Virus record (IMG/VR): IMGVR_UViG_3300027718_000185
Direction: 5' to 3' (one strand)
Source: a virus
Length of the DNA stretch: 64,000 nt
Below, one piece after another: positions 1 through 64,000 of this stretch. How positions within the stretch are numbered: the first letter of the stretch is position 1; each line of letters begins with the position of its first letter. The notes under the pieces are model-generated. The model did not search any database. It was not told where the DNA came from and was given only the letters and a program-made list of their open reading frames with translations. Made by a program: the position numbers and the translations under genes.

Positions 1-31
1 ATAACTTAAGAAAGGGTTTTGCAACCCAATC

Positions 32-1162
32 TTATGTCACTTCGGCAAATGGTAATTTAATACCTACGTCCACATCATTCCAAATAATTTCATGTCCAGC
101 TTCATAATGTTCAGTCATTTTCTTACTCGTATGTCCAGCTAATGCCTGAGCAGATTTACCCGCTTTTTTATGCAAGAAAATAGCGAGTGCTCTAATTTCG
201 TGGAAGGTTGGTAATTGTCTTCCTGTTAAATTTGGATATGCCTTTGACTTCTTAACTGCTTTTAAAAAGCTAGATGATAAATACTGATTATCAACCTGGG
301 TCCAGTGCTCTTTTTCATATTTTCTCTTTTTACCTTGTTTAACAGGAACTCGATGAATAATGAAAGGACTGTCAATTTTATCTTTGCATCGATTTAAAAC
401 GTTTTGAAGTTCATCATCGATTTTAATTCTTACATAACCAGCACCTTCGACAATTTCGAATTCGTCTTCAGGATTATCTGTAGTCTTTTCTTGAGCTACA
501 TGAAGATAACCATCAATGATATCGGTCCACTTCATTTTCAAGATATCTACTCTTCGTTGTGTTGTTAGCATTGCCAAGTCGATTGCATTTTGTAGCCAAT
601 CAGGCGAGTGCTTACGTACTAGTTCTAAACCTTCAAGCGTATGTCTTCGCCGTTGTCGCTTAGTATGCTTAGGCATGGTCGCTTCAATCGGGTTGTCGGG
701 ACATAAACCCTTACTTACAGCAACGTTGAATAAATCAATTAATACTCCCCGACATCCATTGCTTGATGAAGCTGTCATATCATCTAGAAGTTGATTGGCC
801 ATAAACAGAGTGATCTGGTCTATGCGCAGATCACCCCATTTAAGTTTGCATCTTTCCAGATAAGATCTATAACTTTCAATTGTTGTGCTGGCTACTGGTT
901 TACCATCTTTACGTCGTTTATTCGCTAAGTACTCATCTGCAAATTCACCAAAGAAAACACCTCCCATAACTTTTCCAACTAAATCATCGGCTGGGATTAG
1001 CATTTCATTTAGTTTACGGGCTGCTGTAATTGCTTTTGATTTGTCTGAACCCATTGAATGGAATTTACCAGTTACCGGATGGCGGTAGCGCCAAGCACTA
1101 CCTTGTCCACGATAAAGATTTGCAGGTAAATCCTTATTTTTAGTGTTACGAGGTCTTGCCAT
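32..1162 (-). CDS. int: Phage integrase (tyrosine recombinase with N-terminal arm-binding domain)
   Basis: Lambda-Int-like N-terminus (LPANLYR...WRYRHPVTGK); catalytic R (TTQRRVD), H-x-x-R (FHEIRA) and GH...Y (LAGHTSKKMTEHY). Confidence 0.95.
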   Translation of the reverse strand: MARPRNTKNKDLPANLYRGQGSAWRYRHPVTGKFHSMGSDKSKAITAARKLNEMLIPADDLVGKVMGGVFFGEFADEYLANKRRKDGKPVASTTIESYRSYLERCKLKWGDLRIDQITLFMANQLLDDMTASSSNGCRGVLIDLFNVAVSKGLCPDNPIEATMPKHTKRQRRRHTLEGLELVRKHSPDWLQNAIDLAMLTTQRRVDILKMKWTDIIDGYLHVAQEKTTDNPEDEFEIVEGAGYVRIKIDDELQNVLNRCKDKIDSPFIIHRVPVKQGKKRKYEKEHWTQVDNQYLSSSFLKAVKKSKAYPNLTGRQLPTFHEIRALAIFLHKKAGKSAQALAGHTSKKMTEHYEAGHEIIWNDVDVGIKLPFAEVT

Positions 1163-1163
1163 T

Positions 1164-1370
1164 TCAACCTCTTAAAACACGGTCAACAAGTTCATTACCG
1201 GTACGCTTTCGGTAAATTTCCCAATCTATATACCAGATCTTGCCAATTTGTTCAGCCGGTAGCTCACCGCGTCGGCAACTACGGGTAATGGTTTGCGGGG
1301 CTGGAGGGGTTGCATCCTTGCCGCCATAAACCCGTTTAATAAACTCAGATACTTTGATTAGACAAGCCAT
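1164..1370 (-). CDS. xis: Excisionase-like winged-helix protein
   Basis: 68 aa directly upstream of int; TITRSCRRGELPAEQIGKIWYID is Xis/HTH_17-like. Confidence 0.75.
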   Translation of the reverse strand: MACLIKVSEFIKRVYGGKDATPPAPQTITRSCRRGELPAEQIGKIWYIDWEIYRKRTGNELVDRVLRG

Positions 1371-1379
1371 AGGTCTTCC

Positions 1380-1523
1380 TTACTTTCTCCAAGTTGCTTC
1401 TTTAAATTTCGCCTCATCAATCAAGTTGTCGATTTGAGACGGGTTTACATTGTCGTAGTAATGGTTCATCAGGTTGCCGAACACAATCAGAGTTCGGGCT
1501 GACGATGAGTAACGGAAGCACAT
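1380..1523 (-). CDS. Small hypothetical protein (47 aa, MCFRYSSSART...EATWRK)
   Basis: Hand-translated; ATG overlaps the TAA of the upstream ATPase (TAATG coupling). Confidence 0.55.
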   Translation of the reverse strand: MCFRYSSSARTLIVFGNLMNHYYDNVNPSQIDNLIDEAKFKEATWRK

Positions 1524-2641
1524 TAGGCAATTTCTCCCTTAGCAAGCTTTTCAATTTCAACTTGAACGGCTGGTAGTTTCGCCACATCAATTTGCATGAG
1601 TGAATCTATTCCTAAGTATTCACACACGGTTTTAACGTCTAAACCGCGCTCATCTATAAAAGCTTGTAATTGATCACGTTGCTTATCAGTAATCCCATTA
1701 AACTCGGGCGGACTAATCCATGAGTTTCTTTCTTTGTCGTACTGGCAGTTCAAGGCTTTAGCACGCATTAGCATTGTTTGACGCATGTTCTGGTAATACA
1801 TGTGTTCTTTATCTAAAGATTCAGTTAATTGATTTAGATCACCCGCATGTTCAGCCTCTTCACAGCTTTGCTTCCAATTCTCTAACTCTTCTTGGGCTTT
1901 TGCGGCTGCAAGTTGTGCCGGTGTTAAAGTGTTGATGTGGTCCTTTGCTTGAGTAATAAGATCAGCTAAGAAAGTTGGATTAGATTTAAGATCAGGAACC
2001 CATACTTCACCAGTTTCACCACCTAATGCACCTGAGTTTTTCGCATGGTGCGTAGGGGATGGTTTGAAGCTAATTACACGTGCATTCTTACCTTCATTAG
2101 TGGTTACAGTGGTTAGATAGCCCATGATGTCGGCTATACGGTAAAGCTCATTACGGTTTTTTCCGCCCAGATCTGGACGATAAATAATTTGATCGCCATT
2201 TTGATCTTCAGAAGCATGAGCAATGAAAACAACATCTTTACCAAGACTGATTAATGTATTGATGTACTGCTTAAATGTTTGGTTAGCCAAGCCTTGAGCT
2301 TTTAACTTTAAAGAGCCATCTTTTTGACGGTTATTAGCCGTGAGTAATAGATGTGTCTTAATGCACTCAAGCATCGCGCCTACAGTATCGATAACTACAG
2401 TGTTATAAGGTGCTAAATCCTGTGGAGTTAGGTTTGCTACATCACTCCATTGCTGAACCTGTACAACCGCACCGCGACGCAATTCACCAGTACGGTGAGC
2501 ACCACGGTCAAAGTCGAACGAAATTGCTTTATCAGCCGTAAAACCTATCGAAGTTTTACCTAAGCCAGGGTCAGCATAGAGGTACACAATAATTGCTTGA
2601 ACTAATAATGTTTGGTCAGCAGTAATAATAGGTAGAGCCAT
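1523..2641 (-). CDS. AAA_24/Sak4-like ATPase, probable recombination protein
   Basis: Walker A (ADPGLGKT), Walker B (VVIDT), early-left position. Confidence 0.75.
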   Translation of the reverse strand: MALPIITADQTLLVQAIIVYLYADPGLGKTSIGFTADKAISFDFDRGAHRTGELRRGAVVQVQQWSDVANLTPQDLAPYNTVVIDTVGAMLECIKTHLLLTANNRQKDGSLKLKAQGLANQTFKQYINTLISLGKDVVFIAHASEDQNGDQIIYRPDLGGKNRNELYRIADIMGYLTTVTTNEGKNARVISFKPSPTHHAKNSGALGGETGEVWVPDLKSNPTFLADLITQAKDHINTLTPAQLAAAKAQEELENWKQSCEEAEHAGDLNQLTESLDKEHMYYQNMRQTMLMRAKALNCQYDKERNSWISPPEFNGITDKQRDQLQAFIDERGLDVKTVCEYLGIDSLMQIDVAKLPAVQVEIEKLAKGEIA

Positions 2642-2652
2642 TTTTCTTATCC

Positions 2653-2982
2653 TTATTTTGAACCTGTAAAGCTGCGCTTTTTCTTATAAGCTTTGCGGTC
2701 GTATGAAGGGATGTTGCTAAGTTCTAGGGCAGTTGCTAATGCTTTTTTGCGCTGGAAGCTAATCTCATTCATTAAGGCTGCATGAACCTTAGGGCGTTTC
2801 GCCTTAAACTCTTCAACATTTAAAGGTGTTTTTACTTCACCTTTTACGGTGTACAGCACACTGCCATTTGCATTAGCTGCGTAAACAGTCCAGCCGATAC
2901 GTACAGAGTAGAGACCAGTTAAGCGGTCATGGCCGATATAGGCTTTTAATCCTTCAGGATGTGGTTTGAATTGAGCATTCAT
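2653..2982 (-). CDS. Hypothetical phage protein (start moved to MNAQFK)
   Basis: ORF track; packed in early-left operon. Confidence 0.6.
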   Translation of the reverse strand: MNAQFKPHPEGLKAYIGHDRLTGLYSVRIGWTVYAANANGSVLYTVKGEVKTPLNVEEFKAKRPKVHAALMNEISFQRKKALATALELSNIPSYDRKAYKKKRSFTGSK

Positions 2983-2984
2983 GA

Positions 2985-3173
2985 TTAGCCTCCCATCATC
3001 CAAGATGCAGCAGCTACAGCAATCACCCAAAGGATAAATGAAAGAGCAATAAACTTAATGAAGTCGATTGCGTTAGCTTTGAAAGTCGCAAAACGAGAAG
3101 GGCGCTGTTCTTCAACACTAGGGTGTTGATATAGGCGTGATGTGGTTTGACTAGGAATAGGGTTTTGTTTCAT
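2985..3173 (-). CDS. Small protein with C-terminal transmembrane helix; first gene after pL
   Basis: Hydrophobic FIKFIALSFILWVIAVAAASWMM. Confidence 0.6.
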   Translation of the reverse strand: MKQNPIPSQTTSRLYQHPSVEEQRPSRFATFKANAIDFIKFIALSFILWVIAVAAASWMMGG

Positions 3174-3191
3174 ACTTATCTCGCGTAATGC

Positions 3192-3232
3192 AAAAGCACA
3201 TCGGAAGGTAGAAGAGTCGATGTGCTTTTTTG
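3192..3232. terminator. Bidirectional terminator-like hairpin in the pL leader
   Basis: AAAAGCACATCG-N14-CGATGTGCTTTT. Confidence 0.65.
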
Positions 3233-3241
3233 TTATCTGGC

Positions 3242-3291
3242 GATAATTAATTTAGCAAATGCTAAATTAATTATCAATAGCAAATGCTAAA
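3242..3291. promoter_or_regulatory. Left operator region (OL/pL) with two TAGCA-N2-TGCTA sites
   Basis: 34-bp inverted repeat GATAATTAATTTAGCA-AA-TGCTAAATTAATTATC (3242-3275) plus TAGCAAATGCTAA (3278-3290); same motif between cI and cro. Confidence 0.8.
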
Positions 3292-3409
3292 TTTTTAAAG
3301 TGGGTTAATTGAAAGTTAATTTATAAATAGTGTTGTGTAATTGTTGAAAAATGAAACATATTCGTTAATATGAATGAATAACTTACATAACAAACGATTA
3401 GGTAAAATA

Positions 3410-4570
3410 ATGGATAACTTTATAGCAAGTCTTAAAAATCATATCGATCATGTAAAACGTGTAGGAGCACATTGTGCGACGGAAGAAACTACTAAGCAGG
3501 CATTGATCTTGCCATTATTAGATATTTTAGGCTTTAGCCCATATGACCCTACAAAAGTTCTAGCTGAGTTCGCAGCTGATTTTCCCGGAGTTAAAGCCAC
3601 GGAAAGAGTTGATTATGCTCTATATTGTAATGGGCAGCCGGTCATGTTTATTGAAGCTAAACCCTATACTGCAAATCTAACTAATCATGCACCACAATTA
3701 TCTCGCTATTTTAATAGTAGTTTAGGAGTAACAATTGGGGCGATAACGAATGGGCGTGAATGGCGGTTCTTTACTGATCTGATCAATACGAATGTAATGG
3801 ATGAGAAGCCATTTTTAGTTGTTGATTTTACAAAAAATAAAGCTGAAGAGTTGGTGCAGTTAGCGGAATTTAAACATGATAATTTTCATGCAGAGAAATT
3901 ACGTTTTTTTGCTGAAGAAAACCAGTATATTCAGCAGTTTAAAACGGTTATTAAGAAAAGCATTAATGAGGTCGATATTGATTTTGTTCGCTATGTTGCT
4001 CAACAAGCAAATATTCCCCGTCAATTAAATACTAAGTTTTTAGAATCAATACAACCTTTTGTTAAACAAGCTGTAGAGCAGGCGATTAGTGATACAGTAG
4101 TTAAAGGGTTATCATCACCAACGATTATTACTGCTCAACCAGTAGAGCCTAAAACTGTAGAAGAAGAAACAACAAAAGTTATTGAACCAGATTTCATTGT
4201 TAACCCAGATAATGAAAAAATTATTACTACCAAGGATGAACAAGATCTTTTCCGTATTGTGGGAGAGTTGCTCCCAGAGGTTGAACTAGAAAGTAAAGAT
4301 ACTGAAAGTTATTTTTCAGTACTTTATCAAGGTAAAAATAATCGTTGGTTATTTCGATATGATGTGAATCGTAAACGGCCAACCATTCAGTTTATTGTTC
4401 CGGTCGATGATGCACGTCGAAGTGAGTTAGTAAGAGCCGGACTCGAAGTTCAGGCGAATGGACAGGTATTCTTAGAAAAACCAGAATACATTTATAGGGC
4501 TGTAGGTATTCTTAAAGATTGTTTGGAATACTGTGTCAATGATGAAAACTTTAAGCGAACAGCAAATTAG
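3410..4570 (+). CDS. Stand-alone HsdR N-terminal (type I restriction-like PD-(D/E)xK) domain protein
   Basis: EETTKQALILPLL, RVDYAL, FIEAK, TNGREWRFFTD motifs; no helicase motifs. Confidence 0.75.
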   Translation: MDNFIASLKNHIDHVKRVGAHCATEETTKQALILPLLDILGFSPYDPTKVLAEFAADFPGVKATERVDYALYCNGQPVMFIEAKPYTANLTNHAPQLSRYFNSSLGVTIGAITNGREWRFFTDLINTNVMDEKPFLVVDFTKNKAEELVQLAEFKHDNFHAEKLRFFAEENQYIQQFKTVIKKSINEVDIDFVRYVAQQANIPRQLNTKFLESIQPFVKQAVEQAISDTVVKGLSSPTIITAQPVEPKTVEEETTKVIEPDFIVNPDNEKIITTKDEQDLFRIVGELLPEVELESKDTESYFSVLYQGKNNRWLFRYDVNRKRPTIQFIVPVDDARRSELVRAGLEVQANGQVFLEKPEYIYRAVGILKDCLEYCVNDENFKRTAN

Positions 4571-4577
4571 ATTAGGT

Positions 4578-4610
4578 TAATAATTCCTTCCTCTCAGGAA
4601 GGAATTATTA
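4578..4610. terminator. Bidirectional terminator between convergent hsdR-N-like and lmuB genes
   Basis: Perfect 15-bp stem TAATAATTCCTTCCT-CTC-AGGAAGGAATTATTA. Confidence 0.8.
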
Positions 4611-4620
4611 CTGATTAGAA

Positions 4621-6348
4621 TTAATTATTAGATATTCTAGGACGATCAAAATCCATTCCAAATAATTTATTAGTAGGTTTATCACTCAATAATTTAATAA
4701 CTATTCTACTATCTAAATAAGAAATCAGTTCTTCTGTGGCGTATGCTTTTATATCTTCATAGTTATTTATATTGATAGATAGTATGTATTGCTTAGAGCT
4801 ATCATTAATATCATTAATAGTAAATTCAAACCATTTTGCTAATTCACTGGGGTCAATATCAGCAAAAAAGCGGTTATCATGCCAAAGCATACTCATATTA
4901 TGATAACCATGTTTAAATATTAGCCAATCATAGGAAATTACTTTAGCATTCGCAACTCCATCAGAACTATCAGTTTGCAGCTCTACGGATAAGTCATACA
5001 TAAGCATATTATTTTCACTATCATTTAAAGTAATATAAATGCCTGAGCTATAATTAGGATATAATTTTGAAGTAATTTCTTGAAACTTAGTATTTAAAGA
5101 TCCTAATGGATCTGTTTTTAAATACTCTAATGCTTGTGAAATAGAAGAAATTATTTTTCCTTTTATTAATAGATTTTGCTGTTTGATATCATCATTAATA
5201 CTTAAATATTTTTTTAAATGTTCAAGTTCCTCTTGTAAAGAAGATAACTCTTTAGCAATAGCAATATATTCATCTAAAGCATGTTTATCTTTTAAAAAAG
5301 ATAACTTTTTATCTCTTTTTTCAGAATATATATTAAAGTTACTTTTTAACTTTTCTATCTCATTAAAAATTTCTATTTTTTCTTTTTCGAGTTTTGTTTT
5401 TCTATTTATTGTGAGATCATTATGAAACTTTTGTACTGTTTCAAAATGTGCAAGAGCTTCAGGTTTAAAAATATGTTGTAAACCATTATATAAATCTAAT
5501 AGTTGCTCATTATTGATGTCTGGAGTATGTTCTAAGCTTTTATTAATATTATGTATTTTAAAGGTAAGAGCTGAGATTGTTCTTTGAATATCTCTAGATT
5601 TTTCAGTTAAATATTCTACTTCTTTTTCTATCTCATGATAATTATCCGCAATAGTATAATTATCTAAATTTTCTTGTAATTGTGGAATATACTTTTCTAG
5701 AAACTCTTTTCTTGCTGTGGGATTGGTTCCAGTTTTTACCACTTCACTCAAGTAAGAGTCCTCTTTTAGAAGTTTCTGGGTAGTAGTATTAGCTTTAACT
5801 TTTTCTTTAAGTAAGTATTTGTTTTCAATTAAGTTTAAGTCTAATCCCAATAAATAAGCATTATTTATTAAGGATGAGTAATCACTTTCATCTTCAATAA
5901 ATAATGGATTTAAACAGTCGGATTTTTCAGTTCTTGAAAATCTTTTAAATAGCGATCTGAAAGATAAATATTTATATTTCTTAATCTTTGGAAATACACC
6001 AGAATTATCTAACCATTCCTGTAATTTTGTAATTTTAATATCTTCTCCATTCAAACGTATTAACTTGGAGTTACCTGATCGTTCAATAGAATAAATACTA
6101 TTCCCAATACTAAATTCGAGTTTAAAAATCCATGTTGGAACTGCGTGTGCTAATGTTTTTGAAATACTATTTGAGGTTTTTGCACCTAAACAAAAATTAA
6201 CTAATCTTAAAGATTGAGTCTTTCCAACGCCATTTACTGAAGAATCTCGATCATCACTTTTTGTTCCTAAAATAATTGTTAGCCCTTCAGGATTAAAGTT
6301 AATTGTGCGAAACTGTGGTTGATTACAAGATAATTTTATAAGTTTCAT
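4621..6348 (-). CDS. lmuB: Lamassu LmuB / ABC-3C ATPase (DUF2326-like, SMC-like)
   Basis: Walker A NGVGKT, long coiled coil, C-terminal SDGVANAKVISYD and LWHDNRFFADID motifs. Confidence 0.8.
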   Translation of the reverse strand: MKLIKLSCNQPQFRTINFNPEGLTIILGTKSDDRDSSVNGVGKTQSLRLVNFCLGAKTSNSISKTLAHAVPTWIFKLEFSIGNSIYSIERSGNSKLIRLNGEDIKITKLQEWLDNSGVFPKIKKYKYLSFRSLFKRFSRTEKSDCLNPLFIEDESDYSSLINNAYLLGLDLNLIENKYLLKEKVKANTTTQKLLKEDSYLSEVVKTGTNPTARKEFLEKYIPQLQENLDNYTIADNYHEIEKEVEYLTEKSRDIQRTISALTFKIHNINKSLEHTPDINNEQLLDLYNGLQHIFKPEALAHFETVQKFHNDLTINRKTKLEKEKIEIFNEIEKLKSNFNIYSEKRDKKLSFLKDKHALDEYIAIAKELSSLQEELEHLKKYLSINDDIKQQNLLIKGKIISSISQALEYLKTDPLGSLNTKFQEITSKLYPNYSSGIYITLNDSENNMLMYDLSVELQTDSSDGVANAKVISYDWLIFKHGYHNMSMLWHDNRFFADIDPSELAKWFEFTINDINDSSKQYILSININNYEDIKAYATEELISYLDSRIVIKLLSDKPTNKLFGMDFDRPRISNN

Positions 6349-6608
6349 TTATTTACAACCTTTTGTATGCAAATCATCCCATTACTATCTAGATAAATTT
6401 CTTGAATAAATAATAAGATATCCAATGCAAAAATAAGTTGGGTAAAATTAATACGGAAAAGAGGATTATTGTCCGCTTCAACTTTGGCCCATAGAGCATC
6501 TATTGAAATAGGAAAATCTAAAAACTGTCTAATATAGCCAGCAATTCCTAATAGGGAGCCAGCAAATCTGACATGTTTATGAGGCAATAGTGCTGTTTGG
6601 ATCTTCAT
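6345..6608 (-). CDS. lmuC: Lamassu LmuC / ABC-3C middle component
   Basis: ~87 aa, LLPHKHVRFAGSLLG...IDALW...FALDILLF; overlaps both neighbours. Confidence 0.72.
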   Translation of the reverse strand: MKIQTALLPHKHVRFAGSLLGIAGYIRQFLDFPISIDALWAKVEADNNPLFRINFTQLIFALDILLFIQEIYLDSNGMICIQKVVNK

Positions 6609-7536
6609 AGACGTCACAAGTTGAAAAATATTTAGCAATTATGATTTCAGCTACAGAAGTATAACCTCTTTTTGTTAGCTTATTATTTTTTGCGTGCTCA
6701 GGAACTAAGCTTTCAATTAAACCTAAGTAAATTAAAGCATTTCTATCAACATCTTCTGTAGGTATAGAGCGATTTATATCTTTGTAAATTGAATTGATGC
6801 ATAAAGCTAAGTCTTGAGCCATACCATCATCTTGAATTGCTAAAAATTCATCTATTTTAAAGACTTCAGCATATTTACTTGTTAATTTGGCAGCTAAGAT
6901 AGGATTTAATTTATTAAAAATCACTTTTTCATCAAAATCTGGTGCTTCCCCATCTAAAAAATTGAAGCAGTTTTCATTATTTTCGATCAAATGTGTTATG
7001 AGTTCACTTATGATAGTCGGCTCAAATTCTGTATTATCGCCTTCATCAAGACAATGTAATTCTAGTACATCTAATTTCTGATCATCAGTTAAGCTCATAA
7101 AAAGGCTTTGTAATTTTTGTGCGTGAATGATTTGACCTTGTTGAATATTTTTTTGTTGTTTAAAGGATTCAAAATCATTTTGTAAAAGAGCAGGGATATT
7201 TGTAAACTTATCATTAATAACAAAGCTATAACCATTAATTTCTCCCCATTTCGTTTCTAATTTTTCGTAATCAGTTACAGCTTTATTTAGCTCATCTAAT
7301 GGGCGTGGAGTAGTTGTTGCTAGAGGAGCATAAATTTGATAGTAATGTTTACTTGCTGGATTATATCCATCATTCCCACCATCCCCCCAATTACCATAAG
7401 GTTTTATTGGTACAAAATTCTGATCTAAATATCCCATAATATTTGAGAAAAAAATCTGAAAATCCATACCGGATGATCTATACATTTTAAGCCTAAAATA
7501 TAATCTCATTAGATTATTTGGAACTTGAACCGCCAT
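6577..7536 (-). CDS. lmuA: Lamassu LmuA effector: Cap4-like nuclease plus ABC-3C C-terminal domain
   Basis: N-terminal KPYGNWGDGGNDGY...YQIYAP nuclease motif; C-terminal APDFDEKVIFNKL. Confidence 0.75.
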   Translation of the reverse strand: MAVQVPNNLMRLYFRLKMYRSSGMDFQIFFSNIMGYLDQNFVPIKPYGNWGDGGNDGYNPASKHYYQIYAPLATTTPRPLDELNKAVTDYEKLETKWGEINGYSFVINDKFTNIPALLQNDFESFKQQKNIQQGQIIHAQKLQSLFMSLTDDQKLDVLELHCLDEGDNTEFEPTIISELITHLIENNENCFNFLDGEAPDFDEKVIFNKLNPILAAKLTSKYAEVFKIDEFLAIQDDGMAQDLALCINSIYKDINRSIPTEDVDRNALIYLGLIESLVPEHAKNNKLTKRGYTSVAEIIIAKYFSTCDVYEDPNSTIAS

Positions 7537-7574
7537 TTCATACCCCTATGAATAAATATAACTATTATTAAGTT

Positions 7575-8252
7575 TTATATCTTTCTGTACATTGCAACTA
7601 CTTTTCCAACTAAACGGCAATCAGGAGTAAGTTTAATTACTTTTTCTTCCCAATTAGGGTTAAGCGGTTGTAAATATTTAGTTGTACCTTCAATTACTAA
7701 TTGCTTAAAAGTTGCCTCTGTGTCTCCTGAACAGGCAACAATTACTAAATCACCTGTTTTAAGGTCATTTACAGGAAAGTCTGGGTTTACATAAATTCGA
7801 TCTTCAGGCTCAAATCTTGGAGACATGGAGTATCCAGTTACTATAAGCCCATAACCATTTTTACCTGCATCATTATTGTGAGGCAGCCATTCATTTATTT
7901 CTGTATCTTTTAAGACTGTTTCAACATTAGAAAAAGAACCTGCCGCTACCCATGAAATCACTGGAATCAGATCACCCTTTAAAAGAATCTTCTGAGATAA
8001 GTTTATATTGTTATCTAGTTGGTTTTTATTAATACTTTGATCTAATACGCCGACATTAAGTCCCATTTTCTTTTCTAAATTTCTAGCCGATCTCTCACCA
8101 ATATTTCGGTGACCATTTACTAATTGAGAAATATAGCTAGGTTCTAAATCCTTCTTCTTACAATATTCAGCATCATTTTTTGCTAAACCCTTTGATATTG
8201 CATTATCAATAATCCGTCGAAGGTTTTGTTTTCTAATTTCAGAAATATCCAT
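7575..8252 (-). CDS. cI: CI-like repressor (XRE HTH + S24 autopeptidase)
   Basis: HTH (SYISQLVNGHRNIG); IPVISWVAAG cleavage site, GYSMSP serine, ATFKQL lysine. Confidence 0.92.
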   Translation of the reverse strand: MDISEIRKQNLRRIIDNAISKGLAKNDAEYCKKKDLEPSYISQLVNGHRNIGERSARNLEKKMGLNVGVLDQSINKNQLDNNINLSQKILLKGDLIPVISWVAAGSFSNVETVLKDTEINEWLPHNNDAGKNGYGLIVTGYSMSPRFEPEDRIYVNPDFPVNDLKTGDLVIVACSGDTEATFKQLVIEGTTKYLQPLNPNWEEKVIKLTPDCRLVGKVVAMYRKI

Positions 8253-8296
8253 AATGATTACATTGTATTAATAAGTGCTAATTAATTTTGATGGAA

Positions 8297-8359
8297 TTTA
8301 GCAATATGTAAATTACACATTGCTAAATTTTTATTGCTAAAATATTTAGCAAATGCTAA
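8297..8359. promoter_or_regulatory. Right operator region (OR; pR/pRM)
   Basis: TTTAGCAAATGCTAA at 8345-8359 plus several TTTAGCA/TGCTAAA half-sites between divergent cI and cro. Confidence 0.78.
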
Positions 8360-8394
8360 TGTGTTTTTGATTTTGCTAATGAGGAGTAATTCTG

Positions 8395-8634
8395 TTGGAT
8401 ACCTCAAGACTACGAACTTTTTATTATGGGCTGTCAACAAAAGCACGAGCCGATTTTGCGCTTAAGTGTGATACGTCAGATGGGCAAATCAAACAAATCA
8501 TTTCTAAGCATAGAAGTTGTAGCCCAGTTCTAGCAGTTGAGTTTGATAAGGCGAGTAACGGTTTCATCCGTTGTGATGAGTTATGCCCACAAGTTGATTT
8601 CGAATATGTACGGACACAACAGCTTATTGCGTAA
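8395..8634 (+). CDS. cro: Cro-like (YdaS-type) regulator
   Basis: Divergent from cI; FALKCDTSDGQIKQI...LAVEFDKASNGFIRCDELCP. Confidence 0.78.
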   Translation: MDTSRLRTFYYGLSTKARADFALKCDTSDGQIKQIISKHRSCSPVLAVEFDKASNGFIRCDELCPQVDFEYVRTQQLIA

Positions 8635-8664
8635 TTTTTATCAGGCAAGGGAGCTGCTCTTTTC

Positions 8665-8949
8665 ATGAGAACCGATGAAATGAATGAAGCAAGAGAGTTG
8701 GGCTTTTTAGGTGGAAAGCTCGATAACCCTGTAACGGTCAAATTTAATGATTTGACTGATGAATCCATCGAAGGCGTGGCTAATGCCAGCGACATGACGA
8801 AAGCAGACTGGATACGAGAAGCTTGCATAGAAAAACTCTTGGTGGAGAGACGCAAGTTCAATCGTATGCGAAAGGTATGGGGTCATCCTAAGGAAACAAG
8901 AGATGCCAGAGGATGCCATGAGAATACACAGTCAAATTTAGAGCATTAA
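8665..8949 (+). CDS. CII-position regulator (possible ribbon-helix-helix)
   Basis: Follows cro; VTVKFND...MTKADWIREA pattern. Confidence 0.55.
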   Translation: MRTDEMNEARELGFLGGKLDNPVTVKFNDLTDESIEGVANASDMTKADWIREACIEKLLVERRKFNRMRKVWGHPKETRDARGCHENTQSNLEH

Positions 8950-8977
8950 AAAAGCCTGATTTCGTGGATCAGGCTTC
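8947..8977. terminator. Hairpin after the cII-like gene (tR1-like or minus-strand terminator)
   Basis: AAAAAAGCCTGAT-TTCGTGG-ATCAGGCTT. Confidence 0.6.
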
Positions 8978-9002
8978 TAGGCATTCAATTGAGGTGAATC
9001 AA

Positions 9003-9275
9003 ATGAACACAAACAATTTATCAGAACAACCAATCGAACTCAACTCACAAGAATTTGTAGTGGGTGACATGGTGGTTGTTAATGAACTGGATCATAACGA
9101 AATTTTCGAAGTGTTTGGATTTTACTACAGCACACCTAAACGACTTTTTGTTAAGTCAGCGTGCGGTAAGCAGTTAGCTCTACCAGTTCAATTCTTTAGA
9201 TCGGCATCAATTGCTGAGTTAGAAGCAAAACGTCGTTTAACTGCAGAAGAGTTAGCACGGGCGGAGGTGTCATGA
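9003..9275 (+). CDS. Hypothetical phage protein
   Basis: ORF with GAGGTG RBS; overlaps next gene (ATGA). Confidence 0.6.
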   Translation: MNTNNLSEQPIELNSQEFVVGDMVVVNELDHNEIFEVFGFYYSTPKRLFVKSACGKQLALPVQFFRSASIAELEAKRRLTAEELARAEVS

Positions 9276-9919
9276 AAAATAGATTCTATCTTGCATGTTT
9301 CCGCGACAACGTTGGTTCAAATGTTAGCTTCCAGCGTCATGAGTTTCGCGGCTACCACACTGATATTGATCAAGCACATGTTTGCACATTGGAAGAAGCC
9401 CAATACCATTTTGATCATGCCCGTGAATATGACTGTCCAATATCTGCAGACCATGTTGATAAGTTAGCTATATGGAAGGTTGACCATCAGTACATACCTA
9501 ATCAAACACAGATCATAGATGGAACTATTGGATATGCAGTTTTTGTAAAAAAGCAATTCGATGGAAATGACGTTTTCTGGCTGAATAAAAGGTCATTTGA
9601 AACCTCCACGAATTTTGAAATAGCTTCTTATTTTTCTTCAGAAGAAATTAATGAGTTAGGCCAACGATATATTGCCATCCCTTACCATTTGGCTGACAAA
9701 GCCAAAAGAAGAACCTTTGATTTCAGCAAATATAACCCTCGCATAATGACACAGGGTGCAGGTCTAAAGATGCCTGAACATCTAAAGAAAGCAAAACGTA
9801 GAGTAAAAGAACCTAAATCGCGGTTTAACTGTCCAAGCTGCGGAAAGATCGTTTGGCAATATAACCCTTACGATTTTGAGGTTTGCTCTCACTGTGGCCA
9901 GATAGGAGATCGGATATGA
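9272..9919 (+). CDS. Hypothetical protein with C-terminal Zn ribbon
   Basis: CPSCG...CSHCG. Confidence 0.6.
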   Translation: MKNRFYLACFRDNVGSNVSFQRHEFRGYHTDIDQAHVCTLEEAQYHFDHAREYDCPISADHVDKLAIWKVDHQYIPNQTQIIDGTIGYAVFVKKQFDGNDVFWLNKRSFETSTNFEIASYFSSEEINELGQRYIAIPYHLADKAKRRTFDFSKYNPRIMTQGAGLKMPEHLKKAKRRVKEPKSRFNCPSCGKIVWQYNPYDFEVCSHCGQIGDRI

Positions 9920-10878
9920 GTCTAGATGCCACTAATTGGGCTTGGAAAGTTCAGATCCCGACTAAGAAAGGCGGCTCATTACCTGCCTTAAAACTAGTTG
10001 TTTTGCTATCTATGGCTGATCGCGCAAGTGAGGATCATACCTGTTATCCAAGTGCTAAACGCTTAGCCGCGGACTGCAAAATTGACAGAAAAACTGTGAT
10101 GAAGATTCTTGCTGAGCTCTCCGATGATGGATTAATTACTGATACTGGAGAGCGCAAAGGTCAGACAAAACAGGTGGTCGTTTACCGCTTGAACGGTGTA
10201 ATGGGTCGCGAAGATACAGTCCCAACAATGGGACCATTAGAAGGTGAAAATTTAGATGGAAAGAGTACCAACGTTGGAACAGTACCAACAGTGGAACAGT
10301 TCCAACATTTCCATGAAAGAGTCCCAACAATTCCGGTAAACGGTCCCAACGTTGGGACACGGAATCTTTTAAAGAATCTATCAGAAGAATCTAAAAATAT
10401 AAAAACATGGTTGAGTTTGAAAAAACTTGGTGAAGAAATTCGTTTGGCAACTGATCAGGAAACTTACGAGCAGATCAAAAATGCAACTTGGTTTGATCGA
10501 GAGTTACGTGCATTTGAACTTTACAACGCCGAAAAGAATCTTTGTGATGAGCTCATGCATTACCACTTTGCAGATTGGTTAATCAACGCATGTGGCAAAT
10601 ACCAAGCACGTGAACAGGCTTTTTTCCGGAATTCAGGGTCGTCAGTTCGGTGCTCGCCGAGCGCACCACACCAGTTGAGCGATAAACAAATTCACACCTT
10701 CGCTCAAAAACTCTCACAACATCCTGAGTTCGCAAGCCAGTTTGCAGCTGCAGGGGAAAGCTACGACCAACTCGCAGCACGTATCGCTGTAAAACTTAGT
10801 GATCCAGCTCAGGCCAAACAATGGGAGCCATATCTCAAGCAAGTTGGGTTCAAAGGCACATTACAGGGGGCAGCATGA
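9916..10878 (+). CDS. Replication initiator (O-like, HTH_36 type)
   Basis: LKLVVLLSMADRA...CYPSAKRLAADC; internal iterons. Confidence 0.8.
   Translation: MSLDATNWAWKVQIPTKKGGSLPALKLVVLLSMADRASEDHTCYPSAKRLAADCKIDRKTVMKILAELSDDGLITDTGERKGQTKQVVVYRLNGVMGREDTVPTMGPLEGENLDGKSTNVGTVPTVEQFQHFHERVPTIPVNGPNVGTRNLLKNLSEESKNIKTWLSLKKLGEEIRLATDQETYEQIKNATWFDRELRAFELYNAEKNLCDELMHYHFADWLINACGKYQAREQAFFRNSGSSVRCSPSAPHQLSDKQIHTFAQKLSQHPEFASQFAAAGESYDQLAARIAVKLSDPAQAKQWEPYLKQVGFKGTLQGAA
10219..10358. repeat. Iterons / probable replication origin inside the initiator gene
   Basis: 16-bp quasi-palindromes GTCCCAACAATGGGAC, GTACCAACGTTGGAAC, GTACCAACAGTGGAAC, GTCCCAACGTTGGGAC plus partial copies, followed by an A-rich tract. 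Confidence 0.75.
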
Positions 10879-10944
10879 TAGACCTCTACGATGTCAACGT
10901 AGCGCTCTTGGAAGGTGATCTCTACGCTTTTGAAAGGGGTATTC

Positions 10945-11361
10945 ATGTCTAGCATGAGTTTAGCTGAATACCGTGAATTATTTCCAGTGAAGACAAAGAA
11001 ACGCCGTTCAGCAAAGCAAGGTACTAGACAGCCAAGTGAAGGCGAGGCGGTACTGGCAACACACCTAAGAGCATGCAAGATTAGTTTTGAGCAGGAATAT
11101 AAATTCCATCCAAAACGCAAATGGAGAGCAGATTTTCTGATTACCAACACAAAGATTTTGGTTGAAGTGGAAGGCGGTATCTGGAGTGGAGGACGTCACA
11201 CAAGAGGCAAAGGTTACATCGGGGATATGGAGAAATATAACTCGGCAGCAATGATGGGTTTTACAGTTTTACGGTTCAGTACAGAACAAGTGAAGTCAGG
11301 TTTAGCGGTTCAGCAGATAGAGAAAATGGTTGGGGGAATGAATGACACTAATGATCGATAA
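10945..11361 (+). CDS. DUF559-like PD-(D/E)xK endonuclease
   Basis: EYKFHPKRKWRADF...VEVEGG...H...DMEKYN. Confidence 0.75.
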   Translation: MSSMSLAEYRELFPVKTKKRRSAKQGTRQPSEGEAVLATHLRACKISFEQEYKFHPKRKWRADFLITNTKILVEVEGGIWSGGRHTRGKGYIGDMEKYNSAAMMGFTVLRFSTEQVKSGLAVQQIEKMVGGMNDTNDR

Positions 11362-11848
11362 GAAGCATGTTATGCACTCAGTGGATTGGACACGATTCGA
11401 TCTAGAGGGCTGGTTATATCAGTTCGGTGCATGGTTAGATCAAAAGAGTTTTACGGGTATTCCTTCTGGCGCTTACAGTAATCCAATTGCCTCAGCGATG
11501 GTACAAGTTGAAAAGCAGCGCTGTTTAAAACGGTTAGGTAAGAAGAAACAACGGGAAATCATTGCCAATTACTTTGTGAGCGCAGCAGATCCATTTCGTA
11601 AAACCAAATCTAAAACCCAATGCCAGATTGATGACAATGAAGCCCGTGCAGTACAACGCTTGATTTTAGACTTAATGGGGCAGAGTGAAGTCATGGATGA
11701 ATGGATGGACGCGATTATTGATCGTTACTTTCGTGGACAGTCATGGCCTGAGATGGTACGAGAAGATCGCTCGCAATCAGATGCGCGTAGTGATGTGAAG
11801 TGTGGGTTGGCAGTGTTGCATTGCCGGTACGGATTTATTGGGTATTAG
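11342..11848 (+). CDS. Probable late antiterminator Q
   Basis: Last early-right gene; WLYQFGAW, IDDNEARAVQRLI, C-terminal HTH-like segment. Confidence 0.6.
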   Translation: MTLMIDKKHVMHSVDWTRFDLEGWLYQFGAWLDQKSFTGIPSGAYSNPIASAMVQVEKQRCLKRLGKKKQREIIANYFVSAADPFRKTKSKTQCQIDDNEARAVQRLILDLMGQSEVMDEWMDAIIDRYFRGQSWPEMVREDRSQSDARSDVKCGLAVLHCRYGFIGY

Positions 11849-12122
11849 AGTTTTAGTGTTGAGTGAGGATAAAACTTTATAAAAAATAATCAGAAAATTG
11901 TAAACGAAAAAAAAGCACCGACTTCGTAAAGGAGGTGCGTATTATTTAATAATTTAAGCATATTTAAAGTAAAAAGTCAGTTGTAAAATCGTATGAAAAG
12001 TGTTCAATAGCGGTTGTTAAGCCTCTTGTTATAGTTTAAAAATAGAATTATCTTTACTCACATGTTTGCAAGCATAATAACTTTAACTTAATGAAAATTA
12101 ACTCATTTTTTGAGGTAGATTT

Positions 12123-12554
12123 ATGTTTGTTTTTAATCAGGGCCGTGAACCCTTAAATAAATTCATGACAACAGTACTTGCTCAAATAATATTTGGCGGT
12201 ATCGCTCTATTACTTCTGTACAAGTCTACTGTATTACCAGTTTCCATACGGTCAGTTACTTTTTACGTATTTACAGCATTTATATGGATCGCATTTTTCT
12301 TATGGATAAAGAATACTTACCACTCTTTTGTAAATGATTTTAATAGTTATATGTATCCAAGAGTCAAAGGCATTGAATTTCTTGAATTTGAAAGTAATGA
12401 ACCAATGACGTTTAAAGAAATCTGGAACTGTAATAAAAAGTTGGCTTTAGAATATTTCTTGGTAATGCTGCTAATTATCGGAATATTAATTTTTATTTTC
12501 TTCGGTTCTGGTATCTCAGCTGTTCAGATAGCAGAAGGAATTCATTTGAAATAA
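12123..12554 (+). CDS. Hypothetical membrane protein (~3 TM), accessory
   Basis: Three hydrophobic stretches; AT-rich. Confidence 0.6.
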   Translation: MFVFNQGREPLNKFMTTVLAQIIFGGIALLLLYKSTVLPVSIRSVTFYVFTAFIWIAFFLWIKNTYHSFVNDFNSYMYPRVKGIEFLEFESNEPMTFKEIWNCNKKLALEYFLVMLLIIGILIFIFFGSGISAVQIAEGIHLK

Positions 12555-12585
12555 CTTTAGAGTTTTCTTTAGTGAAAGAGGGAAA

Positions 12586-12954
12586 TCAATTTTTCGCCTC
12601 TTTCCACCACTTAAGCATTTGTCCAAGATCGACATCCTGTAATGTTAGGCCATTTTCTTTCGCCTGATCTTCTACATGATTAATCCGCTTTTCAAACTTA
12701 GATATAGCAATCCCTAAACATTTTTCAGAATCTAGGTTTAAGCGGCAAGCCAAATTAATGAGTGAAAATAGGCAATCCCCAAACTCATCTTCTAAACGAG
12801 CTCTATCAACTTCAGGAGTATTGATTTCCTGAAACAGCTCATCAATTTCTTCTAGAACTTTTTCTTTTGCCTGTTCGTGACTATTCCATGTGAAGCCTTT
12901 TGAAATTAATAAGTCCTGAATTTCTTCAGCTCGCTTTAAGTTACTTTTTTGCAT
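12586..12954 (-). CDS. Stand-alone MazG C-terminal-like nucleotide pyrophosphohydrolase
   Basis: GFTW...KVLEEIDEL...LEDEFGDCLFSLINLAC...KFEKR follows the recalled second domain of E. coli MazG. Confidence 0.82.
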   Translation of the reverse strand: MQKSNLKRAEEIQDLLISKGFTWNSHEQAKEKVLEEIDELFQEINTPEVDRARLEDEFGDCLFSLINLACRLNLDSEKCLGIAISKFEKRINHVEDQAKENGLTLQDVDLGQMLKWWKEAKN

Positions 12955-14068
12955 ATCTCTTCTCATTAATTTCATGAAACTTATGGTAATGGTGAGCCAT
13001 ATAGTCTTTAAACTTTACAAGACTTTCCTTTTTAAATGGGGTCTTTATAACGAAATCTAATAATTGATGATTAATGATGATCTCACGAATTAAAGGATCA
13101 TCCACCATGATCAATCTTAAAGTGTCTGGCTCGAAAGTAATAAAGTAACGGTCAAATAACTTATCCATTAAGGCTGATAAGAGTAGACCATTTCGAGTAT
13201 CTAACCTTTCTTCATTTGTACAATCTTTCCAGGCTTTTATATGACTGGCCAGAAGCAAAGATTCATGTCTAATACCTGTTAAGACACATGTACTTTTGAA
13301 ATTTTTGAGTAAGTCTTTCCTAAATTGTCCTTGACCTAAACGAGACTGTACAAGTAATTTTTTTTCAGTTTCAGATAAAGTTTTGCTTTGGTGTATTTCA
13401 TCTAACTCTTCTCCAATCTCTTGATCAGATGCTTCAATAAGAGGTTGAGAAGGAGACGGGGGCTCAAAGTTATCAAATATCTTTTTGTCACTATTGCGAT
13501 GAAAAATACTTTTAGATAAATCAAAAATATCACCTAAATTCTTTAAAGAGTTATCTTTGATTGTTTCATCTGTCATTTTAAGAATGACATCTGTGATAAG
13601 CCCATTTCGGCCTTGTATACAAGAAGAATGACGGAAAGCCTCGTATATCTTCTCAACCAGTGGATCGTCAACGACTGTGAAATAGTCTTTCTTTAATTCA
13701 TATGAATTATTCTTATGTTTTAGTGTTGGGTAGGCTGCTATCAATTTGAAATAGAAGCGATGAGGATAAATATTTTTACCATCTTCATCATCCCATATTT
13801 GAGGGTTATCTTCATCTTGTGCTTCTTTTACCGTGAAGATATCGTTAGTAACTTTAGCAAGAACATATTGAGTAAGTTGTCCTGAAAAACGACTTCTCAC
13901 AGGACCCTGTAGAGCATGTGCGAAAATTAAATAATCACCACTTTTTATCTGCTCAGCACTATCATTTAAGTTTTTAAATCCCCAAACTCCATTGTTAAGA
14001 CCAGTGATGAAATTATTTAAAGTAGGTTTTGCTACATAGATACAATGAAGGTTAGTATGTTTCGTCAT
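12941..14068 (-). CDS. EVE/PUA-like domain + HNH endonuclease (candidate modification-dependent nuclease)
   Basis: N-terminal NGVWG...IKSGDYLIF...IWDDE...IYPHRF; C-terminal RLGQGQFR...CVLTG...ASHIKAW...NGLLL...DKLFD. Confidence 0.75.
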   Translation of the reverse strand: MTKHTNLHCIYVAKPTLNNFITGLNNGVWGFKNLNDSAEQIKSGDYLIFAHALQGPVRSRFSGQLTQYVLAKVTNDIFTVKEAQDEDNPQIWDDEDGKNIYPHRFYFKLIAAYPTLKHKNNSYELKKDYFTVVDDPLVEKIYEAFRHSSCIQGRNGLITDVILKMTDETIKDNSLKNLGDIFDLSKSIFHRNSDKKIFDNFEPPSPSQPLIEASDQEIGEELDEIHQSKTLSETEKKLLVQSRLGQGQFRKDLLKNFKSTCVLTGIRHESLLLASHIKAWKDCTNEERLDTRNGLLLSALMDKLFDRYFITFEPDTLRLIMVDDPLIREIIINHQLLDFVIKTPFKKESLVKFKDYMAHHYHKFHEINEKRYAKK

Positions 14069-14365
14069 AAGAATAAAATTAGGCTTTAGTAAAGTTTCAA
14101 AAGTTCTTTAATTGAGATAGTCCCTATAAAAGTAAGGGTTAGCCCAATAATAATCGATTATCACATTCGTCAGGTGGTTTATTAGAATTTTTCTAAAAAT
14201 TTACAACTAAGAAGGCGACTATAGGTGTTCTAGTTCTATTCGTTCTGCCGTATGTCTTTCATCAGCGTAGATGAGCATAATTTATGTTTTTAACTAAATA
14301 TTCCAAAATATATTTATAAGTTGTAGAGTAATGCTTATACATAACTGATAAGAAAGAATATTATT

Positions 14366-15307
14366 ATGACATCAAAACCAAAAATTGAAACGGCTTACTA
14401 CAGTGAGGACTGGAACTTTGAAAATGGAGATCCAGAAGAATTAATTAATAATTCAGCTCATATAACAGCAAGTGAATTTGATCCAGCAATGGCAGGTCAT
14501 GTTTTTTGTCCTGTATGTAAAACACCTCTGACTAGGGTTCCAAAATCGGGACTCATTCAGACTAATAATGTGAAAGCCTATTTCAGGCATCTTCCTTCTT
14601 ATAGAAGTGTGAAATGTAAATTAAGAACACCTGAGAGTGAAGGTAAAAGATATAAAAATGAAGAAGATGCCAAAGAAGCTATTGAAAAGGAAGAACTAAT
14701 AATCATCTCAAAGTTTACTTCGGAACCTGTAGAAACTAACTCTGATAGACAAGCTGAACCATATGATGCTACTGCAGTGGAAGATGAAGAAGGTGAGTTG
14801 ACTGAAGTCCCGATAGCCAGACACAGAGGAGAGAAATTAAATTTACCAACCCGAATTACGTCAGTTCAAGCTCTTTGTACTAACTTTGATAAGAAATTTT
14901 ATTCTTATATTCTTTTCCCAAGCAAGGAACAGGCATTAATGCTGAAAGATATACTGATAAGTATTAAAGATATAAGTCAAGAAGAAATGAAAGAGCTGGA
15001 TGCAGATGAGGAACAAGCACCACAGCTTTATTATGGCGAAATCCAGTATTCGAGGTTTTTAGGTGAATCTCATGATGATTACTTAAGAATGACCTACCTC
15101 AAGTGTCATGAATATGTTCACGATTTTTGTATAAAAATTAAATCGAAACTTCAAGACCGTAGAGGAATTCATGAAAAAGATGCTAGTAAAGGGCGTATTG
15201 TAATTTTTTGGGGAATTATCAAAGAAAGTGGAATGGGTTTTGCAGTTAAACCTTTATGGGGTGAATTTGGTTTGTTGCCTGAAAAATATAATAAATTCCT
15301 GAAGTAG
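14366..15307 (+). CDS. Hypothetical protein with CoiA-like N-terminal Zn finger
   Basis: FCPVC...YFRH...C pattern; remainder unrecognised. Confidence 0.55.
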   Translation: MTSKPKIETAYYSEDWNFENGDPEELINNSAHITASEFDPAMAGHVFCPVCKTPLTRVPKSGLIQTNNVKAYFRHLPSYRSVKCKLRTPESEGKRYKNEEDAKEAIEKEELIIISKFTSEPVETNSDRQAEPYDATAVEDEEGELTEVPIARHRGEKLNLPTRITSVQALCTNFDKKFYSYILFPSKEQALMLKDILISIKDISQEEMKELDADEEQAPQLYYGEIQYSRFLGESHDDYLRMTYLKCHEYVHDFCIKIKSKLQDRRGIHEKDASKGRIVIFWGIIKESGMGFAVKPLWGEFGLLPEKYNKFLK

Positions 15308-15320
15308 TGATGATGAGTAA

Positions 15321-16064
15321 ATGGGTAGAAATTCAATGACAGCATTTCAGAAACGTATAATAGTTCTTATTCTTTTATATTTTTTATTCTTTGCATTTGC
15401 TGTAGCGGGGTATTTCTATCTTGGACATATCAGTTCTTCTGAACTAGGAATAGATAGTAAACAAATTCCTCAATGGTCTAGAAGTGATTTAATCGCCTTG
15501 TTTGCTGCAGTTGGAGCATTAATGGCTCCAATTGCTGTCCTGTATGGTTTGCATGACTGGAAGAGGCAACATTTAACCGGTGAGAAATTAAAACTCTTAT
15601 ATGAGATCAATGAATTAAATGGTGAAATTAAAGGGATTATAGATGATGTTCGGGATAGGAATTTTTATATGATGATTAAAATTGGTGATTTTGATTATCA
15701 TGAAGATTTTAAAAAGTATTTCAGAGAATATTATAAAATAGTTAACAATATTGCTTTAAAAAATCACTCACTCGAGCTTATTGATTTAGATGGTGACCTA
15801 AGAGAAGTTAAAAAGATTCTGGATATTTTAGAAATTATCAGCAAGAATTTTTATGATAGCTATAATTATTTTAGGGCTGAAATAAATTCAGAAAATCAGA
15901 GGACTGCAGAATCATTTGATATACATAGAATGATGCTTAGTTCTGAACCTGTTAAGTTACTTGTGAAAGATCCTGAAAACATAATAAATGAAGTAGAGAA
16001 AAGATACACTTCACATTTTGAGAATATAGATAAAATTCTTAAAAAAGCCGTTACTAAAATCTAA
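15321..16064 (+). CDS. Hypothetical protein with two N-terminal TM helices and helical soluble domain
   Basis: Hydrophobic residues ~13-35 and ~55-76; starts 13 bp after previous stop. Confidence 0.55.
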   Translation: MGRNSMTAFQKRIIVLILLYFLFFAFAVAGYFYLGHISSSELGIDSKQIPQWSRSDLIALFAAVGALMAPIAVLYGLHDWKRQHLTGEKLKLLYEINELNGEIKGIIDDVRDRNFYMMIKIGDFDYHEDFKKYFREYYKIVNNIALKNHSLELIDLDGDLREVKKILDILEIISKNFYDSYNYFRAEINSENQRTAESFDIHRMMLSSEPVKLLVKDPENIINEVEKRYTSHFENIDKILKKAVTKI

Positions 16065-17314
16065 GCTATTGAACCTATTAGTTCTAATCTAGTCGATTCT
16101 TTATATGTTTTTATAACTCTCATTGGATCAAGATAAATACACTTGACGAAAGGGAAATCTGCATCCAGATAATTACCAGTTTGTTGATCTTGCATATGAA
16201 TCTTATCAAATGCGTTTTTTTGCCCTGGAAAGATCAGGGCATTTTCGAATTTATAATCTTTAAATTCCGGCATTATTGAAATTGCTTTTTCATAGAAGAA
16301 CTGTTTGACGAGATCTGCCCAGCCCGGAGCATTTTCTATACTAGTTGCTTCATAATATTTGGCATCCAGAATAGTCAGTTTCTTAGCTGTCTTGTCTTCA
16401 ATCACGATATCAGATCGCATACCTGATTTTTTCGCCGGTATTGCTGTTCCATCTGGCTTTATAAATACCGGTTTAGGTAACCGGCTATTAATATCAATGA
16501 CATTATCAAGGCATCTGGAAAGCATGTGCTCCCAAGCGACATGAAAACGTGTAACACCAATAATCTGGTTCTTCTGTTCATTACCTTTATAGGCTTCAAG
16601 ATACTCGATAAGCATTTTTAGAAGAAGGGTCTGGCGATCGGCAAAGTGATTCCTGATTTCATTCTTTAAAACCGAAATCTGGGCATCCGTAGAAAGGGAA
16701 GTTTCACCATACTGTTGTAATGAATATGGGACCTTGTTCTTGCCTGTAAAAATAAACCCGTAGTTTTTATATACCTGTTTAAGGATTCCGGCATGAATAC
16801 GTGTAATTTCCGAATTGCTAGAAGTTCTCTGTTTCCCGTACACATCCAGATAAACAGGACGACCAGAACTGTTTGGGAAAGAAACCGACCGGTTAACGGT
16901 TCTTTTCCAGTCTGTTTTTCCGGAATTCTTCCTTAGAAGAACTTCTTCGTTCTTGAAAATACCGTGTTGCTGGAAATCATTAATCAGATATTTGAACATC
17001 ACAAGTTTTTCAAAACCGGTTTCGTCAGCTCCATCTTCAGGACTGGTGACCTGTGTTTTTGAATCTTGGGCAAATTTAAAAAGTGCCTGCATCAGAAGAG
17101 CTGTATATTGTTCAGAATCAAGTTTGATCTTTTCTATATCTGACTGCCGAGGAAAGAAGAAATAATTCTCTCCTTGATATGAAACTAGACCACAGAAAGA
17201 GACTCTCAAGCCATTAATTGAGCTCAACAGGCCTTGACCCTGAATAAAGTCTGCAACAGGAGCGGGCAGTTCATTTACAGGGTTTCTATCTAGCAGGTAA
17301 TGATTATTTCTCAA
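16061..17314 (-). CDS. McrC-like / LlaJI-family restriction endonuclease subunit
   Basis: KTDWKRTV, FHVAWEHML, RSDIVI...ILDAKYY, DLVKQFFY. Confidence 0.8.
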   Translation of the reverse strand: MRNNHYLLDRNPVNELPAPVADFIQGQGLLSSINGLRVSFCGLVSYQGENYFFFPRQSDIEKIKLDSEQYTALLMQALFKFAQDSKTQVTSPEDGADETGFEKLVMFKYLINDFQQHGIFKNEEVLLRKNSGKTDWKRTVNRSVSFPNSSGRPVYLDVYGKQRTSSNSEITRIHAGILKQVYKNYGFIFTGKNKVPYSLQQYGETSLSTDAQISVLKNEIRNHFADRQTLLLKMLIEYLEAYKGNEQKNQIIGVTRFHVAWEHMLSRCLDNVIDINSRLPKPVFIKPDGTAIPAKKSGMRSDIVIEDKTAKKLTILDAKYYEATSIENAPGWADLVKQFFYEKAISIMPEFKDYKFENALIFPGQKNAFDKIHMQDQQTGNYLDADFPFVKCIYLDPMRVIKTYKESTRLELIGSIA

Positions 17315-17346
17315 ACTGGTTTTTCCTGATCATTCGCTGTAAATTT

Positions 17347-18948
17347 TTACTTACCAGTTTCTTCTTTTAGTCTTTTTTCAAAGTTTTCCGAGAAAATAAT
17401 TTCACCGGCATTAAATTTCTTTACTAAAGAGCCGAACGTTTTAATATCCTGATGGAAGAGGACAGAACGCTCACTATGGCGCAAAACATCGTCCCAGAGA
17501 TACATCAGGATTTTTCCTGTTAAAGCTTTCTTTGCATCTTCCGGATCTTTAATCTCGGTTTCATTTACAAACCATGGACCCATGTGTCGATCTTCAGGAA
17601 TAGATTCTGAAGAAAGAATAGAGTTTACAACCTGTGCAAAGTCAGACCAGCTTACAGTTTGAGGTCCGTCTTGCGTGTTAATTTCAAAATTACCTAACGG
17701 TGAAGTTATGAAATCAAGTGGTTTATATTCAAACTTCCAGCGACGCTTAAATGCCGTATCCAGAGGCATAACAGCCTGATCACTACTGTTCATTGTTGCA
17801 TAGAGACTAAGATTTTCCGGAATATAGAGTTTATTAGCTGGCAAAGGAGCAGATAGTTCTTTATTTAATAAGGTTAATAAATCTCTGTCATTAATATCGA
17901 TTTTATATTTGCTTTCTCCGTTTGATTTTCTATCAAGTAACTGAAATAGTTCCCCGAAAACTGCGGCTGCAGGGGCGCGGTTAATTTCCTCAATAATTAA
18001 ATAGTAATGATGGGAAGGATCATTTAAAGCTTTTACAAGTGCTTCAATGAATGGACCATGTTTGAAACTATATTCAATATTATCATTACTCATAGAGGGC
18101 TTTAAGCACCCTACAAAATCGCTGTACTGGGTTTCTGGATGAAAAACGGTACGGATGGAATTATTCTCATCTGTCTGTTGATCAATCTCGTGACTTTTCC
18201 CCGTCCCTGGAGCACCGTAGTAAATTATATTTTTACCAGCATTGGTATGTGGAGTTGTTGAGTTAGACAATATTGTCTTTGAATTTATAATTTGTTGCAC
18301 ATGGCGATCAAATTCTTTTCGAAGCTCTTCACTTGATTCAAATGCTTTTACTAATGGGATAAATTTATCAGAGCTTGCTGCAATAAATTGGCATGCTGCT
18401 AAAACTGAACTACTGTAGGCATCTGGACGATCTAGCTTTCTGCCTTCATTTTCAAAGTACGAATATTTTTTATCATAAATATACTTTTTGAATAGTGTAA
18501 AATTTGTTGCACTATTAACAGGATCAAAACTTGTTAAAATCGTTTGAACTTCTGTCTCAAATAGTAAATCCGATGAAGTTTTCGATGCTGGTTCTAAATC
18601 CTTTGGGTATTGGTTTAGTTCTATAGACTTATTCTTGCTCTTGGTTTGTCTAACAAGTAGCAAGTATTTTGCAAGTTCTTGACTGTATTTATAAAAAATG
18701 GATGCAGCCCATAACCACCGAGATGGAAAAATTGAAACTAGGCCATCTTTGTTTGTAAATTTAATAGAATATAATGATATATCTACTTCACCTGTGCCTT
18801 TACCAACCAGGATTTCGTTTAATTGCTGCTGTAGAAGAAGTTTTAATTCATTTTCGAGTTTAATATCAATATGGCTTGGAAGCTTACTGTATTCAGTCCT
18901 GCAATCATTAGCTAATTTATTAAGGTCTGCAAGTTCAAAACTTGACAT
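17347..18948 (-). CDS. McrB-like AAA+ GTPase subunit
   Basis: YYGAPGTGKS, IIEEINRA, ATMNSSD (NxxD), LDTAFKRRW. Confidence 0.88.
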   Translation of the reverse strand: MSSFELADLNKLANDCRTEYSKLPSHIDIKLENELKLLLQQQLNEILVGKGTGEVDISLYSIKFTNKDGLVSIFPSRWLWAASIFYKYSQELAKYLLLVRQTKSKNKSIELNQYPKDLEPASKTSSDLLFETEVQTILTSFDPVNSATNFTLFKKYIYDKKYSYFENEGRKLDRPDAYSSSVLAACQFIAASSDKFIPLVKAFESSEELRKEFDRHVQQIINSKTILSNSTTPHTNAGKNIIYYGAPGTGKSHEIDQQTDENNSIRTVFHPETQYSDFVGCLKPSMSNDNIEYSFKHGPFIEALVKALNDPSHHYYLIIEEINRAPAAAVFGELFQLLDRKSNGESKYKIDINDRDLLTLLNKELSAPLPANKLYIPENLSLYATMNSSDQAVMPLDTAFKRRWKFEYKPLDFITSPLGNFEINTQDGPQTVSWSDFAQVVNSILSSESIPEDRHMGPWFVNETEIKDPEDAKKALTGKILMYLWDDVLRHSERSVLFHQDIKTFGSLVKKFNAGEIIFSENFEKRLKEETGK

Positions 18949-18973
18949 AGTTGCCCCTATTGTATGGAACTTA

Positions 18974-19009
18974 CTTTTGACATATGTTATATTTAACCGG
19001 GTCAAAAAG
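18974..19009. promoter_or_regulatory. Divergent mcrB/methyltransferase control region with inverted repeat and one CCNGG site
   Basis: TTTTGAC (18975-18981) and GTCAAAA (19001-19007) arms; CCGGG at 18997-19001. Confidence 0.45.
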
Positions 19010-19022
19010 CGGATAAGTTATT

Positions 19023-20315
19023 GTGAAGTACGTTGATCTTGATTCATCTTATATCAGACAAAAAAGAAATAACATGGGGTTATCCCTCAAAGAGTTCGCT
19101 TTGCTGCTTGATATGAAAGAGAATGGTGAAAGAACAGTCAGAGGCTGGGAAAGTGGCGAGCATGTTCCTACTAAAGCAAAATGGGAACAGATTATTGCGT
19201 TGCCAGATAAAGCTCCATACAGGGAACGTCCTGACCAGAAGCATAAATTCACCTTTATTGACCTTTTCGCCGGTATTGGCGGAATCCGTTTACCTTTCCA
19301 GCAATTAAGAGGGAAGTGTGTATTCAGTTCCGAATGGGACAAGTTTGCACAAAAGACCTATGCTGCGAATTTTGGTGAACTACCTTCAGGTGATATCACA
19401 CAGATTAAAGCAGCTGATATTCCTGATCATGACATTCTTCTCGGTGGTTTCCCGTGTCAGTCCTTTTCACAGGCTGGTAAGCGTCAGGGCTTTCAGGATA
19501 CCCGCGGTACCATGTTCTTCGAGATCCAGCGAATTCTCTTCGAGAAGCGTCCAAAAGCATTTTTGCTCGAAAACGTGAAGCAGCTGCAGGGGCATGACAA
19601 AGGCCGTACGCTCAAAACCATTCTTGAGATCCTGCGTGGCGAATTTGATGAGGAGCTTGATCTTGAAGTTGAGCTTTCGGATGAAACCAAAAAGGCACTT
19701 TCAGAAAAACTGAATTACTGGGTTGATGTGAAGGTACTTCGTGCTGCAGATTTTGGTGTACCACAGAACCGTGAGCGTATTTTTCTTGTAGGTTTCGACA
19801 AGAATTACTTTGGTGAAGAGTGTAACTTTGATGAACTCTTCAGCTGGCCTGTTCCTCCTAAAAAGCAGACCCGACTTGGTGATATTCTTGAAGATGTCTC
19901 AAAACTCAAAAAGAGTGAAGATGTCTATACGATTTCGGATCGTCTCTGGCAAGGTCACCAGCGCCGTAAGGAAGAACATGGGATAAAGGGTAACGGATTT
20001 GGCTATACGCTTTATACTGGCGATAGTCCATATACCAATACCTTAAGTGCCCGGTATTACAAGGACGGCTCGGAAATCCTGATTTCGCAGGCTGAGCATG
20101 GCAAGAATCCGCGTAAACTGACTCCACGCGAATGTGCACGCTTACAGGGCTTCCCTGAGAACTACATAGTTGATGCTGTTTCACATGGCCAGATCTATAA
20201 ACAGTTCGGTAACTCTGTATGTGTAAAAGTTATTGAAGCTGTTGCTGGCCAAATGGTTAGCTGTCTTGATAAGGCTGAAAAGATTGTCGCAGAGAAGCAG
20301 CTGAAGTTATTCTAG
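19023..20315 (+). CDS. C5-cytosine DNA methyltransferase with N-terminal XRE HTH (M.SsoII-like, predicted CCNGG)
   Basis: FIDLFAGIGG, GFPCQ, ENV, QNRER, RKLTPRECARLQGFP, QFGNSV; TRD close to recalled M.SsoII. Confidence 0.9.
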   Translation: MKYVDLDSSYIRQKRNNMGLSLKEFALLLDMKENGERTVRGWESGEHVPTKAKWEQIIALPDKAPYRERPDQKHKFTFIDLFAGIGGIRLPFQQLRGKCVFSSEWDKFAQKTYAANFGELPSGDITQIKAADIPDHDILLGGFPCQSFSQAGKRQGFQDTRGTMFFEIQRILFEKRPKAFLLENVKQLQGHDKGRTLKTILEILRGEFDEELDLEVELSDETKKALSEKLNYWVDVKVLRAADFGVPQNRERIFLVGFDKNYFGEECNFDELFSWPVPPKKQTRLGDILEDVSKLKKSEDVYTISDRLWQGHQRRKEEHGIKGNGFGYTLYTGDSPYTNTLSARYYKDGSEILISQAEHGKNPRKLTPRECARLQGFPENYIVDAVSHGQIYKQFGNSVCVKVIEAVAGQMVSCLDKAEKIVAEKQLKLF

Positions 20316-20840
20316 TTAGTTGCTATCTGTAGAAGAAAGTCCGGTTTCACAGGAAGAAGGGAGAGTCATCTCCCTTTTTTTGTTAATCATCGGCTCGTCT
20401 ATCTCAAGCAATGGCTCTGAGCCTAATAACCATTTTGTAAGAATATCCATAAGTGCTACTGGGTCTTTTTTAGAACGACGTACTGCACATTCCCATATGG
20501 TACATATTCTCCAGCCGCTATTTAAAAGGAGATCTTTAGCTTTCAGGTCATTTTCCTGATTCTTGGAAATTTTTGCTTCCCAGAATTCTGTACGGCTAGC
20601 CGGTAACTTGAACAACCGGCAATTCGGGTGCCCATGCCAGAAACAGCCATGTATAAAAATGATAGCCCTGTATTTTGGTAATACGATATCAGGTTTACCT
20701 GGCAGGTCTTTGCGGTGGATACGGAAGCGGAAGCCCTGCGCATGAAGAAGGCTACGGATGAGTAATTCTGGTTTTGTATTCCGTCCTTTAATATTTGACA
20801 TCATACGGCTGCGAGTTGCGCTATCGACGATATCTACCAT
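20316..20840 (-). CDS. vsr: Very short patch repair endonuclease
   Basis: DIVDSATRSRMMSNIK..NTKPEL, LPGKPDIV, FIHGCFWHGH. Confidence 0.93.
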   Translation of the reverse strand: MVDIVDSATRSRMMSNIKGRNTKPELLIRSLLHAQGFRFRIHRKDLPGKPDIVLPKYRAIIFIHGCFWHGHPNCRLFKLPASRTEFWEAKISKNQENDLKAKDLLLNSGWRICTIWECAVRRSKKDPVALMDILTKWLLGSEPLLEIDEPMINKKREMTLPSSCETGLSSTDSN

Positions 20841-21071
20841 TAGTATTTATCCTTTTCATCACTAACCGTCAGTTTACCAGCACCACTCTATATAAAGGTT
20901 GAGCACTATTTTTCGTTATAGTGAAGGTATTGTAAATAAAGTTATTAGAGTGTATTTAAAAGATCAAAATTAGGACTTGGCAGTATTTGAAAAATTTGGA
21001 TGTTTTAAGTTATTGAAAAGCTACAGAAATATGTTATTTTATTCGTTATTTTATAAATGGATAAAATATAA

Positions 21072-21665
21072 ATGTCTAATTCTATACTTAATAAAAATGA
21101 CTATAGCAGTGCTTTTAATAAAGCTGCGGAAACAACAAAGAGATATCAATTAGGAAACTTTAATAAGTTGAAAGCAACCGGTGTTCGATATATAACTGAA
21201 ACAGTTTTAGAAAATTTATATAATCATCCTGTAGTCAATCAGATTGATCCACGACATCTGTTTTCAATGTGTTTTCATACCCACATTCAGCTACAGCCTA
21301 TTATTGATAATTTGTTTCAGACGACAAGTATTTTAACTTTGGGTTATGTAGAATTCGATAGTGGAAGAAAATTTCATTATCAAGATATAAGTGAAGTTTT
21401 AGATAGAATAAAAAATAGAAAAAATTTAAGAGAAGTAAATATGCACTGCTGGTTAACTTTACCAACATCAGAAATTATTGATCTTACACTTCCTACGACC
21501 CAAGCTATTATTGAGGGTAATGAGCAGAATATAGGAAAAATAATAACCTTACATACAGACGAATTAAAGGGAATGAGATATATACCTCAGATTTTAGGCG
21601 AGGAATATCTACATTTAGCAGGAATTTATGATAAAAATATTCCTAGAGAATTTTATAAAGATTAA
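21072..21665 (+). CDS. Transglutaminase/papain-like fold protein (putative Cys-His-Asp triad)
   Basis: SMCF (Cys), MHCWLTL (His), EIIDLT (Asp) in transglutaminase-like order and spacing. Confidence 0.5.
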   Translation: MSNSILNKNDYSSAFNKAAETTKRYQLGNFNKLKATGVRYITETVLENLYNHPVVNQIDPRHLFSMCFHTHIQLQPIIDNLFQTTSILTLGYVEFDSGRKFHYQDISEVLDRIKNRKNLREVNMHCWLTLPTSEIIDLTLPTTQAIIEGNEQNIGKIITLHTDELKGMRYIPQILGEEYLHLAGIYDKNIPREFYKD

Positions 21666-21783
21666 TTCTAATTAATATACAAACAAAGCCCTTCTAAATA
21701 TTCATTATTAGCAGGGCATTTTTTCTATGAGTTGATTGGCATATGCTGTATAAAGGCAAAATCTTTTGCAGAGATTTAATTCC

Positions 21784-23016
21784 ATGCCTATATTTACTTT
21801 AAATAATAATGAACTAAATGCAGTTGAGACCCCGTCTTTTAAAGAAGAAGCTATTCTGGAAAGATTGCATCTCCAGCAGGCGCTCAAGAAAAATATCGGG
21901 GTAATTGCTGAGGACTGCCTCATTATTGCTGAAGAGTATGCTGAATGGGATGGTTCAAAGAGAAGAATTGATTTACTGGCAATCGATAAAAATGCAAATC
22001 TTGTAATTATAGAGCTGAAGCGTACAGACACTGGTGACCATATGGAGCTTCAGGCTCTCCGGTATGCATCAATGGTTTCCACAATGACTCTGGATATAGC
22101 AATAGATATCTATCGTCGATATAAAATAAATAATGGCTATCCATCTTTTGATCACAACAATGCACGTGAAGAAATTTCAAATTTTGTAGATGTTGAAGTT
22201 CTGGATGAAAGTAATTTTGCGGATGATGTGAGAATCATTCTGGTCTCATCAAATTTCTCTAAAGAACTGACTACTTCAGTGATCTGGCTTAATGAGCGAG
22301 ATCTAGATATTACTTGTATAAGAATGCAGCCATATACTCACAATTCACAGATTCTGGTTGATATTCAACAAATTATACCTTTACCAGAAGCAAAGGATTA
22401 TCAGATTAAGGCACAGAAAAAATCAGAAGAAAGAAGGGAAGCCAAGCTTACGAATGCAAGGGATTACTCAAGCTTCATGTTCAATGGTAAAACTCTAAAT
22501 AAACGATATCTTGCCCTAGAAATTATTAAAAGCCGGTTTAATGAAATCGAAAATAAGAATATCGAAGATCTTAGAGTAGAGTTTAATGAATATCCGAATC
22601 TGGATAGATTGCTAGTTAAACTTAACCAGCTGGATGAGCAAAGATATGACCGTTATTTTATTGAGAAAGAACATCAGTTACAGATGAGTAATGGAGACAT
22701 ATATGTTGTTTCCAATCAATGGGGCAAAGGTAATATTTATCAGTTGATAGAAATTGCAGCCAACTTTAACTATGAAATTATTAACACTTCAAAAGATCAG
22801 TTGAAACGTTCAGTTGAATATGGTGATTATTTGATAGAGCAGCTCGAAGATACCACTATTCTAGTTTATAAAAATGGCGAGAAAGTATCAGCTTATGGAG
22901 TATTACTAGAGTTGGCCTCGTCTAAGGGAATTAGTCATTTAAATAGTAAAGGTGGTAAAAAGAACACTAGGCAACTTGGGAAAGACTTGATTGATCAATT
23001 AAACACCCACTCGTAG
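21784..23016 (+). CDS. NucS/EndoMS-like PD-(D/E)xK nuclease with two C-terminal accessory domains
   Basis: RRIDLLAIDKNANLVIIELKR...QALRY; C-terminal VSNQWG and KNTRQLG motifs. Confidence 0.68.
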   Translation: MPIFTLNNNELNAVETPSFKEEAILERLHLQQALKKNIGVIAEDCLIIAEEYAEWDGSKRRIDLLAIDKNANLVIIELKRTDTGDHMELQALRYASMVSTMTLDIAIDIYRRYKINNGYPSFDHNNAREEISNFVDVEVLDESNFADDVRIILVSSNFSKELTTSVIWLNERDLDITCIRMQPYTHNSQILVDIQQIIPLPEAKDYQIKAQKKSEERREAKLTNARDYSSFMFNGKTLNKRYLALEIIKSRFNEIENKNIEDLRVEFNEYPNLDRLLVKLNQLDEQRYDRYFIEKEHQLQMSNGDIYVVSNQWGKGNIYQLIEIAANFNYEIINTSKDQLKRSVEYGDYLIEQLEDTTILVYKNGEKVSAYGVLLELASSKGISHLNSKGGKKNTRQLGKDLIDQLNTHS

Positions 23017-23064
23017 ATCTATTAAATTTCACCTAATTAAAAATGGGTACATTAAATACAAAAC

Positions 23065-23093
23065 TTGACCCTGTACAGGGTAAATGCTATTTT
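23065..23093 (+). promoter_or_regulatory. Probable late promoter pR-prime with palindromic spacer
   Basis: TTGACC-17 bp-TATTTT with extended TG; 14-bp palindrome ACCCTGTACAGGGT overlapping the -35 and spacer; terminator follows. Confidence 0.55.
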
Positions 23094-23140
23094 TGAGTTA
23101 TAGTGGTCGAAGTGTAAATGAAGATCACGCAAGATATTTA

Positions 23141-23167
23141 AAAGCTCATCGAAAGATGGGCTTTTTT
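23141..23167 (+). terminator. Terminator after putative late promoter (tR-prime-like)
   Basis: AAAGCTCATC-GAAA-GATGGGCTTT plus T tract. Confidence 0.8.
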
Positions 23168-23235
23168 GTTTTAAATATTAAAAAATTAAGGTGTAGGGTT
23201 ATATTAAAGACTTTAAAATAAGATGGAACATAAAA

Positions 23236-23430
23236 ATGTTTATTATGTACGACGATATCTACATAAATACAGATAATATCAACTACGCCAAGATTTTAAA
23301 TGAAACCTCACAGGTAATTTTTTACTTCGGACCAACAAAGGACAATGAGGAAGGGGCGAGTGTTACTTTGCAGTTTGGTGATATTTATCAAATTACGGAA
23401 TTTTTAGAATCCTTTAATCAAAATACTTAG
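23236..23430 (+). CDS. Small hypothetical protein
   Basis: ORF track, 64 aa. Confidence 0.45.
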   Translation: MFIMYDDIYINTDNINYAKILNETSQVIFYFGPTKDNEEGASVTLQFGDIYQITEFLESFNQNT

Positions 23431-23508
23431 CCTTTTCTAAAGGTTCTTTAATGGATATCTTTATGACCCTTAAAGCTGATTTCTACCGCTCCCCATTGTA
23501 AAGATACT

Positions 23509-23565
23509 CCATTACCGAAAGCTAAACGAGTTTATTTAGAAGTAAAGGAAAAACCAAAAGAATAA
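23509..23565 (+). pseudogene. Remnant similar to the N-terminus of the DUF559-like gene at 25691
   Basis: Translates PLPKAKRVYLEV vs PLPKAKQNYLEA. Confidence 0.5.
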
Positions 23566-23634
23566 GATACGAACTAATAGATTTTTTATTAAAGTTATAT
23601 AAAATTTACGTATTCCAATATTTGTAATGAGCAC

Positions 23635-24072
23635 ATGAATTTTATGGGCAGAATATTATTAATTTTTATAAGTTTATTGATTATTAGCCCAGTGTACAGT
23701 GCTGATAATTTTTTCGAAAAAAAACCTTCTATCTTAATTGCTAAAGATGAAGGAGTTCAAAATAATAATAGTCGTGAGAAAGTTGATTTTTTTGAGTTAT
23801 CAAATCAACAAAAAATAGATCGTACAAATCAAGTTTTTAAAAGGGCAGAGCAAGCTAATGACATTCTATTCCAAACGGCGAATATGACTGATTATGATAA
23901 ATCACAATATTACAGGGAAAATAAGTTTGCTAATAATAGGGGTTATTCACCATACATTGAATCTACACTTAATAGAAAAGTAATTTCAGAAGAAGAATAT
24001 CAACAGGAACTTGAGCAAAAAAGAAAAGAGAGAAAAGTTGATCGAACCCTTATGTACCTATTAGACAAGTAA
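23635..24072 (+). CDS. Hypothetical secreted protein
   Basis: Signal-peptide-like N-terminus ending VYSA. Confidence 0.55.
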   Translation: MNFMGRILLIFISLLIISPVYSADNFFEKKPSILIAKDEGVQNNNSREKVDFFELSNQQKIDRTNQVFKRAEQANDILFQTANMTDYDKSQYYRENKFANNRGYSPYIESTLNRKVISEEEYQQELEQKRKERKVDRTLMYLLDK

Positions 24073-24101
24073 TCTCAATTAAATTTTATTGGCTTAAATT
24101 T

Positions 24102-24293
24102 ATGAAAAATCAAAATGATCCAATTGAAAATATAGAGCAATTAGATGCTGATAGTGAGCAAAAGCAGGAAAACTCGGTACTTAATTCTGTGAATCCTGAT
24201 CCTGTTGAAGTAACAGATTTAATTGTAGAAATCGGGAAAGATATAGCTGATTTTGCATCATCTGTTTTTGATAACTTCGATATCAATTTTTAA
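24102..24293 (+). CDS. Small acidic hypothetical protein
   Basis: ORF track, 63 aa. Confidence 0.45.
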   Translation: MKNQNDPIENIEQLDADSEQKQENSVLNSVNPDPVEVTDLIVEIGKDIADFASSVFDNFDINF

Positions 24294-24360
24294 CTTAAGA
24301 GCTCACTAATAGTTAGTTTTTCTGTGTTATAAAAATATTTCCCATAATAAGGAGATCGAA

Positions 24361-24660
24361 GTGGAACTTACGCAAATTAAGGTAACAATAGATCGAGAAT
24401 ATGATCTCTTTGTAAATTCACAGGAATTTAAAACGTGTAAGCACGATAAAGAAAAACAAGCTAGATTTTTAGGCCGTGCATTAACAACATTGAAATATCC
24501 TTATACGAACATCATTACTTTAGGCGGTGGTCGATATAAAATTTCTGGACTTCATGATTTAAATGTTGATATTGACCTATTCCAGGCACCTTCTTTTACA
24601 GCAAAGCAAGCTTTTAATAGCTGGTTGACGAATATCTTGTTCAGACAATTATTTTCTTAA
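24361..24660 (+). CDS. Hypothetical protein
   Basis: AAGGAGA RBS before GTG start. Confidence 0.55.
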   Translation: MELTQIKVTIDREYDLFVNSQEFKTCKHDKEKQARFLGRALTTLKYPYTNIITLGGGRYKISGLHDLNVDIDLFQAPSFTAKQAFNSWLTNILFRQLFS

Positions 24661-24806
24661 AATATATTGTAAATACATATTTTAATTTGTATTATTAAAA
24701 TCAAATACTGCGCTGAAAGTTTTTATTTTTATGGCCCATTTCTCTTTTGGAGGGATGGGCTTTTTAATGTCAGTTTTTAACTTGCCGAACGGATTACGGC
24801 ACAAAT

Positions 24807-24842
24807 AGCCCCGCTAAGTATCGATTATTGGCGGGGCTTTTT
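24807..24842 (+). terminator. Intrinsic terminator
   Basis: AGCCCCGCTAA-N10-TTGGCGGGGCT plus T tract. Confidence 0.75.
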
Positions 24843-24862
24843 AGTTTTAATAGATAGGTTTG

Positions 24863-25198
24863 TTAACTCTCATTTTGTGAATATTGTGGCTGTATCTGAT
24901 CCAAGCTATCTTCTGGATTCTTTTCACGAGTATGAGAGACTTGAGTATTTTCGATATGAACAATTCGGTCATACTCAACATCTTTTAGATGCTCTGGTGC
25001 CAATTCTGGATATGACTTATAAAAATGCATTTTAATATTTAGAGCATGATCAAGTAGAAAAGCGGATTCAATACTGTAGTACTGATCATTATCAAAATAC
25101 TCATAAGTCGATTCTAATAATTCTTTGATTGAGTCATCAAGATTTTTAAGTTTTTCATTTATGAGATTTAAATCATTTGCAGATGGTTGTTTTTTCAT
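24863..25198 (-). CDS. Hypothetical protein (antisense moron)
   Basis: ORF track; downstream of secreted Cys-containing protein. Confidence 0.5.
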   Translation of the reverse strand: MKKQPSANDLNLINEKLKNLDDSIKELLESTYEYFDNDQYYSIESAFLLDHALNIKMHFYKSYPELAPEHLKDVEYDRIVHIENTQVSHTREKNPEDSLDQIQPQYSQNES

Positions 25199-25267
25199 TT
25201 CTTATCTCGCATTTATGAAAGATTTTGTACTGAAGTTTCCAGTACAAAATCTTAAAGGTCTATGGAA

Positions 25268-25525
25268 TTATGGTAAAACAAAAATACCCGAACTGCGGCA
25301 ACGATCAAAAGCAGCTTGACACTTCCAAGTTTCCTTAAGGCCTTGGAATGCACCTACACCATTTCGGCAATTTTCATACTGTAAGCGGCAGTATTCATAA
25401 TCACCAGCGGCTGGCTGAAGTATTTCTAAGAGACTTTTGGGTTGTTGTTTTTCCTCACTAGCAGTTGTCCCGAGGGATAAAGTTGCAAGGGTTATTGTTA
25501 CTAAAAAAATTAATTTTTTCTTCAT
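25268..25525 (-). CDS. Small secreted protein with four cysteines
   Basis: Signal peptide MKKKLIFLVTITLATLSLGTTA; C-x6-C...C-x6-C. Confidence 0.55.
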   Translation of the reverse strand: MKKKLIFLVTITLATLSLGTTASEEKQQPKSLLEILQPAAGDYEYCRLQYENCRNGVGAFQGLKETWKCQAAFDRCRSSGIFVLP

Positions 25526-25690
25526 GTTAGATACTCTTTTAGTTAATTTTATAAATACCGAATGGATATTTTTACCATTTGGTAAATTTTTTATAATAGA
25601 AAATTATTAAGTATTAAAGAATATATATAAATATGTTGTAACTTAATCTTTAAATGTAAATGCATAATATATTTGTTTTGAGATTGAAGG

Positions 25691-26101
25691 ATGGAAGTTA
25701 AAGAGTACTTTTGGCTTACAAGAAAAAAAGAGCCCAAAACTAAACCTAAAAGTAGACCTCTGCCCAAAGCTAAACAAAATTATTTAGAAGCTGAAGCAGT
25801 CTTATTTCAGGAACTAGAAGAACATCGAATAGGATATCGCCGAAAATTTCAGTTCGAATCAACCAAAAATTGGCGTTTCGATTTTTATATTGTGAAGTTG
25901 TATCTTCTTATAGAAATTGCTGGCAGTCCTTGGTCAGTTGGTCGAGGTGGGCGAAAAATTGCAAATGCAATGGGTAAATATGATCTTGCTTTGGATAAGG
26001 GGTATAAATTCGAACGTCTAGAGCCCCACCAAATTGAATCAGGTTATGCAATCAACTGGATTAAAAGTGAATTAGCGAGAATTGAAGATGGATCAGATTA
26101 G
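25691..26101 (+). CDS. DUF559-like endonuclease (second copy of family)
   Basis: RRKFQF...WRFDFY...LIEIAG. Confidence 0.65.
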   Translation: MEVKEYFWLTRKKEPKTKPKSRPLPKAKQNYLEAEAVLFQELEEHRIGYRRKFQFESTKNWRFDFYIVKLYLLIEIAGSPWSVGRGGRKIANAMGKYDLALDKGYKFERLEPHQIESGYAINWIKSELARIEDGSD

Positions 26102-26729
26102 ACCATTTCCTCCACAGGAGTTGATTGATAAAGCCGAAGAGGATGAGGCAATTAGATTAGCTCCCGCACCTGATTTAATGAACTGGGTAATTAAAAACTT
26201 TTTAACTATTGGTGGACCATTACATAACCCTGATCACGACCATATTGCTGAGCTGCTTCATGATAATGAAGAGTTTCTAGCTTGTGCATGGGCATCATCT
26301 GCATGTGTAGCTAAAAAACGCATGGTTCTAGGTCAATGCGAAAAGGTGTTGTTCAACCAAGGCGGGTGGAAGAAAGCTCGACAAGAACAGCAAATGCGTG
26401 ATTGGTTTGGTTATGTGCCAACTTATCTCATCACTATAGACGCAAGTTATTGCGACCAAGCTACAGACCGAGACTTTTGCGCTTTAATCGAACATGAGCT
26501 TTATCATATTGGCGTTGAGCGTGATCAAGATGGCGAGCCTCTTTACAGTGATATGACTGGTTTGCCAAAACATTATTTGGCAGGTCATGATGTTGAAGAG
26601 TTTGTTGGCGTAGTAAAAAGATGGGGAGCGGATGAAAGCGTAAAGCGCCTACTAGAAGTGGCGAAGCAAGCGCCGTTTGTATCTGATGTAAATATTTCCA
26701 AGTGCTGTGGGACATGTTTAATAAGTTGA
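26082..26729 (+). CDS. Phage putative metallopeptidase
   Basis: ALIEHELYH (HExxH), GHDVEEF. Confidence 0.8.
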   Translation: MKMDQIRPFPPQELIDKAEEDEAIRLAPAPDLMNWVIKNFLTIGGPLHNPDHDHIAELLHDNEEFLACAWASSACVAKKRMVLGQCEKVLFNQGGWKKARQEQQMRDWFGYVPTYLITIDASYCDQATDRDFCALIEHELYHIGVERDQDGEPLYSDMTGLPKHYLAGHDVEEFVGVVKRWGADESVKRLLEVAKQAPFVSDVNISKCCGTCLIS

Positions 26730-26788
26730 GCCGTTTGGCTCATTTTTTTTGCCATGTTTCCTTGACGTACCTTGACGGATAGAGAGAA

Positions 26789-27346
26789 ATGGCGACTTTA
26801 AATAAAAAGCAAAAACTCTTTATTGTGCAATCGCTTGCTGTGTTTAATACCCCTCAAGAAACAGTGAGTCTCGTCAAGGAAGAATTTGACATTGACGTTT
26901 CGAGACAGCAGGTAGAGTCATACGACCCTACCAAGTTTGCTGGTAGAGACTTAAGTAAGGAGCTTAAAGAATTTTTTGAAAAAACTCGGGAAGAGTATTT
27001 GAGTCAGCCACTAAATAAAGTTAGTGGAGCAAATGACATTGTTCAGTTGAAAATCCTGAATGATCTGCTGTGGTCTAAAAAGAATAATGTAAGGATGACA
27101 ATCCAAATTGTGGATCAAATGCAAAAGATCACAAAAGGCTTTTATGACAAGAAAGCTGAGCAAGGAAATAAAGGTAAAAATCCTGTTGAAGCTCAAACAA
27201 AAGCTGAAGTAGAACTCGAGATTAAAAAGCTTGAACTTCAGAAGCTACAGCGTGAAGTGAATCCACCAGAGTATCGCCCACCTGAAGAGGATTACAAGCT
27301 TGTGCTGAATCCTGATGAGGAGATACCAAATGAGCCAATTCTTTAA
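26789..27346 (+). CDS. terS: Terminase small subunit (DUF2280-like)
   Basis: QKLFIVQSLAVFNTPQETV...VSRQQVESYDPTK; precedes TerL. Confidence 0.75.
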   Translation: MATLNKKQKLFIVQSLAVFNTPQETVSLVKEEFDIDVSRQQVESYDPTKFAGRDLSKELKEFFEKTREEYLSQPLNKVSGANDIVQLKILNDLLWSKKNNVRMTIQIVDQMQKITKGFYDKKAEQGNKGKNPVEAQTKAEVELEIKKLELQKLQREVNPPEYRPPEEDYKLVLNPDEEIPNEPIL

Positions 27347-28646
27347 TCCTCCTGAAGGTTCAGTTCAGTTAACACCAAAGCAGGCAAATATCTATTTATG
27401 GGGTTGGCAGAAAGAAGCCCGATTTCGTGATGCTGTTTGTGGTCGACGTTTCGGTAAGACTTTCCTAGCAAAAGCGGAAATGCGTAGAGCCGCAAGATTA
27501 GCAGCAAAATGGAATGTTTCTGTCGAGGATGAGATTTGGTATGCAGCACCTACATTTAAGCAAGCAAAGCGGGTTTTCTGGAAAAGATTAAAACAAGCAA
27601 TCCCAGCATCATGGAGAGCTGGTAAACCGAATGAGACTGAATGTTCAATTACTTTAAGAAGTGGTCATGTCATCCGTGTTGTAGGTTTGGACAATTATGA
27701 TGACTTGCGTGGATCTGGCTTATTTTTCTTAATTATTGATGAATGGGCTGATTGTAAATGGGCGGCATGGGAAGAAGTGCTTCGCCCAATGCTTTCAACT
27801 TGTAAATATGTGGTGAATGGTGAGCAACGGGTTGGTGGACATGTTTTAAGGATTGGAACACCCAAAGGTTTCAACCACTGTTATGACACTTTCATGGATG
27901 GCCAGCTGGGACACGAGCCGGATTGTAAAAGCTTTTCTTATACATCTCTACAAGGGGGAAATATTCCTGAGTCTGAAATCATTGTTGCTAAACGCAAGAT
28001 GGATCCCAAGACATTTAGTCAGGAATATGAGGCAAGCTTTGAAAGTTACCAAGGCGTTATCTTCTATTGCTTTAATCGGTTACTCAGTGCTTCTACAGAG
28101 ACAGTTCAAGCAAAAGATGTGCTTCATATCGGGATGGACTTCAACGTAACCAAGATGGCTGCTGTTGTATATGTTCGCCGTGGTGAGCAAATGCATGCTG
28201 TTGATGAGTTCGTAAATCTTTTTGATACACCAGCAATGATTGAAGCTATTCAAGAACGATATCCTGAATATGAAATAGCTGTATATCCCGATGCTTCAGG
28301 TGAGAATCGTAAGTCGAGCAATGCAAGTGAAACGGATCTGGCTTTACTCAGAAAAGCAGGATTTAAAGTTCATGTGAATAACAGAAACCCTGCTGTTAAA
28401 GATCGTATCAACTCAATGAATGGTATGCTCTGCAATACTTTCTCTGAGCGCAGGTTATTTGTGAACGTGACTAAATGTCCGCACTTTGCGAAATGCTTAG
28501 AACGACAAATTTATGATGATTATGGCCAGCCTGATAAAAAGTCAGGATTTGACCACATGAATGATGCAGGAACCTATCCAATCGCGTATTTATTCCCGAT
28601 AGACAAAAAATCTGTTGAAGTCCGCCGGATTCGCGGGATGTCTTAA
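27330..28646 (+). CDS. terL: Terminase large subunit
   Basis: CGRRFGKT, LIIDEWAD, IGMDFNV, DHMNDA. Confidence 0.92.
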   Translation: MSQFFNPPEGSVQLTPKQANIYLWGWQKEARFRDAVCGRRFGKTFLAKAEMRRAARLAAKWNVSVEDEIWYAAPTFKQAKRVFWKRLKQAIPASWRAGKPNETECSITLRSGHVIRVVGLDNYDDLRGSGLFFLIIDEWADCKWAAWEEVLRPMLSTCKYVVNGEQRVGGHVLRIGTPKGFNHCYDTFMDGQLGHEPDCKSFSYTSLQGGNIPESEIIVAKRKMDPKTFSQEYEASFESYQGVIFYCFNRLLSASTETVQAKDVLHIGMDFNVTKMAAVVYVRRGEQMHAVDEFVNLFDTPAMIEAIQERYPEYEIAVYPDASGENRKSSNASETDLALLRKAGFKVHVNNRNPAVKDRINSMNGMLCNTFSERRLFVNVTKCPHFAKCLERQIYDDYGQPDKKSGFDHMNDAGTYPIAYLFPIDKKSVEVRRIRGMS

Positions 28647-28685
28647 ACAACGCACCTTTACAGGTGCTTTTTTATTGGTGTTTTT

Positions 28686-30026
28686 ATGGCAGTTACTGAT
28701 AAACATCCGCAGTATATTGCTGCACAAAAAAGCTGGCAGATTATGCGTGACGCCGTTGCTGGCGAAGAGCAGATTAAACAGGCACAAACCAAATACCTTC
28801 CTAAATCCGCAGGGATGATTGAGGCTGAAAAGCAGGGAGATACCACTGGAGAGATTTATAAAGCTTATCTCAGTCGTGCTCAGTATCCACTGTGGGTTCA
28901 AGATTCATTACGCACAATGATTGGTTTAGTTTCAAAGCTTGAGCCAAATATCGTGATTGAAAGTTCGCTGTTAAAGGATTTGATAGAGAATGCTACGAAT
29001 GATGGTTTTGGGCTTAAACAACTTTTTATCCGTATTTGCCTAGAGTTACTTGAATATGGCCGCTGTGGCTTGCTTGTTGATGTAGATGCTAATGGTGTGC
29101 CTTACTTCGCGCTTTATGATGCTTTATCCATAATTAACTGGAAAGAAAACAGCATTGGTGGCCGTAAGGATCTAAAACTATTAGTGCTCGAGGAGCAATT
29201 TGATAATAGCGAAGATGAGTTTGGCCATAATACAAAGACGGTCCATCGTGTTTTAGCTATGCAGCAAGGTGCTTTAACTGTCCGTTTGTTTGATGGTTCA
29301 ACTGAAGTAGATAAAACTCCAGATCTTGGGGGTAATCAGCTTTCTTTTACACCATTCGTTTTCTGCGGTACCACTGATAATTCTCCCCAAGTTGGCACGG
29401 TACCATTGCTCACCATGGCAAAAGCAGCACTCAAGTATTACCAGCTCAGCGCGGACTATTTTCAATCACTTCATCACACAGCTCATCCTCAGCCTTGGAT
29501 TAACGGCTTAGAAGGTGATGAAGACATTAGCGTCACTGGTGTGATGGCTGTCTGGAGTTTACCTAACAAATCTCAGTGTGGTTATTTGGAAATATCAGGT
29601 AGTGGCATTGAGCTAACTAAACAGGAAATGGATGCTCAAAAGAACGCAGCATTAGAAGCCGGTGCAAAAGTCATTGATACCAATACACAAGAGTCAGGTG
29701 AAGCACGCCGTGCACGTCAAGATGATCAGCATGCAAGCTTACACAGCATTGTGATGTGTGCAGCTGCTGCTATTGAGCAGTCCATTAAATATGCAGCACA
29801 GTGGTTAAAGCTAGATTCATCTAAGTATGCATTCACGGTAGAGCCTGAGTTTATTGTTCAACAATACGATATCAATCTTGCTAAACAACTTTATGAAGGT
29901 GCTATTGCTGGAAAGAATTCGTTCCAGACGTATTGGGAATATATCGCTACTGGGAAGTTACCAGCTCATGATTTCAAGGAAGAGTTGAAACGGGTTGAAG
30001 GTGAGCGAGATAGCATGCCGCTTTAG
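28686..30026 (+). CDS. Portal protein (DUF4055-like)
   Basis: Follows TerL; YLPK...YLSRAQY, ESGEARRAR. Confidence 0.82.
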   Translation: MAVTDKHPQYIAAQKSWQIMRDAVAGEEQIKQAQTKYLPKSAGMIEAEKQGDTTGEIYKAYLSRAQYPLWVQDSLRTMIGLVSKLEPNIVIESSLLKDLIENATNDGFGLKQLFIRICLELLEYGRCGLLVDVDANGVPYFALYDALSIINWKENSIGGRKDLKLLVLEEQFDNSEDEFGHNTKTVHRVLAMQQGALTVRLFDGSTEVDKTPDLGGNQLSFTPFVFCGTTDNSPQVGTVPLLTMAKAALKYYQLSADYFQSLHHTAHPQPWINGLEGDEDISVTGVMAVWSLPNKSQCGYLEISGSGIELTKQEMDAQKNAALEAGAKVIDTNTQESGEARRARQDDQHASLHSIVMCAAAAIEQSIKYAAQWLKLDSSKYAFTVEPEFIVQQYDINLAKQLYEGAIAGKNSFQTYWEYIATGKLPAHDFKEELKRVEGERDSMPL

Positions 30027-30035
30027 AGGTGTTAA

Positions 30036-31130
30036 ATGGCTTCAGATACTGAAAAATCCTTGATTGAAGTTCTCACTCAACATCAGGCGTATTTATACCG
30101 AGCTTCTTCGCAATCAGTTAATGAATTATTAATAATCTTTAATGCTGAGTCGGCTTTGATGCTGGCAAAGCTTAGAGATTTGTTGGATGAGTTAAATGAT
30201 TCTGAAAAGGTAGCACTTGCTGGCGGCCAATACACCACAACCAATCTCAAAGAGATTCGGGATTTAATCTCTCAGTGGTTTACAGCAATAAATACTTCAT
30301 TACCTGAAGCATTCACAATTTCAGCTACTGCTTTAGCTGTTTATGAAGCTAATTACACGGCGAAGCTTTATGGCAGCAAGATTAAGAAACCTAACGGTGA
30401 AAAGCTTTTTACTGCCGCTAAGAAGATCCCATTAGTTGGTGGTGCACTGGTTGATGAACTTCTTTCTAAAATAGCTGAAAGTGCCCGCCACAAGGTTGAA
30501 TATGCAATTCGGGATGGGATTGGCTCAGGTAAAACGAATCAAGAAATTGTTCAACGTATTCGCGGTACCAAACGCCTGAATTTTGAGGATGGCATCTTAA
30601 CTAGCAGCAAGTCTGATATCGATCGGACTGTAAGGACGGTTCGTAGTCACGTTGCCAATCAAGCTTATCTTAATAGTTTTAATCAAATTGGCTTTGAATA
30701 CGTAAAATTGGTTGCAACGTTGGATGGTAGGACATCAAAACTTTGCGCTTCCTTGGATGGCAATGTATGGGAGATTAACGATCCAGCAAAACGTGTGCCG
30801 CCGTTGCATCCTAATTGTCGCAGTATTCTAGTTCCCGTAGAAAAAGATGGGCGATTAGTTGGTGAACGTCCATTTGTAATGGATGAGCGAAGAGTAAAGG
30901 ATATCCCCAAAGATGAGCGTAGCCAACTCATCGGCCAACTCGATGCCAACACAACATTCAAAGAGTTCTTTAAAAAAACAGATGAGTTTTTTCAAAAAGA
31001 ATGGCTTGGGCTAAAGCGGTACAAACTTTATAAAGAAGGAAAGTTTGATTTTGATAAGTTCTTTGATCCGGAGGGGCGTTTTTATACTTTGGATGAGTTA
31101 AAAAAGTTGGATGAGAAGGCTTTTAGCTGA
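30036..31130 (+). CDS. Minor head protein (MuF / SPP1 gp7 family), no toxin extension
   Basis: VATLDGRTSKLCASLDG...PPLHPNCRS. Confidence 0.85.
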   Translation: MASDTEKSLIEVLTQHQAYLYRASSQSVNELLIIFNAESALMLAKLRDLLDELNDSEKVALAGGQYTTTNLKEIRDLISQWFTAINTSLPEAFTISATALAVYEANYTAKLYGSKIKKPNGEKLFTAAKKIPLVGGALVDELLSKIAESARHKVEYAIRDGIGSGKTNQEIVQRIRGTKRLNFEDGILTSSKSDIDRTVRTVRSHVANQAYLNSFNQIGFEYVKLVATLDGRTSKLCASLDGNVWEINDPAKRVPPLHPNCRSILVPVEKDGRLVGERPFVMDERRVKDIPKDERSQLIGQLDANTTFKEFFKKTDEFFQKEWLGLKRYKLYKEGKFDFDKFFDPEGRFYTLDELKKLDEKAFS

Positions 31131-31182
31131 CATTTTTAAAGAGATATAATGCTAGGGCATTTGTTACTTTAGGAAAATTATA

Positions 31183-31578
31183 ATGAAATTATTAAGCTTT
31201 ATACTTAGTCTTGCTTTTGCTAGCAGTTGTTATGCTTTAAGTAGTGAGGAGTTCGAAAAAAAATACCAACAATTAACTAATGATCTTATTAAAGCTATCA
31301 TGAATAATGCTGCTGATTCTAGAGATTATAATGATGATAAAATACCAGAGTCTGAAAAGATTAAATCTAAAAGTAGTTGGTGTAAATTAACTAAGTCGAG
31401 AACAAACCAACTAGATCTGGTGGTTAATAATTTTTCGGAATATAAAGCCTTAATGAAGAAAAATAATGTTGAGGACGACTCAAAATTAGAAGATATAAAG
31501 AAATTTCATGATAAGCAGCAAGAATCATATTTACGGATGAAGGATCTATTGAAAGACACAGACTATCCGTGTAATTAA
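31183..31578 (+). CDS. Secreted/periplasmic moron protein, paralog A
   Basis: Signal peptide; FEKKY...EK...C...KS...EY...MKK...C. Confidence 0.65.
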   Translation: MKLLSFILSLAFASSCYALSSEEFEKKYQQLTNDLIKAIMNNAADSRDYNDDKIPESEKIKSKSSWCKLTKSRTNQLDLVVNNFSEYKALMKKNNVEDDSKLEDIKKFHDKQQESYLRMKDLLKDTDYPCN

Positions 31579-31609
31579 GAGTTTTCTAAAATTATAAGCT
31601 GGAATAAGA

Positions 31610-31984
31610 ATGAAACGAATTTTATTAACATGTAGTCTAATTTTTTCAAGCCATATTTTTGCAGGTCAAAATGATAGCTTTGAAAAGGAATATTTAAAGA
31701 TTATGGAAGAGAGCAATATTGCTCAGTATAAAGAGTATAAATTTAACGAATCACATAAAGATAAAGAATTGAATGAGGCGGAAAAATTAGAAGCTAAACA
31801 GCTTAAATGCGCATCCCTAAAGAGTGAACAACGATTCTATGAGTTAATTCTTAAAGGATCACATGAGTATGTTAGCTATATGGAAAAACAGGGTTTAAAA
31901 ATTCATTTCGATCCAGTGAAATCTAATATTGAGTTAAACGTGGTTAAACAAAAAATTAGTTTTAATGGATGTGGTGAAGAATAA
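31610..31984 (+). CDS. Secreted/periplasmic moron protein, paralog B
   Basis: Signal peptide; FEKEY...EK...C...KS...EY...MEK...C. Confidence 0.65.
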   Translation: MKRILLTCSLIFSSHIFAGQNDSFEKEYLKIMEESNIAQYKEYKFNESHKDKELNEAEKLEAKQLKCASLKSEQRFYELILKGSHEYVSYMEKQGLKIHFDPVKSNIELNVVKQKISFNGCGEE

Positions 31985-32148
31985 GCCAAAACTACATGTT
32001 TAATCAGAAAGAGAGCAGCCTAAGGCTGCTTCTTCATTTCCAAAATATAAAATACAAATTAAATTTTGTTCCAAAGAATTGAGATGTACTTAATAGCACA
32101 CCACCAAGAGGTGGTTTTTTTATATCTAAATCAAAGGTAGATGGGAAA

Positions 32149-32253
32149 ATGAGCGAGAAAGGTGCTGACCGTGCAGGACTAATGCAGTCAATTACCAATT
32201 TGGGCTTAGCCTTAGGAATCATTGTTATCGCGATTATTTTGGCACTGAAATAA
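32149..32253 (+). CDS. 34-aa single-TM protein (MSEKGADRAGLMQSITNLGLALGIIVIAIILALK)
   Basis: Hand-translated; flanked by terminators at ~32100-32122 and ~32271-32293. Confidence 0.5.
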   Translation: MSEKGADRAGLMQSITNLGLALGIIVIAIILALK

Positions 32254-32331
32254 TCGCACTCTTACAACGTACCGCCTTCGGGCGGTTTTTTATTGCCTTG
32301 AGATAAGGCTTAACTTAATCAAACGAGAGGT

Positions 32332-33129
32332 TTGAACATGTCACTGCCATTTATTGTTGATTCACTGGACGATGTTAAAGAAGAACATCGTGGTCTATAT
32401 GTCGAGGAAGACGGGAAGTTTCGCCTTGATCTGGATGGCTACGAAGATCCGAAGGGCCTTAAAACTGCACTTCAAAGTGAGCGTGATGCCGCCAAGACAG
32501 CAAAGCAGGAACTCCAGAAGCTTCAGAAACAGTATGAAGGTATTGATCCTGAAACAGTCAAAAAACTGTTTGCCCAACTGGAGCAGGATGAAGATGCAAA
32601 ATTAATTGCTGAAGGTAAGGTGAGTGAGGTCATCCAGAAGCGTACCGAGAAGATGCGTGAACAATATGACAAGTTACTCAATGCCGAAAAAGAACGGGCT
32701 GATAAAGCAGAAGCTTATGCTAACAAGTTCAAACAATCGGTTGTCCAGAGTCAGATTGTACAGGCTGCTCTTGAACTGGAGGCATTGCCGGAAGCAACTG
32801 CTGATATTGCCTTCCTTGCCCAATCCAAATTTGTACTCGATGAAAACGGTAAGGCCGTAGCAATCGATACACAAGGTGAAGTAATCATTGGTAAAGACGG
32901 TAAGACGCCGTTATCACCAAAAGAATGGGTGGAAACCTTACGTGAGCAAAAGCCTTATTTCTGGCCTAAAGCAAATGGAACAGGTTCACCTGGTAGCACC
33001 AATACAAAAGGACAGGTCGATATCACAAAACCAGATGGTTCGGTGAACCTGACCAAACTTGCCCAATTACGAAATGAAAATCCGCAGCTAGCTAAAGAGC
33101 TGGCTGCAAAACACGGTATTAATCTTTAA
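32332..33129 (+). CDS. Capsid scaffolding protein
   Basis: Coiled-coil, GLKTALQSER; directly before MCP. Confidence 0.75.
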   Translation: MNMSLPFIVDSLDDVKEEHRGLYVEEDGKFRLDLDGYEDPKGLKTALQSERDAAKTAKQELQKLQKQYEGIDPETVKKLFAQLEQDEDAKLIAEGKVSEVIQKRTEKMREQYDKLLNAEKERADKAEAYANKFKQSVVQSQIVQAALELEALPEATADIAFLAQSKFVLDENGKAVAIDTQGEVIIGKDGKTPLSPKEWVETLREQKPYFWPKANGTGSPGSTNTKGQVDITKPDGSVNLTKLAQLRNENPQLAKELAAKHGINL

Positions 33130-33142
33130 GGAGTAAAGCCTA

Positions 33143-34093
33143 ATGGCTGAGACGAAAATTGCTGATGTAATCGTACCCGAGTTATTCACTCAGTACGTTT
33201 TAAATAAAACTGCCAAGAAATCTGCTTTATGGCAGTCGGGCATTGTAGGGGAGCTAGATGTTGAAGTTGCATTTGGTACACAAGGTGGTTCCACCGTAAA
33301 TATTCCGTTCTGGAACGATTTGGACGGTGAATCTGAAGTACTTTCAGATGCAACACCTCTAACCGTAAATAACATTGCTGCGGGTCAGGATATTGCCATT
33401 TTACATGCACGTGGTAAGGCATGGGGTGCCAATGATCTAGCGAAAGCTTTATCGGGTGACGATCCACTTGGTGCAGTTGGTGATCTGGTTGCAGATTACT
33501 GGGCACGTGAGTTTCAAGGCTTTACCGTGAATACGCTTAAAGGTGTGTTCGGTTCCGCAAGTATGGCAAGCAATACACATGACATCTCTGCTGGTACTGG
33601 AGCCGCGGCAGTTATTGATGGTGTTTCATTTATCGATGCCTCATACAAGCTTGGGGATGCCGTCGATAAATTAACGGCTATTGCCATGCATTCGGCGACC
33701 ATGGCTGCACTAGCCAAACAGGGCTTGATTGAAACCGTACGTGATGCAGATGGCGTGGTGCTCTATAAAACTTTCATGGATCGCCGTGTGATTGTCGATG
33801 ACGGTATGCCAGTTGATGGTGATGTATTCACATCATTCCTGTTCGGGCAAGGCGCTATCGGCTTTCAGGATATCGGTGCACCCGTAGGGGTTGAGACTGA
33901 CCGAGATAGTCTCGCAGGCTCCGACATCCTCATTAACCGCCGTCACTTTGTCTTGCATCCTCGTGGTATCAAGTGGGCTGGTGCAATGGGTGTCGCACCG
34001 AATAATGCAGGTCTTTCAACTGATACCAATTGGGAACGCGTCTACGATCCAAAACAGATTCGTATTGTGGCGTTCAAGCACAAAGTTAAGTAA
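33143..34093 (+). CDS. Major capsid protein
   Basis: TKIADVIVPELF...VNIPFWNDL...HPRGIKW. Confidence 0.88.
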   Translation: MAETKIADVIVPELFTQYVLNKTAKKSALWQSGIVGELDVEVAFGTQGGSTVNIPFWNDLDGESEVLSDATPLTVNNIAAGQDIAILHARGKAWGANDLAKALSGDDPLGAVGDLVADYWAREFQGFTVNTLKGVFGSASMASNTHDISAGTGAAAVIDGVSFIDASYKLGDAVDKLTAIAMHSATMAALAKQGLIETVRDADGVVLYKTFMDRRVIVDDGMPVDGDVFTSFLFGQGAIGFQDIGAPVGVETDRDSLAGSDILINRRHFVLHPRGIKWAGAMGVAPNNAGLSTDTNWERVYDPKQIRIVAFKHKVK

Positions 34094-34135
34094 AGACGGG
34101 CGGAATTATCCGCCTTTTCTTTTGGAGATAAATCA

Positions 34136-34462
34136 ATGGGCCTATCCGCATTTAACCGCATGAGGGAACGTCAAATGACACAAGCAAAAGTAACTGAACT
34201 CGAAGAACAATTGGTAACGTTGAAAGGCGAGTTTATTGCCTTTCAGAATGATCCTGATGCAATGAAAACACGTATTGCTGAGCTTGAATCTGGTGAAGGT
34301 GGTCAGAATCCAGAAGGTGATCAAAAGCCAAGAGAACTTCAACCAATTAACTATGCAGGCCTTAAAGTTGATGAGCTTCGTGCTGTATTAACTGAAAAGG
34401 GTATTTCATTTGAATCAGGCGCTAAAAAAGAAGAACTTTTAGCATTAATTCCTAAGGAATAA
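34136..34462 (+). CDS. Head accessory protein with C-terminal HeH/LEM-like domain
   Basis: LKVDELRAVLTEKGISFESGAKKEELLALI. Confidence 0.6.
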   Translation: MGLSAFNRMRERQMTQAKVTELEEQLVTLKGEFIAFQNDPDAMKTRIAELESGEGGQNPEGDQKPRELQPINYAGLKVDELRAVLTEKGISFESGAKKEELLALIPKE

Positions 34463-34465
34463 ACC

Positions 34466-34846
34466 ATGAGCTTTATCACTGAACAAGAAGCGATTGAACA
34501 TGTTGAAAGCTTTGATACTTTATCTGCCAGTGATAAGGCTCAATACCTTCAGATGTCAGAAGCTTATCTATTAGCGCGTAATATTAAATCTTATGAAGAT
34601 GTCAGTCTGGTTCCTGAGCCCCTGAAAACAGCCTCATATCAAATCATCAAGGGCATTATTAAAGGTGATTTATATCAAGGACAGGAACAGGCTTTAAAAC
34701 GTAAGAAAGTTAAGGCAGATACGGTTGAGACTGAAAAGGAATATCAGGATGGATCAGTAAAACTGAGTGCGATCGAGCAATTCATTCTTGATTTGATCAA
34801 GCCTTATAGCAAAAGAAAATCCGTATTTTTTGTCAGGAAAATCTAA
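34466..34846 (+). CDS. Head-tail adaptor
   Basis: Synteny; KKVKADTVETEKEY. Confidence 0.6.
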   Translation: MSFITEQEAIEHVESFDTLSASDKAQYLQMSEAYLLARNIKSYEDVSLVPEPLKTASYQIIKGIIKGDLYQGQEQALKRKKVKADTVETEKEYQDGSVKLSAIEQFILDLIKPYSKRKSVFFVRKI

Positions 34847-35214
34847 TGGGCCTACGTGAAGAATTACAAGCTGATATTGCTGAAGCGTTTAATGAAGATT
34901 TAGCTGACGCTGTTCATATATTTACGTGTGAACGGGCATTTAAAAAGAATTGGGATCCTAAGACTGAAACTTATCTTGAAGTTAAAGAAAATTATTCTGG
35001 CCGTGGCGTACTATTCGGCTCATACAGTCAATATGAAATACAAACGCTTGGAGTACTGGCTACAGATAAGAAAGCAACTGTGCTTCAAAATGAAGTGACC
35101 ATGGCCCCAAAGATTGATGATGAATGGGTAACAGCCTTAGGCTCATTTAGAGTTATTCATATTCAAAAGGATCCAGCAGAAACTATTTGGAAATGCCAGT
35201 TGAGGAAAATATAG
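34846..35214 (+). CDS. Head closure protein
   Basis: Synteny; C-terminal IQKDPAETIWKCQLRK. Confidence 0.6.
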   Translation: MGLREELQADIAEAFNEDLADAVHIFTCERAFKKNWDPKTETYLEVKENYSGRGVLFGSYSQYEIQTLGVLATDKKATVLQNEVTMAPKIDDEWVTALGSFRVIHIQKDPAETIWKCQLRKI

Positions 35215-35255
35215 GAAAGATTCTATATAATTAGGTTCGAAATATAGGAGTTCTT

Positions 35256-35852
35256 ATGAATAAGAAATTTTTACTATGGAGTATAATTTTATTATCAGGT
35301 TGTTCATCTGTTAATAATCCAGTGAAGCAAGAATTAACTCCCACTAATATCTCGGATGCGTATAAAGAAATTTCTGAAATCAAGGATTACAAATCTCGCT
35401 TATTTTTAAATTATGCAAAAGAAATAAAAATAAAATACCCCGAGATGAAAACGTCAACTTATGGTCGTCCAATGTCTATAAGATTTAATCCTGTAAGTTC
35501 AGATTACTATTATGAGCATAAAAATGACAAAAAATGGTTAAATTTTTATCTATCACAGAGTTTTGATGAAAAAATATGGAGAGATCTTTATGTATATTCA
35601 AAACATTCAGGAAATTATCAAGCATCTAAAGATGAAGCTATTAAATATTGTAAAGAAATTACTTCACTTATCTCTCCAAGCTTCAGCATTGTAATAGACA
35701 AATTAAGTCGTGATTTAGAATTAAAAGAGAAGAAAGGATCTGTACGAGCACTCAGTACTTTTAGTGGAAGTTTTAATATCTTGTTAAATGGCGAGGAGTT
35801 TGATGAAGGTGGGCCCTTTATATGTAATATTACTCAGTTTGAAGATAGTTAG
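35256..35852 (+). CDS. Lipoprotein moron
   Basis: Lipobox ILLSGC; AT-rich insert. Confidence 0.7.
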   Translation: MNKKFLLWSIILLSGCSSVNNPVKQELTPTNISDAYKEISEIKDYKSRLFLNYAKEIKIKYPEMKTSTYGRPMSIRFNPVSSDYYYEHKNDKKWLNFYLSQSFDEKIWRDLYVYSKHSGNYQASKDEAIKYCKEITSLISPSFSIVIDKLSRDLELKEKKGSVRALSTFSGSFNILLNGEEFDEGGPFICNITQFEDS

Positions 35853-35928
35853 ACTACTGAAAAAAGATAGCTGAATTGATTAATTTTCTATTAATTAAAA
35901 TATCCATTTATAAATTTAATGAAATTCT

Positions 35929-36396
35929 ATGACAACAACTACCCATAGCACACTTTATATTTCTCGTACAAGCAATTACGAGGGCGATGGAACTGACGAT
36001 AAAGAAGAATTTATTGAGACATGTAATATTCATTTTAAAGATCTGTTTAAAGATCAAAAAGCCATCTCTACGCTTTCTGAAACTGAAAAAAAATACTTTG
36101 ATAAATGTGTTTCAGCTTCAAATGATAAATATGCTGCTGAAGAGGTTATTTATGATCTTGGAGTTGGTTTTGCGATACTAATTGTGTTGCTGGGTATAGG
36201 GTGGGGATTCTATGAGGCGAAAAAATCTTTAAATACCCCAATGATACTTAATCCCAAGGAAAATCCTGAGAATGATGCCAATAGAGATTATATTTCTGAC
36301 GGGATTATCATAGTCTTTATTTCCGTAATTATTGCTGCATTTATTTATCTAATATTTAGTTTTGTTTCCGGTATATGGATATCGATTAAATATTGA
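35929..36396 (+). CDS. Two-TM membrane moron protein
   Basis: Two hydrophobic helices; terminator at ~36475-36497. Confidence 0.6.
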   Translation: MTTTTHSTLYISRTSNYEGDGTDDKEEFIETCNIHFKDLFKDQKAISTLSETEKKYFDKCVSASNDKYAAEEVIYDLGVGFAILIVLLGIGWGFYEAKKSLNTPMILNPKENPENDANRDYISDGIIIVFISVIIAAFIYLIFSFVSGIWISIKY

Positions 36397-36520
36397 AGTT
36401 TCGAGCAAGGCGGATACGGAACCAAAATGTATTAGGAAACTAAATTGTAGTATTAATTTATGGATATAAGCTTAAACCCACTTCGGTGGGTTTTTTAATG
36501 GGTGCAAGTTAGGAGTTTAG

Positions 36521-36928
36521 ATGATAAGTACAGATTACATTCCCTTATGGCGCATCTCACCATTTCAACATGTTCAATACACGCTTGCTAGAAATCAGCT
36601 ACACATGGATCTGTTATTCGAGGACATGAATAACGTTGATAAGTTCTTGTCTACTGAAGGCGCAGCGGCACAAGTTGATTTCTATTCTAATGGTACTTAT
36701 GCAGTTGTTCAGTTGGGCGATACTTCAGAAAGAAATCCCATAGAAGTCTATGGGCTGCTTTTGCATGAAGCGGTTCATGTGTGGCAGAAGGTTAGAAAGC
36801 TAATGGGTGAAAAGGAGCCAAGCTCAGAATTTGAAGCTTACTCGATTCAAGCAATCGCTCAAGATCTTTTCGAAATGTACGAGGAAAGTGAGGTAAAACA
36901 TGGGATGGAAGGGGGAAAAGCCGACTAG
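36521..36928 (+). CDS. Hypothetical protein with HExxH motif
   Basis: LLLHEAVHVWQ...EFEAY. Confidence 0.6.
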   Translation: MISTDYIPLWRISPFQHVQYTLARNQLHMDLLFEDMNNVDKFLSTEGAAAQVDFYSNGTYAVVQLGDTSERNPIEVYGLLLHEAVHVWQKVRKLMGEKEPSSEFEAYSIQAIAQDLFEMYEESEVKHGMEGGKAD

Positions 36929-37268
36929 TTTTAGTCTTGATGTCTCTAAAGCAGCAGAAGATAAGGTAAAGAAAATTACGATGGATACAGTGCAATCATT
37001 AGTTGTTTCAAGTCCCGTTGATACTGGTGCTTATCGTGCTTCTCACATTGTTTCTATTGGATCTGGTGAGTATGGAGTATGTGGGCCTGAAACAAACGCC
37101 GTTCAGGATGCTGCTATTCAAGCTGTGAAGTTTAAGCTCGGCAATTTGGTCTACATACAAAACAACCAGCCATATGCTGAACGCTTAGAAAATGGCTGGT
37201 CTGATCAAGCACCGCAAGGTGTTTACAGCACTACGTTTACTTATGTTTCTCAGAAGTATGGTGGTTAG
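36900..37268 (+). CDS. HK97 gp10-like tail completion protein
   Basis: SPVDTGAYRAS...PYAERLENGWSDQAPQG. Confidence 0.75.
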   Translation: MGWKGEKPTSFSLDVSKAAEDKVKKITMDTVQSLVVSSPVDTGAYRASHIVSIGSGEYGVCGPETNAVQDAAIQAVKFKLGNLVYIQNNQPYAERLENGWSDQAPQGVYSTTFTYVSQKYGG

Positions 37269-37269
37269 A

Positions 37270-37668
37270 ATGGCAATGACATTAGAGCAAACTAGGCAAG
37301 CTATTATCAGCCGCATGCAAAGCTTTACAGGTATTTCACAGGACAGAATTCAGTATCCAAATGCACCAGGCTTTAAGGTCCCAAAGGAAGGCGTATGGTG
37401 CCGTTTAACAATTGCGGGTGGTCCGAGTTTTACATCAGGCATTGCCGATAAACCATGTACCCGCCGTACTGGTAATATCATGATCCAATGTTTTGCTCGA
37501 CACCATACTGGAGAGAAAGGCTTAACTGAGCTCAGTGACTCTTTACTGCAGCATTTCGAATATTACTCAACCGATCATCTAGAATGTTTACAGGGACAAT
37601 CAATTTTTATCGGTCAAGACGCTGACTTCCTTCAGTATAATGTAAGCATTGGGTACAAGGTGAATTGA
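37270..37668 (+). CDS. Tail terminator-like protein
   Basis: Synteny; IQYPNAPGF...WCRLTI. Confidence 0.6.
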   Translation: MAMTLEQTRQAIISRMQSFTGISQDRIQYPNAPGFKVPKEGVWCRLTIAGGPSFTSGIADKPCTRRTGNIMIQCFARHHTGEKGLTELSDSLLQHFEYYSTDHLECLQGQSIFIGQDADFLQYNVSIGYKVN

Positions 37669-37669
37669 T

Positions 37670-37882
37670 ATGTCATGTATGCTGACTTTAGAAGAAATCG
37701 AAATTAAACGGCAAGAACTGGAACGACATCTTGAAGATGTTATGTCTGTAGAGCTGAGCAAATGGCAAAGTGAAAATAGGCTATGTGTTTCTGATGTGAA
37801 TATACGTTTAGCCAACGTTCATAGTCTTGGTGGGACAAAACATAACGTTGTTACTGGAGTAAGTGTTGATTTAGATAATTAG
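37670..37882 (+). CDS. Small hypothetical phage protein
   Basis: ORF track, 70 aa. Confidence 0.55.
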   Translation: MSCMLTLEEIEIKRQELERHLEDVMSVELSKWQSENRLCVSDVNIRLANVHSLGGTKHNVVTGVSVDLDN

Positions 37883-37995
37883 CTTTGTGTTCAAAAAAGA
37901 ACTACTGGAAGTTGGTTATTTTTAATGACTTAGCATATTACCATTTGTGATTACATTCTGTTACAGTAATAGAAATTTATAACAAATGGTAAAAC

Positions 37996-38517
37996 ATGAA
38001 AAAATCTACTTTAGGCTGGGGTGCCGCTGGATTAGTAGCTTTAGGGATTTTTGGTTCAGGCAATGATAACTCTCCAAAACAAACTTCAGACTCAGAAAAT
38101 GCACAGAGTTCAGTAGAGGAAGTTATTGAATCAAAATATATCAACACTAATTCTTTAAATATTAGAGATAAGCCGAACGGTAATGTAGTAGACAAGCTAG
38201 GACATGGAGAGAAAGTTGATATTTATGAGAAGAAAGGAAACTGGGCACGTATCTCCTTAAATTCATCTTCACCTCAGTGGGTATCAACAAAACTATTATG
38301 TGAAACGGATGGTTGTTTTAAGCAAAAGTCTCGATCAACCACATCAAATAATTATCAGGCCTTAAAATCTAATCCTCATCATTCTGAAAGAAAACAGAAA
38401 AAAACCTACTACGACAGTGATTGTTCATGTGCTGTAGTGGATTATTGCGTGGGTCCAAGAGGTGGGCACTACTGTATTACAAGTGGAGGAAACAAGAGGT
38501 ATAAGCCTAGATATTAG
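37996..38517 (+). CDS. SH3b-domain envelope protein with Cys-rich tail (moron)
   Basis: LNIRDKPNG...GEKVDIYEKKGNWARI; CSC...CVGPRGGHYCITSGGNKRY. Confidence 0.75.
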   Translation: MKKSTLGWGAAGLVALGIFGSGNDNSPKQTSDSENAQSSVEEVIESKYINTNSLNIRDKPNGNVVDKLGHGEKVDIYEKKGNWARISLNSSSPQWVSTKLLCETDGCFKQKSRSTTSNNYQALKSNPHHSERKQKKTYYDSDCSCAVVDYCVGPRGGHYCITSGGNKRYKPRY

Positions 38518-38614
38518 CTATTTTGAATTATGAAACCTCCATTTTGAGAGGTTTTTTTATGTCTTATTCACTACCACCTCATCGGTGGTTTTTTTATATC
38601 AATAGGAATCACTT

Positions 38615-38968
38615 ATGAGCAATTTTGTTTTTAAACGTGGTGACACATTCAACTTGAATTTGCAGCTAGTCGATATGGATGAAACTCTGCAATATCCTGC
38701 CGATGATGTGCGACGTGCAATTAACCTAACCGGTTATACCTTTACATCACAAGTTAAGGCTTTAGATACAGGTGTAGCAGTGGCCACTTTAACTTGTTCG
38801 CTTTTAAACCAGACATCACAAAAAGGCTGGCTTAACGTGAAGTCAGGTGCAAGTACCAGTGCATGGCCATTGGGCTTGGTACAGATGGATATTAAAGGGG
38901 TTGTCAATGGTGTAACTCAACACACCGAAACTTTGACTTTTCAGGTAGTTGATGGGGTAACAGCATAA
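38615..38968 (+). CDS. Tail fibre adaptor-like protein
   Basis: FKRGDTFNL...TFTSQV; coupled to the next gene. Confidence 0.5.
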   Translation: MSNFVFKRGDTFNLNLQLVDMDETLQYPADDVRRAINLTGYTFTSQVKALDTGVAVATLTCSLLNQTSQKGWLNVKSGASTSAWPLGLVQMDIKGVVNGVTQHTETLTFQVVDGVTA

Positions 38969-40272
38969 TGGCAAATCTGGTATTCAAGTTTAATTGGGAT
39001 CATCGGCCTTATCCATTTAATTCCGCACAAGGCAAAATGCAGTTTATGTTGCCTTTTGCATCGGGAATTCCAAATTTAAACCCTCAGCTGTCTCAAGTTC
39101 AGGGAGCGGGAACAGCTGCAGCAGGTACACTTACCACATCTTATTCTGATGATACGATTGGTCGCGTTCTTAGAGTGGGTGATTTTGGTTTAGGCAAACC
39201 ACTTCGAAATACGGATGCTGGTGGAACTAATTTAAATGATCTGACTATAGTTGGTTTCTATGGTAATGATACATTCGCTAGCGCAACCATGGCTCTAAAC
39301 TTCCCAGAAACTAGTACAGTGGGCACTCTGATTGTTACAAGTATTGCAGGATCAAACACTTACCGAAATCAACTTTATATTTCTGCTTCGAGCGGCCGTA
39401 TCTGGTATCGATCCACTTCAGATTTAGCAACGTGGACACCATGGAAGCGGTTAATTGATTCTAGCTCAGGGGATTACCAGCGTTTACTAAATAATGGTTT
39501 CGCAACAAGTAAATTATTAACAGCTTCTCCTTTAGCAGACAATGATAGTGGTGGAACATACATAGGTTTACAAAGTGTTGGGGCTAATGCCCAGGCAGCA
39601 GGCGATTACCCTGTAAATATTGCTCAATTTATTATCGGTATGAATACTGGTAATGCGAGTGAACATACTGCAAATATTAGTATCGGAACTTCTGCTAATT
39701 ACTTCGGATTCAGAAGAAAGACTTATCAAGGCGCTTACTCACAGTGGTATGCATTGCGTGGTGAACATAACACCACGGTTGATGGATCAGGATTCATCAA
39801 AGCCGCGTCTCCAGTTGTAAAACTATTCAGTGATTATATTGAACTGAATACTGATGCCGAAAAACAGCCAATTACTTTCGAAAAGCATGGAATTGGTGAT
39901 TACCTGATTAAAGGCTCACTAGGATTTGCACAGGAAGGTTGGTATGTCGAAGTACCGAAAGATGCCAATGGCAATACGGTTGTCGCCGTTGTCTATGAAA
40001 CGCTAGAGAATGGTGATATTTCCATTAAAACCTACAAACGTAAGTTTGATCTGGAACAGGCTGCAATTGTGGCTGATCTGGAAAACCCTATGGATATTCC
40101 TTTCTCTCGCTGGATCGATATCCGTTTACATGAGGAACCAGAGTCAGAACCGGAAGAACCCTTAAGTGAAACACCTGCTGAGTTCCAGCCCACTAACTTA
40201 TCTCAAGCTGTAGCTGCTGCAATGGAAGGTATTGAACCACCAGAAATACAGGACACAAACGAAACACTTTAA
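38968..40272 (+). CDS. Side tail fibre with pyocin-knob-like and C-terminal chaperone-like domains
   Basis: GRVLRVGDFGLG, GRIWYR...WTPWK, VDGSGFIKAASP, RWIDIRL. Confidence 0.72.
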   Translation: MANLVFKFNWDHRPYPFNSAQGKMQFMLPFASGIPNLNPQLSQVQGAGTAAAGTLTTSYSDDTIGRVLRVGDFGLGKPLRNTDAGGTNLNDLTIVGFYGNDTFASATMALNFPETSTVGTLIVTSIAGSNTYRNQLYISASSGRIWYRSTSDLATWTPWKRLIDSSSGDYQRLLNNGFATSKLLTASPLADNDSGGTYIGLQSVGANAQAAGDYPVNIAQFIIGMNTGNASEHTANISIGTSANYFGFRRKTYQGAYSQWYALRGEHNTTVDGSGFIKAASPVVKLFSDYIELNTDAEKQPITFEKHGIGDYLIKGSLGFAQEGWYVEVPKDANGNTVVAVVYETLENGDISIKTYKRKFDLEQAAIVADLENPMDIPFSRWIDIRLHEEPESEPEEPLSETPAEFQPTNLSQAVAAAMEGIEPPEIQDTNETL

Positions 40273-40324
40273 TAACCCGCTAACTCAGCGGGTTTTTTAT
40301 TGCCTAAATTTTGGAGAACTATAA

Positions 40325-41242
40325 ATGAGTTCAGGCGCAAAAATTCGATTATATGCTTGTGAAGAAGCAGTATTAGGGACAACTCCAGCAAATCCAGTCT
40401 GGTACACCGTTCGCCGTGTTACTGATAGTTTGACTGAAAATGTAACAACTGAAGATAGCAGTGAAGTAGTTGATTCACGTTTTCGCCAAGGTGCTGTTGT
40501 AACGGAAGCCGAAGTAACTGGTCAACTAGAGTTTGAATTATCACTCGGTACCTTTGACTTATTCTTAAATGTTCTTGCTTTCAATAACTGGGCTGCAAAT
40601 GCTTTAAGTTTTGGTGGTGGAGTACGTAAGTCTCTTACCTTGGTAAAAGTCTTTGAAGATATAGGTCAAGTCTTTATTTACCGCGGTATTCAAGTGAATA
40701 CAGGTGAAATGACGATCCAGACCACAGGCAAAATCACTGGTAACTTTGGTTTAGTAGGTAGCTCATTTACGCGACAGCAGGTTAATCCTGTTACCAATCC
40801 TATTCCAGCATCCACTCGCCCTCTGGTGAGTATGCCGAATGTTGAAAAGCTACTTATTAATGGCCAATCAATTCAGGGTAAAGCTTGTCTGCAGACGCTC
40901 ACCATCAACTTTAGTAATAATCTGGAAGCGATCCGTTGTATCGGTTCAGGTAAGTACACGCCTGAGTTCTACTTAGAAAAAATGATGGATATTGGTGTAA
41001 ATGCCAATTTCATGTTCTCAGCAACATCGGCAGCTTGGATTGATGCAATCAAGACTCGTGATGTATTCACGTTGTCCTTTGATATTACCGATAGCAAGGG
41101 AAGTAAGTACTCATTTAACTTCCCGCAACTTGAGGTTAAGGAAGCGAACCACCCGGATGGTGGTGGAGATGACATTATCACTATAGACATCAACTTTGCC
41201 CAAGTCCGCACAACTCCAACGATTGTGCGTGCTCTTGTGTAA
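40325..41242 (+). CDS. Major tail (tube) protein
   Basis: Synteny before chaperone and TMP; EAVLGTTP...RRVTDSL. Confidence 0.8.
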   Translation: MSSGAKIRLYACEEAVLGTTPANPVWYTVRRVTDSLTENVTTEDSSEVVDSRFRQGAVVTEAEVTGQLEFELSLGTFDLFLNVLAFNNWAANALSFGGGVRKSLTLVKVFEDIGQVFIYRGIQVNTGEMTIQTTGKITGNFGLVGSSFTRQQVNPVTNPIPASTRPLVSMPNVEKLLINGQSIQGKACLQTLTINFSNNLEAIRCIGSGKYTPEFYLEKMMDIGVNANFMFSATSAAWIDAIKTRDVFTLSFDITDSKGSKYSFNFPQLEVKEANHPDGGGDDIITIDINFAQVRTTPTIVRALV

Positions 41243-41312
41243 TCCAAATTGATTAACCTTAAAGCCTATGTAGTTCCATGGGCTTTTTATTTCTTAAATT
41301 TTAGAGGTAGGT

Positions 41313-41828
41313 ATGGCTTTAAAAGTCGGAATTATTCAAAGCTCAGAAGTGTCTAAATGGTGTGAGTTTAAAGGCATAGATAGTCAAGTGCAGGCAGAGT
41401 TTAAAGTCCGTGGTATCGCATATAAGCCTTTTCAGGTAGCCATTGAGCGTGCAGGTAATCAAATCTCATCTAAAGGTTATGACGTGATGGCGAACGATCC
41501 ATCGGCAAAGCTGTACCATGAGCTTTTGATGGATGCTTGCGCAGCTCACTTAATTGAGGACTGGAAAGGTGTGGTATTTGCACAAGTTGTTGATGGAAAG
41601 ACTGTAGAAACTGAAATGCCTTATACACCAGAGAATGCTTCAAAATTACTGAATATGGGCGACATTGGTATTTCAATCTGGTTATTCATGAAAGAACAAG
41701 CACAAAAGATCCAGGAAGAAGCTGATAAAGAAAAGGCTTTAATTCTGGGAAAGTCATCGAGCTCTACAAATACCAAAAATCGTATGCGTCGAAAACGCCG
41801 CACGAAATCGAACAAATCAAATTCTTAG
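41313..41828 (+). CDS. Tail assembly chaperone (gpG-like)
   Basis: Between tube and TMP; contains G GGA AAG slippery site. Confidence 0.78.
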   Translation: MALKVGIIQSSEVSKWCEFKGIDSQVQAEFKVRGIAYKPFQVAIERAGNQISSKGYDVMANDPSAKLYHELLMDACAAHLIEDWKGVVFAQVVDGKTVETEMPYTPENASKLLNMGDIGISIWLFMKEQAQKIQEEADKEKALILGKSSSSTNTKNRMRRKRRTKSNKSNS

Positions 41829-42073
41829 GTGGACATATCCCAGATCCACCAGAATATTCTTATGCAGCTGATTCAATTCTTGCGGCTTTTAGCACGATTA
41901 TCAGATCTAGACGATATGAGCAGGGCATTCCGCTATGTTTAGATCAGCAGGCTATCAATGTCTATGCTGAGCATAATGATTTGCCTGTTGATGCTCATAT
42001 CTTTAATGACTGTATTTTTGCTTTGGATAATCTTTTTGTGACTGAGCTACATAAAAGAGTACATAAAATTTGA
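41747..42073 (+). other. -1 programmed frameshift site GGGAAAG and gpT-like extension
   Basis: Heptamer at 41747-41753 identical to lambda G/T site; -1 frame open for 108 codons (KVIELYKYQ...KRVHKI) with no ATG. Confidence 0.85.
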
Positions 42074-42142
42074 GATTTAAATTTTAAGATCTTAAAGATG
42101 GTAAATATCTTAATCCCATCTTTAAGACCTTATTAAATAAGG

Positions 42143-43033
42143 TTATTTTAATTTACTCTCTTTATCTTCTTGATTAATAATTTGAATATCTTCTAATTTA
42201 ACTAATTTTGTAGTTTGTTCTTTGTTAACCGCTATACATGCTTCTTTATTACAGATATTAGTTAATCGAAATGTATCCTTAACGTTACTTTCTTTTTCAT
42301 CAATTTTTGGAAAATAATTAAAACTTGTCTTGGCAATATTGAGTTGAGGATCGAAACTTCTCTTAAAGTTATTTTCAGCATCTTGAAATCCAGTTTTCTG
42401 TAGATTCATACCTACACGAAACATTGATAAAATAATTAAAACAATACCAATTAGGAAAAAATAATATATTCCTAATCTTAGTACAATATAAGAGCCAAGC
42501 TCTCTATTGTCGTCGCCATAAATAGTATTTTTAATTTGAGAGAAACTCATTTTGTTTTTATATAAAAAATTTTGTGTGAATAAATAGGGTTTTGTTTTAG
42601 ATAATCTAAATTTACTTGTTTCAGTAGTATGTTCCTTTTTTTTGATTAAAAGGGGGTGGCGGGGATGGGAAGAAAGATACTTATATTTAACTCTTCTTTT
42701 GCCATGAAAGATTGGGTATAAAAGAAAAATAATTGCAGCTACAATTGCTGTTGTCATGCAATTGATAGCATAACTTGCATCTCTACTAGTAAAACCAGAT
42801 AGAAAAGCAACAAAAATTATAAACACTATAAAGTACAAAAATTTATCAATACCAACAATAAGTCCATCTATTAAAGTCATTGGAATGGTCATTTCAAAAA
42901 AACTTATTGAAATACCAAAATAATCTAAATATCCGTAATTATACCAATAGCCACACCAAAATAAGAATGAAGTAGTAAGAGTAATTAGTATTGCAGTATC
43001 TATATTAAAGCTAAATTTCATAATATTGTTCAC
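42143..43033 (-). CDS. Multi-TM membrane moron in antisense orientation
   Basis: About four hydrophobic segments; very AT-rich. Confidence 0.62.
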   Translation of the reverse strand: MNNIMKFSFNIDTAILITLTTSFLFWCGYWYNYGYLDYFGISISFFEMTIPMTLIDGLIVGIDKFLYFIVFIIFVAFLSGFTSRDASYAINCMTTAIVAAIIFLLYPIFHGKRRVKYKYLSSHPRHPLLIKKKEHTTETSKFRLSKTKPYLFTQNFLYKNKMSFSQIKNTIYGDDNRELGSYIVLRLGIYYFFLIGIVLIILSMFRVGMNLQKTGFQDAENNFKRSFDPQLNIAKTSFNYFPKIDEKESNVKDTFRLTNICNKEACIAVNKEQTTKLVKLEDIQIINQEDKESKLK

Positions 43034-43169
43034 TTCAAATATCTAAAAAATATAAATATCTATTTATATCGAATTCTATAATTAGTGTTAGGTTTTAAAA
43101 AGTGCTTTTAGATTATTAATTCCCTAACTCGCGTAAGCGGGTTTTTTATTGCCTAGAGGAAAGTAAAAA

Positions 43170-46100
43170 ATGGCACAAGAATCCCGTCTGGTTATTGTTA
43201 TTGATTCGCAAAATGCTGAACGTAATGCGCGTAATCTAGGCAATGAACTCGATAGCATTGAGCGCAAAGGTGATCATGCATCAAAATCTATGGATGGCTT
43301 ATCAGTAGCCACACGTGCACTAGCTGGATATATGGCAGGTTTGGTTACTGTAGGTGCAGCCATCTCTAAAATGGATACTTACACAGGGCTTCAGAACCGG
43401 CTTAAGTTAGTTACAAATGGTCAGGTTGAGCTGAATAAAGCAACAGAAGATACATTCCGAATTGCTCAAAAAACCTATTCTGCTTGGGATTCTGTCTTAC
43501 AGGTTTACCAGCGCTTTAGTGATAATGCGAAGACACTAAACTTGACCATGGATGATACAGCTCGTTTGACAGAGACTGTGTCGAAAGCTGTAGCAATTAG
43601 TGGCGCAAGTGCAGCGGCTGCCGATGCCGCATTAGTGCAGTTTGGTCAAGCCTTGGCAAGTGGAACATTGCGGGGTGAAGAACTTAACTCTGTAATGGAG
43701 CAAACCCCAGCATTAGCTAAAGCAATCGCACAGGGTATGGGTATTACCGTCGGCCAATTACGTTCAGTAGCAGCAGAAGGAAAGATTACTTCAAAAGAAA
43801 TCGTTAAAGCCCTTAAAAATGTCCAAGATGATGTGGATGCGCTGTTTGCTAAAACCGATATAACTATTGGTCAATCACTCACACTTTTAAATAACGAAAT
43901 CACTAAATTTGTGGGTGAGGCTGGTAAAGGTAGTGGTGCTGCACAGGTTTTAGCTGGATCCGTACAGACTCTGGCTGGAAATCTGGATTTAATTGCGGAT
44001 GGTGCATTGGTTGTTGGTATAGGTTATATCACACGTGCAATTTTGATGAAGAGCACAGCAGTTAAAGAGGGAATGGCATCAACATTAGCGAGTCGCCAAG
44101 CATCTATATTAAACGCTCAAGCAGAATTTGCAGAAGCTACAGCTACTTTGAATGCAGCCAAAGCGCACCTTGCGAATGTCCGAGCTACAAATGCAGAAAC
44201 CCAAGCCAAATTTGGCGCTACTGCAGCGGCTACTCGATATGCACAGGCACAAGCCGCAGTAACTGCTGCTACAAATGCACAAACCGCTGCCCAAACAAAA
44301 CTCTCAGCAGCCTCTTCTTTAGTTGGCAGTGTTGGCAGTCGTGCTTTAGGTCTTATAGGTGGCCCAATTGGAGCAATTACTTTAGGTGTATCCGCTCTGG
44401 CTGCAACATATACTTATTTTAAAGGTAAGGCAGAAGAAGCGAATAGAACACTTGCCGAACAAGCCGAAGTGGCTAACCGTACTGCTGTGGAACTAAAAGG
44501 CTTAAAAGGTGAAGCCAAAACCAAAGCTATTAACGATTTAACAGCAGCCTTTAAAGCTCAAAATGAGGAGCTGAAAAAAACAGAAATGGCTGTAGGTTCT
44601 GCGTTAATTGATATCCAGAACTATGGTAAGGGAAATGTTGAATTTACTCGGATTTCAAATGAAGCGCGACTAGGCACAATTAATTACAAGGAAGCTTTGG
44701 AGCAACTTGCTAAACAGAAGTTACCTCCAAGTTTAAGGGATGCATTAAAGGACCAAATCGACAAATATAATGAGGCTTATGAAAAGGCAGATAAGACCAA
44801 AACAGCCATTAAATTGTTTGGTATCGAAGTTACCTTAACGGGTAACAGAGCACAAAATGCAGCAATTGAGCAGCAGAAGCATGCTGATGCTATCAAGAAT
44901 ACAAAACAGGCTGCAGATGAGGCGCAAAAGTCCTTACAGAAAATGTATGCAGATAAATTGTGGGATACGCAATTTGTCGAGATAGTAATGAAAAAGGGTT
45001 TTTCTGAGTCTCAGGCTAATGACTTACTGAAGCTTTATAAAGATTCATTAGCCAAGGGTCTTAAGGCAGCAGACCAAGAGGCTATGAAATCATTAACGGA
45101 TAGCTGGAAAGCAGAAGAATCAATCAAAGCCATCACAGATGCTAGAACTGATTCTATACGTGAGCAAAACAAGGAGCTTAAAAATCAGCAAAAAGTACTG
45201 AGTGTTAATGCGAAAGTCCTAGCAAATGCTTCAAAATTTGGATTTGCAGATCTGGAGTCTAAATATAAACTTCCATCAGGAACATTATCCGCGATTCATA
45301 TGATCGAATCTCGAGGTAATGCAAAAGCCTATAATAAAGAAACTGGGGCTACTGGTGGATTCCAGTTTCTCGAAGGTACTGCCAAGCAATATGGCGTAAA
45401 AGACCGCACTGATTTAGCGCAGTCTGCTGAAGGTGCTGCTAAGTACATGTCTTATCTTTTGAAACTTTTTAAAGGCGATTTAGAGAAGGCTGTACGTGCA
45501 TACCATGCAGGTGAAGGCAATGTAATGAAGGGTAAAGGTATTGGTAAAAATAATAATCAATACTGGAAAGATTATCAAAGTTATATGGCTGGTATTAATA
45601 GCTATTCTGCTGGTGATATCTCATCAAAAGAGTTTGGTAAGCTTATTCAAGATACAACTAAAATGGCCGAGGAGCAGGCAAAACTTCGTCTTCAATTAGA
45701 GAATGAGGTTGCTAATCAAGTAACAAAGATTAGGAATGATCTGGCCAAAAAGCTTGAGGATGTTGATAAAGCTAACTTTAGCCCGGAACGCAAGGCCGAA
45801 ATTAAAGCAGAACTTCAAGCACGTGCAGATAATGATATTGCTATTGCTGAGCAAGCTACAAAGACTAAGCTTGATTCATTCCGTGATTTCACCAAGTCGG
45901 AAGAGCAGCTTTTAAAAGACAGTTTTGCAAAACGGCAGTTTGATGCTGAGCATGATCTAGAGTTGACTAAAGAACAGCGAAAAGAAGCTATTGATATTTT
46001 GGCTCAACAATTAAGACAAGAGATTGCATTAGTAAAATTGGCTCAAGAGCAGCGTTTATTTCAAGCTAAACAAGCTTTATTGACAGAAACCCAAGCCATG

Positions 46101-47504
46101 CAGGAACGTTATAGACTGGAAAGAGAGGAGATTCTTAAAAATACTAAGCTTTCCATTGAAGAGCGTCAAAAACTAATCGCACTATCTAAGGCAACTCAGG
46201 ACAAAGAGACACGCGATAAGGTGAATAACGCTGTTCAAAACTGGGGTGGTATTCAGGCTGACATGAATGGTACCAGTGAGTTCTTTAGACAGGATCAGGA
46301 ACGGTTTAGCCGTTTAGGTGCTGCCAATGATCTTGCAGATAGTCAATATGCTGCCACTGATCTTAATGAACAAAATAGTTTAGACAATCTGAATGCACAG
46401 ATGGAAGCTGGATTAATTCAGCAACAGGATTTTGAAAATCAGAAGACTGCCATTATTCAAGCTGCTCAAGAGCAAAGAAGTCAAATTTACAATGAATATG
46501 CCCAGAACACTAAGGACATTGAAGACAAATATCATCAAGATAGATTAAACGCACAGATTGCTCTTGGTGGGCAAATGATGGGTTCAGTCACATCAATGTT
46601 CGGCTCCATGTTTGGTGAACAATCCAAAGCCTATAAGCTCATGTTTGCGGCAGATAAGGCTTATGCAATTGCAGCTGCAGGTATTGCTATTCAGCAAAAT
46701 ATCGCAGCAGCTGCGAAAGTCGGTTTTCCATATAACTTACCTTTAATAGCTGGGGCCGTTGCACAAGGTGCCAGCATTATTGCAAATATTCGGGCAATTA
46801 AAGATCAAGGCTTTGCTGAGGGTGGTTTTACTGGGCGAGGTGGCAAATATGAAGTTGCGGGAGCTGTACACAAAGGTGAAATCGTATGGTCTCAAGAAGA
46901 CATTAAACGATGGGGCGGTGTGGGCTTAGTTGAGAAAATGCGTAAGAGTGCAAACCCTGAAGCTTTCCTCAGCAACAATGCATCAGCTAAAAATGTCTTG
47001 AACCGAGCAATGATGAGCTCTAATGCCCTTATGGAAAGTCAAAAGCAATCTGACATCTTTAATCAACCAGTTCAGGATGGCCAGATTATTTATAAAGGCA
47101 ATACAAATGCTGCTAAATATTCTAATTCAGCAATGTCCGATCTTTATCATGACGGAAAAGTTTACTTCTCTTCAAATGGTTTAGTTCAGGATCGTTCAAA
47201 TATTGATGATGTGCAGGACTTTACCTTAGGGCAAACTTCACGTCCTCAAGCTGAGATTATGCCTTCAATCGAACCTGCTTCACCGACTATCAATTTCAAG
47301 ATTGAAGTAGTTAATCAGGTAAAAGGGGCAACTGTTGAAGCTGAACAACTGGATGAGAAAACAGTGCGGATCATTGTTAAAGATGAACTGGATAAGCAGC
47401 TTCCAAGAGCGGTACCGAAACTGGTAAGTGAGGATATTAAAAATCCGAACTCAACTATTAGTCGGTCATTGACTGAGAATACGACCGTAAGGCGAAATCG
47501 TTAA
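43170..47504 (+). CDS. Tape measure protein with internal SLT transglycosylase domain
   Basis: 1444 aa, Ala-rich; LRGEELNSVMEQ; MIESRG...GGFQF...AYHAGEG at ~45250-45535. Confidence 0.92.
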   Translation: MAQESRLVIVIDSQNAERNARNLGNELDSIERKGDHASKSMDGLSVATRALAGYMAGLVTVGAAISKMDTYTGLQNRLKLVTNGQVELNKATEDTFRIAQKTYSAWDSVLQVYQRFSDNAKTLNLTMDDTARLTETVSKAVAISGASAAAADAALVQFGQALASGTLRGEELNSVMEQTPALAKAIAQGMGITVGQLRSVAAEGKITSKEIVKALKNVQDDVDALFAKTDITIGQSLTLLNNEITKFVGEAGKGSGAAQVLAGSVQTLAGNLDLIADGALVVGIGYITRAILMKSTAVKEGMASTLASRQASILNAQAEFAEATATLNAAKAHLANVRATNAETQAKFGATAAATRYAQAQAAVTAATNAQTAAQTKLSAASSLVGSVGSRALGLIGGPIGAITLGVSALAATYTYFKGKAEEANRTLAEQAEVANRTAVELKGLKGEAKTKAINDLTAAFKAQNEELKKTEMAVGSALIDIQNYGKGNVEFTRISNEARLGTINYKEALEQLAKQKLPPSLRDALKDQIDKYNEAYEKADKTKTAIKLFGIEVTLTGNRAQNAAIEQQKHADAIKNTKQAADEAQKSLQKMYADKLWDTQFVEIVMKKGFSESQANDLLKLYKDSLAKGLKAADQEAMKSLTDSWKAEESIKAITDARTDSIREQNKELKNQQKVLSVNAKVLANASKFGFADLESKYKLPSGTLSAIHMIESRGNAKAYNKETGATGGFQFLEGTAKQYGVKDRTDLAQSAEGAAKYMSYLLKLFKGDLEKAVRAYHAGEGNVMKGKGIGKNNNQYWKDYQSYMAGINSYSAGDISSKEFGKLIQDTTKMAEEQAKLRLQLENEVANQVTKIRNDLAKKLEDVDKANFSPERKAEIKAELQARADNDIAIAEQATKTKLDSFRDFTKSEEQLLKDSFAKRQFDAEHDLELTKEQRKEAIDILAQQLRQEIALVKLAQEQRLFQAKQALLTETQAMQERYRLEREEILKNTKLSIEERQKLIALSKATQDKETRDKVNNAVQNWGGIQADMNGTSEFFRQDQERFSRLGAANDLADSQYAATDLNEQNSLDNLNAQMEAGLIQQQDFENQKTAIIQAAQEQRSQIYNEYAQNTKDIEDKYHQDRLNAQIALGGQMMGSVTSMFGSMFGEQSKAYKLMFAADKAYAIAAAGIAIQQNIAAAAKVGFPYNLPLIAGAVAQGASIIANIRAIKDQGFAEGGFTGRGGKYEVAGAVHKGEIVWSQEDIKRWGGVGLVEKMRKSANPEAFLSNNASAKNVLNRAMMSSNALMESQKQSDIFNQPVQDGQIIYKGNTNAAKYSNSAMSDLYHDGKVYFSSNGLVQDRSNIDDVQDFTLGQTSRPQAEIMPSIEPASPTINFKIEVVNQVKGATVEAEQLDEKTVRIIVKDELDKQLPRAVPKLVSEDIKNPNSTISRSLTENTTVRRNR

Positions 47505-47553
47505 TTATTAAGACCACCTTTCGAGGTGGTTTTTTATTACCTGAAGGAAAGTT

Positions 47554-47952
47554 ATGTACAAGTTAAAGCTAAATCCTCAAACAAATGGCTATGGCGTAAC
47601 ACCGGGTGATGATGTAAAGCGTCAGCAAATGGATGGAGGACGTGGACGCTATTACATCGATGTCAAACGTAATAGCCATATTGTCGATGTGAACTGGAAT
47701 TTAAGTAAAACCGATTTCAATAAGATGATGGCTTTCTGGCGTGTTTACCAAAACAAGCCAGCCTCGTTTTATGCGGATCTGGTCATTGACCAGGGAGCAC
47801 GCCAGCAATACCAATGTAACTTTATTCCGAACTCGTTTAAGACCAACGAAGTAAATGGAAATCTTTACCGGGTAACTGCCCAGCTAGAAGTTATTCAGAA
47901 TCAGCCAAACCTTACAGCTGATGCAGTATTGATTAAAGATTGGGAGGTCTAA
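47554..47952 (+). CDS. Distal tail protein (gpM-like)
   Basis: Follows TMP. Confidence 0.6.
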   Translation: MYKLKLNPQTNGYGVTPGDDVKRQQMDGGRGRYYIDVKRNSHIVDVNWNLSKTDFNKMMAFWRVYQNKPASFYADLVIDQGARQQYQCNFIPNSFKTNEVNGNLYRVTAQLEVIQNQPNLTADAVLIKDWEV

Positions 47953-48458
47953 TGGATAACGAATATGCCAAGTTCTTTCTCAATCGCAAAGTCGATATCT
48001 ATCAACTAGAGTGTATTGAGTTATCACATCCATCTTTTCTAAATATATATCGGGTTGTTCGCAACAATGATCAGGGTGTCTATGTCCAGCATAAAGAAGG
48101 ATCAGGACAAGTCTTTTATGAATATCTACCCATGTCTATCCAAAGATCTGGAATGTTGGGTGATCTGGACCAGACCTTAACTGTTTCAATTTCAGGACTT
48201 GGTGATGTCTTGCCGGATGAGTTTGAAAGGGTAATTGAAGGGCAATATTCAGACGTTAAGCCTACCGTAAATTATCGGCTCTATAGTTCAGACAACTTGA
48301 ATACACCAATCCATTATTTGTTAGGACTGAAACTTTCAGGCATATCAATGAATCATAAAGCTGTGACATTCAAGGCTGAATCACCACGATTAAATACTGC
48401 GAAGACTGGAGATATTTTTGCACTGGATCGCTTTAGTGGTCTGAAGGGGGCTGTATGA
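47952..48458 (+). CDS. Tail tip protein (DUF1833/gpL-like)
   Basis: LECIELSHPSF; synteny. Confidence 0.62.
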   Translation: MDNEYAKFFLNRKVDIYQLECIELSHPSFLNIYRVVRNNDQGVYVQHKEGSGQVFYEYLPMSIQRSGMLGDLDQTLTVSISGLGDVLPDEFERVIEGQYSDVKPTVNYRLYSSDNLNTPIHYLLGLKLSGISMNHKAVTFKAESPRLNTAKTGDIFALDRFSGLKGAV

Positions 48459-48817
48459 ATAGTCATGATCATTTACTTGATAAGCAATATAACGAGGAGC
48501 AGTACAACTGCGTTCATTTTGCCCATGAAGCTGCTTTAGATCTATATGGAATAGATCGGCGTGAAGCTTTGGATTTATTCATGCAACCTAAGGGCAAAAT
48601 TACATTCCTACCATCAAGATTGAAACTTTTAAATCCGCTGCCCATGCCGAAGGAGGGCTGTATTGTCGCCTTCCATCCTAGACAAAGAAATAAGCCCCCG
48701 CATGTGGGGCTTTTTCGTTTAGGCCGTGTACTGCATTTAATGGAAGGTGGAGTCACTTATTTAGCTGAAGACGTTATCAGAGCAATGGGGTTTAGTCGGG
48801 TCAGTTACTATGATTAA
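48455..48817 (+). CDS. NlpC/P60-like tail assembly protein (gpK-like)
   Basis: YNCVHFA...PHVGLF...VLHL. Confidence 0.75.
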   Translation: MNSHDHLLDKQYNEEQYNCVHFAHEAALDLYGIDRREALDLFMQPKGKITFLPSRLKLLNPLPMPKEGCIVAFHPRQRNKPPHVGLFRLGRVLHLMEGGVTYLAEDVIRAMGFSRVSYYD

Positions 48818-51800
48818 GATTATTTATAAACAGGATCCTTTGTCTGAAGAAAAGACAGTGGAACATGCTCACACAATAGGGCAATGGTTAACTTCCAAAT
48901 ATGAATCTATGCCTGAACATGTCCGTATTTTTCATACATCAAGCAATATGGATCATGCGGAAATTTCATTTGCCAATGAAGTTACACCTAAGAATGCTCA
49001 TGACTTAAAACAGCTAGATTTCTTACCTGGTACTTTCATTGTGATTGAAAACCCGAAAGGTATGCCAGCGCTCATTGCTGCAATCGTTTCTATTGTTTTA
49101 AGTGTGGCTGTTGCATTTTTAATCCCCGCACCGTCAATTGCTCAAACCAATCAGAATAACAACCAATCCTCATCTGCAAATAACGAACTTTCAAATCGTG
49201 AAAATAAGATGAGGGTAAATGGTCGTATTACAGATAACTATGGTGCTGGATGGAATACACCTGATCTGATTGCTGTGCCTTACAAGGTTTATGAAAACAA
49301 TGTTGAAGTTGAGCATATTGTTGGCTGTATTGGTCGTGGCCACTATCAAATTAATGGCGCGTACGATGGTGAAACCAATATTGTTGATATTGCCGGGGCA
49401 TCAGTAGAAGTCTTCCGACCAGGCGTAGATATTGTTTCAGGACAACCTTATTTTTCGATTGGTACCGAAATTACCACACCACCTTTAAGTGTTCAGCATC
49501 AAAACTCAGTGAATGGCCAGATATTACGTCCAGCAGATACTCAAAGCCTAGAAGGTACTAATTATCTTATTTTTGCTTATCCAAACGAGATCCTTCGAGC
49601 AGCTGCAAACAATACCGATTTAACGACTAAATTTGTCAGCAATGACCGTGTTGAAATCACTAATGCTTCATTTACCTATAACGGGCAAACATACGATTTA
49701 AACGGTACTTATAGCGTCTTATCCGTTGCTGATGATCGTATGACGTTATCAAATCCTGCTGCAGTTAATCCAAACTGGTTAAAGCTAAAAGAACTCAGTA
49801 ACCAGCAAACAGGTGCTTTATCTCCAAAGCTTGCATCGATTGGTGAGAAATGGATTGGTCCATTCATCCTGGATAACATTGAACGTAACCGTGTCATTTT
49901 TAACTTTGTAGCCAGTAATGGGCTTTATACGGTATCAGCAGGCGGCAATCAATCAGCTGTAAACGTGACAATTGAAGTTGAGGTCACACCGGTAAATGAA
50001 TCGGGTGCAGCCATTGGCAATCCAATGCTGAAACAGATCATTCTGAAAGGTTCAGCAAAGTCACGGCAGACTATTGGCGCAACGCTAGATATGGTCACAT
50101 TTCAGGGGCGTTGTAGCGTACGTGCACGCCGTTTAACACCTACACCTGCTGTTGAAAGTGTTGTTGATGAGGTGAAGTGGCAAGCACTTTACGGAGCATT
50201 CCCGCTGCAAAGCACAATGTATGAACATGAAACGGTTTTCCGTGCACGTACATATGCAACGACTGGAGCATTGTCGGTTAAATCTCGCAAGATTAATTTT
50301 GATCTTCAGCGGATGTTGCCAACATATAAAAATGGAGCAATGACGACGGAGTTATTTCCTACCTCAAGCTTTGCTGATGCATTGGTGTCGATGGCGCTTG
50401 ATGACAAGATAGGCCGCCGTACGATTGATGAGATTGATATAGAGAATATCTACCGTACCTATAATGATATTGTCGATTACTTCGGTACATCGTTAGCTGC
50501 AGAATTTTGTACTACCATTGATGATACCAATCTCTCCTTTGAGGAGCTGGTCACTAACCTTTGTGATGCTGTGTTTTGTACAGCATACCGGCAAAACAAT
50601 AAGCTCAAGATCTATTTTGAACGGCCAACAGATAACTCGGTGTTGCTGTTTAACTTCAGGAATATCATCCCTGATAGTTATAAGCATGATCTGACCTTCG
50701 GTGTAATGGATGACTACGATGGGTTGATCTATGAGTACACGGATCCGTCCGATGATAGCCGTATTAATATCTACTTGCCGGATAAAGCAGCCAAGAATCC
50801 AAAAGAGGTGAAATCGGTAGGCGTGCGTAATAAGTGGCAAGCGCATTTCAATGCGTACCGGCTTTGGAACAAGCTTCGCTTTCAGCGCAAATCGATCACC
50901 TTTGATGCAGCTCCAGAATCGGAATTACTGGTTTTACGTGATCGCATCGCTGTAGCTGATTATCGAAATGGAATTCATCAAAGTGGTGAGGTGACAAAGC
51001 AAGAAGGCTTAATTCTTACATTGAGTCACGATGTCGATTTCATAGCTGGCAAGAGCTACGTGATTTATTTGCAAATGGGAGATGGTACCGTAGATCTTAT
51101 CCCAGTTACGGCTGGATCTGCCAAGAACAAAGTTGTACTAGGACGCTTACCAAACGCTGCATTAAAGCTAAGTTCTGATGATTTTATGAATACCATCTAC
51201 ACCATAGTTAATGATGATACCAAAGGTTCCTTGCCGTACCTTGTCGCAAAAAAAGATCCGGTAGATCAATTCTCGAATACGATTACTGCAGTGAATTACG
51301 ATGTGCGCTATTACCTTAATGACAAGGACTTTATTGACGTACCAGTTGATGATTCACCGATCTACATTCGATACGATCAGTTAGATATTAACCTTGCGCG
51401 TTTATATCAAATGCAGAGGGGTGATTTGCCAACGACAGGTGAGATTAGTTTTGTGGTTGAGGCAGGGGCATTGGTTTCAAGCTCAAGTTCACTTCGGCCT
51501 GAAACACGTATGGTTTATAAGCATACAAATAACTCAGAAACTAAAGAATTTATCGTACCTGCCGCATCTGAATTACCAGCGATTGATACAGGAATGTTTC
51601 CACCTGATCTAATTGTGAATCTCCTAATCAAAGGCGCAGTTGTTGGGCGTGGTGGTGATGGAGGTCTCCCTCATCTAGCATATGGAGGATTATCTAGTGA
51701 TTCCAATTATACATTTACCAGAACCCGCCGTGATGGATTCCAGGGTGCACCGGGTTTAATGAACCGGCACAGTAAGTTAAACCTGATCATTGATGGAGGA

Positions 51801-52241
51801 ACACTGGCTCGTGGAGGTTCTGGAGGTGGGGCTACACCAAGCGGTATTTACACTGAACTCGGCTATGGAGTGCAGGGCATTCCTGGTGGGGCTGGGGCGC
51901 CGTTTGGCAGGGTTATGACAGGACAGCCTATCTACAATGATACCCAGGACTGGCGGTGGTACTTTATTGACAGTTTCATGGTTGTAAAAGTCACTGATGC
52001 TGAAGCTTCGGTGCTCGGTAAAGGGTATCGAACTCAGAACGATCGATATAGTTCTCCATTATCGGGTGATGGTGGTGGATGGGGACAGCGTGGTACTAAG
52101 TCTACAAATGATGGAACATGGAACTGGCGATATCACGGCACGATTGAAGGACAACCGGGGGCTGGTGGTACCGCAATTGTCGGAGTCGCACCACTCACAA
52201 CTAAACTAATTAATGGAGGAAAAATCTTACAAACCCTTTAA
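48810..52241 (+). CDS. Central tail fibre / host specificity protein (gpJ-like) with Gly-rich C-terminus
   Basis: 1143 aa; NELSNREN..R...RI, GRGGDGG repeats. Confidence 0.82.
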   Translation: MIKIIYKQDPLSEEKTVEHAHTIGQWLTSKYESMPEHVRIFHTSSNMDHAEISFANEVTPKNAHDLKQLDFLPGTFIVIENPKGMPALIAAIVSIVLSVAVAFLIPAPSIAQTNQNNNQSSSANNELSNRENKMRVNGRITDNYGAGWNTPDLIAVPYKVYENNVEVEHIVGCIGRGHYQINGAYDGETNIVDIAGASVEVFRPGVDIVSGQPYFSIGTEITTPPLSVQHQNSVNGQILRPADTQSLEGTNYLIFAYPNEILRAAANNTDLTTKFVSNDRVEITNASFTYNGQTYDLNGTYSVLSVADDRMTLSNPAAVNPNWLKLKELSNQQTGALSPKLASIGEKWIGPFILDNIERNRVIFNFVASNGLYTVSAGGNQSAVNVTIEVEVTPVNESGAAIGNPMLKQIILKGSAKSRQTIGATLDMVTFQGRCSVRARRLTPTPAVESVVDEVKWQALYGAFPLQSTMYEHETVFRARTYATTGALSVKSRKINFDLQRMLPTYKNGAMTTELFPTSSFADALVSMALDDKIGRRTIDEIDIENIYRTYNDIVDYFGTSLAAEFCTTIDDTNLSFEELVTNLCDAVFCTAYRQNNKLKIYFERPTDNSVLLFNFRNIIPDSYKHDLTFGVMDDYDGLIYEYTDPSDDSRINIYLPDKAAKNPKEVKSVGVRNKWQAHFNAYRLWNKLRFQRKSITFDAAPESELLVLRDRIAVADYRNGIHQSGEVTKQEGLILTLSHDVDFIAGKSYVIYLQMGDGTVDLIPVTAGSAKNKVVLGRLPNAALKLSSDDFMNTIYTIVNDDTKGSLPYLVAKKDPVDQFSNTITAVNYDVRYYLNDKDFIDVPVDDSPIYIRYDQLDINLARLYQMQRGDLPTTGEISFVVEAGALVSSSSSLRPETRMVYKHTNNSETKEFIVPAASELPAIDTGMFPPDLIVNLLIKGAVVGRGGDGGLPHLAYGGLSSDSNYTFTRTRRDGFQGAPGLMNRHSKLNLIIDGGTLARGGSGGGATPSGIYTELGYGVQGIPGGAGAPFGRVMTGQPIYNDTQDWRWYFIDSFMVVKVTDAEASVLGKGYRTQNDRYSSPLSGDGGGWGQRGTKSTNDGTWNWRYHGTIEGQPGAGGTAIVGVAPLTTKLINGGKILQTL

Positions 52242-52381
52242 AACTTTGAAAGAACTTAGAGCATCCATGTCGGGTGCTTTTTATTTCATATTTAAGGAGA
52301 CTGAATGATGTAAATATTTATTAATTTGAAACCCAGTGATTTAAAAAGAAAAGTTAAGTTTATTTTAAAAAGGTGAAAGAA

Positions 52382-54025
52382 ATGGAAGCATATGAAAGTG
52401 TTAGTGAGTTATTGAGCATTCAAAATCCTGTAAATGGTCAAACTGTATACTTGAAATCATACTATGCAGGACAAAACCGTGGTGGTGGCCACTTTATTTA
52501 TGATTCAACCAAATCTACCCAAAATGATAGTGGAACTATTTTTAATGGATGGGTGCGGCAAATAGGTTTTGGTGAGTTATACCTTAGTTGGTTTGGTGCA
52601 AAATTTGATGGCTCGGATGATGCAGCTGCTTATCAGGCAGCAATTAATGCTTCAGATAATGAAACTACAATTTTTGCAGATGGTGACTTTACATTTAGTA
52701 CTGTTGATTATGGAAGTAAAGCTGTAAGTCTTCGTGGTGTTCCCTCAATTTCTGCACAAACATTAAAAACAACTATTCGTATAAGTGGAGCAGGAATTAA
52801 GTGTAATACTCAAAAAGTAAAACTTGCGTATATTGATTTTCAATCAACGGGTACTAAAACAGATAATTTAAATATCTGTTTACTTACGAATAGTAAAAAT
52901 AATGGTGCATGGATTCATGTTTTAAATTGTCGAGCATCAGGTTTTTCAGGCCATCTAATTTTTGCTAAAGATCTTATTGATTCAAAAATCAGTGGATTTA
53001 TTCCTAACAGCAATAATATTGTATTTAAGTTTGTAAAAGATAAGTGGGAAAATAATACGACTATTCAACTTGAAAAAGTTTATGCCCAAAATAATACATT
53101 GTTATTTGATGCTGATTACTGTACTCAATCTTCAATGATTGATTGTATTTTTGAGTTCAATACTTCGATGGGGCATATCAATAATGGTGTTTGGACAATA
53201 GTTAATTTATATACAGAGAATAATAGTGCTCCATTAACCGCCACTAATACACGGTTATTAAGAATGTACCATTTTGCACTTACTGCAAATGATACGATTA
53301 ATGTTACGCAGCCTGACCTACTTTATATTGATAAAGGGACTAGCTTATTCACTCCACGTGTAGCTGGAGTTTTTGAATTACAAAAGGAATTTGAGCGTTT
53401 CAAGCGTATTACTCCTTCATTTTCTGGATCTACATGGACCAAATTAGGTACTGCAGCTATAGGCGAGGCTGGAATTTTATGTTTAGAGATCCTTGGGACG
53501 AATAGCTATACTCAAGGAAATCCTTCAGCTTCTTCTGCACTAGGTAAAACAATAGTATTTGCTCAATGCAAAAACAACTCAAATGCCACATATGCAAATA
53601 TACAAGCCACTTGGCATCACGTAGGAAATGGAGCAGGCATTCAAGAGGTACGTTTCGTACAAACATATACCAATAGGTATGTTTATGATGTTTATGTTCT
53701 TCAGTCTGCAAATGCATATATTTCTTGTGCAGCAGAAATTAGTGGTGGTGATGCATTTGTTTGGGATATACAACGCTTAATTCCAAAACCTACAGGTGGT
53801 GGTTCAGGAGATGTAAATACACCAACAATGCTAATTGCATATCCTTATGTCAAGCTTCAAGCAGGTTCTGGATTTATTGGAGTAGATGAATCTGGTAATC
53901 CAATGCTGGGTGGTGTTTCAACTACTTCTGCTATGTCTGGAACAGCCAGTCCCTTACCTGCACAACCAGCAGGATATTTATCGATTAACATCAACGGTAC
54001 TGTTCGGAAAGTTCCATATTATTAA
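52382..54025 (+). CDS. Tailspike / polysaccharide depolymerase-like protein 1
   Basis: GQTVYLKSYYAG...GGGHF...WFGAKFDGSDDAAAYQAAI followed by beta-helix-like Asn/Thr/Ile-rich body. Confidence 0.7.
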   Translation: MEAYESVSELLSIQNPVNGQTVYLKSYYAGQNRGGGHFIYDSTKSTQNDSGTIFNGWVRQIGFGELYLSWFGAKFDGSDDAAAYQAAINASDNETTIFADGDFTFSTVDYGSKAVSLRGVPSISAQTLKTTIRISGAGIKCNTQKVKLAYIDFQSTGTKTDNLNICLLTNSKNNGAWIHVLNCRASGFSGHLIFAKDLIDSKISGFIPNSNNIVFKFVKDKWENNTTIQLEKVYAQNNTLLFDADYCTQSSMIDCIFEFNTSMGHINNGVWTIVNLYTENNSAPLTATNTRLLRMYHFALTANDTINVTQPDLLYIDKGTSLFTPRVAGVFELQKEFERFKRITPSFSGSTWTKLGTAAIGEAGILCLEILGTNSYTQGNPSASSALGKTIVFAQCKNNSNATYANIQATWHHVGNGAGIQEVRFVQTYTNRYVYDVYVLQSANAYISCAAEISGGDAFVWDIQRLIPKPTGGGSGDVNTPTMLIAYPYVKLQAGSGFIGVDESGNPMLGGVSTTSAMSGTASPLPAQPAGYLSININGTVRKVPYY

Positions 54026-54101
54026 TAGTAAACAAAGGCTCTAAGTGAAATATTAGGGCCTTTTTATTTCTTATAAAATTTCTAAATAAATGGTGAGAAA
54101 A

Positions 54102-55862
54102 ATGGCAACAATAAATGCAACAGATGTAATTGATGATTCAGAAAATCAAAAGCAGATTAATGATAAGAATGTTCAAGTTGTTGAGTCAATTGAATTACTT
54201 CGGAATTATATACCAAGAATTAATGGCCAAATTGTTTTGGTAAAGGCTCATACTGCAGGTACAAATAAGGGAGGTGGTAAATTTATATATAAAGAAGAAT
54301 CTTCAGATGTGGATAATAATGGGACAATCATTAAATCTTCAGTAGTTAGTGGAACTTTCTCACGTTTGTATGATTCAAAAGAAGGTTACTTTGAGTGGTT
54401 TGGAGCTCAATGTGATGGTGTCAATGATGACACTAATGCAGTTATCTCTACTCTAAAGGTTTTAAAGAAAGTTCATTTTTCAAATAGAGTTAAGTTAACT
54501 TCACCAATTGATTTGGATCAATTTAAAACAGGTCAAACTGTCGGTATAACAATAAGTGGGGATGGAACGGAAGCATCTTTTTTAGAATTTGATAATTGTA
54601 ATAAGGGTTTTTACTCGAAAACAAATAGCTTCTTTAGAGATTTTAATTTAGAAAATTTCCAAATAGTAAATAAGAATAATAATCAGACTGGACTTGGTGT
54701 CTATATCGGCTCGGGTGGCGCTGAGCAAATTAATTTTAAATCCATTTCTTTTCGTGGTTGGCTAATAGGGCGTTCCTCACATACATGGAACTCTTCATTC
54801 AATAATGAAGTCTTTCGTATATGTAAGTATCCATATGTAATGTATGGCACTTCAACAAACGTCAATAACCCTTATGCTATCCAGTGCTCAGGTCCCTATA
54901 TGATTGGATATTCTTCAGATGCGGAAGGTTTAATTAGCATTCCATCCATCCCATATGCGTATTCATTTTTAAGTGCTCATGCTGCAGATGATTGTGGAGC
55001 AGATGGTGCTATTTTTAAATTTGGCCGTTGTGCTGGACTTACAGCACAGGCAATGGGTGGCGAAAGACCCAAAGGCCAATATATTTTTGATTTCTCAGAA
55101 ATGGTTCCTAGCAGTGTTACCAATGTTGTTGTAGATAATTATGCTATTTACATAACCTCTGCTGATTTAAATCTTTTAGGATTAATAAAGAAACCTGAAG
55201 TTCCATTTGGCAATATTATTTTTAATAATCTTAAGGTAAGTACTGATAAGGAAATTTTTCTAGTTAGTGGAGATGGGAGTGGTGTTACTTTAAATAATCC
55301 TCAGATGGGAAATCGAAATTTTTCTCGTATTACAGAGCTTTCTAGTAAAGGGTTAAAACTTAATAGCTTATCTGTCGGACAGGATAGTCGTGAAAATGGT
55401 GAGGTGGGATATTCGTTAAGTGCTAATGGAATAACTTACTCTCGAGTAAAAAATAGAAAAGGGAAAGTCTTATTAGATCCTAATATTGAGAAGCTTGGCT
55501 TATTCTGCGGTTCCCTTTCAGAAGGGTTGGCACAAGGTAATATGATGGCTGCGATATTAACCGTCTTGCCATTAAATAAGAGCGGGAACAATATAAATGA
55601 GAGGGCAGGTCAAGTGCTGATTAGTTCTGCAATGGACTATAATGCTACAAATATGGATAACCATCTTAAAGTGGTTAAGAATGGTTCATTAACTTCAGCA
55701 ACAATTGTGAAAAGAAATACTGAAAATTTAACTATTTTACAATTCGATATCTTTTTTGAGGTTACTGCAAGTAGTACTCGTTACTTGGTGGATATCGATT
55801 TAACCTTCAATGGGATAGCAAACACGAACGGCTTATCTTGGCAAGTTTTACCAAAACTTTAA
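54102..55862 (+). CDS. Tailspike / polysaccharide depolymerase-like protein 2
   Basis: QKQINDK...GQIVLVKAH..G...GGGKF...WFGAQCDGVNDDT; beta-helix-like body. Confidence 0.72.
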   Translation: MATINATDVIDDSENQKQINDKNVQVVESIELLRNYIPRINGQIVLVKAHTAGTNKGGGKFIYKEESSDVDNNGTIIKSSVVSGTFSRLYDSKEGYFEWFGAQCDGVNDDTNAVISTLKVLKKVHFSNRVKLTSPIDLDQFKTGQTVGITISGDGTEASFLEFDNCNKGFYSKTNSFFRDFNLENFQIVNKNNNQTGLGVYIGSGGAEQINFKSISFRGWLIGRSSHTWNSSFNNEVFRICKYPYVMYGTSTNVNNPYAIQCSGPYMIGYSSDAEGLISIPSIPYAYSFLSAHAADDCGADGAIFKFGRCAGLTAQAMGGERPKGQYIFDFSEMVPSSVTNVVVDNYAIYITSADLNLLGLIKKPEVPFGNIIFNNLKVSTDKEIFLVSGDGSGVTLNNPQMGNRNFSRITELSSKGLKLNSLSVGQDSRENGEVGYSLSANGITYSRVKNRKGKVLLDPNIEKLGLFCGSLSEGLAQGNMMAAILTVLPLNKSGNNINERAGQVLISSAMDYNATNMDNHLKVVKNGSLTSATIVKRNTENLTILQFDIFFEVTASSTRYLVDIDLTFNGIANTNGLSWQVLPKL

Positions 55863-55945
55863 TAACTTATCTTAACTTAACTATAAAAAGCCCTCTGCTT
55901 AACAACTTAGGGCTTTTTTATTGCCTAAATTTTCTGGAGAAATAA

Positions 55946-56335
55946 ATGGAACCAGTTTCCACTAGCGGTTTAACAGCATTACTAAAATTTTATGGGGCGG
56001 CAATTATGGTGACTTTAGCAGTCGCATTAGTTGCAGCAGTTGTTTTAATGACACGTATGCCACGCTCACCTCAAGAATGGGCAGTGGGGCTCATTTGTAC
56101 GGTTGTATCAAGTCTTGCAGGTGGTTCATTCATTATTGTGAAGTGGGGGCTTCATGAATGGATTACAGATATTTGGGGGATGATGGCACTGGGTGGATTT
56201 TTCTTTGTATGTGGTATTCCCGGTTGGGCTTTAGTTCGGTGGACATTTAACTTTATCAATAAGCAAGAAGGTAAGACGATTATTGAAGTAATCAAAGAAG
56301 TTAAGAAAGCCAGAAATGATATCGAAAACAGTTAA
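55946..56335 (+). CDS. Probable holin
   Basis: Three TM helices, charged C-terminus, upstream of endolysin. Confidence 0.68.
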   Translation: MEPVSTSGLTALLKFYGAAIMVTLAVALVAAVVLMTRMPRSPQEWAVGLICTVVSSLAGGSFIIVKWGLHEWITDIWGMMALGGFFFVCGIPGWALVRWTFNFINKQEGKTIIEVIKEVKKARNDIENS

Positions 56336-56706
56336 TGCCGCCTTCGGGCGGTTTTGTTTAGATGTACACGTATAAGAGAGAAATTACCTGTTGACAGTGT
56401 AAGCCTCTGACTACTACTAAATCCTATTGACAACCAATAGTATGAAACGACCACCACGGGGTGGTTTTTCTATTTTTACGGGCAGGAAAATTATGTATGA
56501 GCAGACCGTCAATCAGCAGAAACAATTTTTTAACAAAGTCGGCGGAAGTCCTTCCGCCTGATATTAAAAAACGAAAGTGGGTAAAGTTCGTCTATTAATT
56601 CTATGGGAAGTAAGAAATGTACTTTATTCCAAAAAAGCAAAAACCCCAGTGCGCCAACACTGAGGTTTTGGATTATCTACTTTGAGCAAAGGAGACAATT
56701 ACAAAT

Positions 56707-56883
56707 ATGCCTAATAAAGATACCAGTTTTTCAATTCACATGCTAGGTGCTGAAATGAACGTAATCAATCTAGGGCCGAATGAATTCATCAATTTATTTT
56801 ATGTTTTGGTTGGAGCTTACGCATTATACAAGTTAATAAATTTGCTTATTAAATATGCTGAAAATCGACTGAACCTTAAATAA
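56707..56883 (+). CDS. 58-aa single-TM protein (MPNKDTSF...NRLNLK)
   Basis: Hand-translated; AAGGAGA RBS; hydrophobic FINLFYVLVGAYALYKLINLLI. Confidence 0.55.
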   Translation: MPNKDTSFSIHMLGAEMNVINLGPNEFINLFYVLVGAYALYKLINLLIKYAENRLNLK

Positions 56884-57040
56884 TATGAACAATAAATACA
56901 CATGTTGGGATGTAGGTAAGTCCATTAAGACATTCTCCATCCCCATATTACTATGGAAGCTAGATACCATAATGCTAGCTCTCAAAACCTAAAAACCGAC
57001 CCATTAAAAGGTCGGTTTTTTACATCTCAAGGAAACTGAA

Positions 57041-57583
57041 ATGAACATTGAACAATATCTTGATGAATTAATTAAACGCGAAGGTGGGTATGTAAATAAT
57101 CCAGCTGATCGAGGAGGTGCTACCAAATACGGTATTACTGAAGCAGTAGCACGTGCAAACGGGTTTAAAGGTAACATGCGAGATTTACCACTTGAAACAG
57201 CAAAAGCTATCTATAAAAAGCAGTACTGGACAGCACCACGATTTGACAAGGTGAACTCTGTTTCTTCTACAGTTGCTGAAGAGCTTTTAGATACCGGTGT
57301 AAATTGTGATACCGGCTTTGCAAAACCTCTTTTACAACGTGCTTTAAATTTGCTAAACAACCAAGGTAAAGCAGGATGGCCAGATCTTGTGGTCGATGGA
57401 ATTTATGGTCCGGCTACGTTAAATGCACTTAAAACTTACTTGGCCAAGCGAGGGAAAGATGGGGAGAAAGTTTTACTGCGAGTACTCAACATTATGCAAG
57501 GCCAGCGCTACATTGAAATCTGTGAAAGTAATAAAAGCCAGGAACAATTTTTCTATGGGTGGATTGCTAACCGGATCTCATAG
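57041..57583 (+). CDS. Endolysin, GH108 + PG_binding_3
   Basis: EGGYVNNPADRGGATKYGIT; LLDTGVN; FFYGWIANRI. Confidence 0.92.
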   Translation: MNIEQYLDELIKREGGYVNNPADRGGATKYGITEAVARANGFKGNMRDLPLETAKAIYKKQYWTAPRFDKVNSVSSTVAEELLDTGVNCDTGFAKPLLQRALNLLNNQGKAGWPDLVVDGIYGPATLNALKTYLAKRGKDGEKVLLRVLNIMQGQRYIEICESNKSQEQFFYGWIANRIS

Positions 57584-57584
57584 T

Positions 57585-57716
57585 ATGAAAGTCTTTCATT
57601 GTAAGCGTTCAAAGTTTGGACTGGTTCTAACAGTGCTGTGCATTCTGCCAACAGGATGCACAGCTCATACGATCAATAACAATGTGAATGTGGGTATTTG
57701 TGTTAAAGCCCTTTGA
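57585..57716 (+). CDS. 43-aa putative lipoprotein (spanin-like candidate)
   Basis: MKVFHCKRSKFGLVLTVLCILPTGC-TAHTINNNVNVGICVKAL right after the endolysin. Confidence 0.55.
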   Translation: MKVFHCKRSKFGLVLTVLCILPTGCTAHTINNNVNVGICVKAL

Positions 57717-57722
57717 GTAGGG

Positions 57723-58883
57723 CTAATTTTGTTTAGACAGTAAATTTTTAATTTCGCCTATTGATTTAACTAATTGATCAAAGTTGTTAGTAACTTGCGT
57801 TATGCTCTTTTCATCATTTAAACTAGTTTGATTATCTTCATATCCTTTAAAATAAGATTTAGCTAGATCTACTCTTAATGTTTGCGCTTGTTCTTTAGTT
57901 AGCTCGGCCATATAGTCTGGTAGCGCCGTAAGCTCTAAATAATTTTTTATACAATAAGTTTGCAAAGATACTAATCTAGATCTTTCTTTTATGAGAAAAG
58001 CTAAAAATCCAGTTAATGAGAATATAAATGTCACAAAAAACACATATTTGTGCCAATCATAGTTATTCTTATAAATTATTATATTGAATAAAATTAATGC
58101 TGAAATTACTGAAAAAAGAAAAATAATACTATAAGTATAGTTCGATATACTTTGTTTGTATTTTTCAGCTTCAGTTTTATAAGCCTGAATTAAACTTTCA
58201 TTTTCTTGAAGGCCGAGATTCCCCCTTACTTCTTTTATTTCTGCATTATGTTCTTTTACTTGATTAGAAAATTCAGCTTTATTTAACTCAAGCTCATAAT
58301 CCTTCAAAAATAAATAGAACTCTCGAATGTCACTAGTAGGGATTGTTCTATATGCAATATATTCGTTTTGAATAGCTAGTAATTCTTGAACGATTCTTTC
58401 TTTAACTGTGCTATCAGTTAGGTTATTTATGTATACATCATTTGTCAGTTTAACTAAATTGGATGGATAGTCAGCACTATTCTCAATTAATTCTTTTTCA
58501 ATCATTTCTAAAAGTTTTGTGAAATTTTCTTTTGGTACTTCTTTAAAAGAAAAATTTTGCAATCTTGTATAAGTTAAATTTCTAATTTCATTTAATATAT
58601 CTCTTATCTTTTTTATGTTTTCTTCTTGATCTTCCTCGTGATTTATCGTGAAGTAATTCCTAAAAATATCCCACTTGGTTATTAGCTCTTTTATTGTTTT
58701 GTAGGGTAAAAAGTAACCGCAATTTTGCGTATATTCTATATATATCAAAGCTAGCTTTATGAGTCTTTCTAAGTCTACAAACTTAGGAACACCATAGACG
58801 CTAAGAGCTTGCTCATTTAATCTATCCTTCGCATTCTCTATAATTGAAAAGAGCTTTACTAAATCTTCATTTCTTTTTGACAT
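57723..58883 (-). CDS. Coiled-coil protein with two C-terminal TM helices (moron)
   Basis: Helical N-terminus; hydrophobic IIFLFSVISALILF and VFFVTFIFSLTGFLAFLI. Confidence 0.62.
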   Translation of the reverse strand: MSKRNEDLVKLFSIIENAKDRLNEQALSVYGVPKFVDLERLIKLALIYIEYTQNCGYFLPYKTIKELITKWDIFRNYFTINHEEDQEENIKKIRDILNEIRNLTYTRLQNFSFKEVPKENFTKLLEMIEKELIENSADYPSNLVKLTNDVYINNLTDSTVKERIVQELLAIQNEYIAYRTIPTSDIREFYLFLKDYELELNKAEFSNQVKEHNAEIKEVRGNLGLQENESLIQAYKTEAEKYKQSISNYTYSIIFLFSVISALILFNIIIYKNNYDWHKYVFFVTFIFSLTGFLAFLIKERSRLVSLQTYCIKNYLELTALPDYMAELTKEQAQTLRVDLAKSYFKGYEDNQTSLNDEKSITQVTNNFDQLVKSIGEIKNLLSKQN

Positions 58884-58929
58884 TTTGATAATAACTAAAT
58901 TTAATATTGCTATTAATAATATAGCAATA

Positions 58930-59140
58930 TTAATCTCTTATCACTATTAACCCATCCCATCGAAAAGGATTTCTACTCAATTTATCTCTCGACATCGACC
59001 AAGTTCGATCAGGTATATAACAAGGACCAACACCGAGCTTTTTCTTTCCAAATTTACTATGGATACCATCCATAGCCTGCATCAAGGATTCTTTTTTTCT
59101 CTATGTGCTTAAAGTCGATTAAGAGGTTATATGTATGCAT
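58930..59140 (-). pseudogene. umuC: umuC C-terminal (DUF4113-like) remnant, frameshifted in an A7 run
   Basis: LMQAMDGIHSKFGKKKLGVG...WSMSRDKLSRNP; start frame and domain frame differ by one base at ~59092-59098. Confidence 0.7.
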
Positions 59141-59365
59141 TTATATGCAAAAGTACTAAAGTTGAATCGATCACCATAATGCTGCGCATCTTTTTCTCGG
59201 GTTGTACAGCATTTTTAATGATTCTCGTATGTCTATCTTAACCATTTCCAAACGGTAAAACTTTAATTAGAAATGGTGGAAGTTCTGCCCATAGTAGACT
59301 TTTTTGTTGAGCAAATTATGTTGAAATATCATAATCTCTTTTTTGAAGTAAATTATTGGAATATT

Positions 59366-59872
59366 ATGAAAAGAATTTTATTAATTGCCTCTTATTTTCC
59401 TATTGCTGTTTGGGCTTCTGTTTGTGAAGTACCTAAAGATCAAATCGTAATTGCTGATGTTGGTCTTGGGCATGATGTTAGGAAATTAGAAAAATATAAG
59501 GTAGAAATAGATAATAAAGTTTGGAATAAGAATAATAGTAAGTTTGGGGAAGCTCTTATTGGTCCTAAAGTTGAGAAATATTGGCTATTAGGAACACCAG
59601 TTCGATCTTTTAGTTATATTCAGTATTATAAACGTAATTATCTTATTTCTGGTTATAGTGTGAATTTTAATTTGGATGATATTAACCACATTAAGTTAAG
59701 AAAAATTCTTACAGAGTTATATGGATTACCTAAATCTAATTGGAAAATAAAAAAAGGTGTTGATGGAAAATACGGTGAATTCGTTGATCAAAAATATGAA
59801 TGTGATAATTATACAATTCTTATTAATTCAGGTTCAGCTGCTGGAAGTTTTATGGTGATCGACGAAAAGTAA
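59366..59872 (+). CDS. Hypothetical secreted protein
   Basis: Signal peptide MKRILLIASYFPIAVWA. Confidence 0.55.
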   Translation: MKRILLIASYFPIAVWASVCEVPKDQIVIADVGLGHDVRKLEKYKVEIDNKVWNKNNSKFGEALIGPKVEKYWLLGTPVRSFSYIQYYKRNYLISGYSVNFNLDDINHIKLRKILTELYGLPKSNWKIKKGVDGKYGEFVDQKYECDNYTILINSGSAAGSFMVIDEK

Positions 59873-60111
59873 TTTTTAGTTCCAAAACCCGAAAATATAT
59901 ACGGTTTTTTATTATTTGGAGTAAAGTTATTATCCTTTGGGTGGTTGCTACGATTGCAAAAGGGAATAAATGTGCTGCTAAAGTTGATGTATGGATAGAA
60001 ATAGGAAAAGCCCTCAAGTGAGGGCCTTAGTAATTTATTAGAGATGTCCGAAAGAGTAGTACTCTAAGGTGCTTTCCAAATTTGTCCTGTTTCTTATAAA
60101 AGTATATTTAG

Positions 60112-60173
60112 TTGACAAATATTAATTTTAGCAATAAAAGTTGGTTGACAGAACAACTATTTAGCAATAAATA
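60112..60173 (+). promoter_or_regulatory. Tandem promoter-like repeats upstream of the HEPN gene
   Basis: Two TTGACA (60112, 60145), each followed by TTTAGCAATAAA (60127, 60160). Confidence 0.45.
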
Positions 60174-60189
60174 ATAATTTGGAGGGGAT

Positions 60190-61145
60190 ATGACAATTCT
60201 TCAAAATGCACTAGATTCAATTGCACTTGGGATTGAAGATTATGAATTAGCAGAAGCTGACGAACGAAGATTTATTTCATGCACAAGAAATGTTTTTGCA
60301 GGAATACTTTTACTTTTTAAACATCAGCTTAGTCAATTGAGTCCTAAAGATTCCGATGAAGCTCTTATTAAACAAAAAATTGTTCCTAGATTAGAGGATG
60401 GAGAGTTAATTTGGATTGGTGAAGGTAAAAAAACAGTAGATGTACAAGGGATTAAAGATCGCTTCAAAAGCTTAAAAATAGAAACAGACTGGAAACGTTT
60501 AGATGAAATTAATAGATATAGAAATGATATAGAGCATTATCACTCACAAGTTTCCTCTGGTACCGTGCAAAAAATGATATCTGACTCTTTTTTGGTAATA
60601 GTAAATTTTATAAGAGATTATTTAGAAAAGGATCCCCGAGAGCTTTTAGGTGAGGAAATATATGATGTAATGCAGACAATAACAGAAGTTTATGATCAAG
60701 ATAAAAAGTTTTGTATTGAGCGGTTAGAAACACTCACTTTTTTTAATGAGAAAATTCGTAATGTGTTATTTGAAGCAAGTTGCTTGGAGTGTGGCTCCAA
60801 ACTTATTAATCCTACAGATCAGGACGTAAATGCTGATAGTTTAAGTTTTATTTGTAGATCTTGTAATCATGAAGTTGATTATGAAGAATTTGTAACAAAA
60901 AATTTTGAAAAAAATATTCACTAAGTTACAGAGATATTACTAATGGTGAAGAAGATATTAGCTGTAATTGCCCTGAATGTGGAGGATACTTTCTATATCA
61001 AGAGGGCGTTTGTGTGGCATGTGGTTACGAAAATGATTTAATTTGTGAGTTTTGCGATGACAAAGTTCATCCATCAGAGGTTGAAGTATTTGAAGGACGT
61101 TGTTCATATTGTAATTATAAGTGGGAAAAAATGATGGCTGAGTAA
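60190..61145 (+). pseudogene. HEPN-like RNase + multi-Zn-ribbon protein split by an A7 run (pseudogene, slippage or sequencing error)
   Basis: Rx4H motif RNDIEH; frame ends at 60924; -1 frame continues CPECG...CVACG...CEFC...CSYC to TAA at 61143-61145. Confidence 0.65.
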
Positions 61146-61159
61146 AATAAAGAAGCACC

Positions 61160-62074
61160 TTAAGCTGCTTCTTTATTTTTGACTTCATTCTTAAATGCCT
61201 GAGCCATAGTTGTCATGGTTTCTATTGCTTCCTTAGCAAAATTGACATCTGCATTTTTTAGGAGATAAGTTTCTGGCCATTTAATTTCAGAGCTAAGCTG
61301 TTCTAAAAGTATACTGAAGTCTTTGTCACCTTTTTCAACGGAAACAAGATAGATAAGCATATATTTATCAAAAATAGACTTAATTTTTGTAAGATAAGTT
61401 GCGGTATCTGAGAAGCTTTTATATTGACGAAGATACCAAGCGCTGAGAAATTCAATGAAAATGAAAACTAATGAAGTAGAAATTATCCCATAGATATGAT
61501 GATTTTTAAACTCACTTACATATGTTAGAAAAAGTTGCCAGAGAATTGTAGCTACAATAAAATAAAAAATTCCAATAACTGAGTAATATTTTCCATTATC
61601 TAAAAGTAAAGATGCTTTTTTATCTGAGTCAAAAGCTTTAGATTCAAGTTTATTTATAATATTTGTAAAGTAGATTTGAAATGATAAATTTCCATCTTCT
61701 AATTTTTTATTTTCTAATATAACTCCAGATAAGTTATCATTAGGCGATATAATTGATTCCTTTTTTTGATAATTTAAATCTTTAAAACTAGCAGACTTAG
61801 ATGAAGCACTATCATCAATTGATGATAAATTTTTTGTATTATTTTTTAGAAAAATCATAATAGCTTGAGTTGTGGGTATACCTATCATAATAGTTCCGAA
61901 AAAAGAGAACATAAATTCTGTATAGTTTAAATATGGGAAAAGAGCTTCACCTAGTTGATATGAGTTACTAAAAATAAACAAACCAATTGTTAAAAATATT
62001 ACATTAGAAAAAATTTTAAAAGTTACTATTTCCTCATTGTTCTTTTTTTTCTTTGAATCACCACTAGTATTCAT
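61160..62074 (-). CDS. Four-TM membrane protein
   Basis: Two N-terminal and two C-terminal hydrophobic helices. Confidence 0.6.
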   Translation of the reverse strand: MNTSGDSKKKKNNEEIVTFKIFSNVIFLTIGLFIFSNSYQLGEALFPYLNYTEFMFSFFGTIMIGIPTTQAIMIFLKNNTKNLSSIDDSASSKSASFKDLNYQKKESIISPNDNLSGVILENKKLEDGNLSFQIYFTNIINKLESKAFDSDKKASLLLDNGKYYSVIGIFYFIVATILWQLFLTYVSEFKNHHIYGIISTSLVFIFIEFLSAWYLRQYKSFSDTATYLTKIKSIFDKYMLIYLVSVEKGDKDFSILLEQLSSEIKWPETYLLKNADVNFAKEAIETMTTMAQAFKNEVKNKEAA

Positions 62075-62218
62075 ATATCTTCCTTAACTATGCTTCAAAA
62101 TTTAAAAAATAAAATAAATTTATTAATAATACAATAATATAGAGTAGAGTTCTAGAATTAATAACTCATTGCTTAACTATAATTTTTAAAGATCAGGATA
62201 CTGATAGGTGAAACAAAT

Positions 62219-63259
62219 ATGTCATTTGTAAAGTATAGAGAAGATATGCCAAATTGGTTTAAAATTGATAAATATATGGGAAAAGTTGAAAGTGCAAAAA
62301 CTATCCTTCTAAATCTTGTATATAGGCGTGTACTTTTCCTAATTATAAATGATCGACTTAAAATTAAAGTTGTTGATAATAAACAAACGTATGGACAAGA
62401 GTGTATCTTGGAATTGAGAGGCTGCTTAAAAATTAACAGAGAATTCTTTCCTTTTAGTAATGAGGAAGCTAAAAGTAAAATAATAGAAGAAATGTTTAGT
62501 AGTATAAAAAATAATTATTTATTAGTATTTGATCGTCAGAATTACACGGATAATTTATTTTTTAAGCCAATCGATATGTGTTTTGAAATATATGCATATA
62601 GTCAAATTACAAGTTTAAATGCCAATACTATTAAAGAACTAACGCCAATAGAACTTGGTGAAGAGTATTTTAGATTTCCTAAACCTCATAGACACATTAT
62701 TAAACAACAGATATGTGCATTAAGCTCAATTCGATCTAAGGATAACGAAGAAGAATTATTGAATCATGAAATGTGGTATGACGTCGGAGGTAAAGAAGAG
62801 CATTTTGATGATTGTAGAAATTCTAGCTTTGATTTTTATATCAAAAATATGAAAGGAGGAATTTTGGATAAGAATCCTATTATAGAGGTCGATTTGAGAA
62901 GTACAAATGCAGTACTTTTAAGAAATTTTGAAGAATGGTTGATACAGAAGAGAAGGCAACTTGCAGTAAATAAAATTTCATATAAAGATGAATTACTTGA
63001 TAATGACCCAAGAACTTTAGTTAAAAAAATAAATGATTACCGTGTGTTAGCTTATATTGATTTATATTTATGGGAAATGATTTATGGCCATAGAATCAAA
63101 AAATCAGTATTTGCAATATCTCTTTTTCCCAATGGGGAAAAAGGGGAAAACTTCTTTAAAACCTTAGAAGCCCTTACAGCAACCCTCCTCTTGAATCCTT
63201 TTTCTCAAGAAAATAGAAGACTAGTATCTTTATATAATTTGGAAAAAATGGGAAGTTAA
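62219..63259 (+). CDS. DUF6387-like protein typical of integrative elements
   Basis: MPNWFKIDKY N-terminus; DLRSTNAVLLRNFEEWL...YRVLAYIDL. Confidence 0.55.
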   Translation: MSFVKYREDMPNWFKIDKYMGKVESAKTILLNLVYRRVLFLIINDRLKIKVVDNKQTYGQECILELRGCLKINREFFPFSNEEAKSKIIEEMFSSIKNNYLLVFDRQNYTDNLFFKPIDMCFEIYAYSQITSLNANTIKELTPIELGEEYFRFPKPHRHIIKQQICALSSIRSKDNEEELLNHEMWYDVGGKEEHFDDCRNSSFDFYIKNMKGGILDKNPIIEVDLRSTNAVLLRNFEEWLIQKRRQLAVNKISYKDELLDNDPRTLVKKINDYRVLAYIDLYLWEMIYGHRIKKSVFAISLFPNGEKGENFFKTLEALTATLLLNPFSQENRRLVSLYNLEKMGS

Positions 63260-63419
63260 TTTTTTCCATTTTTTTTAATAAACAAATTTTCAATTTTTTT
63301 CTCTTTATTTATTAGAAAATACACCTATGAACTTTTGTTCATGTAAGTGACATATTGAATTAAGGCTTATCGGTGGTGATGAAATTCTCAATTTTAAGAA
63401 AACAGTCAGTAGTGACTGA

Positions 63420-63686
63420 CTATTTAACATTTTTTTTATTGTCAATATCTTTGACAGAAACGGTAAGAACATACCCTGGCATGCGGTTGACCAATTCCAT
63501 CATTAATAACTCAGTTGGGATTGTTTCAACTTTCTCATCTAATTTGAAATTAGAAAAACTCTCTTCCAATCTAGCCACGATATCCGCATTCATAGATCGA
63601 TTTAGTTCTTTAGCTGACTCTGCAATCTTATCTTTTAATTCTTGCGGCATTCGAACTTTGTACTCTACCCCTAGATGTTTACTCAT
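63420..63686 (-). CDS. arc: Arc-family ribbon-helix-helix repressor
   Basis: YKVRMPQELKDKIAESAKELNRSMNADIVARLEESF. Confidence 0.85.
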   Translation of the reverse strand: MSKHLGVEYKVRMPQELKDKIAESAKELNRSMNADIVARLEESFSNFKLDEKVETIPTELLMMELVNRMPGYVLTVSVKDIDNKKNVK

Positions 63687-63729
63687 AAAAGTGGATCCAA
63701 CCTCAGAAAATTATTTTTTATAATAATAA

Positions 63730-63793
63730 ACCCCATTGGGGTTGACAAGTGGTAGGAGAAATAATAAATTTCAAAAACACCCCAGTGGGGTGT
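63730..63793 (+). promoter_or_regulatory. Antirepressor promoter with two palindromic operators
   Basis: ACCCCATTGGGGT (63730-63742) abutting TTGACA; -10 TAAATT at 63765; ACACCCCAGTGGGGTGT (63777-63793). Confidence 0.7.
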
Positions 63794-63859
63794 AAAAACG
63801 CCCCGAATAATCTTGGCGGATCTCGGGGCGAGTTACCAATCTTCAGCGAGAAAACTGAT

Positions 63860-64000
63860 ATGAACATTTTAACATTCAATACTGTAACATTACATCCTAT
63901 ACAACAAAATGACGAACAAGTTTGGATCACATCTTCCGAATTAGCACAGGTTTTAGGTTATAAACAGGAAAATGCTGTTAGTAAAATTTTCAATCGTAAT
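63860..64000 (+). CDS. Bro-N / antirepressor-like protein, truncated by window end
   Basis: MNILTFNTVTLHPIQQNDEQVWITSSELAQVLGYKQENAVSKIFNRN. Confidence 0.75.
   Translation, partial: MNILTFNTVTLHPIQQNDEQVWITSSELAQVLGYKQENAVSKIFNRN

Follow-up and report, generated by a model that had tools for sequence, protein, structure and literature searches.

We found that an Acinetobacter prophage carries two overlapping genes, encoding a predicted modified-DNA-reading HNH nuclease and a single-domain MazG protein, and that in relatives of this nuclease the MazG gene almost always follows. The pair is probably an unnamed variant of modification-dependent (type IV-like) restriction, a function inferred here from sequence and structure prediction alone. 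The genes were located in a window of 64,000 nucleotides of viral DNA (IMG/VR record IMGVR_UViG_3300027718_000185). An earlier note based on the sequence alone had described them as an EVE-HNH nuclease coupled to a stand-alone MazG C-terminal domain with a 14-nt overlap, and our analysis confirmed this observation, with the N-terminal domain predicted to have an EVE/YTH-like fold. The pairing is not named in PADLOC 2.0.0, and full-text searches of the literature for combinations of EVE, HNH and MazG revealed no paper describing it; Burroughs et al. 2015 (NAR) is cited as predicting such domains in defence.

Predicted domains of the nuclease and MazG proteins

Gene 1 (12941-14068, minus strand, stop codon at 12941-12943) encodes a 375-residue protein, for which 19 full-length relatives with 34-97% identity were aligned. 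The AlphaFold2 model has pLDDT values of about 80-95 over residues 1-190 (13499-14068, minus). Foldseek and VIA-align comparisons placed this N-terminal domain with EVE and YTH folds of the PUA superfamily, with matches over residues 2-178 to PH1033 (Z 9.2), MJECL36 (Z 8.8), the N-domain of Thermococcus gammatolerans McrB (Z 8.4), and YTH domains (Z 7-7.8), and with a Z of 5.5 for 2eve and a Foldseek E of 5.5e-9 for VcaM4I. However, the Pfam EVE model (PF01878) is not matched, and there is only a weak NCBIfam hit to the PH1033-type family PRK00809 (E 8e-4), so the predicted fold places the domain in the superfamily without assigning it to an exact family. Distant sequence relatives of the domain are found at the N-termini of McrB-like AAA_5 proteins and on a T5orf172 nuclease-type protein, which are the usual places for modified-DNA readers. 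In VcaM4I, a flipped modified base is taken up by an aromatic/hydrophobic pocket (P24, W82 and Y130); the domain here contains the invariant aromatic residues W29, W92, Y101 and F105, for which a pocket role would be conjecture.

The reader domain is followed by a linker of residues 191-256 (13301-13498, minus), which consists of a disordered stretch (pLDDT below 50 for residues 193-216) and helices at 216-226 and 233-256. Residues 220 onward align with VcaM4I from residue 167, upstream of its HNH core. The HNH catalytic core comprises residues 257-320 (13109-13300, minus). Pfam HNH_2 matches residues 261-313 with 43 bits against a cut-off of 21, and a profile of 20 relatives matches the HNH region of VcaM4I (PDB 6yex) at E 2.4e-28. 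H276, N293, D302 and D306 correspond to H224, N241, D250 and D254, the residues proven catalytic in VcaM4I (catalytic His, structural Asn and two Asp metal ligands), and all four are invariant in 20 sequences. The HNH part of the structural model is, however, of low confidence.

Gene 2 (12586-12954, minus) encodes a MazG domain that scores 37 bits against the Pfam cut-off of 22 (PF03819). It aligns only to the C-terminal half of canonical MazG, namely positions 132-250 of 251 in NCBIfam PRK09562 (E 1e-28) and residues 144-259 of Escherichia coli MazG (PDB 3cra; E 1.3e-20). Its EEIDE and EDEFGD motifs align with those of E. coli MazG, and E42, E43, E46, E64, D67, K93, E95 and R97 (numbering of the 129-residue ORF) are invariant over 11 diverse sequences. 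The longest ORF starts at 12975, which would give a 35-nt overlap with gene 1, and a further upstream ATG lies at 12966. The start conserved among relatives and used in public annotations is the third ATG at 12954, which gives a protein of 122 residues and exactly the 14-nt overlap (12941-12954), suggesting translational coupling.

Linkage and genomic context

The MazG gene overlaps the 3' end of gene 1 in every lineage with usable context except one. In the loci examined (designated L), this was observed in L001 (58% identity for gene 1), L002 (33%), L003 (31%), L116-119 (69-70%), L121-123 (32%), L124 (68%), L125-127 (56%), L128-129 (73-74%), L130-132 (70%) and L135 (38%). An overlap of 8-59 nt is present in all 12 paired loci measured, and the divergence of the two genes is correlated (Spearman 0.85). 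A search from the MazG side gave the same result, as four MazG clusters chosen without regard to their neighbours all sit behind an HNH_2 gene encoding 373-375 residues. Among 401 Moraxellaceae genomes, this MazG subfamily (at least 196 bits, against at most 104 bits for housekeeping MazG) occurs in three, always beside gene 1 or its remnant. The exceptions are one relative of the nuclease (P0019, 44% identity, in L120) without a MazG gene downstream, which means that the nuclease can exist alone, and one genome with an intact MazG beside a 5'-truncated nuclease remnant.

We further tested whether a pyrophosphatase partner is general for HNH_2 nucleases. Of 76 HNH_2 loci with other N-domains, none has a MazG gene and only one has a NUDIX gene within 3.5 kb, as searched with a relaxed NUDIX-box pattern and phmmer. 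This is no enrichment, so such a partner is not a general need of this nuclease class.

In the window, the cassette lies in the accessory-gene hotspot downstream of a prophage Q-like antiterminator gene (11342-11848, plus; phrog_79, E 1.3e-30), and the flanking DNA matches Acinetobacter baumannii temperate phages. The AT-rich divergent intergenic region at 14069-14365 is the presumed promoter region, although a consensus scan found no minus-strand sigma-70 match there. The same island (16061-20840) contains LlaJI-like restriction genes (16061-17314 and 17347-19005, minus; Pfam RE_LlaJI and AAA_5), a C-5 cytosine methyltransferase gene (19023-20315, plus; Pfam DNA_methylase) and a Vsr gene (20316-20840, minus; Pfam Vsr). 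Elsewhere, the pair is found in other prophage accessory hotspots and in integrase islands next to Ppl or to QueC plus a deoxyribosyltransferase. In some prophages (L116 and L118), the operon continues behind MazG with a NudG/MutT-like NUDIX gene (PADLOC candidate PDC-S07; best PDB match a putative CTP pyrophosphohydrolase) and an SRA-HNH type IV nuclease gene, a pair that also stands alone in five other genomes.

The cassette is confined to Acinetobacter as far as these searches reach. DNA searches of the pair against 50,697 phage and 72,556 plasmid records found nothing, and a protein search of phages gave only partial matches to the HNH or the reader domain. The nearest short MazG hits outside Acinetobacter (P0149 and P0138) turned out to be chromosomal MazG pieces beside pcnB, folK and panB rather than defence cassettes.

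Interpretation of the cassette

Considering these results, the most likely explanation, to which we assign a probability of roughly 0.55, is a mobile, prophage-borne, modification-dependent restriction cassette of two translationally coupled genes. In this view, gene 1 is an NTP-independent nuclease of the VcaM4I build, in which the reader would flip out and recognise a modified base in incoming DNA, the linker would hold the enzyme in check and the HNH domain would cut. The MazG domain, an all-alpha NTP pyrophosphohydrolase by fold, would most likely convert the matching non-canonical dNTP into dNMP and pyrophosphate. This would either starve a modified-base phage of its special building block or prevent modified nucleotides salvaged from degraded DNA from entering the host chromosome and making it a target of its own nuclease. 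Our analysis establishes the domain architecture, the intact catalytic residues, the tight and conserved linkage and the mobile, defence-type context, whereas protection against phages, dependence of cleavage on modification, the identity of the modified base, the MazG activity and substrate (which nothing in the sequence reveals) and the choice between the two protective roles are inferred. Because the same island encodes an m5C methyltransferase and a related prophage encodes a Dam-like methylase, the reader probably does not attack ordinary 5mC or m6A in those contexts, and a hypermodified base such as 5hmC or a derivative is our best guess.

The earlier note had proposed a candidate undescribed two-gene defence system that cuts modified DNA and destroys the modified dNTP or depletes nucleotides or alarmone, with host protection by MazG as an alternative. 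Our results support this interpretation, with its mechanism remaining an inference. The computational grounds that the note had set for rejecting it were not borne out: the two genes co-occur almost without exception in lineages down to 31% identity and across different mobile elements, and the N-terminus is predicted to fold as a PUA-superfamily EVE/YTH-like domain. In PADLOC 2.0.0, gene 1 hits only generic HNH/REase_II models and the MazG gene hits none.

Other explanations appear unlikely. MazG might be a general nucleotide or alarmone hydrolase that lowers canonical (d)NTP pools or (p)ppGpp during infection, as a depletion or abortive arm independent of base modification, with the nuclease acting separately. 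The protein is closest to the catalytic domain of canonical MazG, which has broad NTP activity, defence by dNTP depletion is an established strategy, and DefensePredictor lists MazG domains among predicted but unvalidated defence domains. However, a constitutively coupled, unregulated general NTPase would be costly, each genome examined already has a housekeeping two-domain MazG, and the NUDIX partner of the SRA-HNH nuclease is of the NudG/MutT house-cleaning type rather than a bulk depleter. The strict tie to one reader lineage, and not to HNH_2 nucleases in general, also fits a link through specificity better. It is similarly unlikely that MazG is mainly a regulatory or immunity partner, which would bind the nuclease and hold it inactive, or sense a phage-made nucleotide and release or activate the HNH enzyme, with hydrolysis being secondary. 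The overlap conserved in all paired loci suggests stoichiometric co-production, and VcaM4I becomes a toxic non-specific nuclease when its reader domain and linker are removed, so such nucleases need restraint. On the other hand, the invariant catalytic acidic residues argue for enzymatic activity, a nuclease relative exists without MazG, and the unrelated NUDIX fold in the equivalent place beside another reader-HNH nuclease points to shared chemistry rather than a shared binding surface.

Least likely is that the cassette serves the prophage rather than host defence, or that the two genes are merely inherited together without working together. The location inside prophages, the commonness of MazG-like genes in phages (as in our PHROG hits) and the narrow Acinetobacter family agree with this. 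However, the pair also sits in non-phage integrase islands beside known defence genes such as Ppl, is absent from the phage records searched, is transcribed opposite to the prophage late genes, and remains linked with its overlap down to 31% identity. A mazEF-type toxin-antitoxin reading was rejected because no mazEF is nearby; the neighbours of MazG are the HNH gene and a gene for a 143-residue predicted membrane protein without family hits. A homing or packaging HNH enzyme was rejected because of the reader domain, the VcaM4I-type HNH and the variable position relative to terminase genes.

A more far-reaching reading, which we consider only tentative, is that nucleotide-pool policing is an integral second arm of some type IV restriction systems. 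The MazG domain would then be a dedicated pyrophosphatase for the very modified dNTP (for example 5hm-dCTP or a relative) whose DNA form the reader recognises, so that the cassette would both cut modified phage DNA and block its synthesis or the re-use of its nucleotides. The independent recruitment of MazG and NUDIX folds to different reader-HNH nucleases would reflect one general principle. Type IV restriction enzymes are treated as single-protein or nuclease-motor systems, and a conserved nucleotide-hydrolase partner suggests an unstudied problem or opportunity: modified nucleotides released or made during infection may have to be destroyed to protect the host chromosome from its own nuclease, or their destruction may itself be antiviral. 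The cassette of about 1.5 kb is easy to clone, and its presence in A. baumannii prophages matters for the choice of therapeutic phages. If MazG proves specific for a modified dNTP, it would also be a useful reagent and a clue to which phage DNA modifications circulate in Acinetobacter.

Comparison with known systems

The closest known enzyme to gene 1 is VcaM4I, an EVE-HNH modification-dependent restriction endonuclease (Pastor et al. 2021, PMC7897488), which is the top Foldseek match for the whole model. Both have a PUA-superfamily reader (predicted here), a linker and an HNH domain in the same order, and the HNH regions are clearly homologous. However, the reader domains share no detectable sequence similarity, the fold here being closer to archaeal PH1033/MJECL36 and to the YTH-like N-domain of T. 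gammatolerans McrB, and the protein is 66 residues longer. VcaM4I is described as a single-protein enzyme, and other reader-HNH enzymes also work without any partner, whereas the present family carries an overlapping MazG gene.

Linkage of a type IV nuclease to an NTP pyrophosphohydrolase gene is not in itself new. SauUSI, a modified-cytosine restriction enzyme, has a conserved neighbouring MutT/NUDIX gene of unknown role, with at least 60 such linkages reported (Xu et al. 2011, PMC3141236), which the far-reaching reading above would also explain. However, SauUSI is an ATP-dependent PLD-nuclease/helicase enzyme, its partner is NUDIX rather than MazG, the authors suggested pyrophosphate breakdown, and neither gene is homologous to those described here. 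The NUDIX and SRA-HNH module of Acinetobacter prophages shows the same logic in the same hotspots, a house-cleaning-type pyrophosphatase tightly linked to a reader-HNH nuclease, and in L116 and L118 it is fused with the present cassette into one five-gene operon. It differs in its pyrophosphatase fold, in its reader (SRA) and in its gene order, with the pyrophosphatase gene first. Thus, two unrelated pyrophosphatase folds accompany two different reader-HNH nucleases.

Canonical MazG (E. coli, PDB 3cra/3crc) and single-domain relatives such as DCTPP1 share the all-alpha NTP pyrophosphohydrolase fold and the acidic motifs with gene 2. In contrast to canonical MazG, only the C-terminal domain of the tandem pair is present, the NCBIfam score is far below the equivalog cut-off (100.7 bits against 208; PRK09562/TIGR00444), and the gene is accessory and mobile. 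DCTPP1 acts in 5-methyl-dCTP metabolism and prefers 5-modified dCTPs, which gives a precedent for the role proposed here for MazG.

Architecture of the two genes

On the minus strand, an ORF at 12941-14068 (gene 1, 375 aa) is followed by an ORF at 12586-12975 (gene 2, 129 aa). The product of gene 1 carries a Pfam HNH_2 domain at residues 261-313 (43 bits against a cut-off of 21) and matches generic HNH/REase models of PADLOC. A profile built from an alignment of 20 full-length relatives strongly matched one solved protein, the EVE-HNH restriction enzyme VcaM4I (PDB ID 6yex), with an E value of 2.4e-28, residues 220-317 of gene 1 aligning with residues 167-264 of VcaM4I. Mutagenesis in the VcaM4I study showed that H224, D250 and D254 are essential and that N241 is structural. 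These residues align with H276, D302, D306 and N293 of gene 1, respectively, and all four are invariant in our alignment.

No Pfam family was found in residues 1-200 of gene 1, and NCBIfam gave only a weak hit (E 8e-4) to PRK00809, the family of the archaeal EVE protein PH1033. We therefore examined this region by structure prediction. An AlphaFold2 model built on the alignment of relatives had a pLDDT of about 80-95 over residues 1-190, but was poor for part of the linker and, unexpectedly, for part of the HNH core. A Foldseek search of the PDB using the model returned VcaM4I first (E 5.5e-9), followed only by PUA-superfamily readers, namely MJECL36, PH1033, YTH domains, 2eve and the N-terminal domain of Thermococcus gammatolerans McrB. 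VIA-align gave Z scores of 9.2 for PH1033, 8.8 for MJECL36, 8.4 for the T. gammatolerans McrB N-domain, which was solved with m5C DNA, and 7-7.8 for YTH domains, over model residues 2-178. A phmmer scan of 1.84 billion cluster representatives with residues 1-195 revealed three close clusters and about twenty distant ones. Of ten distant hits checked, four carry a McrB-like AAA_5 domain, in three of them with the match at or near the N-terminus, and one is fused to a T5orf172 nuclease-type domain. One of the McrB-like proteins also carries a Pfam EVE domain elsewhere. Therefore, the N-terminal domain is predicted to be a modified-nucleic-acid reader of the EVE/YTH clade, although strict membership of Pfam EVE is not shown.

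Gene 2 reaches the Pfam MazG threshold (37 bits against 22). However, it aligns only with the second half of canonical MazG, covering positions 132-250 of 251 in NCBIfam PRK09562 (E 1e-28, far below the equivalog cut-off) and residues 144-259 of E. coli MazG (E 1.3e-20). The motifs EEIDE and EDEFGD line up with the E. coli motifs, and E42, E43, E46, E64, D67, K93, E95 and R97 are invariant in eleven diverse relatives. Public annotations and the alignment place the start of gene 2 at the third ATG, at 12954, which gives a protein of 122 aa and the 14-nt overlap with gene 1 that the earlier note had claimed. The observation made in that note, of a predicted reader-HNH nuclease overlapping a lone MazG C-terminal domain, is confirmed.

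Genomic context and linkage of the pair

The organism is an Acinetobacter, and the nearest proteins are named A. baumannii. The surroundings are a lambdoid-type prophage, with a replication initiator at 9883-10878 and a Q-like antiterminator at 11342-11848, and the flanking DNA matches A. baumannii temperate phages. The cassette is transcribed against the main direction of the prophage and lies in a block of accessory genes. This block also holds a LlaJI-like restriction pair on the minus strand (16061-19005; RE_LlaJI of 417 aa and a McrB-like AAA_5 protein of 552 aa), an HTH-fused C-5 cytosine methyltransferase on the plus strand (19023-20315, 430 aa) and a Vsr mismatch endonuclease (20316-20840, 174 aa). 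Lysogen DNA should therefore carry 5mC, which constrains what the reader-HNH protein can target. Between the cassette and the LlaJI-like genes, at 14366-16064, lie two plus-strand genes with almost no family matches, one encoding a 313-aa protein with paired-cysteine motifs, and the other a 247-aa protein, apparently with a membrane segment, that matches only phrog_7125 (unknown function). Further accessory genes of the same hotspot encode a 416-aa protein with a weak NucS_C-like nuclease domain (21766-23016, E 1e-5) and, preceding it, a 197-aa protein without hits.

To determine whether the two genes form a unit, we examined loci found from either gene. Starting from gene 1, every locus with a full-length relative and enough flanking DNA, apart from one relative described below, has the MazG gene overlapping its end. 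These loci are L001 (58% identity for gene 1 and 76% for MazG), L002 (33% and 51%), L003 (31% and 50%), L116-119 (69-70% and 79%) and L121-123 (32% and 50%). Starting from MazG, four clusters chosen only because they had long contigs (P0082, P0092, P0088 and P0086) each sit directly behind a 373-375 aa HNH_2 gene that is 56-74% identical to gene 1. A third lineage, represented by locus L135, is also paired, at 38% and 59% identity. The longest contigs of several further cluster pairs are identical in size, for example 17800, 7123, 6194, 5638 and 3963 bases, which indicates the same contigs. The overlap is 8-59 nt in all twelve paired loci, and the divergence of the two genes is correlated (Spearman 0.85), although among kin this shows co-inheritance and not more. 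In 401 species-representative Moraxellaceae genomes, full-length gene 1 was found in two genomes and the MazG subfamily in three, separated by a wide score gap from housekeeping MazG (at least 196 bits against at most 104 bits). The third of these genomes (G399) has a decayed copy (L168, 1492-2101), in which MazG is intact (120 aa) but only the last 88 codons of the nuclease, of the type of cluster P0020, remain upstream. The only nuclease without MazG is the relative P0019 (44% identity; L120, 656-1780), which is followed by a convergent 164-aa gene and a PIN-domain gene on a 3.3-kb metagenomic contig.

The contexts of the pair differ among loci. It was found in accessory hotspots of at least four distinct prophages, in small integrase islands beside Ppl, and in integrase islands beside QueC and a PfkB/deoxyribosyltransferase fusion. 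The Ppl homologue in the integrase island of L121 (10329-13040) is full length (903 aa, PADLOC E 5e-139), and a 518-aa NOV_C-domain protein is another defence-type neighbour in a different prophage (L130, 6448-8004). In the integrase/AlpA island of L125 (6731-8843; also in L126 and L127), the cassette faces a convergent operon of QueC, a 399-aa PfkB-kinase/nucleoside 2-deoxyribosyltransferase fusion and a 107-aa protein, which is another nucleotide- or deazapurine-themed candidate module. Both families appear confined to Acinetobacter in the databases searched.

A parallel NUDIX module and the inferred mechanism

In L116-119 the operon continues with a 133-aa NUDIX gene, a 272-aa SRA-HNH gene and a 345-348-aa gene of no known family, with gaps of 2-24 nt (L116, 9497-11776; L118, 9483-11767). 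The NUDIX protein, which is NudG/MutT-like, matches the PADLOC candidate PDC-S07 over its full length (E 3.5e-45), as well as MutT and the pyrimidine (d)NTP diphosphatase family, and its best solved match is a putative CTP pyrophosphohydrolase (PDB ID 3gwy, E 4e-34). The SRA-HNH protein matches PADLOC type IV models. The NUDIX gene directly precedes the SRA-HNH gene, often with the 345-348-aa protein. This module stands alone, without gene 1 or MazG, in five other Moraxellaceae genomes (L136-L140), and is fused behind the MazG gene in two prophage lineages. So two unrelated pyrophosphatase folds accompany two different reader-HNH nucleases in the same hotspots, and the two pairs can be joined. 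However, the partner is not a general property of HNH_2 nucleases. Of 76 loci with the same HNH type but other N-domains, none has a MazG and one has a NUDIX within 3.5 kb. In this single case, from a Bacteroidetes MAG (L013, 5068-5442), the NUDIX gene is 48% identical to the Acinetobacter one and is divergently placed about 560 nt from an HNH_2 nuclease with a different N-domain.

Gene 1 is best read as an NTP-independent, modification-dependent nuclease like VcaM4I, consisting of a reader, a restraining linker and an HNH domain. Because MazG keeps every catalytic residue under conservation, it is probably an active NTP pyrophosphohydrolase. The tie is to a particular reader lineage rather than to the nuclease fold, and a house-cleaning-type NUDIX fills the same place next to an SRA reader. 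The simplest reading is that the partner hydrolyses the triphosphate of the base that the reader recognizes. This could deny a modified-base phage its precursor, or it could prevent salvaged modified nucleotides from being built into host DNA, where the nuclease would then cut. While the domain architecture, the conserved catalytic residues and the linkage come directly from the analysis, this mechanism is inferred throughout, including the dependence of cleavage on modification and the activity and substrate of MazG. In this view, because the island also makes 5mC (methyltransferase plus Vsr) and the L116 prophage has a Dam-type methylase, the reader must tolerate those marks, which points to a hypermodified base or a restricted sequence context. 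The rival explanations are general depletion of NTPs or of an alarmone, a regulatory or immunity role for MazG, and mere co-inheritance of the two genes. As far as computation can go, the interpretation of the earlier note, a two-gene system against modified-base phages, is supported.

Comparison with known systems

The cassette is probably a form of type IV restriction with a putative dedicated MazG partner, and is narrow in taxonomic range. PADLOC 2.0.0 has no model for this MazG, and full-text literature searches found no paper describing the pair. DefensePredictor (2026) lists MazG among predicted, unvalidated defence domains. The closest described linkage is that of SauUSI with a MutT/NUDIX gene, which was reported in 2011 for at least 60 homologues with its function left open, and is mentioned again only in a figure legend of Bell et al. 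2020. The closest characterized enzyme is VcaM4I, which has no described partner. Its HNH domain is homologous to that of gene 1 and its architecture is the same, but its reader belongs to a different family.
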